DNA from: a virus
Taxonomy: Duplodnaviria; Caudoviricetes
Virus record (IMG/VR): IMGVR_UViG_3300017766_002073
Location: 1 to 35,849 of that record
Reading direction: 5' to 3' (one strand)
DNA: 35,849 bases
The notes beneath the pieces are model-generated. The model did no database searches. It worked only from the letters and a program-made list of their open reading frames with translations, and was not told where the DNA came from. A program made the position numbers and the translations under genes. Positions within the stretch are counted from its first letter, which is position 1. The number at the start of each line of letters is the position of its first letter. Shown piece after piece: positions 1 to 35,849 of the stretch.

Positions 1-123
1 AATCCACCGACTTTAACCCTTGGCGTATCCGGTCTTTTGATTGGGACGTTGTTCCGGCTGGGTCTTACTGATGTACGTCCCACGCACACCCCCCGCTCAA
101 TGGGACCCTGCTTGGTTTGCCCA
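1..123. repeat. Terminal direct repeat (circular assembly overlap), left copy
   Basis: Identical to 35727-35849; the ORF ending at 35797 and the ORF starting at 71 read continuously across the junction. Confidence 0.97.
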
Positions 124-310
124 AGAGCAGCAGAACATCCGTAAAGAGCTGGAGGCTGCGGTAAATGGCGTGATCCTAAACACGCTGTATGCCGAACCAT
201 CCCGGGTTTACGAAGGGCTGACGGTAAAAGCAGATGGCACTACGTGGAATCCAGGATCTGGAGCCGGAACCTATCAATATCGTGGGGGCGCTTGGCGCTT
301 CTGGGGCTAA
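71..310 (+). CDS. Small virion/tail protein, 79 aa (position of the tail needle/head-completion gene)
   Basis: ATG at 71 overlaps the TGA of the tail hub gene (TGATG) across the circular junction; ADGTTWNPGSGAG motif; function from synteny only. Confidence 0.6.
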   Translation: MYVPRTPPAQWDPAWFAQEQQNIRKELEAAVNGVILNTLYAEPSRVYEGLTVKADGTTWNPGSGAGTYQYRGGAWRFWG

Positions 311-319
311 GGAGAAATT

Positions 320-1423
320 ATGGCAACGTGGACACCAGAGCAATACGCAGGAGCAGGCAACTGGATTGCTGAAAACATCGGCAACCCGCAACTGATCCAG
401 CAGGAAGCAGCTCGCTTGGGGTTGTCAAACTCTGACATTCTTCAGGCCGCGCGGACTCAAAATCCCAACATTCAAGCAAATCAGGTTTCACAGTTCCTGG
501 GAGGTGGTGCGGGACAAACATCAGCCGCCCCTGCGATGGCTGGGTACCAGCGCAGCCCGTATCTTGACCAGATGGCAAGCCGCATTACGCAGCAATCTGG
601 GCAGGCGCTAAACGAGCAAGCTTTACCTGGCATTCGGTCGCAATCTGTCGCTTCCGGTGGATACGGTGGGTCGCGCCAAGGTATCGCCGAAGGTCTAGCC
701 ATTGGACGTTCTAACGAGGCTCTGCAAGGCACTCTTGCGAACCTCTACAACACAGACTACCAAGCCGACCGGGGCCGCGCCCTCCAGCAATACGGAATGG
801 ACCAGCAATTCAACCTGGGCCAAGGCCAATTGGCAGCCCAAAATCGAGGCATTGACAACCAATACACGCTTGGCTTGGGCAATCTCGGTGTTGCCCAACA
901 AGGTGCGAACAATCAGCGCTACGGGATTGACCAACAATTCAATCTTGGCATGACAAACGCGGACAACAACCGCTATGGGACCGACAAGCAGTATGAAGTA
1001 GGCATGGCTGGTGCCAATGCGTCCATGGCCAATGCAGCAGCATCGCAAACGAACGCAGCCAACAACTACTCTTTAGGTCAGCAACAACTTGGGTTGACCG
1101 GCCTCTTCGGGACTCTTGACCGACAGTACCAGTACGGGCAAGGCGCACAGAACTCGGCAAACACCATGCAGAACACTCCTATGAACTACTGGCAACAGTT
1201 TGGGCAAGGAGCCAACGCGCTTGGGCAAAATGGAGGCTCCAGCATGACGACAGCAACCCAACCTACCAACCCGTACGCCACCGCTCTTGGCGGGGCTCAG
1301 TTGGCAAACGCTTGGTACAACCAATCGCCAGCACCCACGGCAAACTCTGCAGGCGGCGCAAATACCCAAGGGTTTGGCACTGGTTCAGGGTTTGGCAATC
1401 AAGACCTTGGCACGTATTTCTGA
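320..1423 (+). CDS. Gln/Gly/Asn-rich internal virion (DNA ejection) protein, 367 aa
   Basis: AAGGAG SD upstream; low-complexity Q/G/A/N composition with SGGYGGSRQGIAEG; lies after tail genes where podoviruses encode ejection proteins. Confidence 0.7.
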   Translation: MATWTPEQYAGAGNWIAENIGNPQLIQQEAARLGLSNSDILQAARTQNPNIQANQVSQFLGGGAGQTSAAPAMAGYQRSPYLDQMASRITQQSGQALNEQALPGIRSQSVASGGYGGSRQGIAEGLAIGRSNEALQGTLANLYNTDYQADRGRALQQYGMDQQFNLGQGQLAAQNRGIDNQYTLGLGNLGVAQQGANNQRYGIDQQFNLGMTNADNNRYGTDKQYEVGMAGANASMANAAASQTNAANNYSLGQQQLGLTGLFGTLDRQYQYGQGAQNSANTMQNTPMNYWQQFGQGANALGQNGGSSMTTATQPTNPYATALGGAQLANAWYNQSPAPTANSAGGANTQGFGTGSGFGNQDLGTYF

Positions 1424-1809
1424 TGCTCTACCATCCAAACGACATCCCAGACGAAGCCGTAGAGGCTTTGCGGCCTGCGTACGAGCATAGTTCTAAACTG
1501 TCGGGCTCTCCGGAACAATGGGTGCAAAGATGCAGGGATGACACTGCGCAGTTGTGGCGCAGTGCAGACGAAAAATATTGGGCGGTGTCGGAGATTTTTG
1601 AGGAATCCGCCTACGGGAAGATTTGCCACATGATCGCCTCGTCTGCCCCCGATGGTGGATATGACGACACCTTGCGCGAAGAGGTTGAGCAGTTCGCCAA
1701 GTCGCAAGGATGTCAATCAGTTTTGACGGGTGGCCGCAGAGGATGGGAGCGCCGCTTCTCGTCCAAGGGTTACAAGACCGTATCGGTCACGCTAGTTAAG
1801 GAGCTTTGA
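1423..1809 (+). CDS. GNAT-like virion assembly protein (P22 gp14-like position), 128 aa
   Basis: TGATG overlap gives start 1423; C-terminal FAKSQGC..GRRGWERR..GYK pattern typical of phage acetyltransferase-fold proteins found among ejection genes. Confidence 0.6.
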   Translation: MLYHPNDIPDEAVEALRPAYEHSSKLSGSPEQWVQRCRDDTAQLWRSADEKYWAVSEIFEESAYGKICHMIASSAPDGGYDDTLREEVEQFAKSQGCQSVLTGGRRGWERRFSSKGYKTVSVTLVKEL

Positions 1810-1810
1810 C

Positions 1811-2623
1811 ATGCCAATCGCAGCGCCAATTATTGGGGCCGTAGCCTCGTCTGTAGTAGGAAAAGCCATGGGCGGCGGAAGCGATTCCGGTGGTTCACAA
1901 GCCACTGATCGCGCCCCGTGGGAGCCTGCGCAGCCGTTTTTGAAAGACCTGATCAAGGACGGTCAAAGTCTTTACGCAAAATACCAGCAGAACCCGTTTT
2001 CTGATACGCAAAAGACAGCGTACCAAAACCAGTTCACGATGAATGACACTTTTAACAACCAGATCATGCCTGGCTTGTTGAAGGGGTTCCAGGGCCTGCT
2101 GGGGCCTGGGTTTGGTGACATATCAAGCCAACTGTCCGGTGGTTTGAGCGCGCGCAATCAAGGGCTTTTGAGCTCTGCTTCTACTCCCCAATACTCACAA
2201 GACCAACTGCAGGGCGCTGGGCAGTTCATCCAAGCGAACTTGGACAATCCCGCGTTGATCAAGCAGAAAGCCAATGAGTACAACCTGTCTAACGCGGATC
2301 TGCTGCGCGCGTCTCAAACGGTGGCCCCCAATGCAACCATGGCCGGGGTCAATGAGTACATGGGGCGACAAGACCCTCAATACGCAAAGCCGTCCTTTGG
2401 GCTGCTGGACTTCAGCCAATACAGCCGCATGCCCACGGCACAAGCCACAGCGCTGGCAAACGAAACTCCTGCTCAGCGTGCCGCGCGCGAAGAACAAGAA
2501 TACCTGTTGTGGCTTGCAAGGCAAGCCGCTGGCGGCGGTAGTGGTGGTGGGGTAGGAAACAGCGCTACCGGCGGCGGCAGCCCTGGCGATGCCGATGGTG
2601 TCGGCGACTCAACAGGGGAATAA
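1811..2623 (+). CDS. DNA ejection/pilot protein, 270 aa
   Basis: AAGGAG SD; hydrophobic Gly/Ala N-terminus (IAAPIIGAVASSVVG) followed by APWEPAQPFL; typical of gp7-like pilot proteins. Confidence 0.7.
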   Translation: MPIAAPIIGAVASSVVGKAMGGGSDSGGSQATDRAPWEPAQPFLKDLIKDGQSLYAKYQQNPFSDTQKTAYQNQFTMNDTFNNQIMPGLLKGFQGLLGPGFGDISSQLSGGLSARNQGLLSSASTPQYSQDQLQGAGQFIQANLDNPALIKQKANEYNLSNADLLRASQTVAPNATMAGVNEYMGRQDPQYAKPSFGLLDFSQYSRMPTAQATALANETPAQRAAREEQEYLLWLARQAAGGGSGGGVGNSATGGGSPGDADGVGDSTGE

Positions 2624-2625
2624 TC

Positions 2626-3984
2626 ATGGCAGGTCTTTTGGACATGAGTTTTTTCAGCACGCCAGAAGCGCAAGCGGGCTTGGGCCTTCTTGCTGCTGGT
2701 GGCGGGAACATGGGCAACGCTATCAAGGGCATGCTTGAGCAACAGCAAGCAGCGGAAGAACGCAGGCTTCGCCGCGAGCAGCAGATGCTGCAACAAAAGT
2801 ACGTGCAATCGCAGATCTCCGAAAACGAGATGCAAGCGCTTGCGCGCCGTTCGCAGATTGAGGCGGCGCAACGCAAACAGGCCGCACTCCCGGCTCTTTA
2901 TGGAAGCATGCCGGGCGCCCTGCCGCAGCAAGAAGGCGGCCAAATGCAAGGCCAGCAGCAGGCCCAAGGCAGGCCACAACTAGACTGGCAAGCCGCTCTG
3001 CGCGCCGGGTACTCGCCCGATGAGATTCAGAAACTTGCCAGCCTGACAAACCTTGGCCGCGAGGAAGTCGCGCGAACCATGAAGGGAATCGGCCCAGGCG
3101 GTCGCGAGTATGAATACCAGGTGGACAAGTACGGCAACCGCGTAGGCGAAGGCATGGCCCAGTTTCGCGCGCCCATCATGCAGGACTTGGGAAACAAGGT
3201 GGTTGCACTGGACCCTTATACGCTGCAACAGCAACAAGCGCTTGGCAAGACGATGACGCCAGACGCCGCAGCGAACTACGGCCTATCTGCGCAACGCCTC
3301 GCCATGGACCGTGATAAGGCGGCGTTTGAGCGGGAGCAGGGCGGGAAGCCTGCATTCAATGCCGACGCCGCTGGGTTCATTGTCCCGCCATCGGAGAAGA
3401 ACCCAGCGGGGACCATCATTCCTCTGCCCGGGTTTCAAAAGCCGCTGAATGACGTGCAGTCCAAGTCTTTGCTGTTCGGCTCGCGCATGAACGAGTCGGA
3501 CAAAATCATCAACGATCTGGCCAAAAGCGGCAAAGACTTTTCCACGCCTGGGGCTGCGGCACCGTATGGAATCGGGAGTGCTATCAACCTGGTGAACCCT
3601 GAGCAAGCGCAGATGCTTGACCAGGCCAAGCGCGATTTCTTGAACGCCACGCTGCGCCGGGAGTCTGGGGCTGTGATTGCCAAGGAAGAGTTCAGTAACG
3701 CTGACAAGCAATACTTCCCGCAAATCGGCGACAGCCAAAAGACGATTGAACAGAAGGCGCGTAACCGTGCCTTGGCGATTCAGGGCGTCATGGCGGAAGT
3801 TCCGAAGGGCATTGCTCCACTGACAGGAGTCCGCCCAATAGAAACACAACAACCGCCAAGCAACCGCCCAATACCGCCCCAAGCCGCCATCAATGATTTA
3901 AAGATGCGCGGGCCAAAAGCCAAAGCGCAGTTTGACGCTATCTTTGGTGAAGGTGCAGCAGATCGAGCACTAGGAGGCCGCTAA
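2626..3984 (+). CDS. DNA ejection protein, 452 aa
   Basis: Starts MAGLLD, Q/A-rich coiled-coil; synteny with the ejection module. Confidence 0.65.
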   Translation: MAGLLDMSFFSTPEAQAGLGLLAAGGGNMGNAIKGMLEQQQAAEERRLRREQQMLQQKYVQSQISENEMQALARRSQIEAAQRKQAALPALYGSMPGALPQQEGGQMQGQQQAQGRPQLDWQAALRAGYSPDEIQKLASLTNLGREEVARTMKGIGPGGREYEYQVDKYGNRVGEGMAQFRAPIMQDLGNKVVALDPYTLQQQQALGKTMTPDAAANYGLSAQRLAMDRDKAAFEREQGGKPAFNADAAGFIVPPSEKNPAGTIIPLPGFQKPLNDVQSKSLLFGSRMNESDKIINDLAKSGKDFSTPGAAAPYGIGSAINLVNPEQAQMLDQAKRDFLNATLRRESGAVIAKEEFSNADKQYFPQIGDSQKTIEQKARNRALAIQGVMAEVPKGIAPLTGVRPIETQQPPSNRPIPPQAAINDLKMRGPKAKAQFDAIFGEGAADRALGGR

Positions 3985-5546
3985 TGGCTGATGAAAACCC
4001 GTTTGCCAAGTACGTCCAGGACGACAGTAATCCGTTTGCGAAGTACGCGCAGCCCGCCCAGATTGAACGGAGCTACAGCCCAACGGAAGGCATGAGCACT
4101 TTCGACAAGGTGGCCTCTGGTACAGGAAAAGCGGTTGTCGACACTTTGCGCGGCGCTGGTCAATGGCTTGGCCTGGCATCCAGGGAGGATGTTGCAGACG
4201 CCCGTCAACGTGACAGGGCCCTGATGGATACCACCGCAGGGAAGGTCGGGAGTTTTGCTGGCAATCTCGCCATGCTTGCTCCTGCCTCGATGATCCCCGG
4301 CGCGGCTACCGTGCCCGTTGCCGCCATCATTGGCGGGCTTTACGGTGCCGCTCAACCATCGGTGAGCACTGGCGAAACCGCGATGAACATGGCCCTCGGC
4401 ACTGCTGGCGGTGCAGGGGGGCAGCTTGCCGCGAACAAGATTGGCGGGGCCGTCACTGGGATGTTGGACAAGCGAGCCGCTGCATTTGCAGGGCAACAAG
4501 CCGCCGATGCACAGAAGATGGCCGCTGCACGGGCTGGGGCGGATCTTGGCTATGTCATCCCCCCCGCAGACCTGAGCCCCAAGCCTGGCATGTTGACCGA
4601 AGCGCTATCGGGTATGTCCGGCAAGATCAAGACCGCCCAAGAGGCCAGCGCCCGCAATCAAGGGGTGACGGACAGTCTCGCCCGCAAGGCTCTTGGCATG
4701 CAGCAAGGCGACGAACTGACGAACGACGTTTTGCAAACCATCCGCAACCAGGCATCGCAAGCGTACGCCCCTGTCAAAGCGGGAGGAATGGTCACGGCGG
4801 ACAAGCAATTCGGCGCAGCACTGGACAACATCGCCAGCACCTACAAAAGCGCAGGAGGTGCGTTCCCTGGCCTGACCAAGGATGAAATTGGCGGTTTGGT
4901 GCAATCGCTCAAACAACCTCAGTTTGAATCTGCCGCCGCCGTCGATGCCGTTAAAGTTCTGCGCGAACAAGCCGACAAGGCATTCCGGTCAGGGGATACA
5001 GGATTGGGCAAAGCTACGAAGCAAGCCGCCAACGCTTTGGAAGACCAGTTGGATAGGCACTTGGCTGCATCTGGTCAGACGGATGCCCTGGAAGCACTAC
5101 GCGCGGCCCGCAAGGTCATTGCCAAGACCTACACGGTACAGAAGGCTTTGAACGAGCAAACCGGGAACGTTTCCGCTCCGATCTTGGCGCGCGAGCTGTC
5201 CAAGGGTAAGCCCCTGTCTGACGAGCTGAAAACCATCGCCCAAATGGGCCAAGCCTTCCCCAAGGCTACCCAAGCACTGAAGGAAGCGCCAAAAGCCACA
5301 AGTCCGCTTGACTGGGTGGCCGGTGTTGGGGCTTCCGCTGGAACAAGCAACCCTTTGCCTATGCTTATGGTGGGGGCTCGCCCTGCTGCCCGAAGTCTAT
5401 TGCTGTCCGGCCCAATGCAACGCTCTGCGCTTCAGCCGCAGATGTACTCCCCTGGGATGATCGGCTTGCTCGGGACAGAGCCCGTGCGACAGCTAGGCGG
5501 CTCGCTGGGGGCTGGCGGTCTTCTTTCGGCCTATCGGGGTGAGTAG
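3984..5546 (+). CDS. Large DNA ejection protein, 520 aa
   Basis: AGGAGG SD and TAATG overlap; duplicated N-terminal NPFAKY; Ala/Gly-rich hydrophobic segments; last gene of the ejection module. Confidence 0.65.
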   Translation: MADENPFAKYVQDDSNPFAKYAQPAQIERSYSPTEGMSTFDKVASGTGKAVVDTLRGAGQWLGLASREDVADARQRDRALMDTTAGKVGSFAGNLAMLAPASMIPGAATVPVAAIIGGLYGAAQPSVSTGETAMNMALGTAGGAGGQLAANKIGGAVTGMLDKRAAAFAGQQAADAQKMAAARAGADLGYVIPPADLSPKPGMLTEALSGMSGKIKTAQEASARNQGVTDSLARKALGMQQGDELTNDVLQTIRNQASQAYAPVKAGGMVTADKQFGAALDNIASTYKSAGGAFPGLTKDEIGGLVQSLKQPQFESAAAVDAVKVLREQADKAFRSGDTGLGKATKQAANALEDQLDRHLAASGQTDALEALRAARKVIAKTYTVQKALNEQTGNVSAPILARELSKGKPLSDELKTIAQMGQAFPKATQALKEAPKATSPLDWVAGVGASAGTSNPLPMLMVGARPAARSLLLSGPMQRSALQPQMYSPGMIGLLGTEPVRQLGGSLGAGGLLSAYRGE

Positions 5547-5666
5547 GATGGATTTCAGCCGGCCATTGGGCAGCTTTTGGCAAGCAATGCGAATCGGTAA
5601 ACAAATCAGCCCAAACAATATCAAAGCTGCCAACGGTCGAAAGATCAACGCAAGAATCCAAGTCAT
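5493..5666 (-). CDS. Small antisense membrane protein, 57 aa (not in ORF track)
   Basis: Hand translation MTWILALIFRPLAALILFGLICLPIRIACQKLPNGRLKSILLTPIGRKKTASPQRAA; AGGGGT SD before ATG; hydrophobic N-half, basic tail. Confidence 0.7.
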   Translation of the reverse strand: MTWILALIFRPLAALILFGLICLPIRIACQKLPNGRLKSILLTPIGRKKTASPQRAA

Positions 5667-5693
5667 GTCTACCCCTAAAAGTGGCTCCTGATT

Positions 5694-6095
5694 ATGCAGC
5701 GCGACCGTTTTTGGCTGTGCCGCCTCTATTTATGCAGCTCGGTTTTATTGACGGTGGTGATTGGGTTGGCAGATCCTGGGAGCCAGCACCACATAAACGG
5801 GCTAAACACAGAGTCTATCAACGGGCAAGTGTCTGTTTTGTGGTTAGGCGTTGTCGCCATTTTGACAGCAATTGATACAATTGCAACCGATCTACTAGGG
5901 GTTAGAACATGCACATTCCGCAACCTGCGCCGATACCGCTTTTTGCTCCTCATGGTTCTAGCGGTAGGTCTAACGGCCATGATCTTTCAGACCGCCCAAT
6001 GGGGCTCTATCGAGTCGGTCGCCTGGAGGTACGGTCTAGATGCTATGTTCGCCCTCGGCCTAGTGGGCCTAGACCTCTGGACGCGGCGGCGATGA
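5694..6095 (+). CDS. Multi-pass membrane protein of the lysis cassette, 133 aa
   Basis: About four hydrophobic segments; ATGA-coupled to the next gene. Confidence 0.65.
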   Translation: MQRDRFWLCRLYLCSSVLLTVVIGLADPGSQHHINGLNTESINGQVSVLWLGVVAILTAIDTIATDLLGVRTCTFRNLRRYRFLLLMVLAVGLTAMIFQTAQWGSIESVAWRYGLDAMFALGLVGLDLWTRRR

Positions 6096-6490
6096 GAATG
6101 TTCGCCCTGGTCCGCGCATTCGTCCTTTTGATGTGGCCGGTGTCGCTGTTTGCCGCGCCTGCCCTCTCCCAGTCATTGGAAGGCGTGCCAGGCGCTCAAT
6201 GGTTCCTCGCTTCCTTCCTCTCGACCCTTGGAGGAGTGACCGCGTTCTTCTTCCAACTCAACGCGAAGTTTGACGACCCCAATTACAAGCCCATCACCAA
6301 AGCACGTTTGTGGGTGATGCTTGGGTCTCAGATGTTCTGCTCTTGGCTAGCTGGAGCGGTGTTCTTCCTCCTTGGGCTGCATTGGTCATTGCCCTTTTTC
6401 CTGCTTGGGGCAACGGTAGCAGTCTCCAGTTTCATGGGCGCTAAGGCTCTCGACATCGTAGCTAGCAGGATGTTCAAGAATGAGCGTTAA
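6092..6490 (+). CDS. Putative holin, 132 aa
   Basis: ATG at 6092 overlaps the upstream TGA; several TM segments ending VSSFMGAKALD plus a charged C-terminus; upstream of the endolysin; Met-Arg-Met start. Confidence 0.65.
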   Translation: MRMFALVRAFVLLMWPVSLFAAPALSQSLEGVPGAQWFLASFLSTLGGVTAFFFQLNAKFDDPNYKPITKARLWVMLGSQMFCSWLAGAVFFLLGLHWSLPFFLLGATVAVSSFMGAKALDIVASRMFKNER

Positions 6491-6815
6491 ACCGCTTTTG
6501 CTGCTGGCCCTGTGCCTATCCCTATCCCTCGTTTTGTTTTTGCACTACAGGGCCGGGAAAAGGCGCCTAGTTCTAGGTTCCTTGATCTTCTGCTTTGTCT
6601 GGTTGGGTTTATCCCCGCTGCTGTACAAACTCATGCCGGGGATCTTCCCTCGCGTCACCATCGGCTGGCCGCTGCTGTGCATGCTTACAGGGCTGGTGTG
6701 GTATTTCACCCCTGCGATTGGCAGACCTGTCACCATGGTGGATGACGATGATTTTGATTCGTCTGTTCCTACTGGTCCCGCTCCACTGGAGCCCAAACAA
6801 CCTACGGTGCATTGA
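6480..6815 (+). CDS. Membrane protein (3 TM, acidic tail), holin/antiholin candidate, 111 aa
   Basis: Three hydrophobic stretches and a DDDDFD tail; stop overlaps the endolysin start. Confidence 0.6.
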   Translation: MSVKPLLLLALCLSLSLVLFLHYRAGKRRLVLGSLIFCFVWLGLSPLLYKLMPGIFPRVTIGWPLLCMLTGLVWYFTPAIGRPVTMVDDDDFDSSVPTGPAPLEPKQPTVH

Positions 6816-7285
6816 TGAACTTCGATGAAGCATTTGAGATCCTGATCGGCCACGAAGGCGGCTACGTTCACAACCCGGCAGATACTGGGGGCGAAACCCG
6901 CTACGGCATTTCCAAGCGCGGCTATCCCGAATTGGACATCAAGGGCCTGACGCTGAATCAGGCCAAGTTCATCTACCGACGCGACTACTGGGACAAGGCC
7001 GGGTGCCCCGATCTGCCCCCCGCTCTGGCTTTTGACGTGTTCGACGGCGCGGTAAACAGTGGCGTCAATCGGTCCATCAAGTGGCTTCAGGAGGCCGCAG
7101 GCGTCACGGCTGATGGAGTGGTAGGCCCACGTACCATGCAAGCGGTGAAGGCCCTCCACCCGGCCACGATCCAAGCTCGATACAACGGCATCCGCCTGGA
7201 GTTCATGACCGACCTTGCCACTTGGAAAACCTTCGGTAAAGGCTGGGCACGGCGCATCGCTCAGAACCTGCAGAAAGCCCCATGA
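6815..7285 (+). CDS. Endolysin, glycoside hydrolase family 108 with C-terminal peptidoglycan-binding region
   Basis: HEGGYVHNPADTGGETRYGIS catalytic motif, FDGAVNSG, DGVVGPRT, FGKGWARR. Confidence 0.93.
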   Translation: MNFDEAFEILIGHEGGYVHNPADTGGETRYGISKRGYPELDIKGLTLNQAKFIYRRDYWDKAGCPDLPPALAFDVFDGAVNSGVNRSIKWLQEAAGVTADGVVGPRTMQAVKALHPATIQARYNGIRLEFMTDLATWKTFGKGWARRIAQNLQKAP

Positions 7286-7698
7286 GCCCCCTAGACTTCA
7301 CCGTTACCTTCTTGGGAGAGCCCGGTATCTCCCCCCGTGGCCGTGGTGATGAATGGGTGATGCTTACTGACTGGTACATCCAAGCTGAATCCCTAGAAGG
7401 TGAACTGCTCACCCTCAAAGTGCCCGCAGGTTTCACGACCGATCTAGCCAGCGTACCGAGAATCCCCGGCGCATACCTCCTGTTCGGCAACAAGGCCCGC
7501 AGAGCCGCCATCCTTCATGATTGGCTGTACTCCGAGCACTTTCCCCGCGAGTGGGCTGATTCGGTGTTCTATCGAGCCATGGCGAACGAGGTGAACAAGG
7601 CTTCGGCCTGGGCCATGTGGCTAGCGGTGCGAGTAGGCGGGGCCTCGTACTATGCTGAGAAGAATCCTTCCCCTGACGCAAATCGAGAGGCCCCCTGA
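7282..7698 (+). CDS. DUF1353-family protein, 138 aa
   Basis: VPAGFTTDLASVPR...AAILHDWLY...ADSVF...AVRVGG signature. Confidence 0.88.
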   Translation: MSPLDFTVTFLGEPGISPRGRGDEWVMLTDWYIQAESLEGELLTLKVPAGFTTDLASVPRIPGAYLLFGNKARRAAILHDWLYSEHFPREWADSVFYRAMANEVNKASAWAMWLAVRVGGASYYAEKNPSPDANREAP

Positions 7699-7844
7699 TG
7701 AAACTCACCCTAGCCCTATTCCTCTGCCTGATTACTACAGGTTGTTCCACCTTCCGCATGGGCTCCATCTGTTTCCTTGAATACGGAATTGATGGATCTT
7801 GCGTCATCCAGAAGAAAGCCCCGGTAGAGCTCAGGCCTGAGTAG
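7698..7844 (+). CDS. Small lipoprotein, 48 aa, spanin-like candidate (not in ORF track)
   Basis: Hand translation MKLTLALFLCLITTGCSTFRMGSICFLEYGIDGSCVIQKKAPVELRPE; TGATG overlap; Lys, hydrophobic core, then G-C lipobox-like site at Cys16. Confidence 0.7.
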   Translation: MKLTLALFLCLITTGCSTFRMGSICFLEYGIDGSCVIQKKAPVELRPE

Positions 7845-8048
7845 CATCCCCCTTGTCCCCGGCCTGGGGGCTGAGCCCGTCCGGCTTGCCGTCGCCACAA
7901 TAGGGGCACCACCACGTTCCCAACCCAGGTTCTTCCGGGTCTTCCAAGTAGTTGGTGGGCCATTGCGGTCAAAGGCGTCGTACTCGTCACCCATGCCTGT
8001 AGCTGATGACACGGGCAGCGGCGGGTAGGTCAGGGGTGCATCAGCCAT
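7716..8048 (-). CDS. Hypothetical protein, last gene of the early-left arm, 110 aa
   Basis: ATG at 8048 with AAGGAG SD overlapping the upstream stop; the 3' part overlaps the lipoprotein gene on the other strand, so its extent is doubtful. Confidence 0.4.
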   Translation of the reverse strand: MADAPLTYPPLPVSSATGMGDEYDAFDRNGPPTTWKTRKNLGWERGGAPIVATASRTGSAPRPGTRGMLLRPELYRGFLLDDARSINSVFKETDGAHAEGGTTCSNQAEE

Positions 8049-8802
8049 TTTGGGCTCCTTGCTGTGCCAGGGCTGCAGCGTCCCAGTAGCCTCGCTCCAC
8101 CAGCACATTGGCGGCATCGCTTGCGGGGTTGGCAGATTCACCGATGGCTATGAGTTCGAGCACTGTCCGCAGGGCGTCGCGGTCGTCGTGCATTTCATTG
8201 CGCAGCCGCTTGCTGAAATCGGCGTCAGGCCCCGCCCCACTGTCGGGGCTCTGGGCTGCGAGAGCGGCGCGGTAAGGATTGGCGGGCATTGCGGGGCCAT
8301 CGGGCTCGTCGGTCGCGTGGTCCCACTGGAAGGCTTGAAGCTCTCCTGTCCATTTGCGGTGCGCCTCGAAGCCTTCCGTCCATGCTTGCGCAGTGTCGCC
8401 CGTCGCCCCTCCAGCGGCAGAGGTGGCGGCGCAATGGGTGTCGGCAAGTTCCTCGTCCCAAAAGCCACGATCCACTAGCACGGCTGACGCATCTCGCGCG
8501 GGATCGGCGGCTTCGCCAATTGCGATGAGTTCAAGCGCTGTCCGCAGCGCGTCGCGATCCTCGACGATCTCATGGAGGATGCGTTTCAAGTTGTCAGCTT
8601 GTGGCGCGGCAGAGGTGGCGGCCTGGGTGGACAAGAGCGCTTGGCAGAACGCCTCGAAGTCTGCGGGGGCGAACTCCAGCGAAACCAGTTCGTCGCCAGA
8701 GAAGCTGTTATGCGCGCGGGCCTTGTGTTGCCATGCGAGGTCGTACCATGGCTGCGAGGCTTCTTCCGGCAGCGACAGGGCGGCGGGTGTATCTTGGGTC
8801 AT
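8041..8802 (-). CDS. Mosaic early protein with internal duplication, 253 aa
   Basis: Start MTQDTP with GAAGGAA SD; two copies of DRDALRTxLELIAIGE...RG(F/Y)WD. Confidence 0.8.
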   Translation of the reverse strand: MTQDTPAALSLPEEASQPWYDLAWQHKARAHNSFSGDELVSLEFAPADFEAFCQALLSTQAATSAAPQADNLKRILHEIVEDRDALRTALELIAIGEAADPARDASAVLVDRGFWDEELADTHCAATSAAGGATGDTAQAWTEGFEAHRKWTGELQAFQWDHATDEPDGPAMPANPYRAALAAQSPDSGAGPDADFSKRLRNEMHDDRDALRTVLELIAIGESANPASDAANVLVERGYWDAAALAQQGAQNG

Positions 8803-8812
8803 TGTGTTTCCT

Positions 8813-9049
8813 TCAAAATGGCGGGTCACAAAATTCGCCGCTCTTTTGGTCCTTGTATTCGGCGAGCCGGCGACAGATGGGGCGCCGCAGCGGGTCGCCG
8901 TAGTGGCTGTTGATGCATTCCTGCTGTGCGAGGATTCGCCAATAGGCCAGGAGCAACGGCGTCTCGCGCCTGCTGTAGAAGTTCTGCATTGCGTCCTGCC
9001 CGCGCGCGATCTTCCAAAGGCGCTTGGTCCAGCGGATTGGCTTAGCCAT
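8813..9049 (-). CDS. Hypothetical protein, 78 aa
   Basis: GGGAGG SD; overlaps the upstream stop; fills the operon gap. Confidence 0.65.
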   Translation of the reverse strand: MAKPIRWTKRLWKIARGQDAMQNFYSRRETPLLLAYWRILAQQECINSHYGDPLRRPICRRLAEYKDQKSGEFCDPPF

Positions 9050-9512
9050 TGCTCGCCTCCCCGGTATCGGCGGGTTTCGCTGGTGGGGCGGCCATCACGT
9101 CCAGCGCGTCCTGGCATGCCTCTTCGGCGCTGTCGCCCTGGCCGCGCGCGATCACCTTGCGGCTTTTGGCGTATTCAGCGGTGCCGGGCTCGCCGCTCGC
9201 GGGCCGGTCGGTCAGCCATGCCATCCAGCCAGTCCGCCGCGTGTAGGCCAACTCGAAGTAGGCGTAGTTCTCGCCCTGCTCGATCAGGTCTTCATGCGCC
9301 TGCAGCAGGCCGCGAATCGGGTCGGACTGCTGGGCTGCCGCACTGGAAGCGCGGGCCGCCTGCCATGCCAGCCATAGTTCCTGCGTCAAGTCCCAGACGA
9401 AGCGGCAACGGTTTTCGTCCCATACCGTGTAGGCATGGCCGAACTTGCCGTTGTGCCAGGCCTCGAATTCATCACGGCCATCTGTTGTGGTGGGGGCGTC
9501 TTGTTTGGTCAT
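9042..9512 (-). CDS. Mosaic early protein, 156 aa
   Basis: Start MTKQD with AGGAG SD and ATGA overlap; RDEFEAW...WLAWQAARA cassette joined to a YFELAYTRRTGWMAWL cassette. Confidence 0.75.
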   Translation of the reverse strand: MTKQDAPTTTDGRDEFEAWHNGKFGHAYTVWDENRCRFVWDLTQELWLAWQAARASSAAAQQSDPIRGLLQAHEDLIEQGENYAYFELAYTRRTGWMAWLTDRPASGEPGTAEYAKSRKVIARGQGDSAEEACQDALDVMAAPPAKPADTGEASNG

Positions 9513-9718
9513 GTGGGGGCTCCTGTGGGGCGTTTTTCGTAGCTTGGGCACTGGCTGATGCAGTTCCAGAAGCGGTTTGTGTAGGGCCATCCGCGAACGC
9601 ACAGGGCCGGGGCATCCTTGCGACCAACGGGGCGCAGCAAGCAACAGTGCTGGCAATCCACGCAAAGGTCATCGGGAGTCAGCGACTGCTGCGCTCCAAG
9701 AGGGGGCGCCGCACTCAT
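9509..9718 (-). CDS. Cys-rich small protein, 69 aa
   Basis: ATGA overlaps at both ends; CxxCxxC...C...CxxxC pattern. Confidence 0.6.
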   Translation of the reverse strand: MSAAPPLGAQQSLTPDDLCVDCQHCCLLRPVGRKDAPALCVRGWPYTNRFWNCISQCPSYEKRPTGAPT

Positions 9719-10536
9719 GGCTGGTGGCAGTCGCATGGCAACTGCGGTTGAATGGCGATGATGCCGATGATCTTCTTGGCCTGCGCCCAGAAGCGTTGCT
9801 GTGGAATGTGCTCCGTGGCTGGGATGCCGTTGGCCTTCATCAGCTCAAAGCGCCCCTCCATTTCCTCTAAGTACACGGGCTGATCACCGTCGTAATGAAT
9901 GGCATAGCCAATCTCTTCCTCGGCCCACTTGCCCTTAAGCCAGATGTCGGGCCTAGTGCAATAGACGATGTACCAATGCTGCCACCCAGCCTTTAGGCAT
10001 CCGATACAGTTGCCATGGACAAAGGTGGTGTAGGTGCTGGGGCGCAGGATGCCGATCTCTTCCGTCGCAACAATGGTGCGGTCCTTCCACAGCGCCAGCG
10101 GGTAGTCCGTGCGGTAGCCTTTAGCTCCTAGGATGCCGGTGCGGCGGTGCATCCGCTTGCGCTCTTTCTTAGTGTTGTCGAATCCGTAGTAGATGACCGA
10201 CTGCCCTGGCGGCGCTTTGGCGTCCAACCACTCGTAAAACGGCTCGGTCTTGAGCCGCGATGTGCACAGCTCTGAACCGTTGCCGACCTTGAACGCCCCG
10301 GCCTCCACGCACACGTCGAACTGGTCTTGCGTGGCGTTTCGGCGACTGGCGAAGGTGAGTGGCAGGCCCAGATAGTCGGCCGTCTCCTGCTTGAAGCGCT
10401 TGATGTCCGCATGCTCGACGCTGAAGTGCATATCGTGATTGAGCAGCACCACGTTTTCAGGCCCGAAGCGCCGCGCAACTTCAATCGCCACCAGTGCCGA
10501 CGAATGGCCGCCGCTGTGACAGACGATGTGTTTCAT
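9715..10536 (-). CDS. PAPS-reductase-like (PP-loop) protein, 273 aa
   Basis: N-terminal VCHSGGHSS PP-loop, CTSRLK, YPL, HGNCIGCLK and C-terminal PCDC; TGGAG SD before MKHIV. Confidence 0.82.
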   Translation of the reverse strand: MKHIVCHSGGHSSALVAIEVARRFGPENVVLLNHDMHFSVEHADIKRFKQETADYLGLPLTFASRRNATQDQFDVCVEAGAFKVGNGSELCTSRLKTEPFYEWLDAKAPPGQSVIYYGFDNTKKERKRMHRRTGILGAKGYRTDYPLALWKDRTIVATEEIGILRPSTYTTFVHGNCIGCLKAGWQHWYIVYCTRPDIWLKGKWAEEEIGYAIHYDGDQPVYLEEMEGRFELMKANGIPATEHIPQQRFWAQAKKIIGIIAIQPQLPCDCHQP

Positions 10537-10587
10537 TGATCTCTCCAATACCCGGCTACGGGTGGGGTGTTGCGGGCGGTGGGGTGG

Positions 10588-11028
10588 TCAGGCCGCTTTT
10601 GCTTTACGACCCTTGGTCGTCGGGCTGTTTTCGCCGAGTCTGGCTTTGCAGTAGGCAATGAACCCCGGCATGTTCAGGTTCTCTTTCTGAGTGCCCCACT
10701 TGAGGTTGTCTGCGCGGTTGTTCAGCGCGTTTTCATCCTTGTGGATTACAACCGGCATGCCTTCTGGCGCGGGGCCGTGGAATGCTTCGCACACAAGCCG
10801 GTGAATCTTCATGTTCCCGTAAAACTTGTTGTAGATCCCCATGTACTTGTGCCGCGCTGTTTTGCTGGCGCTTGTGACTACGCCAAACGTAGGCTTTGGC
10901 GTGTAGGCGCGTTCTCCGCCATTTGGCATAGTGGCGGTCCTTGGCGGCAAAAGAATCCTGCCAAATGAACTGGCAAAGACTCCTTCACGGCTTGGGACAG
11001 GCTGCCATATCTCTATTTCGTTTTCCAT
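10588..11028 (-). CDS. HNH homing endonuclease with NUMOD4-like N-terminus
   Basis: EIWQPVP..ASSFGRI N-terminus; IHRLVCEAFHG..VVIHKDENALNNRADNLKWGTQKEN. Confidence 0.9.
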   Translation of the reverse strand: MENEIEIWQPVPSREGVFASSFGRILLPPRTATMPNGGERAYTPKPTFGVVTSASKTARHKYMGIYNKFYGNMKIHRLVCEAFHGPAPEGMPVVIHKDENALNNRADNLKWGTQKENLNMPGFIAYCKARLGENSPTTKGRKAKAA

Positions 11029-11051
11029 TTAGAGATGATACCACATCAAAT

Positions 11052-11459
11052 CTAAAAAGGCACATCCGAAAGATCGTCGTCGTATGGATCTTTTGCTTGG
11101 CGTGGAGCAGGAGCCTGGCGCTGCTGTGGACGTGGCGCAGGGGCTGGTGCTTCATCCCGGCGACCGCCTTGCAGTGCAACGTCATTCACGCGGATATCCA
11201 TCGAGGTCTTTTCAACGCCCGCGTTGTCGGTGTACTTGCGTTCGGACACAGAGCCCGACACAGCCACTTGCTGGCCCTTCGTGAGGTACTGGTGCAGCGA
11301 TTCAGCGCGCTTGCCAAACAACTGGCAGCGCCACCAGATCGTCGGCTTGTCACGGCCCTGGCTGTCGGCCACCGAGAAGTTAACCACGGGGTCGCCGTTG
11401 GGCAGGTTGCGGAGCTCAGCATCTCGGCCAAGTGGGCCAGCTACAGTGATGTTGTTCAT
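11052..11459 (-). CDS. ssb: Single-stranded DNA-binding protein
   Basis: GPLGRDAELR, NFSVA, YLTKGQQVAVSG and acidic tail DDDLSDVPF. Confidence 0.95.
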   Translation of the reverse strand: MNNITVAGPLGRDAELRNLPNGDPVVNFSVADSQGRDKPTIWWRCQLFGKRAESLHQYLTKGQQVAVSGSVSERKYTDNAGVEKTSMDIRVNDVALQGGRRDEAPAPAPRPQQRQAPAPRQAKDPYDDDLSDVPF

Positions 11460-11461
11460 GG

Positions 11462-12088
11462 TTATTCCTTCGGGGTGGCGGTTGCAACGCCGTGATCTTT
11501 GATGGCGCGACGGATGGGTGCGGACAGGTTGGCCCAGATTGCCGTACGCTCTTCAGCGTCTTCAATCTTTTGGTACGCCTCAAAAGCGCCTTGCACGTTC
11601 TGATTGCGCATGAGCTGTTGGATAGCCATGGTCACATCGCCAACGCGCTTCACGGCGGCGTCATCAGCCAGCACAGCGCCATCGGTAGGCTTGTTGCGCA
11701 CCGCTTGAGTCGCCTTCGTGGCCGCGTTGCCGTCATCGTCTTCTGGAGCAATGCCGCAGGCCGCCATGACGCTGTAGCGGCGCGCGTAGGTCAGGGCAGA
11801 CCCGTACCCCTGTGGATCTTGTTTGGCGGCTGGAACGTGCAGTTTGCCGCCTCGGATCGTCTCGCCGGACTCATGGAGGAAAACCGTCTCCACGGTTACA
11901 CCGGTAGCGTCCTCTGAGGTTTCCTGAATCAGGGCAATGCCGTTGTTCAGCAGGGCATCTTCCACGGCCTCCAAGCAAGTACCGAGGTCGGCGTACTTAG
12001 AACGAAACGCCGGGTTCGTCTTGTCCTTCAGCGCTGGGCCGAATTCCTTCTTGGCCTTCACAAAGGCGGGGGCAATTTTCTCGTACAT
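11462..12088 (-). CDS. erf: ERF-family single-strand annealing recombinase
   Basis: NPAFRSKYADL, HESGE and PQGYGSALTYARRYS...DDDGN signature. Confidence 0.93.
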   Translation of the reverse strand: MYEKIAPAFVKAKKEFGPALKDKTNPAFRSKYADLGTCLEAVEDALLNNGIALIQETSEDATGVTVETVFLHESGETIRGGKLHVPAAKQDPQGYGSALTYARRYSVMAACGIAPEDDDGNAATKATQAVRNKPTDGAVLADDAAVKRVGDVTMAIQQLMRNQNVQGAFEAYQKIEDAEERTAIWANLSAPIRRAIKDHGVATATPKE

Positions 12089-12173
12089 AGTTACTGGCCT
12101 TAGATTGGTCGTACTGGATTTGCTGCATTGCAGCGCTCTCGTCGCAGCTTTCCTGCAACATGCTTCTGTACAT
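11997..12173 (-). CDS. Possible small ORF, 58 aa, overlapping the erf start (not in ORF track)
   Basis: Strong AAGGAG SD before ATG at 12173 (MYRSMLQESCDESAAMQQ...); overlaps erf by about 90 nt in another frame. Confidence 0.4.
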   Translation of the reverse strand: MYRSMLQESCDESAAMQQIQYDQSKASNYVRENCPRLCEGQEGIRPSAEGQDEPGVSF

Positions 12174-12174
12174 C

Positions 12175-12556
12175 ACACTCTCCTTTCACAAGACGTAGCT
12201 ACAGCAGGGGTGATATGGGTGCATCACCTTTCTCCATCTGAGTGCCTCTTCTGTGCTATCCCAGACCAAGTGCCATGAGGGGTTTATTCCATCAGCCCGG
12301 CAGCTGCCTGTCACCGTATCTGCCGGACCTTGCTGCAGTCGCTAAACCAACGCTGCGGAGGCCAAGGTGGGTCGTTCAATGGCCTATGTTTCTTGAGTGC
12401 AGCCCATTTAGGCCCATTTGCTAACCCGCTCTGAGGGTCGTTTGGGCACAAAAAAACCTCCTGGTCTGTGCCCTGAGTGCTGGAACCACTCGCGCCATTT
12501 AAGGCAAGGACACAAGCCAGGAGGCTCGTTTGTCTTAGTGGTTCCAGCACGCCGAC
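12175..12556 (-). ncRNA. Candidate long structured RNA / switchable leader
   Basis: 14-bp perfect stem 12477-12490/12537-12550, alternative 20-bp helix 12507-12526/12455-12474, at least five further hairpins; most G-U pairs work only on the minus strand; promoter directly upstream. Confidence 0.6.
12408..12449 (-). CDS. Candidate 13-aa leader peptide (MPKRPSERVSKWA)
   Basis: AGGAGGT SD (12462-12456), 6-nt spacer, GTG at 12449, TAA at 12410-12408. Confidence 0.4.
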   Translation of the reverse strand: MPKRPSERVSKWA

Positions 12557-12562
12557 AACTGA

Positions 12563-12591
12563 ACTATGCCATAGGACTTGCAGACACTCAA
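12563..12591 (-). promoter_or_regulatory. Sigma70-like promoter
   Basis: TTGAGT-N17-CATAGT with extended -10 TGn, about 12 nt upstream of the 14-bp stem. Confidence 0.6.
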
Positions 12592-12595
12592 GTGG

Positions 12596-12778
12596 TTATT
12601 GCCCCTTGATGCACAAAAATCGCAGATCCTTTGCGCTACCGCTGACAAGCTCTGCCGCTTTCTTCCCGGCTGCATGGCATGCCTCCAAAGAAGGTTGCGG
12701 CACAGACAGCATTGCTACCGAATCGCCCTTAGCAAGCATCCCTGCATAGATGTAAATCACCAAAAAATAAGCGCTCAT
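12596..12778 (-). CDS. Small exported/membrane-anchored protein with two Cys, 60 aa
   Basis: TGGAG SD before MSAYFLVIYIYAG; hydrophobic N-terminus; SLEAC...FLC. Confidence 0.7.
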   Translation of the reverse strand: MSAYFLVIYIYAGMLAKGDSVAMLSVPQPSLEACHAAGKKAAELVSGSAKDLRFLCIKGQ

Positions 12779-12790
12779 ATCAAACTCCAT

Positions 12791-12813
12791 AAAAATAGGC
12801 CATCCACATAGCC
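12791..12813 (-). terminator. Possible intrinsic terminator
   Basis: Minus strand GGCTAT-GTGG-ATGGCC followed by TATTTTT. Confidence 0.45.
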
Positions 12814-12864
12814 AGGACAAAGGCATCGGCAAGGAATGCCGCTATCAGGGGGAGGGGGTGCATG

Positions 12865-13587
12865 TCAGGACGGAATCAAACCAAGCTGAGTTGGCGTGAC
12901 GGTCGCAGGCTCGAATAGCTGGCCCTGTGCGTGGGCTTGCTCGATGCGGCGGCAGGAGATTTCGAACCATTTCTCGTCCTGCTCAATGCCGATGAATTGG
13001 CGCCCCGCCGACACGGCAGCTACGCCAGTTGTCCCGCTGCCCATGAAGCAATCCAACACAGAGCCAGGTGAGTGCTTGACCAGAAAGTCCATCAGCGCCA
13101 CCGGCTTCTCTGCCGGGTGCCCGTTCTGCTTAAAACTACCCACGGGGAATGGCTGGACATCAGGCAGCCCGCGATCCGCGATGGAAAAGTCCGCATTGGC
13201 GAACAGCGCCACCAATTCATAGGAGGGACGCAACCCTTGGTTGCCACCTGGCCCGATCCACTTCTTATCCCAGACCATCAGGGAAGTAATGGGCCAGTTC
13301 ATGTCGCATGCCGCCTTCTGGAACGTGACCAACGAACGCCAGTTGAGGCAGGTCCACAGCGCGCCGGTGGGCTGCAGCTTCCTGCGCGCCTCATTGATCC
13401 ATGCCGCATACCAATATGCGGAATTGCATAGGTCGCCCCATGGGCTCAATTTGCCGCTGCCGTCGCTTTTAGTGTTGATCCCATACGGCGGGTCCGTAAT
13501 CACCACATCCACCTTCCCTAGCGTGGGCAGGACTTCCATGCAGTCACCTAGATACAAGGTTGCATCGCCTATGCGTTCAATCCTCAT
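12865..13587 (-). CDS. DNA N6-adenine/N4-cytosine methyltransferase, beta class
   Basis: VITDPPY precedes HPAEKP and VLDCFMGSGTTG. Confidence 0.93.
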   Translation of the reverse strand: MRIERIGDATLYLGDCMEVLPTLGKVDVVITDPPYGINTKSDGSGKLSPWGDLCNSAYWYAAWINEARRKLQPTGALWTCLNWRSLVTFQKAACDMNWPITSLMVWDKKWIGPGGNQGLRPSYELVALFANADFSIADRGLPDVQPFPVGSFKQNGHPAEKPVALMDFLVKHSPGSVLDCFMGSGTTGVAAVSAGRQFIGIEQDEKWFEISCRRIEQAHAQGQLFEPATVTPTQLGLIPS

Positions 13588-13811
13588 GGCCTCCCCCTCG
13601 CCACCACCAAGGCAGCTTCATCCGCCCGTGCCCGCGTCTCAGCGGTCCACAGGTCGGGGCGTTCGGACTGGGCCTGAGATAGTGCATCCCGCAGGCTCGC
13701 TGCTGTGGCTGCTTCTGCATCCATGTCGCTGGGGCCGTCCATCAGGTACGGCAGAATGAAGAACGCCGCAGTGATTGCGGCGGTGATGGGGATGGTTTTG
13801 AAGGCGGTCAT
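13584..13811 (-). CDS. Hypothetical protein with N-terminal TM segment, 75 aa
   Basis: ATGA overlaps at both ends; IPITAAITAAFFILPYLMDGPSD. Confidence 0.7.
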   Translation of the reverse strand: MTAFKTIPITAAITAAFFILPYLMDGPSDMDAEAATAASLRDALSQAQSERPDLWTAETRARADEAALVVARGRP

Positions 13812-14017
13812 GGTGTTGCCTTTGCTGCTGCAGCCTCGCGCTGCATGCGGTTCTGTGTGACCTGCTGGCAATCGCGGATGCAGTCACGGACCTGCTCGCG
13901 CATGCCTTCGCCGAAGTCGTGACCGTACTTGGATTGCAGCTTCATCAGCAGGAAGCCGGCGCCCATGCAGATGTCTTCGACGCGTGCCAGACGCTGGGTG
14001 GGTGATTTCTTAGCCAT
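13808..14017 (-). CDS. Hypothetical protein, 69 aa
   Basis: AAGGAG SD before MAKKSP; overlaps both neighbours. Confidence 0.65.
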   Translation of the reverse strand: MAKKSPTQRLARVEDICMGAGFLLMKLQSKYGHDFGEGMREQVRDCIRDCQQVTQNRMQREAAAAKATP

Positions 14018-14231
14018 GCTGGCTTTCTCCTTCAATGGAATCCCCGGCGCGCGGGGATGGGGTTGACTTCTCTGCGGCGGTCAACCAAATGGATGAGCCC
14101 TGCAGTTGCATCTGGCGGCGCTTTGATTCAGGCCAAGAGGCCATCTTTTCGCGGGCGTCATTCACGGCTCTCGCCCGTCGCTGCAGGTCGCGCATCTCCG
14201 CTATCTCGCGGGGTGTGGGGGTTGGGTTCAT
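14010..14231 (-). CDS. Hypothetical protein, 73 aa
   Basis: ATGA overlap with the upstream gene; tiles the operon. Confidence 0.6.
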   Translation of the reverse strand: MNPTPTPREIAEMRDLQRRARAVNDAREKMASWPESKRRQMQLQGSSIWLTAAEKSTPSPRAGDSIEGESQHG

Positions 14232-14554
14232 GGCTTCTTCCCCATTGCTGCGGCGGCACGGGTGATAACTCGGCGAGTCGCGCGCAGGTCATCGCCTGGG
14301 ACGAAGTGATCAAAGTCTTCTTTCAAGCCGCCCATGGTCGTCACGCAGCGCGTGCGAACAACGAATGGCTCCCCTGTTTTCACAGCCAAGCGTAGAGCGT
14401 CCGCATCGTCGCCCAATGAATTCCAGAAGACTTTCTGCGGCAGCCCGCGCCAGTTCTCCCAGTAGTACGACATGCCTTCATCGTCCCATTCCAGGGCAAT
14501 GCCATAAGCCTTGGCTGCAAGTTCAAGCAGTTCTTTGTCGGTGGCTGCGTTCAT
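14228..14554 (-). CDS. Conserved phage protein (distantly NinX-like), 108 aa
   Basis: DKELLELAAKA...WNSLGDDADALRLAVK...ATRRVITRAAA pattern. Confidence 0.7.
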   Translation of the reverse strand: MNAATDKELLELAAKAYGIALEWDDEGMSYYWENWRGLPQKVFWNSLGDDADALRLAVKTGEPFVVRTRCVTTMGGLKEDFDHFVPGDDLRATRRVITRAAAAMGKKP

Positions 14555-14718
14555 CCTTCGTACTCCTTCAAGCTCTGTTGTTGCTGGGTCAGCGCCCGGT
14601 GATATCGCGGCTCTTGAATGAGCTGCTCTACCTCTTCCAAGATCTCATCTAGATCAAGCGGGGGCGGTGCATATGGGGCTGTGTAGAGGCATTGCGCCAG
14701 GACTGGGGGGAGGGTCAT
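14551..14718 (-). CDS. Hypothetical protein, 55 aa (not in ORF track)
   Basis: TAGGAG SD; MTLPPVLAQCLYTAPYAPPPLDLDEILEEVEQLIQEPRYHRALTQQQQSLKEYEG; ATGA overlap downstream. Confidence 0.65.
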   Translation of the reverse strand: MTLPPVLAQCLYTAPYAPPPLDLDEILEEVEQLIQEPRYHRALTQQQQSLKEYEG

Positions 14719-14727
14719 GGGGTGCTC

Positions 14728-15165
14728 CTAATCCGTGTACGCGATGTACTTGAACTTGCCGCCGCCGAAATACTCGAACCGGCCGCCGAACGTGCCTTCC
14801 ACTTCTTTCTCGACCTGGGCGCGCGTCATGCTCTTCGGGTAGACGCCTTCCTTGATCATTGAAAAGTGCGTGTGCGGGATGAACCGCCAGCTCACCTTCG
14901 TGTTGTCCAGCGGGAGATTGCGGATGCGCTCCTGCTCTTTGTCCCACGCCGCCCAGTAGTCCTTGCTCTCTTGGCTTTGCGGAACTGGCTCCGGTTCGGG
15001 CTCATCGGCCTCCTGCCAATCGCATTCGGGGCAGTAGTTGCGCGGTGCGGTGCATGCGCTGCATGGCGGGTTGATGTGGCAAGAGCAGTTCTCGGCAGGA
15101 TGCGTCTCAATGACGCCAGTGCAGCCTTCACGCTCGCATGTTTCGCCTTCGCAGAATCCGGGCAT
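14728..15165 (-). CDS. Cys-rich (Zn-binding) phage protein, 145 aa
   Basis: GGAGG SD before MPGFCEGETC; CSCHINPPCSAC and CPEC motifs; C-terminal GTFGGRFEYFGGGKFKYIAYTD. Confidence 0.8.
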   Translation of the reverse strand: MPGFCEGETCEREGCTGVIETHPAENCSCHINPPCSACTAPRNYCPECDWQEADEPEPEPVPQSQESKDYWAAWDKEQERIRNLPLDNTKVSWRFIPHTHFSMIKEGVYPKSMTRAQVEKEVEGTFGGRFEYFGGGKFKYIAYTD

Positions 15166-15174
15166 AAGGCCTCC

Positions 15175-15206
15175 AAAAAGAGAAAAGCCCCGTACATGCG
15201 GGGCTT
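15175..15206 (-). terminator. Intrinsic terminator in the early-left operon
   Basis: Stem AAGCCCCG/CGGGGCTT followed on the minus strand by TTCTCTTTTT. Confidence 0.8.
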
Positions 15207-15229
15207 GGTGGGTTGATAGGGATGGGGTA

Positions 15230-15372
15230 GCCATCAATGCTCGACACTGCGGCCCAGTGCAGTGGCTTCCGGCATACGATCCGGCGCTCTCAAGGGCGGT
15301 GTGCTGCGCAGTTACGCCACGCAGCATCGGGCTGAGCTAGTCGAGCATTGATGGCCGCTCGTACGTGAGCGG
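15230..15372. ncRNA. Candidate multibranch structured RNA
   Basis: Perfect 16-bp inverted repeat 15230-15245/15340-15355 enclosing four hairpins, plus an adjacent CCGCTC/GAGCGG hairpin; intergenic. Confidence 0.55.
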
Positions 15373-15384
15373 GACGGCGGATTG

Positions 15385-15582
15385 CTAGAGCATGTCCGGC
15401 TCAAGCATCATGTCGAAGTACGCCAGCATCAAAGCAGCCTGCCCGTCATCGGGGTCTGCTGCCATTGCGCGGACGCCTTCAATCTGCTGCTTGAACAGCA
15501 TGACCCGATCAAAAGCGCCAGTTTTTTTAATTGCGGCTTCGACTTCTGCTTTGCAGTTCTTGATCAACTGTTCGTTGTCCAT
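15385..15582 (-). CDS. Hypothetical protein, 65 aa
   Basis: TGGAG SD; helical acidic protein on the operon strand. Confidence 0.7.
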   Translation of the reverse strand: MDNEQLIKNCKAEVEAAIKKTGAFDRVMLFKQQIEGVRAMAADPDDGQAALMLAYFDMMLEPDML

Positions 15583-15645
15583 CCTCGTTCTCCAGTAGGT
15601 TCTAGGTAGGTTGGGTGGGTGTCATGGCCCCCATGGATGGGGGGG

Positions 15646-15930
15646 TTAGCCGGCGGCCTTAGCCAGCGCCTCGCGCTTTTTCTCAAGGCTGTCCAGCTTC
15701 TTTTTAAGGTCGTCTTGCATGCGGCGCACTTCGGAGTGGCCAAAGATGATTGCGTCGGTCTTGGTCGCGTGGATCTGATCGCGGCGATACCATTTGCCAG
15801 TCTCCGAGACGCAGCCATAGTCCTCAATGCCATAGGCAAGGGCCTGCTCCACAAAGGTCACCTCCTTGGGCTTGAAAGAGGGCTGCAGCACCCAGGCTTT
15901 GTAGGGGTAGGTCTTGGGAATCGTGCTCAT
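15646..15930 (-). CDS. Hypothetical protein, first gene of the left arm, 94 aa
   Basis: TGGAG SD before MSTIPKTYPYKAWVLQPSFKP; C-terminal coiled-coil. Confidence 0.75.
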   Translation of the reverse strand: MSTIPKTYPYKAWVLQPSFKPKEVTFVEQALAYGIEDYGCVSETGKWYRRDQIHATKTDAIIFGHSEVRRMQDDLKKKLDSLEKKREALAKAAG

Positions 15931-16237
15931 GGTCATCTCCATAGGTTGGTTGGGGGTGAAGGTCAAAACAGACTCAGCGAATCTGCTTTGATATTCATCG
16001 ACGATGTATCCACCTGGTGGTGTCCCGTCAGTGCCTGCCTTTGCGGTAGTTGGCCCTACCTCCACCCCTTGCTCGATGCCGCCATGTGGGTCAGGCGGGG
16101 CCGGTGTTGTTCCGGTGCATGGGTTGTACTTTGCCAGAGCGTCCGACTACACGCCACACAAAAAAATCTATCGCGTTTTGCTTTTCCATTGGCCGAATTG
16201 ACGTGACTTCTGCAGGCCGCCGCCGTCCAATCTAGGC
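15931..16237. promoter_or_regulatory. Divergent early control region
   Basis: Strand-switch point; several short hairpins and an A/T tract at 16160-16190; no repressor-like ORF; exact promoters not resolved. Confidence 0.55.
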
Positions 16238-16384
16238 ATGCCAAACCTCACACTCCCATCCTTCACCGTGACGTTCAAGCCGGAAGGCATACACGTCACG
16301 CACACCAAAACACAGGCCGTGTTTGTGCTCAGCCTTGCTGAGTTTGAGCGCTGGCTGACTTCCAAACTGCGGGGGCAAATCTGA
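16238..16384 (+). CDS. Hypothetical protein, 48 aa, first rightward gene (not in ORF track)
   Basis: MPNLTLPSFTVTFKPEGIHVTHTKTQAVFVLSLAEFERWLTSKLRGQI; TGATG overlap with the next gene; no clear SD. Confidence 0.6.
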   Translation: MPNLTLPSFTVTFKPEGIHVTHTKTQAVFVLSLAEFERWLTSKLRGQI

Positions 16385-16773
16385 TGACACGTATTGCAAT
16401 AGAGGACTTGATTGGTCCAGACCTTGACTGGGCTGTTGCGCAAGCAGAAGGAATAGAAGTTGTCCAGCCAAAAGGGTGGTTCAATGGGGCACAGGTCCAT
16501 TTGGCGCGGGCTTTCCCGTACGGGCCTCCATCCTATGAGCCATCTCGCCTTTGGTCGCTTGCAGGGCCAATAATTGAGGCCGAGCGCATTAGCGTCTTTA
16601 GAGAGGCTTTCGACGATTGGTGGACCGCGACACTGGATATCGAAGTGGGCAATTGCTGGCATGTTTCTGACCCATCGCAAGGCGAAACAGCGTTGATTGC
16701 GGCCATGCGTTGCCATGTGCGTAATAAGTTGGGGGAATTCGTGGAAGTCCCGTCACGCCTGGAGGCCGCATGA
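16384..16773 (+). CDS. NinX-like (DUF2591) protein
   Basis: LDWAVAQAEG...PSRLWSLAGPIIE...GETALIAAMRC..LGEFVEVP. Confidence 0.82.
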   Translation: MTRIAIEDLIGPDLDWAVAQAEGIEVVQPKGWFNGAQVHLARAFPYGPPSYEPSRLWSLAGPIIEAERISVFREAFDDWWTATLDIEVGNCWHVSDPSQGETALIAAMRCHVRNKLGEFVEVPSRLEAA

Positions 16774-16997
16774 ACGCTTTTACATCAGTGCGCCCACGCG
16801 GGACCTACACAGCCCCCAGCAAGCCCCCGCGCAAGACCAACTCCAGTGCCGCCCCAATGGGCCTAGTCCTCAACTGCCGTGGCCTTCTCCAAGCCCCCTT
16901 GCAAGGCCGCACCAAGAATTCCATCACGCTTGAAGGCCAGGCAGCAGGCCGCAAGAGTACCGATAAACGCGCTGCTATCCGCAAAGGAGGGATTTGA
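16770..16997 (+). CDS. Basic hypothetical protein, 75 aa
   Basis: GGAGG SD, ATGA overlap; similar to 17492-17758. Confidence 0.65.
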   Translation: MNAFTSVRPRGTYTAPSKPPRKTNSSAAPMGLVLNCRGLLQAPLQGRTKNSITLEGQAAGRKSTDKRAAIRKGGI

Positions 16998-16998
16998 T

Positions 16999-17283
16999 AT
17001 GAACTGCAAACCTGGAGATTTGGCTGTCTTTGTGCGTAGCAGCGCAGGGAATGAGGGCAAGTTTGTCACTTGCATCCGGCTGGCTGCCTACGCGGAATTG
17101 GCGCGGTGCAATTTTGTTTGCACTGAACCGGTTTGGGTAACTGATAGGGTGGTACCGACCATGCTTGGCAACCGAGTTGCGTTTGCGCGGGATTCATCGC
17201 TGCGGCCTATCCGCCCGCAGTCCGACGACGAAGCAGACCTCCTCCTCGCCCCACTCCCCCAACAAGACAAGGTGCCAGCATGA
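16999..17283 (+). CDS. Conserved phage protein, 94 aa
   Basis: AAGGAGG SD; MNCKPGDLA...DSSLRPIRP pattern. Confidence 0.75.
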   Translation: MNCKPGDLAVFVRSSAGNEGKFVTCIRLAAYAELARCNFVCTEPVWVTDRVVPTMLGNRVAFARDSSLRPIRPQSDDEADLLLAPLPQQDKVPA

Positions 17284-17495
17284 CCGACCGATACACAGGC
17301 TTTGTCGTTTGCCTAGAAAACGACATGCGCGATGACGACGCTCAAGCCATCATCACGGCCATTGAAACGCTTCGCGGTGTCGCCTCGGTTCAGCCGGTCG
17401 TGGCTGACATTGACAGCTTTCTTGCGCGAGAAAGCGCCCGCATGGACCTTGTAAGGCAGCTTACTGCTGTGCTTATGCCAAAGGCTGCATCATGA
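17280..17495 (+). CDS. Hypothetical protein, 71 aa
   Basis: ATGA overlaps at both ends. Confidence 0.7.
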   Translation: MTDRYTGFVVCLENDMRDDDAQAIITAIETLRGVASVQPVVADIDSFLARESARMDLVRQLTAVLMPKAAS

Positions 17496-17758
17496 CCTTC
17501 CCCACACCCCGCCCCAAGGCCGCAGAAGGCCCTAGCAAGGCCCCTCGCCGCACCAATCACTCACGTGCGCCTACAGAAGGCTCACTGCGCGATTTGGGCG
17601 AGCCAACATTTCACGACGAAGCTGCTTGCAAACAGGCCACGGCTGTCAGCTTGGCAATGAGCGCAATCGCTTACTCCAACCGGTCCCGCGCCCGTACCGG
17701 CATGAACATCCCTGCAGCTCGCGGCAAGTCGGTTGACATGCGAAAGAAGATTGTATGA
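17492..17758 (+). CDS. Basic hypothetical protein, 88 aa
   Basis: ATGA overlaps; similar to 16770-16997. Confidence 0.65.
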   Translation: MTFPTPRPKAAEGPSKAPRRTNHSRAPTEGSLRDLGEPTFHDEAACKQATAVSLAMSAIAYSNRSRARTGMNIPAARGKSVDMRKKIV

Positions 17759-17961
17759 CCAAACCCCCCGCCAACCCCCAAGCAGTAGACGCCCATCGCA
17801 GAGCCTACCAGCACAACACAAAGCGAGCCCTCTGCCTTGCAATGACAAGGAAAGAATCCACCGCTGAATGCATGGAGAAGCACTGGGACAATTTGGTTGA
17901 CGTAACTGAAATGCGTGTCAAGGCCCGTCTGTCCGGCTGGCTGCCACTGAAAGGAGAATGA
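17755..17961 (+). CDS. Hypothetical protein, 68 aa
   Basis: ATGA overlap; tiles the operon. Confidence 0.65.
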   Translation: MTKPPANPQAVDAHRRAYQHNTKRALCLAMTRKESTAECMEKHWDNLVDVTEMRVKARLSGWLPLKGE

Positions 17962-17962
17962 G

Positions 17963-18085
17963 ATGCCTCTCGAAATGGCCGCGAAATTTGAGGCCCGCCA
18001 GCCAACGCCAATTGAGTGCCTGGGCTGTGGAGCCCCGCGCATCCGCTATCAGCACGTTTGCGACTACTGCAAGCGCCCATCGTAA
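17963..18085 (+). CDS. Zn-ribbon mini-protein, 40 aa (not in ORF track)
   Basis: AAGGAG SD; MPLEMAAKFEARQPTPIECLGCGAPRIRYQHVCDYCKRPS with CxxC...CxxC. Confidence 0.7.
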   Translation: MPLEMAAKFEARQPTPIECLGCGAPRIRYQHVCDYCKRPS

Positions 18086-18095
18086 AGGAACAACC

Positions 18096-18248
18096 ATGAC
18101 CGACCACCCCAAAGAACACGACAACATGTCGATTACGCACTGCCAAATCGACAGATCATCTGACACATGTACACCACATGAACACAAGAGCCTAGACGAC
18201 TTCATCTCCAAGGTGGAAGCATCTGGCGAGGACAAGGACCAGCCATGA
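18096..18248 (+). CDS. Hypothetical protein, 50 aa
   Basis: AAGGA SD before MTDHPKE; ATGA overlap downstream. Confidence 0.55.
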   Translation: MTDHPKEHDNMSITHCQIDRSSDTCTPHEHKSLDDFISKVEASGEDKDQP

Positions 18249-18508
18249 CCCCCGACCAACTCCCGCCGCTGCCAAGCCCTGGCATCCATGCTGGCGGCAT
18301 CTACAACGAAGCCAAGATGCACGCCTACGGCCTCCAGTGCGCAGAGGCAGCGGTAGAGCGCGAGCGTGCCAGGTGCAAAGAGATCGTTGATGCCATGGCC
18401 GCTTTGTTGCGTACCGCAGATTCGCCGGACAGCCTCAAGCAGTACCGGTACTACGCTGCGCACCTTGTCGATTGCCTAGCGCTGCAAATTTCACCACCGG
18501 GCAAATAG
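18245..18508 (+). CDS. Hypothetical protein, 87 aa
   Basis: LPPLP...MHAYG..AVERERARC pattern common in phage early genes. Confidence 0.7.
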   Translation: MTPDQLPPLPSPGIHAGGIYNEAKMHAYGLQCAEAAVERERARCKEIVDAMAALLRTADSPDSLKQYRYYAAHLVDCLALQISPPGK

Positions 18509-18511
18509 CCC

Positions 18512-18540
18512 TTGCACATCAGAGCGATGGCAGCGACAAT
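18512..18540 (+). promoter_or_regulatory. Sigma70-like promoter for the replication operon
   Basis: TTGCAC-N17-GACAAT immediately upstream of the structured leader. Confidence 0.55.
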
Positions 18541-18547
18541 CTAATCT

Positions 18548-18640
18548 GAAACCCGGCTAGACGGGGGGTAGCTACCCCGTTGAAAAGCGTTACCCCAGCC
18601 TGCCGGTGTGTTCATTCTCTTGGGGTGCATTGGGGTGGAA
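18548..18640 (+). ncRNA. Candidate c4-like branched RNA with downstream complementary target sites
   Basis: CCGGC/GCCGG closing stem, ACGGGG/CCCCGT hairpin, and TACCCCAG complementary to two TTGGGGTG copies at 18620 and 18630. Confidence 0.55.
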
Positions 18641-18763
18641 ATGAAACCAGATATTCAGGCCTATGAGGCCGCCAAACGCGCGTGGATAGCCGCGCATCCA
18701 ACGGCAACAGCCGACCAGTACGAGCAGGCCATTCGCCTTCTTGCCAAGCGCTACAGGATCTGA
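18641..18763 (+). CDS. 40-aa leader ORF coupled to the initiator (not in ORF track)
   Basis: MKPDIQAYEAAKRAWIAAHPTATADQYEQAIRLLAKRYRI; its TGA is 2 nt before the initiator ATG. Confidence 0.7.
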   Translation: MKPDIQAYEAAKRAWIAAHPTATADQYEQAIRLLAKRYRI

Positions 18764-18765
18764 CC

Positions 18766-19461
18766 ATGGCGCGCATCCGTACTATCAAACCCGAGTTTTT
18801 TACGAGCGAGGACATTGTGTCCCTAAGCCCGATGGCTCGGCTTCTCTACATATCCACATGGTGCGAGGCAGACAAGGAAGGTCGACTTGTTTGGAAGCCT
18901 GTCACCTTTAAGCTGCGCTACTGCCCTGGGGACAAGTGCGACATCCAGGCATTGTGCCAAGAGCTGGTCAGTGCTGGTCTTGTTGTGCTTTACGGGGAGG
19001 GATTGGCCTTCATCCCGAAGTTCAATGCCCACCAGCACCTGAACCCACGCGAAACCCCCTCTAAGCTGCCAGAGCCTGACGCGTCAGCACGCGTCGCCAC
19101 GCGTCAGCACGCGTCAAATCTAGATGTGCACGCGCAGGGAGGAAGGGAAGGGAAGGGAAGGGAAGGATATACACGCGTCGACGCGTGTGATGACGCCCCC
19201 GGCTTCGCCAAGTTTTGGCAGACATGGCCATCCACGGAAAGAAAACAAGCCAAGGGCAAATGCCTGGACGCTTGGAAGAAAGCCGATGGAGAAAAGGTGG
19301 CAGACGAAATTATCAGCCATGTCGAATCCCTGAAGAACAGCCAGACGTGGACAAAGAACAACGGCGAGTACATCCCGGCCCCTCTGGTCTACCTGAACAA
19401 CAGAAGGTGGGAGGGCGCCGACTTGGTTGACCAGGGTTTCACGATTGGCAAGTTCGTATGA
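18766..19461 (+). CDS. Replication initiator protein, 231 aa
   Basis: MARIRTIKPEFF...ADKEGRL N-terminal domain; iteron-coded linker; FAKFWQTWP...YIPAPLVYLNNRRWE C-terminal domain. Confidence 0.88.
   Translation: MARIRTIKPEFFTSEDIVSLSPMARLLYISTWCEADKEGRLVWKPVTFKLRYCPGDKCDIQALCQELVSAGLVVLYGEGLAFIPKFNAHQHLNPRETPSKLPEPDASARVATRQHASNLDVHAQGGREGKGREGYTRVDACDDAPGFAKFWQTWPSTERKQAKGKCLDAWKKADGEKVADEIISHVESLKNSQTWTKNNGEYIPAPLVYLNNRRWEGADLVDQGFTIGKFV
19079..19188. repeat. Putative replication origin (iterons) inside the initiator gene
   Basis: ACGCGTC x4 at 10-bp spacing (19079, 19089, 19099, 19109), GGAAG x5 (19141-19165), and an 18-bp palindrome at 19171-19188. Confidence 0.8.
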
Positions 19462-19799
19462 AAGGCCAAGACGAAATCCTGAAGATGCGCCGGGCTGGTA
19501 AGTCACCCAAATGGGTGTGGGTTGAGGACAGGGAGATTGCCGATCTGTCAAACGACACGGTAAGCCTCGCTCCGGTCGACGTGCCAGAAATGCAGGATTG
19601 GCGTTTTCTGGTTGGCTTGGTGGTGACGGTGTCGACGGTCGACAAGGCCCGTGCAGATCGGATCACCCAGTGCTGCAAAGAGTACGCCAAGCGCGTGATA
19701 ACCAACATTTACCGGCCCTATGTCGACCGACTGGGCTGGCCAAGGACTGAAGTGATTGAGACAATGGACACAGACGGGGTGATGACATGGCAGAAGTGA
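19458..19799 (+). CDS. Hypothetical replication-module protein, 113 aa
   Basis: ATGA overlap; lies between initiator and helicase. Confidence 0.75.
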   Translation: MKGQDEILKMRRAGKSPKWVWVEDREIADLSNDTVSLAPVDVPEMQDWRFLVGLVVTVSTVDKARADRITQCCKEYAKRVITNIYRPYVDRLGWPRTEVIETMDTDGVMTWQK

Positions 19800-20749
19800 T
19801 TTACTACGATGACATCGACTTTGCCGCCTACGAGCGCGAGACAGACGCAAAGCAAAAAGTACGCCCGGCTAGCCAGTACGTGCAAGAGCTGATCGACCGG
19901 ATCAACAACCCTATCCGCCCGAAGCAAGCCGTACTCCCGTGGAAGAAAACCCACGGCATGATTCAGTTCAGGCCTGGTGAGGTGACGTGCTGGGGTGGGG
20001 CCAACGGCAACGGCAAGAGCCTGGTGACCGGACAAGTCGCGCTCAGCCTGTGCGCGCAGGATGAAAAGGTGGGGATGGCCAGCTTTGAAATGAAGCCCAT
20101 TAAAAGCCTCGAACGCATGGGCAGGCAGTGGTCTGGTGAGAACCCCAGCGACCCCGCGTTCCTTGGGCATCCAGAGGCCCGCATGGCCCTTGTCGACATC
20201 TACGAACAGTTCCGGGATTGGACAGACGGCAAATTGTGGCTGTACGACCAACAAGGGACGGTGATCGCATCTCAGGTTGCAGCAGTCGCCAGGTACTGCG
20301 CGAAGGAGAAGGGCATAACGCATTTCTTCGTCGACAGCCTCATGAAGTGCGTGCAGGGCGAAGACGACTACAACGGGCAGAAATCCTTTGTCGACGAGCT
20401 GACTAGCATTGCGCGCGACTACTCGATGCACATCCACCTGGTGCACCACATCAAGAAGCCGCCGAACGAGGACCACAAGCCCGGGAAGTACGACTACAAG
20501 GGATCCGGCGCCATCACCGATCAGGTTGACAACGTCATTTCGGTTTGGCGGAATAAGGCGAAGGAGCGGAAAAAGGAGGAAGGAAAAGCGGTCGACGACA
20601 AAGACCCAGATTGCCTCCTGATCTGCGACAAGCAACGAAATGGAGACTGGGAGGGCCAGATCGGCCTATGGTACGACCGGGCTAGCCAGCAGTACGTGCC
20701 AGCCCCCTATGACGGCCCAATGGTCATGTTTCGGCACCCTGAAGACTGA
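19787..20749 (+). CDS. SF4 (DnaB/T7 gp4-like) replicative helicase lacking a primase domain
   Basis: Walker A GGANGNGKS, ASFEM, FFVDSL, HLVHH, KGSGAITDQVD, KQRNG. Confidence 0.9.
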   Translation: MAEVIYYDDIDFAAYERETDAKQKVRPASQYVQELIDRINNPIRPKQAVLPWKKTHGMIQFRPGEVTCWGGANGNGKSLVTGQVALSLCAQDEKVGMASFEMKPIKSLERMGRQWSGENPSDPAFLGHPEARMALVDIYEQFRDWTDGKLWLYDQQGTVIASQVAAVARYCAKEKGITHFFVDSLMKCVQGEDDYNGQKSFVDELTSIARDYSMHIHLVHHIKKPPNEDHKPGKYDYKGSGAITDQVDNVISVWRNKAKERKKEEGKAVDDKDPDCLLICDKQRNGDWEGQIGLWYDRASQQYVPAPYDGPMVMFRHPED

Positions 20750-20943
20750 TGAACGAATACACAAAACAAGTCCTCCACCTAACAAGAATGGCCATGCTCC
20801 CAGGATTTATAGACCACTCTCGCTATCGATGCAAAGAGCTGGAGAAGGAGCCTATGTTTCAGGGGATGGGCCAGGCGGTGAAGGCGGAGATTGAAAGGCA
20901 ACGATGCTCAGAACCAAGTGCCCCCACTGTCGCGGGAAGCTAG
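20749..20943 (+). CDS. Hypothetical protein, 64 aa
   Basis: TGATG overlap with the helicase. Confidence 0.6.
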   Translation: MNEYTKQVLHLTRMAMLPGFIDHSRYRCKELEKEPMFQGMGQAVKAEIERQRCSEPSAPTVAGS

Positions 20944-21488
20944 AGCCCCGTGAACGCATCCATAAAGCCTGTATAGGCCCATGGGCAGACGCACAGGCAG
21001 CAAAGGCAGAAAGGACCGCTCTAAAGCGTGCCAAGGTCGCCCAGGTAGAAGAGAAGCGCCAGGACAGGGTGAAGAAGGAATCCTTCAAGACCATAGCCCA
21101 GCTGATCGCGGATGCACAGAAGCCGTTTAACGAGTTCATTCGCCTGAGGGACATGGACAAAGGCTGCTTCGTGTGCGGCTGCGCTTTCGACAAGGAAGTG
21201 CCAGGCCGAGTACAGCACGCAGGCCACGCTAGAAGCCGGGGCGCTGCTGGACATCTGAGATTCAATGAAACCAACGTGATGGGCGAATGCGAGGGCTGTA
21301 ATGGCCCGCACGGGGCCAAGCCTCACGAAATCAAGGCCGGAGCCATCGCGCGCATAGGGTTGGAGGCGTGGGAGGCGCTGGAGAACGACAACAAGCCGTG
21401 CAAGTGGAGCCGGGACGAACTGATCGCCATCAAGGCAGAGTACATGGCGAAGGCGAAAGAGTTGAAGAAAAGGCTTGACGCGGCGTAG
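20904..21488 (+). CDS. ninG: NinG/Rap-family recombination endonuclease
   Basis: N-terminal CPHC; AQKPFNEFIRLRD..CFVCG..HAGHARSRGAAGHLRFNETN..ECEGCN..RIG. Confidence 0.9.
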   Translation: MLRTKCPHCRGKLEPRERIHKACIGPWADAQAAKAERTALKRAKVAQVEEKRQDRVKKESFKTIAQLIADAQKPFNEFIRLRDMDKGCFVCGCAFDKEVPGRVQHAGHARSRGAAGHLRFNETNVMGECEGCNGPHGAKPHEIKAGAIARIGLEAWEALENDNKPCKWSRDELIAIKAEYMAKAKELKKRLDAA

Positions 21489-21503
21489 AAATAGGCGCAC
21501 ATT
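21475..21503 (+). promoter_or_regulatory. Possible sigma70-like promoter
   Basis: TTGACG-N17-CACATT ahead of the gene at 21530. Confidence 0.45.
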
Positions 21504-21529
21504 AGAGCCATCAACAACTGGAGCGCGAC

Positions 21530-21907
21530 GTGAAAGAAGAATTGCAAGGCAAGCTGGTAGAGATCCTGACGAGCATGCAAACGGCGGCTGGGAAGGCCAC
21601 TGACTTTGCGGCCACGCAACTGCCTGACATAGCCATGAGCTACATCGTCTACGGGCGCGTCTATAGTGTCATTTGGCTGCTGGGGGCGGTTGGCGTGTTT
21701 GTCGCTCTGTGGTATTTCTTCCAGTGGATGCGCCGAATCAACGCAGCTGAAGATGGGCACCCAGCGGCGGTTGTGGGAGTAGTGTGTGGTGGGTTGGCCG
21801 TGTGTTTGAACTTCCTGAATTTCTGGATGGCGGTCAACAATGTTGCATTGGTCTGGTTTGCCCAGAAAGTCTGGCTGCTTAAAGAAATCGCGGGAATGCT
21901 CAAGTGA
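21530..21907 (+). CDS. Membrane protein (2 TM), 125 aa
   Basis: TGGAG SD, GTG start; two hydrophobic helices. Confidence 0.75.
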   Translation: MKEELQGKLVEILTSMQTAAGKATDFAATQLPDIAMSYIVYGRVYSVIWLLGAVGVFVALWYFFQWMRRINAAEDGHPAAVVGVVCGGLAVCLNFLNFWMAVNNVALVWFAQKVWLLKEIAGMLK

Positions 21908-22119
21908 CTGAAAAGACCCCAGGCCGCCGCACGAAGCCCTTAAAGCTGCGCAAGGTGCACGTAAACACCAGCATGACCTTAGAGCAGCGGGAAATGTTCC
22001 TGACGCTTGGGGGCTCTGCATGGCTGCAAAAGGAGATGGACCTGTTGATCGCTATGGAAAAGCGACTTGGCGACAACTGGCAGTACAACCCTGAAACCCG
22101 TGGATGGAGTGTGAGATGA
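21904..22119 (+). CDS. Possible ribbon-helix-helix DNA-binding protein, 71 aa
   Basis: Basic N-terminus, VHVNTSM strand, then helix-LGGSAWL-helix. Confidence 0.55.
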   Translation: MTEKTPGRRTKPLKLRKVHVNTSMTLEQREMFLTLGGSAWLQKEMDLLIAMEKRLGDNWQYNPETRGWSVR

Positions 22120-22358
22120 ACAGCCGCCATTTCAAAAGCAAACTGCTAAATTGCCGCCTGCTGCCTAGTCAAACCAGCCAATGGACGCGCACTTTGCCAG
22201 GGCCAAACTGGCTCACCCAAGAAGAGATAGACGCAGAACAGCGCGAATTAGACGCAAGCATTGCCAGAACAGAGTGGTGGCTGCGCATTGCGCTGGGTTT
22301 GTTTGCCATTGGGATCATTGCATCGCTCTATGACGCGGTTAAGGGGTATCTGCCATGA
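22116..22358 (+). CDS. Hypothetical protein with C-terminal TM segment, 80 aa
   Basis: ATGA overlaps; WWLRIALGLFAIGIIASLY. Confidence 0.65.
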   Translation: MNSRHFKSKLLNCRLLPSQTSQWTRTLPGPNWLTQEEIDAEQRELDASIARTEWWLRIALGLFAIGIIASLYDAVKGYLP

Positions 22359-22558
22359 ACCTCGTAGAAGCGCTATTGGACCAACTGAAAAATCGTCTTG
22401 TTGAGCGAAAAGACAAATTTGTGCGAGTTGACGAGTGGTGCGGCGACACCGAGGGCGGGTTTTACGATGAAGTTCACTTCAGCATGGACGATCTTTTGGC
22501 AGAAATCGACAAGTTCGGCGAAGAAGTGCGCGAACGTGCAAAGGAGCTTGGGCTATGA
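22355..22558 (+). CDS. Acidic hypothetical protein, 67 aa
   Basis: ATGA overlaps. Confidence 0.7.
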   Translation: MNLVEALLDQLKNRLVERKDKFVRVDEWCGDTEGGFYDEVHFSMDDLLAEIDKFGEEVRERAKELGL

Positions 22559-22746
22559 ACATACCCGAAGGATTCACCCCCCGAGGTGACAGCAACGAAC
22601 AGCCGCTGGAGACATATGACAAGTGGGTGAGTGTCATTCTGCAGGGGGCTAAGCAAGATCGCCGGTTGGGATCTAGGGCTAATGGGTTGCCATGGAAGAT
22701 CCCGGACGGCCCTATGCGCATCATTGCGTGGAGGATTGAGCCATGA
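22555..22746 (+). CDS. Hypothetical protein, 63 aa
   Basis: AAGGAG SD; ends IIAWRI. Confidence 0.7.
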   Translation: MNIPEGFTPRGDSNEQPLETYDKWVSVILQGAKQDRRLGSRANGLPWKIPDGPMRIIAWRIEP

Positions 22747-22934
22747 TTCTCAAGGGCAGCCCATATTTATACGTCCAGCGCCGCGTGATGGCAATGGAAA
22801 CCACCAACGGCCAGACAGTCAGGGTACGAGAGTTTGACGAGAACGAACCCATGGGGCTCAGAACGCCGATGACGGTGCCTGCGGCTCAGTTGAAGCCGCT
22901 TCCTGTGCGGTATTGGGATGGAGATATTCGATGA
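22743..22934 (+). CDS. Hypothetical protein, 63 aa
   Basis: GGAGG SD; ATGA overlaps. Confidence 0.7.
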   Translation: MILKGSPYLYVQRRVMAMETTNGQTVRVREFDENEPMGLRTPMTVPAAQLKPLPVRYWDGDIR

Positions 22935-23158
22935 GAACACTTGAACAGATGGATGAAGCGGCGCAACGCCAGCTAGACGGGATGACCGTCAACCGCGACC
23001 AACTTGCAAGAGATGTGCAATGGCTGACGGGTTGCGTAAGGCGGCTTGAAAAGCTGATCAAGCAAGATGCGCAAGAGAAGTCGAGCGTCCCGTACGTAAA
23101 TCCGATGGAGGAGCTCCTGAAGAAGTACGGCGTGCATCCTGACCAGCACAAAAAGTGA
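22931..23158 (+). CDS. Hypothetical protein, 75 aa
   Basis: TGGAG SD before MRTLEQ; GTGA overlap downstream. Confidence 0.7.
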   Translation: MRTLEQMDEAAQRQLDGMTVNRDQLARDVQWLTGCVRRLEKLIKQDAQEKSSVPYVNPMEELLKKYGVHPDQHKK

Positions 23159-23553
23159 CTAACAAGCTTGCCATCCGCCTGTACGAGGCCACCCAGGCCC
23201 ATCAAGCCCTAAAGACCGTCTGGCACCACGTCAAGCCCCTATTGATGGCAGGACACAGACTAACCCTAGAGGTAAAGCCAGAGACCCGCAGCAGTGAGCA
23301 GAATGCACTCTTACACGCAGCGCTGACCGAAGTAGCAGCCACCACGGAATGGGCAGGCAAGAAACGGGACGTAGAGGTGTGGAAAAGACTTCTCACCGCT
23401 GCCTGGCTGAGGGCAAGGGGTGAATCGGTAGAACTCCTGCCTGCATTGGATGGGCATGGGGTAGACGTAGTGTTCCGCAGAACGTCAAAGCTGACCATTG
23501 CGGAGTGCACAGAGTTGATTGATTACATCGAGGCATGGCGCGCAGGCGCTTAA
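23155..23553 (+). CDS. ninB: NinB/Orf-family recombination protein
   Basis: TRSSEQNALLHA..WAGKK..WKRLLTAAW..RTSKLTIAECTELIDYI. Confidence 0.9.
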   Translation: MTNKLAIRLYEATQAHQALKTVWHHVKPLLMAGHRLTLEVKPETRSSEQNALLHAALTEVAATTEWAGKKRDVEVWKRLLTAAWLRARGESVELLPALDGHGVDVVFRRTSKLTIAECTELIDYIEAWRAGA

Positions 23554-23563
23554 AGGAATTGGG

Positions 23564-23719
23564 ATGCAGGAGCAAGAAAAGACCAGCCAGCAGCTTTGGG
23601 AAGAGGCCGCGCTACTTGGCCGGGGTGGAAACGTGGAAGAAGCCGCCGACGCGATTAGGCGCGCAGTAGATCGGGCTGTTTATGAGCACTTTATAGAGCG
23701 TGACAACAAGGCGCCATAG
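23564..23719 (+). CDS. Hypothetical protein, 51 aa
   Basis: AAGGA SD before MQEQEKT. Confidence 0.6.
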   Translation: MQEQEKTSQQLWEEAALLGRGGNVEEAADAIRRAVDRAVYEHFIERDNKAP

Positions 23720-23728
23720 CCGCATAAT
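23700..23728 (+). promoter_or_regulatory. Candidate late promoter (pR'-like position)
   Basis: GTGACA-N17-CATAAT upstream of a structured leader and the terminase operon. Confidence 0.55.
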
Positions 23729-23734
23729 GAAGAC

Positions 23735-23940
23735 TCACCGCCACAGTGAATGGGCTTTCTTTCCAAGGCTGCGGGTTAGCGGCTGGTGCGGATGTAAGCT
23801 CCGACAACAACGAGTGTGAAAGGCCCCTTGAACAGTCATCACAGTGCCCGAATCTGCCGGGCGGCGTCTTACAGGGGCGCCAAGAAATGGCGTATGCGGC
23901 TGACGTCAGCAGAGGAGCCGAGAACAGCAACGCTCTGCCT
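23735..23940 (+). ncRNA. Candidate structured late leader RNA
   Basis: Series of hairpins: GCTGC/GCGGC, CGGA/TCCG, GCCCCT/AGGGGC enclosing GCCCG/CGGGC, CGCCA/TGGCG, GCAGAG/CTCTGC. Confidence 0.4.
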
Positions 23941-23987
23941 TGAGTTGCATTGAGGTAGTCTGAAGAGCGCTATTGATGGGGCAAAGG

Positions 23988-24224
23988 ATGTCAACTGATC
24001 TGCACATTTGGGTTGCGCGCAACATGCCGAGGCTTGACGGGATGCTGAGCCAAGCGGCACATATGGACAAATGCCGACGCATACTGCAAAGAGCGACAGG
24101 CGCAAGGGTTCATGGCTGGGAGCCCATCAACAGCAGCTCATACAGGTTCCTCGCCGCGCTACAGGCCATGAGCCCCGCAAAGAGAGCGTACATAGAGCTG
24201 AAGGCGTATTGCCGGACGCTTTGA
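23988..24224 (+). CDS. Hypothetical protein, 78 aa
   Basis: Start MSTDLHIW; directly upstream of TerS. Confidence 0.6.
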   Translation: MSTDLHIWVARNMPRLDGMLSQAAHMDKCRRILQRATGARVHGWEPINSSSYRFLAALQAMSPAKRAYIELKAYCRTL

Positions 24225-24255
24225 CTGCATCAACCAGCACAATCGCCCAACTTAG

Positions 24256-24264
24256 TGGCACAAT
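24256..24264 (+). promoter_or_regulatory. Possible extended -10 element before TerS
   Basis: TG-G-CACAAT; no clear -35. Confidence 0.3.
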
Positions 24265-24297
24265 GTGGCATTTATCGGACAATCCATAGGAACCCGA

Positions 24298-24735
24298 ATG
24301 GCCCGCCCAAGTAAGTACAAACCCGAGTATGCAGAGCAAGCAAATAAGCTTTGCGCTCTAGGCGCAACAGATGCGCAGCTGGCCGACTTCTTCCAGGTCG
24401 CAGTGTCCACGATCAACCTGTGGAAGCTTGAGTACCCTGAGTTTTCGGAGTCCGTAAAGGTCCCCAAGGAACAGGCAGACGACCGGGTAGAGCAAAGCCT
24501 GTATCGCCGCGCCATGGGGTATGAGCACGACGAGGTAGATATCAAGGTCGTGGGGGGCGAGATCATCCAGACGCCAATCCGTCGTTACTACCCGCCAGAC
24601 TCTACCGCCATGATCTTCTGGTTGAAGAACCGCCGTCCGGCTGAATGGCGCGAGACAAAGGCCGTAGAGCTGACTGGCAAGGACGGCGGACCGCTTGAGA
24701 TCACCCGCGTTGAACTCGTGCCCATGAAGAAATGA
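24298..24735 (+). CDS. terS: Terminase small subunit, 145 aa
   Basis: MARPSKYKPEY..GATDAQLADFF HTH, PPDSTAMIFWLKNRRP, ELTGKDGGPL. Confidence 0.92.
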   Translation: MARPSKYKPEYAEQANKLCALGATDAQLADFFQVAVSTINLWKLEYPEFSESVKVPKEQADDRVEQSLYRRAMGYEHDEVDIKVVGGEIIQTPIRRYYPPDSTAMIFWLKNRRPAEWRETKAVELTGKDGGPLEITRVELVPMKK

Positions 24736-26042
24736 GCACCGCCTCTATCGAGATCCCCGAGAAGCTGATCCCCGTCTTTGATGGGCCTGCTGACGTAAGA
24801 GGGGCATACGGAGGCCGAGGAAGCGCGAAGACCCGCTCATTCGCCGTCATGGCCGCATTGAGGGGCTACATCTACGGTAGGGCAGGAACCAAGGGCATCA
24901 TCCTGTGCGCCCGGCAGTTCATGAACTCGCTGGAGGATTCCTCGCTAGAAGAATGCAAGCGCGCCATTGAGGACGAGCCATTCCTTGCTGCTTATTACGA
25001 CATAGGCGAGAAGTCGATCCACTCCAAGGACGGGCGCATCTCCTTTGCTTTTGCTGGGTTGGACCGATCGATTGACAGCGTGAAGTCCAAGGGCCGCATC
25101 TTGTTGTGCTGGGTGGACGAAGCCGAACCGGTGACCGATCAGGCGTTTAGCGTGCTGATCCCTACTCTGCGGGAAGAGGGCGCCGACTGGAATGCTGAGT
25201 TGTGGGTGACTTGGAACCCCAAGAGGAAGACCGCCGCAGTAGAGACGCGATTCCGCAACAGCACCAGCCCGCATGTGAAGGTGGCCGAACTGAACTGGCG
25301 CGACAACCCAAAGTTCCCCCGCAAGCTGGAGCGTGATCGCTTGGACGACCTGGAGAACAGGCCAGAGCAGTACCCGCACATCTGGGAAGGGGCGTTTGCT
25401 ACCGTCCTCGCTGGGGCTTACTACGCCAAAGACCTGATCAAGGCCAAGGACGAGGGAAGAATCGGTCGAGTCGCTGCAGACCCGCTGATGACCATCCGCT
25501 TGTTTGTGGACATCGGTGGAACGGGAGCGAGAGCCGACGCTTTCACCATCTGGGCGGCGCAGTTCATTGGCAAGGAAATCCGGGTCTTGGACTACTACGA
25601 AGCGGTAGGACAGCCGCTCTCAGGTCACTTGGCATGGATGCGCTTAAGAGGCTACACGACCGACAGAGCACAGATTTGGCTGCCTCACGATGGGGTCACT
25701 CAAGACAAGGTGCACGATGCTTCCTATCAGGGCGCATTGACCCAAGCAGGCTACACGGTTACAGTCGTCGCCAATCAAGGCAAGGGCGCAGCAAAGGCGC
25801 GTATTGAGGCTGCACGACGCATATTCCCTGCAATGTGGTTTAATGCCGACACCACAGAAGGTGGAAGAGCGGCTTTGGGTTGGTACCACGAAAAGAAGGA
25901 CGAGAAGCGCGACATCGGACTAGGGCCGGAGCATGACTGGTCATCCCATGGAGCGGACTCGTTTGGTCTGATGGCAGTGGCCTACGAAGAACCAACGACC
26001 AAGCGCAAGGCATCACCACAAGTAATAAGCTGGATGGGCTAA
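24732..26042 (+). CDS. terL: Terminase large subunit (headful-packaging type)
   Basis: Walker A YGGRGSAKT, Walker B CWVDEAE, TWNP, nuclease motifs VDIG, LPHD and HDWSSHGADSF. Confidence 0.95.
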   Translation: MSTASIEIPEKLIPVFDGPADVRGAYGGRGSAKTRSFAVMAALRGYIYGRAGTKGIILCARQFMNSLEDSSLEECKRAIEDEPFLAAYYDIGEKSIHSKDGRISFAFAGLDRSIDSVKSKGRILLCWVDEAEPVTDQAFSVLIPTLREEGADWNAELWVTWNPKRKTAAVETRFRNSTSPHVKVAELNWRDNPKFPRKLERDRLDDLENRPEQYPHIWEGAFATVLAGAYYAKDLIKAKDEGRIGRVAADPLMTIRLFVDIGGTGARADAFTIWAAQFIGKEIRVLDYYEAVGQPLSGHLAWMRLRGYTTDRAQIWLPHDGVTQDKVHDASYQGALTQAGYTVTVVANQGKGAAKARIEAARRIFPAMWFNADTTEGGRAALGWYHEKKDEKRDIGLGPEHDWSSHGADSFGLMAVAYEEPTTKRKASPQVISWMG

Positions 26043-28106
26043 ATGAGCGACAAAGACGATCTGTCAGAAGCACTGGAAGAATTCCGCCTCTCGGAAGACG
26101 CAGAGTCTCGCAACCGGGAGCAATGGCTATCTGACATCCGCTTTGCCCGTCTTGGTGAACAGTGGCCGGATGGCGTGAAGCGACAGCGGGAGATTGATGG
26201 CCGTCCGTGCCTCACGATCAACCGCCTGCCCGCAATGGTTCGCTCGGTCCTCAACGACGCCAGGCAGAACAAGCCCGCGATCAAGGTTCACCCGGTAGAT
26301 TCAGGCGCCACCCGAGAAACAGCGGAAATCCTCAACGGCCTGATTCGGAACATCGAGTACACCTCCAGCGCTGATGTGGCCTACGACACTGCTCTTGACC
26401 ACGCCGTTACCGGAGGTTTCGGGTACTTCCGCATCAACACCGACTATGCCTGTGACGACGAGTTCGAGCAGGACATCACCATCGAGCGGATTGCCAATCC
26501 TCTGACTGTTTACGGGGATGAAAACTCCACTTGTGCCGACTCCAGCGACTGGAACAAGGCATTTACCACGGAGATGTACACCGACGACGAGTTCGAGAAA
26601 CGCTGGAAAGGTGCGCAGAAATCCAACTGGCAGACCGACTACAACGATGTCCCGATTGGCTGGCGCGATGCTGATATGGTTCGTGTGGCGGAGTGGTGGA
26701 AGCGAGAGGAAGTGCCTGCAACCCTCCTCAAGCTGTCGGATGGTATGGTTCTGTATGAGCCTGAGTACCTGAAGATCAAGGACATCTTGGACGCCCAGGG
26801 CATCACCATTGCCGGAACTCGCCCCACGAAGTCCTACAAGGTCACTCAGAGAATCATGTCGGGTGCTGAGATCCTGGAGACGAACAAATGGGCAGGCCGG
26901 TACATCCCGATCATCCCTGTCTATGGTGACGAGGTGAACGTAGAGGGTGAGCGTCACTGGATCTCCCTGGTCCGCTGGGCCAAAGATCCTCAACAGATGT
27001 TCAACTACTGGCGCACCGCTTCTACTGAGCTGGTGGCGCTTGCTCCCAAGACGCCGTTCATCGGGCCTAAAGGGGCGTTCGACACTGACCAACAGAAGTG
27101 GGCCAGCGCTAACGTGGTGTCGTATCCGTACCTTGAATACGATGGTGGTGTCGCGCCTCAACGTCAAGCCTTTGCCGGTCCTCCAGCTGGAGCCTTGCAA
27201 GAAGCTCTCAACGCCTCGGACGACATGAAGACGGTGATGGGCATCTATGACGCAGCTCTGGGTGCTCGCAGCAACGAGACTTCAGGCCGGGCCATCCTTC
27301 AGCGCCAGAAGGAGTCGGACACTGCCACGTTCAACTACATCGACAACCTCTCGCGGGCTATTAAGCATGCTGGCCGGGTGGTGGTGGACCTGATCCCCAA
27401 GGTGTACTCCGCTCCACGCATCGTGCGGATCATCCACGAAGACGGCACGAACGAATCTGTCCCGATCAACCAGCCTTTCATCCCTGACCAGCAGAAAGAC
27501 CCCAAGGCCCAGCAATACGAAGCCGGGAAGGATCAAGAGACTGTTGAAGGGTTGACGCGCATCTATGACGTGACCACGGGTAAATATGACGTGACCTGTG
27601 AAGTGGGTCCTTCTTTCTCCACGAAACGTGAAGAAGCCGCTAACCAGATGATCGAGCTGGGCAAGATGTTCCCACCCATGATGCAGGTTGCCGGGGATCT
27701 GTTGGTGAAGAATCTCGATTGGCCTGGTGCTGATGACATTGCCGATCGCCTCAAGGCCATGCTTCCCCCTCAGTTGCAGGGCCAGTCGCCCCAGGTCATG
27801 CAGATGCAGCAGCAGATGCAGCAAATGGACGGCCAAGCTAGACAAGCTATCGCGCAACTTCAGCAGAAACTCCAGCAATTGGAATCACAGGCGCAACAAT
27901 CGCAGCTTGATAAGCAGGCTGAGATGCAAAAACTCGCTATTGACGCATACAATGCCGAAACCAACCGTTTGAAGATCACCGCTCCAGCGATGGGGCCGGT
28001 AGAGATTCAGGCATTGGTCATGCAGACACTGATGCAGGCGCTGCAAGCAGGGGCGCCCCAACAAATGCCAGGTGAACAGCCCCCACCAGGTATGCCAATC
28101 GGCTAA
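26043..28106 (+). CDS. Portal protein, P22-like, 687 aa
   Basis: GEQW..RPCLTINRL, IPIIPVYG, KYDVTCEVGPSFSTKREE and a Q-rich C-terminal barrel coiled-coil. Confidence 0.93.
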   Translation: MSDKDDLSEALEEFRLSEDAESRNREQWLSDIRFARLGEQWPDGVKRQREIDGRPCLTINRLPAMVRSVLNDARQNKPAIKVHPVDSGATRETAEILNGLIRNIEYTSSADVAYDTALDHAVTGGFGYFRINTDYACDDEFEQDITIERIANPLTVYGDENSTCADSSDWNKAFTTEMYTDDEFEKRWKGAQKSNWQTDYNDVPIGWRDADMVRVAEWWKREEVPATLLKLSDGMVLYEPEYLKIKDILDAQGITIAGTRPTKSYKVTQRIMSGAEILETNKWAGRYIPIIPVYGDEVNVEGERHWISLVRWAKDPQQMFNYWRTASTELVALAPKTPFIGPKGAFDTDQQKWASANVVSYPYLEYDGGVAPQRQAFAGPPAGALQEALNASDDMKTVMGIYDAALGARSNETSGRAILQRQKESDTATFNYIDNLSRAIKHAGRVVVDLIPKVYSAPRIVRIIHEDGTNESVPINQPFIPDQQKDPKAQQYEAGKDQETVEGLTRIYDVTTGKYDVTCEVGPSFSTKREEAANQMIELGKMFPPMMQVAGDLLVKNLDWPGADDIADRLKAMLPPQLQGQSPQVMQMQQQMQQMDGQARQAIAQLQQKLQQLESQAQQSQLDKQAEMQKLAIDAYNAETNRLKITAPAMGPVEIQALVMQTLMQALQAGAPQQMPGEQPPPGMPIG

Positions 28107-28150
28107 ACCGGGGTAGCGCATCGTTGAGAAACGACCGCAGGAGACGTTAG

Positions 28151-29014
28151 ATGTCATTGGAACAACCCTCCGGGGATTCCGAGGTACAGGAACAGCCAGA
28201 AGACGGAAGTACCCCGTCTGACGAACAGATTCAAGAAGGCGCTGAATCCGAAGGACTCGACGAAGAGCAACCGGAGGAAGAGGAAGAACTTGAAGAGGAC
28301 TTGGACAGCCTCAAGGTTCGTGGCAAAAAGGAACAGCTCGAAAAGCTCAAGTCCGAGCGCCTGATGCAGGCTGACTACACCCGCAAAACGCAGGAAGTGG
28401 CAGCAGAGCGCCAGGCCATCGCCGCTGAAAAAGCAGCAGTCGAGCTGGAGAAGCGTGTTCATCAAGAGAACATGAAAGAGGTAGCCACTTTCCAGGCTAT
28501 CGAGATGAGGCTTCAGGAATACGGCCAGGTCAATTGGGACCAGCTGTATGACGAGAATCCGGCTTATGCCGCGAAGCTGAGTCACCAGATGCGCAACCTG
28601 CAAGCCCAACAGGCACAGCTCCGCGCATCTGTCACGCAGAGACAAGAACAGTTCTCCCAACTGCAACAGCAAGAAGCTGCACGGCAGGCGGCAGAGGCTT
28701 ACCGAGTCTTGCAGCGTGATATCCCTGGCTGGGGTGAAGGGTTGGTTAGCAAACTGAAAGCGTATGCCCTGAAGACAGGCTACACGCAGCAGGAAATCGA
28801 CGCGATCCGAAGCCCCGCAGTCGTGAAGTCCATTTACCGGGAATTCACGATGGCAGAAGCCAAGAAAAGTGCCACAAAGCGCACTCCCGAGGTCCAAGAG
28901 AAGCCAGTCACTCGAGTAGTTAGCTCGAGCAAGGGCGCGGCAGTCAAGGACCCCGACAAGATGTCGATTGAGGAGTGGACGAAGTGGCGCAACACGCAAG
29001 TAAAACGTCGATAA
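28151..29014 (+). CDS. Scaffolding protein
   Basis: Acidic N-terminus, MQADYTRKTQE, coiled-coil, C-terminal MSIEEWTKWR; lies between portal and coat. Confidence 0.88.
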   Translation: MSLEQPSGDSEVQEQPEDGSTPSDEQIQEGAESEGLDEEQPEEEEELEEDLDSLKVRGKKEQLEKLKSERLMQADYTRKTQEVAAERQAIAAEKAAVELEKRVHQENMKEVATFQAIEMRLQEYGQVNWDQLYDENPAYAAKLSHQMRNLQAQQAQLRASVTQRQEQFSQLQQQEAARQAAEAYRVLQRDIPGWGEGLVSKLKAYALKTGYTQQEIDAIRSPAVVKSIYREFTMAEAKKSATKRTPEVQEKPVTRVVSSSKGAAVKDPDKMSIEEWTKWRNTQVKRR

Positions 29015-29043
29015 CTTAACGCCGCAAGGCTGGAGAACTTGAA

Positions 29044-30243
29044 ATGCCAAATGCCCTTCTTACCCCCACCGCAGTGACCCGCGAAGCTTTGCGGATCCTG
29101 CACCAAAAGCTGAACTTCATCGGCAACATCAACCGATCCTATGACGACTCGTTTGCAAAGACGGGCGCCAAGATCGGTGATTCGCTGAAGATCCGCCTGC
29201 CCAACGAGTACACGGTCCGCACCGGTGCCACGCTGTCCGCCCAGGACACCAACGAACTGAGCACGACCCTGCAGGTTGCGACCCAGAAGGGCGTGGATCT
29301 GAACTTCACCTCTGTCGATCTGACGCTGTCGCTGGACGACTTTTCCAAACGCATTCTGGATCCGGCCATGTCGGTTCTGGCTGCGAACGTGGAAGCCGAC
29401 GCCCTGTCGATGATGTTGGACGTGTACCAAAGCGTGAATAACGTCGGCTCGGCAATCACGTTCGGCAAGGTCATGTCCTCGCGCAAGGTCCTGAACGACG
29501 CCCTGGCGCCGATGGACAACAATCGTTCCATCCTGCTGAACACACAGGACAACGTTGACCTGGTGGACGGCCTCAAAGGTCTGTTCCAAGACTCGACCGC
29601 GATCCGCGAGCAGTACAAGGAAGGCTCGATGGGGCGTACCGGGGGGTATGACTTCTACGAAAACACGCTGATCCAGAACCAAGCCACCGGCACTGCACTG
29701 TCTGTCACCACCTACACGGTAAACGGCGCTGTCACTGCCAACGGTACGGCGGCAGTGACCGTGGCATCGGCTGGTGCGACCACGTTCAAGAAGGGTGACG
29801 TCTTCACCGTTGCTGGGTGCAACCGCGTGCACCCCGAAACCAAGGTGGACACCGGTGTTTTGCAGCAGTTTGTGGTTGCCGCCGACTACGCCGGTGGTGC
29901 TGGTTCGCTGCAGTTCGCGCCCGCGATCTACACCTCCACGGGCCGCCAGAACGTCACTGCAGCCGGTCTGCCCAACGGTGCGGCACTGGTCAAGGTCGGT
30001 GGCGCTTCGGCGATCTACAAGCCTTCCCTGGCCTTCCACAAGGATGCGTTCGCATTCGCCACGGCTGACTTGGTGATGCCTTCCGGTGTGGACTTCGCCT
30101 CGCGCCAGGTGATGGACGGTGTGTCGATGCGGATTGTTCGCCAATACTCGATCTCCAACGACACGTTCCCGTGCCGTCTGGATATCTTGTACGGCTACAA
30201 GACGATCCGCCCACAACTGGCCGCTCGTATCTTGAGCAACTAA
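29044..30243 (+). CDS. Major capsid protein, P22 coat (gp5) family
   Basis: AKIGDSLKIRLP, FHKDAFAFATADL, CRLDILYG; strong codon bias. Confidence 0.93.
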   Translation: MPNALLTPTAVTREALRILHQKLNFIGNINRSYDDSFAKTGAKIGDSLKIRLPNEYTVRTGATLSAQDTNELSTTLQVATQKGVDLNFTSVDLTLSLDDFSKRILDPAMSVLAANVEADALSMMLDVYQSVNNVGSAITFGKVMSSRKVLNDALAPMDNNRSILLNTQDNVDLVDGLKGLFQDSTAIREQYKEGSMGRTGGYDFYENTLIQNQATGTALSVTTYTVNGAVTANGTAAVTVASAGATTFKKGDVFTVAGCNRVHPETKVDTGVLQQFVVAADYAGGAGSLQFAPAIYTSTGRQNVTAAGLPNGAALVKVGGASAIYKPSLAFHKDAFAFATADLVMPSGVDFASRQVMDGVSMRIVRQYSISNDTFPCRLDILYGYKTIRPQLAARILSN

Positions 30244-30250
30244 GCCTCAC

Positions 30251-30274
30251 TCCCCCGCTTCGGCGGGGGATTCT
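30251..30274 (+). terminator. Hairpin/terminator after the coat gene
   Basis: TCCCCCGC-TTCG-GCGGGGGA followed by TTCT (short U tract, probably leaky). Confidence 0.7.
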
Positions 30275-30286
30275 CAAGGAGAAGAG

Positions 30287-30460
30287 ATGTTCCAAGAGTA
30301 CCCAAAGTGCCTGTACCAAAAGGGCAATGTAGAGGCGGAATACGCCGTGGTAGCTGACGAGTCTCAAGAGGACGACGCCCGCGCCATTGGATACGCCGAC
30401 GCTTACGAAACCGACGACGCCCCGAAGAAACGCGGTCGTCCTGCCAAGAGCAAAGAATGA
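30287..30460 (+). CDS. Small protein with AT-hook-like KKRGRP tail, 57 aa (not in ORF track)
   Basis: AAGGAG SD; MFQEYPKCLY...APKKRGRPAKSKE; ATGA overlap with the next gene. Confidence 0.75.
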   Translation: MFQEYPKCLYQKGNVEAEYAVVADESQEDDARAIGYADAYETDDAPKKRGRPAKSKE

Positions 30461-31098
30461 CCATCTCCACCTACTCAGAACTGCAAACCGCTGTCGCTGG
30501 GTGGGCGCAGCGGACTGACATCACGACGCTGATTCCAGACTTCATCTCGCTTGCGGAGAAGCGGATAAAGGCCATGCTGAGCCCCGCTCCGTATGAACTG
30601 GAAGTGACTTTGACCACCACCCCATCGGTGGACACGATTCCCCTTCCAGCGGACTTTGAAACACCCATAGCTCTGTGGATTGCTGACATCAATCCCCGCT
30701 ACGAATTGACCCAGTGGCTGCCCCAGGAGCTGCCATACACCACAACCCCTCGTCGTCCTCTTGAATGGTCGATTGACGGGGTAAACATCAGATTCCAGGC
30801 TCCCGCAGATGGGGCATACCCGATCAAGTTCCGCTACGTGCAGAGCATTGCCTTGTCCGGCGCCGGGCCTACGAACTACATCCTTGATTCGTACCCCGAT
30901 GTGTACCTGTTCGGGGCGCTTTCTGAAGCCTTTTCGTACATCCGTGACGACGAGCAGGCTGTGAAATACGATGGCCGTTTCAGAACTGCGATTGACTTGG
31001 CAAAGGGCCAAGAAGCTGGGAAGAACAAGAACGTACCTCTGCTGACTGAATTTGGCATGCTCCAGAGAACCCGCTTCAACATCAACAGGGGCTACTAA
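30457..31098 (+). CDS. Head-tail adaptor / tail tubular protein, 213 aa
   Basis: TYSELQTAVAGW..IPDFISLAE..LPADF..YPDVYLFGAL; follows the coat gene. Confidence 0.8.
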   Translation: MTISTYSELQTAVAGWAQRTDITTLIPDFISLAEKRIKAMLSPAPYELEVTLTTTPSVDTIPLPADFETPIALWIADINPRYELTQWLPQELPYTTTPRRPLEWSIDGVNIRFQAPADGAYPIKFRYVQSIALSGAGPTNYILDSYPDVYLFGALSEAFSYIRDDEQAVKYDGRFRTAIDLAKGQEAGKNKNVPLLTEFGMLQRTRFNINRGY

Positions 31099-32492
31099 TG
31101 GCGCTCGAAACCGCAACCTACATCAACCAGTTGGTGGCGACAAACCCAACTGGTACCGACCCGAAAAGCCAAGGGGATAACCAGATCCGTTTGCTTAAAA
31201 CGGTGTTGCAAGCACAATTTACCGGCCTGGGCGCGGCTGCTGTCACTGCGTCTGCCGTTCAGCTAAATGCTGCTGCTGCGTCTTCCGGTCAATACGCAAC
31301 TGGTACGTCTACCACGTCGCTTCTGATCGGCACGGGGTCGAAGTCGTTCACGACCCAGGCAAGTCGCGGATTCGCAGTGGGGCAAGTTGTGCGGATAACC
31401 TCAAACGCCAACGTCGCCAATTACATGCAAGGCCAGGTCACGGCTTACGATACTGTGACGGGCGCAATGACGGTTAGTGCTGCCACGGTAGGAGGTTCTG
31501 GCACGTTTGCCGACTGGTCCATCGCGGTCTACCTCGAAACCCGTCTTCTGATTTCACGGTCGGCTCGGACAGCAAACACTGCGATTACCACGTCTGACAG
31601 CGGGACATGGATCGACATCACTGCAAACACGTTCAGCCAGACCTTCGACGCTGTGGCAACCCTTGGATTGGGTTTCTGGTGCATTTTGGGGAATTCCGGC
31701 ACGGGGGATATCACGCTTGATCCATCAGGCTCAGAGACTATTGACGGTCTTACGAGCTACATCATGTACCCCGGCGAGGTGCGCTTTGTCCAATGCGATG
31801 GCACTGCACTCCGAACCATTGTTTGGAATGGGTACAGCAAGACTTTTACTGCTTCTGGCATCTGGACCAAACCACCAGGATACCGCAGCCATGATGGGGT
31901 TTTGGACGGGGGTGGCGGTTCTGGCGGTCGGTACGCTTCTGGACAAACTAGCCTGGGCGGAACCGGTGGTGCCCGAGCATTCTTTACGTTCCTGTCTTCA
32001 CAGCTCAGCGCAACCGAGGGCCTCACAGTGGGAACTGGTGGCGTGGCGCAGACTGTTGATGCCACAGCCGGTAATGCCGGGGGGTTAAGCCAATTTAAGA
32101 CCGCAATTGCATACGGAGGGAAGGGCGGCTCCAACTCGTCCTCCGTCTCTGGCGGGGATGCTTTTATCTCGGGTGCTTTTAATGTGGTGTTTGCCGGAGT
32201 TAACCCGGCATCTACAAACGAAGGCTATTTTGGCGGTTGCGGATCACGTAATACAGCTATGTCGGGAATCCGGTCGGTATATGGGAATGGTTCGGGCGCC
32301 ACTGTTTCCGACGGAGACGCGCTGATCAACGGTGCTACGTCGCTTTTTGGGAGCCCAGGCGGCACCACTAACGCAACGGGGACCGCAGCAACCGCAGGCA
32401 CGGCGCCTGGCGGTGGAGGTGGTGGTGCGCGAAACGGTAATGCATCTGGCGCTGGGGCGCGCGGTGAGATCAAGATTTGGGGGGTTATCTGA
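31098..32492 (+). CDS. Tail fibre with glycine-rich C-terminus, 464 aa
   Basis: MALETATYINQLVATNP..GDNQIRLLK anchor; T/S-rich beta regions; GGGG-rich distal domain. Confidence 0.8.
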   Translation: MALETATYINQLVATNPTGTDPKSQGDNQIRLLKTVLQAQFTGLGAAAVTASAVQLNAAAASSGQYATGTSTTSLLIGTGSKSFTTQASRGFAVGQVVRITSNANVANYMQGQVTAYDTVTGAMTVSAATVGGSGTFADWSIAVYLETRLLISRSARTANTAITTSDSGTWIDITANTFSQTFDAVATLGLGFWCILGNSGTGDITLDPSGSETIDGLTSYIMYPGEVRFVQCDGTALRTIVWNGYSKTFTASGIWTKPPGYRSHDGVLDGGGGSGGRYASGQTSLGGTGGARAFFTFLSSQLSATEGLTVGTGGVAQTVDATAGNAGGLSQFKTAIAYGGKGGSNSSSVSGGDAFISGAFNVVFAGVNPASTNEGYFGGCGSRNTAMSGIRSVYGNGSGATVSDGDALINGATSLFGSPGGTTNATGTAATAGTAPGGGGGGARNGNASGAGARGEIKIWGVI

Positions 32493-32896
32493 TGGCTGAG
32501 TCTTATGCCGATGTACGCGATGGGCGTGTCTACAATCTAGCCCTGGCCGAGGCCGACTATGCTGACTTGATGGGGTGGATTCCTGCCGGGAATGCTCGCA
32601 TTGGGGACACTTGGGATGGGAAGGAATTCTTAGCCCCTGTTGTCATTCCATCCGTTCCAGTGTCAGTAACATCTCGACAGGCAAAGCGCGCGCTGCTTGA
32701 TGCCGGGCTTCTTGATGACGTTGAAGACGCTATTGCCGCAATCCCAGACAAGTTAGAGCGGCGCCGCGTACAAATTGATTGGATTGAAGCGCAAGATTTC
32801 CGGCGAGATTGGCCGGTGCTTGTTTCATTAGCCAAGTCTTTGGGGCTGGACTCGGCTGCACTTGATGCCCTTTTTATTGAGGCCAAAAACCTCTAA
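32492..32896 (+). CDS. Tail fibre accessory/chaperone-like protein, 134 aa
   Basis: TGATG overlap; IGDTWDGKEFLAP and SVTSRQAKRAL..LDALFIEA. Confidence 0.7.
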   Translation: MAESYADVRDGRVYNLALAEADYADLMGWIPAGNARIGDTWDGKEFLAPVVIPSVPVSVTSRQAKRALLDAGLLDDVEDAIAAIPDKLERRRVQIDWIEAQDFRRDWPVLVSLAKSLGLDSAALDALFIEAKNL

Positions 32897-32905
32897 GGAA
32901 TCTCC

Positions 32906-33235
32906 ATGCCACTGCTTCGTTACGTCGCACTTGATGCCAACAACCTAGTCTACAACGTCACCTCTGCAGAAGATCCCGACTTTGCGGCATACATGGGTTG
33001 GATCCAGTCCGACACCGCTACCTTTGGTGATTTTTGGACCGGCACGGAGTTTATAACTCCCCCGCCTCCAGCCCCAACGAATGCTCAGATGGATATGATC
33101 TTGCGCAACCATCTCTTGTACCGAGAGTATCTGCAAAAAACGGCATTGCGCAACCAGATCGCTGCCAGCGTTACTCCGCCGTTGACGGAACAGACCTTTA
33201 CGACTGCCGTCGAAAACTGGGATTACGATGCCTAA
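32906..33235 (+). CDS. Tail fibre accessory protein paralog, 109 aa
   Basis: N-terminus similar to the preceding gene (VYN..AE..MGWI..GD.W.G.EF..P). Confidence 0.65.
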   Translation: MPLLRYVALDANNLVYNVTSAEDPDFAAYMGWIQSDTATFGDFWTGTEFITPPPPAPTNAQMDMILRNHLLYREYLQKTALRNQIAASVTPPLTEQTFTTAVENWDYDA

Positions 33236-34262
33236 ACCGACTATCTACAGCAAGGAAATCTGGCTGATGGTGCCAGGGGTCCCTGTTGTCACGCAAGGCC
33301 GCGAAGGTAGTTGTGTTGGCAACGGCACGTCTCGGGAGGTGACTCGCCGCGTGCGAAGGGCCAATCCTGCGGATACAAGGGTGTTCAATCGCCATCAGGC
33401 GTGGTGGGACGCTAGAGCCGAGCGGAACATGCAGGACTACAACACCGGGTGTAGTCTGACAGACATGGCGAAAGCTCTTGCAAAGCGCGGGCTTTCTTCG
33501 CTGGAGTGGGACAACGCAGGAAACTACGCTTGGGAGCCCCCCCCGGATGTCCGTGCTGATGCTTTGACAAACAAGCCCATTGTCATGAAGCAAATGCCTT
33601 ACATCAAGGCAGGGCCTAGCAAAGACGATGTGCACGAATCCATTGCGTACTGGCTTGATAAAGGCTATGGGGTTTTGGCAAGTGTGGTCTTGAGCCATAA
33701 CCAAGACGGATTCTTTTACCAAGTCGGCCAGCCAAACCAAATTGACACTTGGGTATGGCGGCATGACGTGACCGATGGGAATTTGGAAGAACATTGCGTT
33801 GTCATCATTGGTCGCAGCTATGACAAAGGGCTGTACTACTACCTGAATTCCTGGGGGCCAGGGTTTGGGGTAAATGGCTGTGCAGCAATGCCGTTTGATA
33901 AGGTTGAGCACGGTTTTCAAAGATGTGTGTTTGACCTGGCCGTGATCACTGAAATCAAAGGAGTGCAAGCCATGCCTGCCAATTTGCCAGCCAACATCCC
34001 GCCTACCGTCCTGAGTGACCCGCAACTTACCGACTTTTACAACCGCATCCGCGCAAAACTGGTTGAAGCCGCTGGAGCTGATGTCAACGGCGATGGCCTT
34101 CCGGACCTTTGGCAAGGTGCTTTGAACAAAATGGCTGACCTTGGCGGATCTGACAAGTTGTTTGAATTGTTGATCCCGCTGCCTCGATTCACTGTGCGCG
34201 ATCAAGTCAACGCAGGCAACATCGCGCCCCCTCCCAATTTGGTGTTTGAGCAGGAGCCATAA
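33228..34262 (+). CDS. Papain-like (C1) cysteine protease, 344 aa
   Basis: QGREGSCVG (oxyanion Gln, catalytic Cys), EHCVVIIG (His), YLNSWGPGFGVNG (Asn); C-terminal DVNGDGLPD. Confidence 0.85.
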   Translation: MPKPTIYSKEIWLMVPGVPVVTQGREGSCVGNGTSREVTRRVRRANPADTRVFNRHQAWWDARAERNMQDYNTGCSLTDMAKALAKRGLSSLEWDNAGNYAWEPPPDVRADALTNKPIVMKQMPYIKAGPSKDDVHESIAYWLDKGYGVLASVVLSHNQDGFFYQVGQPNQIDTWVWRHDVTDGNLEEHCVVIIGRSYDKGLYYYLNSWGPGFGVNGCAAMPFDKVEHGFQRCVFDLAVITEIKGVQAMPANLPANIPPTVLSDPQLTDFYNRIRAKLVEAAGADVNGDGLPDLWQGALNKMADLGGSDKLFELLIPLPRFTVRDQVNAGNIAPPPNLVFEQEP

Positions 34263-35797
34263 TGGCTTTTCTTCCCGTCAAAGACTGTTCTCTGGGCTAC
34301 TTCCCAGACATGATGCCCGAGGAGCTAGCTCAGGGCGCGTGGTCTGGATGTACGAACACGCGGTTTCGCGCAGGGTTTGCGGAGAAATATCGCGGGATGA
34401 CCAACATCTTTGGCACGCCTTCCGCAATCCCCTATTGGATCACCCCCTACGCATCGGTAGTGACTAGGTATTGGGTGACTGGATGTCTTGCGAAGGTTTA
34501 CGCCTATGACGGCACGGCGCAATTCGACATTACTCCGACACCGGCTCCTACAGGAGCGATTGACGACCGATACACAGGCGGCGCGTTTAACGGGGTGCTG
34601 ATCCTCAACAACTCCAAAGACATCCCTTGGTATTGGGGCGGCGCTACAGGCTCGCCTGCGGTCGCTCTGACGGCTTGGGACGCTACTTGGAGAGCTTACT
34701 CCATTCGGCCATTCAAGAACTTCCTTGTTGCAGTTGGGATGAAGAAAGGCGCCAACAATTTCCCGCACATGGTGAAGTGGTCTAACCTTGCGGTGCCTGG
34801 TGCTGTCCCATCGTCTTGGGATGAAACCAACCCGGCAAACGATGCCGGGGAAGTGGACCTTGCCGAAACCGCAGACATCATGGTTGACGCACTCCCCATG
34901 GGGGACCAACTGATCATCTACAAAGAGCGCTCGATGTACTCGATGCGGTTTGTAGGTGGGCAGGACATCTTTGCATTCCAAAGGATCCCTGGCGAAACTG
35001 GAATGCTTGCCCGTGGCTGTGCAGTGGACACGCCAATCGGCCATGTGGTCCTTACCTCTGGTGACGTGGTTGTGCATCAAGGAGGTCCGGCTACCTCAAT
35101 CTGTGATGGGTCAATCCGGAAGTACATTTTCAACACGATGAACTCGATACTTGCTTATCGATCGTTCGTAGTTGCCAATCCTCAAAAGTCCGAAGTCCTG
35201 ATTTGCTTCCCATCGGCGGATGCGGAGACTTGCGACACCGCTGCGGTGTACAACTGGATTACCCGTGCGTGGGGGATTCGTCAACTTAATGCATGCACTT
35301 ACGCCGCTTCCGGGCAGATCAACGCCAATGCAACGATCCTCCAATGGGACGCGGATTCTGATGCATGGGACACCGACGCAACGACTTGGAATGAAAACGA
35401 ATACGCGGCAAACGAGGCGAGAACTTTGTTCTCCCGTGTAACCAACATCAGCGCTTTTGACATTGGTACCACTGATTACGGAGCGATGATCACGTCATCC
35501 CTTGAAAGGACTGGCGATTCGATGGGAGACCCTGCGGCGGTAAAACTTGTTCGAGGCATCCGCCCGCGTATTGACGCACCCACAGGGACAGTCATTAATG
35601 TCACAATCGGGGGGGCCATGGATGCCATGGATCAAGTCAATTGGGGGGCTCCCGTGTCGTTTGTAGTCGGTGCTCAGATCAAAGCAGACGTTTTTGCTTC
35701 GGGCCGGTTTGTCGCGGTGCGGTTTGAATCCACCGACTTTAACCCTTGGCGTATCCGGTCTTTTGATTGGGACGTTGTTCCGGCTGGGTCTTACTGA
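34262..35797 (+). CDS. Tail hub/nozzle (DNA-stabilisation gp10-like) protein, 511 aa
   Basis: Beta-propeller-like W/G-rich sequence (VKWS, QLIIYKE), C-terminal GRFVAVRF; TAATG overlap; podovirus synteny. Confidence 0.75.
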   Translation: MAFLPVKDCSLGYFPDMMPEELAQGAWSGCTNTRFRAGFAEKYRGMTNIFGTPSAIPYWITPYASVVTRYWVTGCLAKVYAYDGTAQFDITPTPAPTGAIDDRYTGGAFNGVLILNNSKDIPWYWGGATGSPAVALTAWDATWRAYSIRPFKNFLVAVGMKKGANNFPHMVKWSNLAVPGAVPSSWDETNPANDAGEVDLAETADIMVDALPMGDQLIIYKERSMYSMRFVGGQDIFAFQRIPGETGMLARGCAVDTPIGHVVLTSGDVVVHQGGPATSICDGSIRKYIFNTMNSILAYRSFVVANPQKSEVLICFPSADAETCDTAAVYNWITRAWGIRQLNACTYAASGQINANATILQWDADSDAWDTDATTWNENEYAANEARTLFSRVTNISAFDIGTTDYGAMITSSLERTGDSMGDPAAVKLVRGIRPRIDAPTGTVINVTIGGAMDAMDQVNWGAPVSFVVGAQIKADVFASGRFVAVRFESTDFNPWRIRSFDWDVVPAGSY

Positions 35798-35849
35798 TGT
35801 ACGTCCCACGCACACCCCCCGCTCAATGGGACCCTGCTTGGTTTGCCCA
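35727..35849. repeat. Terminal direct repeat (circular assembly overlap), right copy
   Basis: Identical to 1-123. Confidence 0.97.

Follow-up and report, generated by a model that had tools for sequence, protein, structure and literature searches.

The record IMGVR_UViG_3300017766_002073 is a complete freshwater phage genome of 35,849 bases with direct terminal repeats, and this whole stretch is referred to here as the window. Its gene content includes P22-like head genes, erf, ssb, ninB, ninG, a lambda-O-type initiator and a DnaB-type helicase, and no integrase or CI-like repressor was detected among the ORFs scanned (67 with PHROGs, 30 with Pfam). The initiator shares 71% identity with a prophage protein of Acidovorax kalamii, which hints at a Comamonadaceae host. 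Between the DNA methylase region and the erf-ssb genes lies an element of about 385 nt (12559-12175, minus strand), whose features are given in Table 1. A 59-codon ORF (11997-12176, minus strand), preceded by a strong SD at the 3' end of the element, overlaps the start of erf in another frame and has no family match. Among the larger early-region ORFs, three on the same strand (8041-9117, 9042-9665 and 16168-16716) have no Pfam match, and either no PHROG match or matches of unknown function only.

Table 1. Coordinates of the element and of the associated features in the window.
Feature	Position	Strand	Description
Predicted sigma-70 promoter	12563..12591	minus	-35 at 12591-12586, -10 at 12568-12563, 17-nt spacing
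H0, 5' hairpin	12528..12559	minus	12559-12554 with 12534-12528; P1 5' strand in the loop
P1, predicted antiterminator pairing	12477..12550	minus	14-bp helix 12550-12537/12490-12477
P2, terminator-like stem, exchangeable cassette	12455..12526	minus	20-bp helix 12526-12507/12474-12455
AGGAGGT and 13-codon GTG ORF	12408..12462	minus	present, not conserved, likely incidental
U7 run, predicted termination site	12450..12456	minus	would be buried in hairpin 12473-12444 after readthrough
Core domain	12385..12443	minus	P3 12438-12424, P4 12414-12401, PK1 12431-12429 with 12397-12395, A-rich tail
Second domain	12281..12356	minus	P5 12356-12350/12341-12335; PK2 12348-12343 with 12286-12281; encloses P6 12326-12320/12303-12297
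3' part	12175..12280	minus	CACTTGG 12272-12266 conserved; last hairpin 12228-12222/12215-12209; purine-rich end
erf and ssb	11052..12088	minus	erf 11462-12088, ssb 11052-11459 (PHROGs); first recognisable genes on the predicted readthrough transcript
Conventional replication module	18766..20749	plus	full-length initiator; DnaB-type helicase 19787-20749 (PHROGs)

The phage also carries a conventional replication module elsewhere in its genome. The initiator is intact (231 residues, lambda-O-type), and its gene contains tandem 10-bp palindromic repeats (19078-19196, plus strand), also found in the Acidovorax prophage copy, which are likely iterons. A lambda-O-type initiator working with a DnaB-type helicase uses the host primase. 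The first-pass annotation had reasoned that a phage encoding no primase might depend on an RNA primer, an argument that does not survive the presence of a full-length initiator, iteron-like repeats and a DnaB-type helicase. Therefore, the RNA should not be needed as an origin in this phage.

Leader helices and pseudoknotted domains

The promoter that had been proposed upstream of the element (TTGAGT-N17-CATAGT) is at the expected place and is backed by the family, in which a sense promoter was recovered at p<0.1 in 29 of 41 members; in the window it reaches p=0.10 against shuffles, and the promoter scanner made no call there. The distance from promoter to U run is 106 nt in the window and 93-121 nt in short-class homologs, with the same placement. 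No antisense sigma-70 site above shuffles was found in the 41 members by a consensus scan.

The perfect 14-bp stem P1, the 20-bp helix P2 (one C-A mismatch, three G-U pairs) and the third hairpin around the U7 run are all present as first described. The interleaving of the two long helices was recognised in every leader examined by eye, and both helices covary. P1 joins a variable loop to a complementary site on the same transcript, with both sides changed in 5 of 7 pairs across 16 leaders; its support comes from this covariation, per-sequence shuffle tests being significant in only 3 of 36. In relatives, P1 is a loop-to-bulge pairing of 7-9 bp, half the length of that in the window, and in the genome G003 it measures 11-12 bp. 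P2, of 17-22 bp, directly precedes at least five U in 36 of 39 distinct leaders (35 at p<=0.01), its outer 11 pairs are 97% paired in 16 leaders, and the strand bias first noted for the G-U pairs holds in the family, with all 36 members compared giving a more stable P2 on the minus-type strand. H0, with 96% of cells paired across 16 leaders, forms in the P2 state of the window. Together, H0, P1 and the outer part of P2 are 96.5% paired, and 11 of the 23 pairs show double changes (16 sequences).

Constrained folding of the window leader indicates that the two states are near-isoenergetic for 3' ends at 12456-12449 (P1 minus P2 of -1.6 to -1.7 kcal/mol) and that P1 moves ahead by 7-8 kcal/mol once 12440-12380 is transcribed. 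P1 is completed about 20 nt before the U run, and when either of its strands is blocked the leader is predicted to fold as H0 plus P2 with the U run free. In five relatives, the P2 fold beats the P1-only fold by 16-27 kcal/mol, so the near tie seems to be peculiar to the window; as the outer pairs of P2 might also form beside P1, the direction of control is uncertain. A stable stem directly before a U run together with a competing upstream pairing, as expected of an intrinsic attenuator, is predicted in 36 of the 39 leaders; the terminator scanner missed P2 because its loop is longer than 8 nt. For the window, the folding z-score is -2.2 (minus strand) against -1.4 (plus strand). Taken alone, the window is weak evidence for a structured RNA, and the case rests on its homologs.

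Some further complementarities were observed in the leader. The two P2 strands (12525-12514 and 12465-12454, minus strand) each form a hairpin, with complementary 4-nt loops (UCCU/AGGA) that could possibly provide a kissing route from the P1 state to the P2 state. A heptamer containing the 3' strand of PK1 occurs three times in the element (12480-12474, 12400-12394 and 12245-12239, minus strand), and the two additional ones could compete for pairing with the P3 loop.

From its sequence context, the 20-bp helix appears better read as an intrinsic-terminator stem than as an anti-SD helix. The first-pass annotation had proposed an anti-SD switch gating a 13-codon leader peptide, and its components are real: an AGGAGGT (12462-12456) stands 6 nt from a GTG (12449) opening 13 codons, and the two leader folds are near-isoenergetic. 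They are not conserved, however. AGGAGG or GGAGG occurs in 1 of 36 U-run leaders, namely that of the window; the close relatives X15 and X2 lack both SD and GTG but keep a U run; and no reading frame is conserved, all of which makes this switch hardly credible and the least probable of the readings considered here. The absence of a credible protein, in turn, was borne out, with 3-5 stops in every sense frame of the window and no frame open across 42 members, one frame being open in five close kin. A 159-codon frame that spans the whole RNA in L092 (1627-2106, plus strand) is restricted to the L029/L091/L092 group; it is probably due to chance and may be annotated as a gene.

Downstream of the leader, the element is predicted to fold into two pseudoknots, both backed by covariation and both overlooked at first. 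The central three pairs of PK1 are paired in 32, 32 and 33 of 33 distinct sequences, with 10, 10 and 14 double changes, and the pairs of P4 are misaligned in one subgroup (75% paired). P5 and PK2 have 98% of cells paired and 10 of 12 pairs with double changes (13 sequences); P6 was seen by eye only. The stems initially listed in this region stand in part: GACCC/GGGTT corresponds to P3 and covaries, CCGGCAG/CTGCCGG and GGTGATG/TATCACC have positional counterparts by eye, and ACCTTG/CAAGGT has one tolerated C-to-U change in X2. In contrast, the AATGGGCCT/AGGCCATT stem is broken without compensation in X15, X2 and X6, and the family has the P4 hairpin and PK1 instead. The 3' part is colinear with the family and about 96% identical in X15 and X2, and in 40 of 42 members the 3' half is skewed towards G over C on the RNA-like strand. 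No terminator could be recognised beyond the 3' domain, and no genome-wide skew turn was found at the site of the element. An internal copy of the 3' end was considered and rejected, as it spans 4-6 nt, does not exceed shuffles in the 15 members tested, and its end motif is absent from the window.

Relatives in uncultured phages and headless initiators

The inability of the first-pass annotation to assign a family is confirmed by Rfam 15, which gave no match (none at gathering in the window, none at E<=10 in 12050-12700); likewise, in 19 homolog loci the Rfam models had no relevant match over the element. BLAST of cultured phages with four members gave no match, a GTDB pattern scan was empty, no direct match was obtained in 80 erf loci using the window alone, and the search model R1, with strict filters and no positive control, found none in 151 bacterial genomes (a sample of the Acidovorax family). 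Four plasmid BLAST matches at E 5 were taken as chance. Apart from one contig identical to the window, a metagenome scan returned six matches attributed to chance. Exact patterns of the window in viral contigs retrieved nothing except L082, a 71-kb contig whose positions 2501-2529 (minus strand) have the P3 hairpin motif in common with the element and differ in the rest, probably a chance resemblance. No description of this RNA was found in the literature searched, which did not extend to the supplement of PMC5737381 and files 1, 2 and 4 of PMC10690425, where the motif may be listed. The element is uncatalogued in the sense that it lies outside Rfam 15, the cultured phages searched and the literature searched.

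The entry points to the family were a match of 25 nt in L029 and a common core pattern, which led to IMG/VR homologs and then to iteration; because of this route, the first family E of 1.6e-9 is partly circular. The core is present in 66 loci including the window (some being the same contig fetched twice), nearly all in uncultured phage contigs, and these represent 33 distinct sequences. The window is colinear with the members down to 12175. Covariation among homologs was found for H0, P1, P2, P3, PK1, P5 and PK2; the scores were reached in 0 of 500 shuffles and slid controls were far lower, keeping in mind that the counts ignore relatedness and that the structures were read from the same sequences. 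HMMs built from other leaders do not detect that of the window, which has only architecture, 5' motif and spacing in common with the short class.

Close relatives of the non-coding stretch occur in Logan contigs of several studies, each a single contig of low depth with no bearing on expression. X15 differs from the window by 13 substitutions in 12098-12440 and by 56 in 11607-12097, showing that the element is better conserved than erf. In X15 and X2, all covered sequence upstream of 12440 is swapped for another hairpin, replacing the 3' strand of P2, and in X8 (one contig, depth 3.4) 12572-12528 is kept and the 5' strand of P2 is replaced. These replacements of P2 strands in X8 and in X15/X2 are likewise hairpins. 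The X15 run is labelled RNA and its contig is continuous through erf; the X11 run is also labelled RNA and is probably DNA.

In L028 and L092, the gene after the RNA matches initiator profiles in its C-terminal part only, and in L102 and L103 the RNA is followed by the C-terminal part of a second, unrelated initiator family. These headless proteins match the C-terminal part of the phrog_270 and phrog_678 profiles, and one of them is 48% identical to the window initiator over aligned columns; a search with a headless protein retrieved no PDB relative, and in the Atlas it fell among viral clusters without a name, the nearest named family being Phg_2220_C. With the L028 protein as query, 55 viral loci were collected, all of them with at most 39 open codons upstream, and therefore without an N-terminal domain. 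The leader or the core lies within 2.5 kb in 49 of the 55 headless loci (34 of the 55 fall in one 70% cluster) and in 0 of 33 controls, defined as matching the N-terminal part of phrog_270 or lying in long frames; 32 of these controls have 1.5-kb flanks only, most are prophages rather than sister phages, and the models were trained on positive loci. Among the headless loci with at least 1 kb upstream, 47 of 50 have leader or core, corresponding to 17 of 20 clusters at 90%.

A similar association was obtained from 13 near-complete phages picked by erf, in which the leader family is present in all four with a headless gene (G003, G008, G012 and G014) and in none of the nine with a full-length initiator or a primase/helicase-like gene (p=0.0014 by Fisher's test, rising to 0.005 when the window is included, in both cases ignoring relatedness; training had included three of the four positive genomes, two are close kin, and a few kb of four of the 13 genomes were scanned by R1 only). 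G003 had been negative for R1 with default filters and was examined for its headless gene; a divergent member was found 2.9 kb upstream, as a blind prediction. R1 could therefore also miss divergent members in the controls, and with filters off no member was detected in 87 kb of five control genomes, a search in which the G027 stretch excluded its initiator. A leader-only descriptor proved unusable as evidence, since it also matched 4 of 9 control genomes at weak energy.

The position of the RNA relative to the headless gene varies: upstream, downstream (five loci), or on the opposite strand at a distance of 4 kb (G041). Such variation is easier to reconcile with a cis-acting site served in trans than with a translational leader. 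The genes downstream of the RNA vary as well (erf-ssb, exonuclease-RecT, helicase-methylase, HNH). Leaders and 3' domains are interchangeable; in 7 of the 55 headless loci, and in G008 and G036, the same long leader occurs with the core missing or with a different 3' domain. Before the headless initiators of L017, L018, L128, L131, L134, L151 and L157, the long-class leader is followed by a different, uncatalogued 3' structured domain.

No intact origin-binding initiator was found in G003, G008, G012, G014, G053, G054 and G055, whereas the window has one, and it is the only one among 17 near-complete genomes compared in which the RNA and an intact initiator occur together. G053 and G055 (L181-L184) are complete 35-kb carriers with the RNA before recombination genes, as in the window, and no initiator or helicase was recovered from them in four whole-genome family searches and in 25 of 45 and 22 of 57 ORFs scanned, respectively. 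They have exonuclease and RusA genes, with RecT-like and SSB genes also in G053, and no recognisable primase. Upstream of the window initiator, an int-alpA-like RNA motif (18550-18625, plus strand) scores 21.8 bits, below the 35.8 cut-off; in relatives, this motif is found in the interval separating the RNA from the headless initiator, and it passes the cut-off in L169.

Possible functions of the RNA

The overall reading of the first pass thus holds for a predicted promoter-driven, uncatalogued structured RNA with interleaved helices, for which an attenuator and a ColE1 RNA II-like primer both remain live, and fails for the anti-SD switch. The interpretation that we favour, at about even chances, is that the element is an attenuated RNA opening or priming a replication origin in place of the DNA-binding domain of the initiator, by a logic like that of ColE1 and not by its sequence. 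The origin idea was rescued by the headless initiators of the relatives, an evidence other than that on which it was first based. Host RNA polymerase would start near 12558, and P1 would form in full ahead of the 3' strand of P2. With its loop closed around the 5' strand of P2, P1 would hinder this two-turn helix as long as the polymerase retains the 3' end, resulting in readthrough and a buried U run. If P1 were lost, for example because an earlier terminated leader pairs in trans, P2 and U7 would end the RNA at about 105-110 nt; a trans-acting leader would have precedents in P4 CI, IsrK and C4 (PMC4825925 and PMC5320573, both in excerpt). In the readthrough form, the knotted 270-nt part would hold an R-loop near its 3' end, where host restart proteins could load the helicase, as could the headless initiator in phages that have one. 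In the window phage, the module would be an additional origin expressed on one transcript with Erf and SSB, or else a passenger that arrived along with these genes. Acquisition of the RNA, erf and ssb as one block is conceivable, as is a role in replication linked to recombination, or the RNA may be no more than a leader here. It is because of this exception that the origin reading is kept evenly balanced. A more specific scenario is tentative and somewhat less probable: the RNA would have replaced the origin-binding domain of a lambda-O-type initiator in a tailed-phage family, the leader would self-terminate through a swappable loop code, and the window phage, with both origins, would be an intermediate losing the head of its initiator.

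Other readings have to be weighed against this one. The RNA might instead be a portable control element of early operons, in which the leader attenuates and the knots act on RNA polymerase or the mRNA (by antitermination as in put RNA, which is an antitermination element, by stabilisation, or by control of translation), the link with headless initiators reflecting shared descent. The varied gene blocks downstream, the intact initiator of the window phage and the partial relatedness of the carriers, seen in the large 70% cluster of headless loci, speak for it; yet it leaves unexplained the absence of the RNA from both sets of controls (0 of 9 and 0 of 33), the blind match in G003, the loss of the same domain in two initiator families, and the copies lying downstream of or opposite to the headless gene, and we regard it as possible though rather unlikely. 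Less probable still is an immunity or timing switch of the C4/CI type, whose terminated leader would act in trans with the variable 7-nt loop setting superinfection specificity, the 270-nt part being a free GOLLD/ROOL-like RNA outside replication. That the P1 loop and its partner vary together would suit such a switch, as would the lack of integrase and CI-like repressor genes among the window ORFs scanned, the termination that P4 CI exerts through its own transcript (PMC4825925, excerpt) and the loop specificity of C4 (PMC5320573, excerpt). Its difficulties are that Rfam C4, isrK, GOLLD and ROOL do not match, that X8 keeps the 5' arm of P1 and swaps P2, placing the swap away from the proposed specificity site, that no terminator was identified after the 3' domain, and that the headless initiators are not accounted for. 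The leader part of this switch is compatible with the reading of the RNA as an origin opener.

Finally, the structures could act in single-stranded DNA, as a signal for priming or primosome assembly that transcription or an exonuclease would expose. The element does lie near ssb, annealing-protein and exonuclease genes, and STAXI, a pseudoknot motif near ssb genes, has been discussed as a ssDNA signal (PMC2864571, excerpt); against this, the G-U pairs are biased to one strand in all 36 members compared and the architecture of promoter and U-run terminator is conserved, making a role in ssDNA highly improbable.

If the origin reading is true, the DNA-binding half of a phage replication initiator can be replaced by an RNA. 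This would account for the replication of small freshwater phages that have no initiator, helicase or primase gene, and would provide a new orthogonal replicon with programmable control of copy number or timing. The window is useful here because it combines the RNA module with a conventional origin, so that one can be tested against the other in a single genome; what it adds to the family is a near-bistable leader with a long P1, and an intact origin alongside the RNA. Should the origin reading fail, the element would still represent an uncatalogued RNA class of 385 nt with two well-supported pseudoknots and a predicted terminator with an unusually large loop.

Comparison with known systems

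In a lambda O/P-type origin, an initiator acts on iterons; the relatives described here are without the N-terminal DNA-binding part and have the RNA instead, and the window has both. The Betaproteobacteria-1 RNA (RF02932) is a different class of RNA from the element, and it was found in none of 17 genomes (the window and 16 others), in a search without a positive control.

GOLLD is a large, ornate phage RNA, and both GOLLD and ROOL are linked to tRNA clusters. The element resembles them as a large pseudoknotted RNA of freshwater phages with strong covariation and no assigned function (for ROOL, PMC5737381, excerpt), and differs in that it has no match to their Rfam models, is smaller, is attenuator-gated and is linked to replication genes.

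The leader has its closest parallels in P4 CI with seqA-seqC, P1/P7 C4 and Gifsy-1 IsrK, which, as far as the excerpted sources describe them, combine a short RNA with its target on the same transcript, a variable loop with a co-varying partner, and terminated and readthrough forms, the latter being predicted for the element. P4 CI pairs with sites in the transcript from which it derives and so terminates it prematurely, the target of IsrK is the readthrough form of the same RNA (PMC4825925, excerpt), and the loops of C4 carry its specificity (PMC5320573, excerpt). RNAs of the C4/CI type are processed by RNase P and act in trans, and the C4 model comprises three stem-loops with a' and b' loops. 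In contrast to them, the element has no match to C4, c4-2 or isrK in Rfam; its terminator stem is interleaved with the loop pairing and followed by a knotted non-coding domain, and it contains no conserved ORF or SD of the icd/kil kind.

For the whole element, the comparison with ColE1 is the most relevant to the origin reading, as there a transcript can replace an initiator (PMC11012335, excerpt); PriA is described as acting on R-loops (PMC5778457, excerpt). There is no sequence similarity to ColE1 RNA II (the family HMM gives a best E of 5.9, off-target, and 12 members give z<=1.7), and a likeness perceived by eye was gone after shuffling. RNA II, given as 555 nt in the part of the literature consulted, is longer than the element of about 385 nt, and no counterpart of the antisense RNA I was found, an antisense promoter being present in 0 of 41 members. 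Alternative 5' conformations of the ColE1 type are shared by the element, in the form of predicted folds within 2 kcal/mol in the window, but its control resembles intrinsic termination acting in a leader on the same strand. The element also differs in having two pseudoknots and in occurring in tailed phages beside a C-terminal fragment of an initiator, and a persistent RNA-DNA hybrid, part of the ColE1 mechanism along with an RNase H cut and Pol I extension, is for this RNA a hypothesis put forward here.
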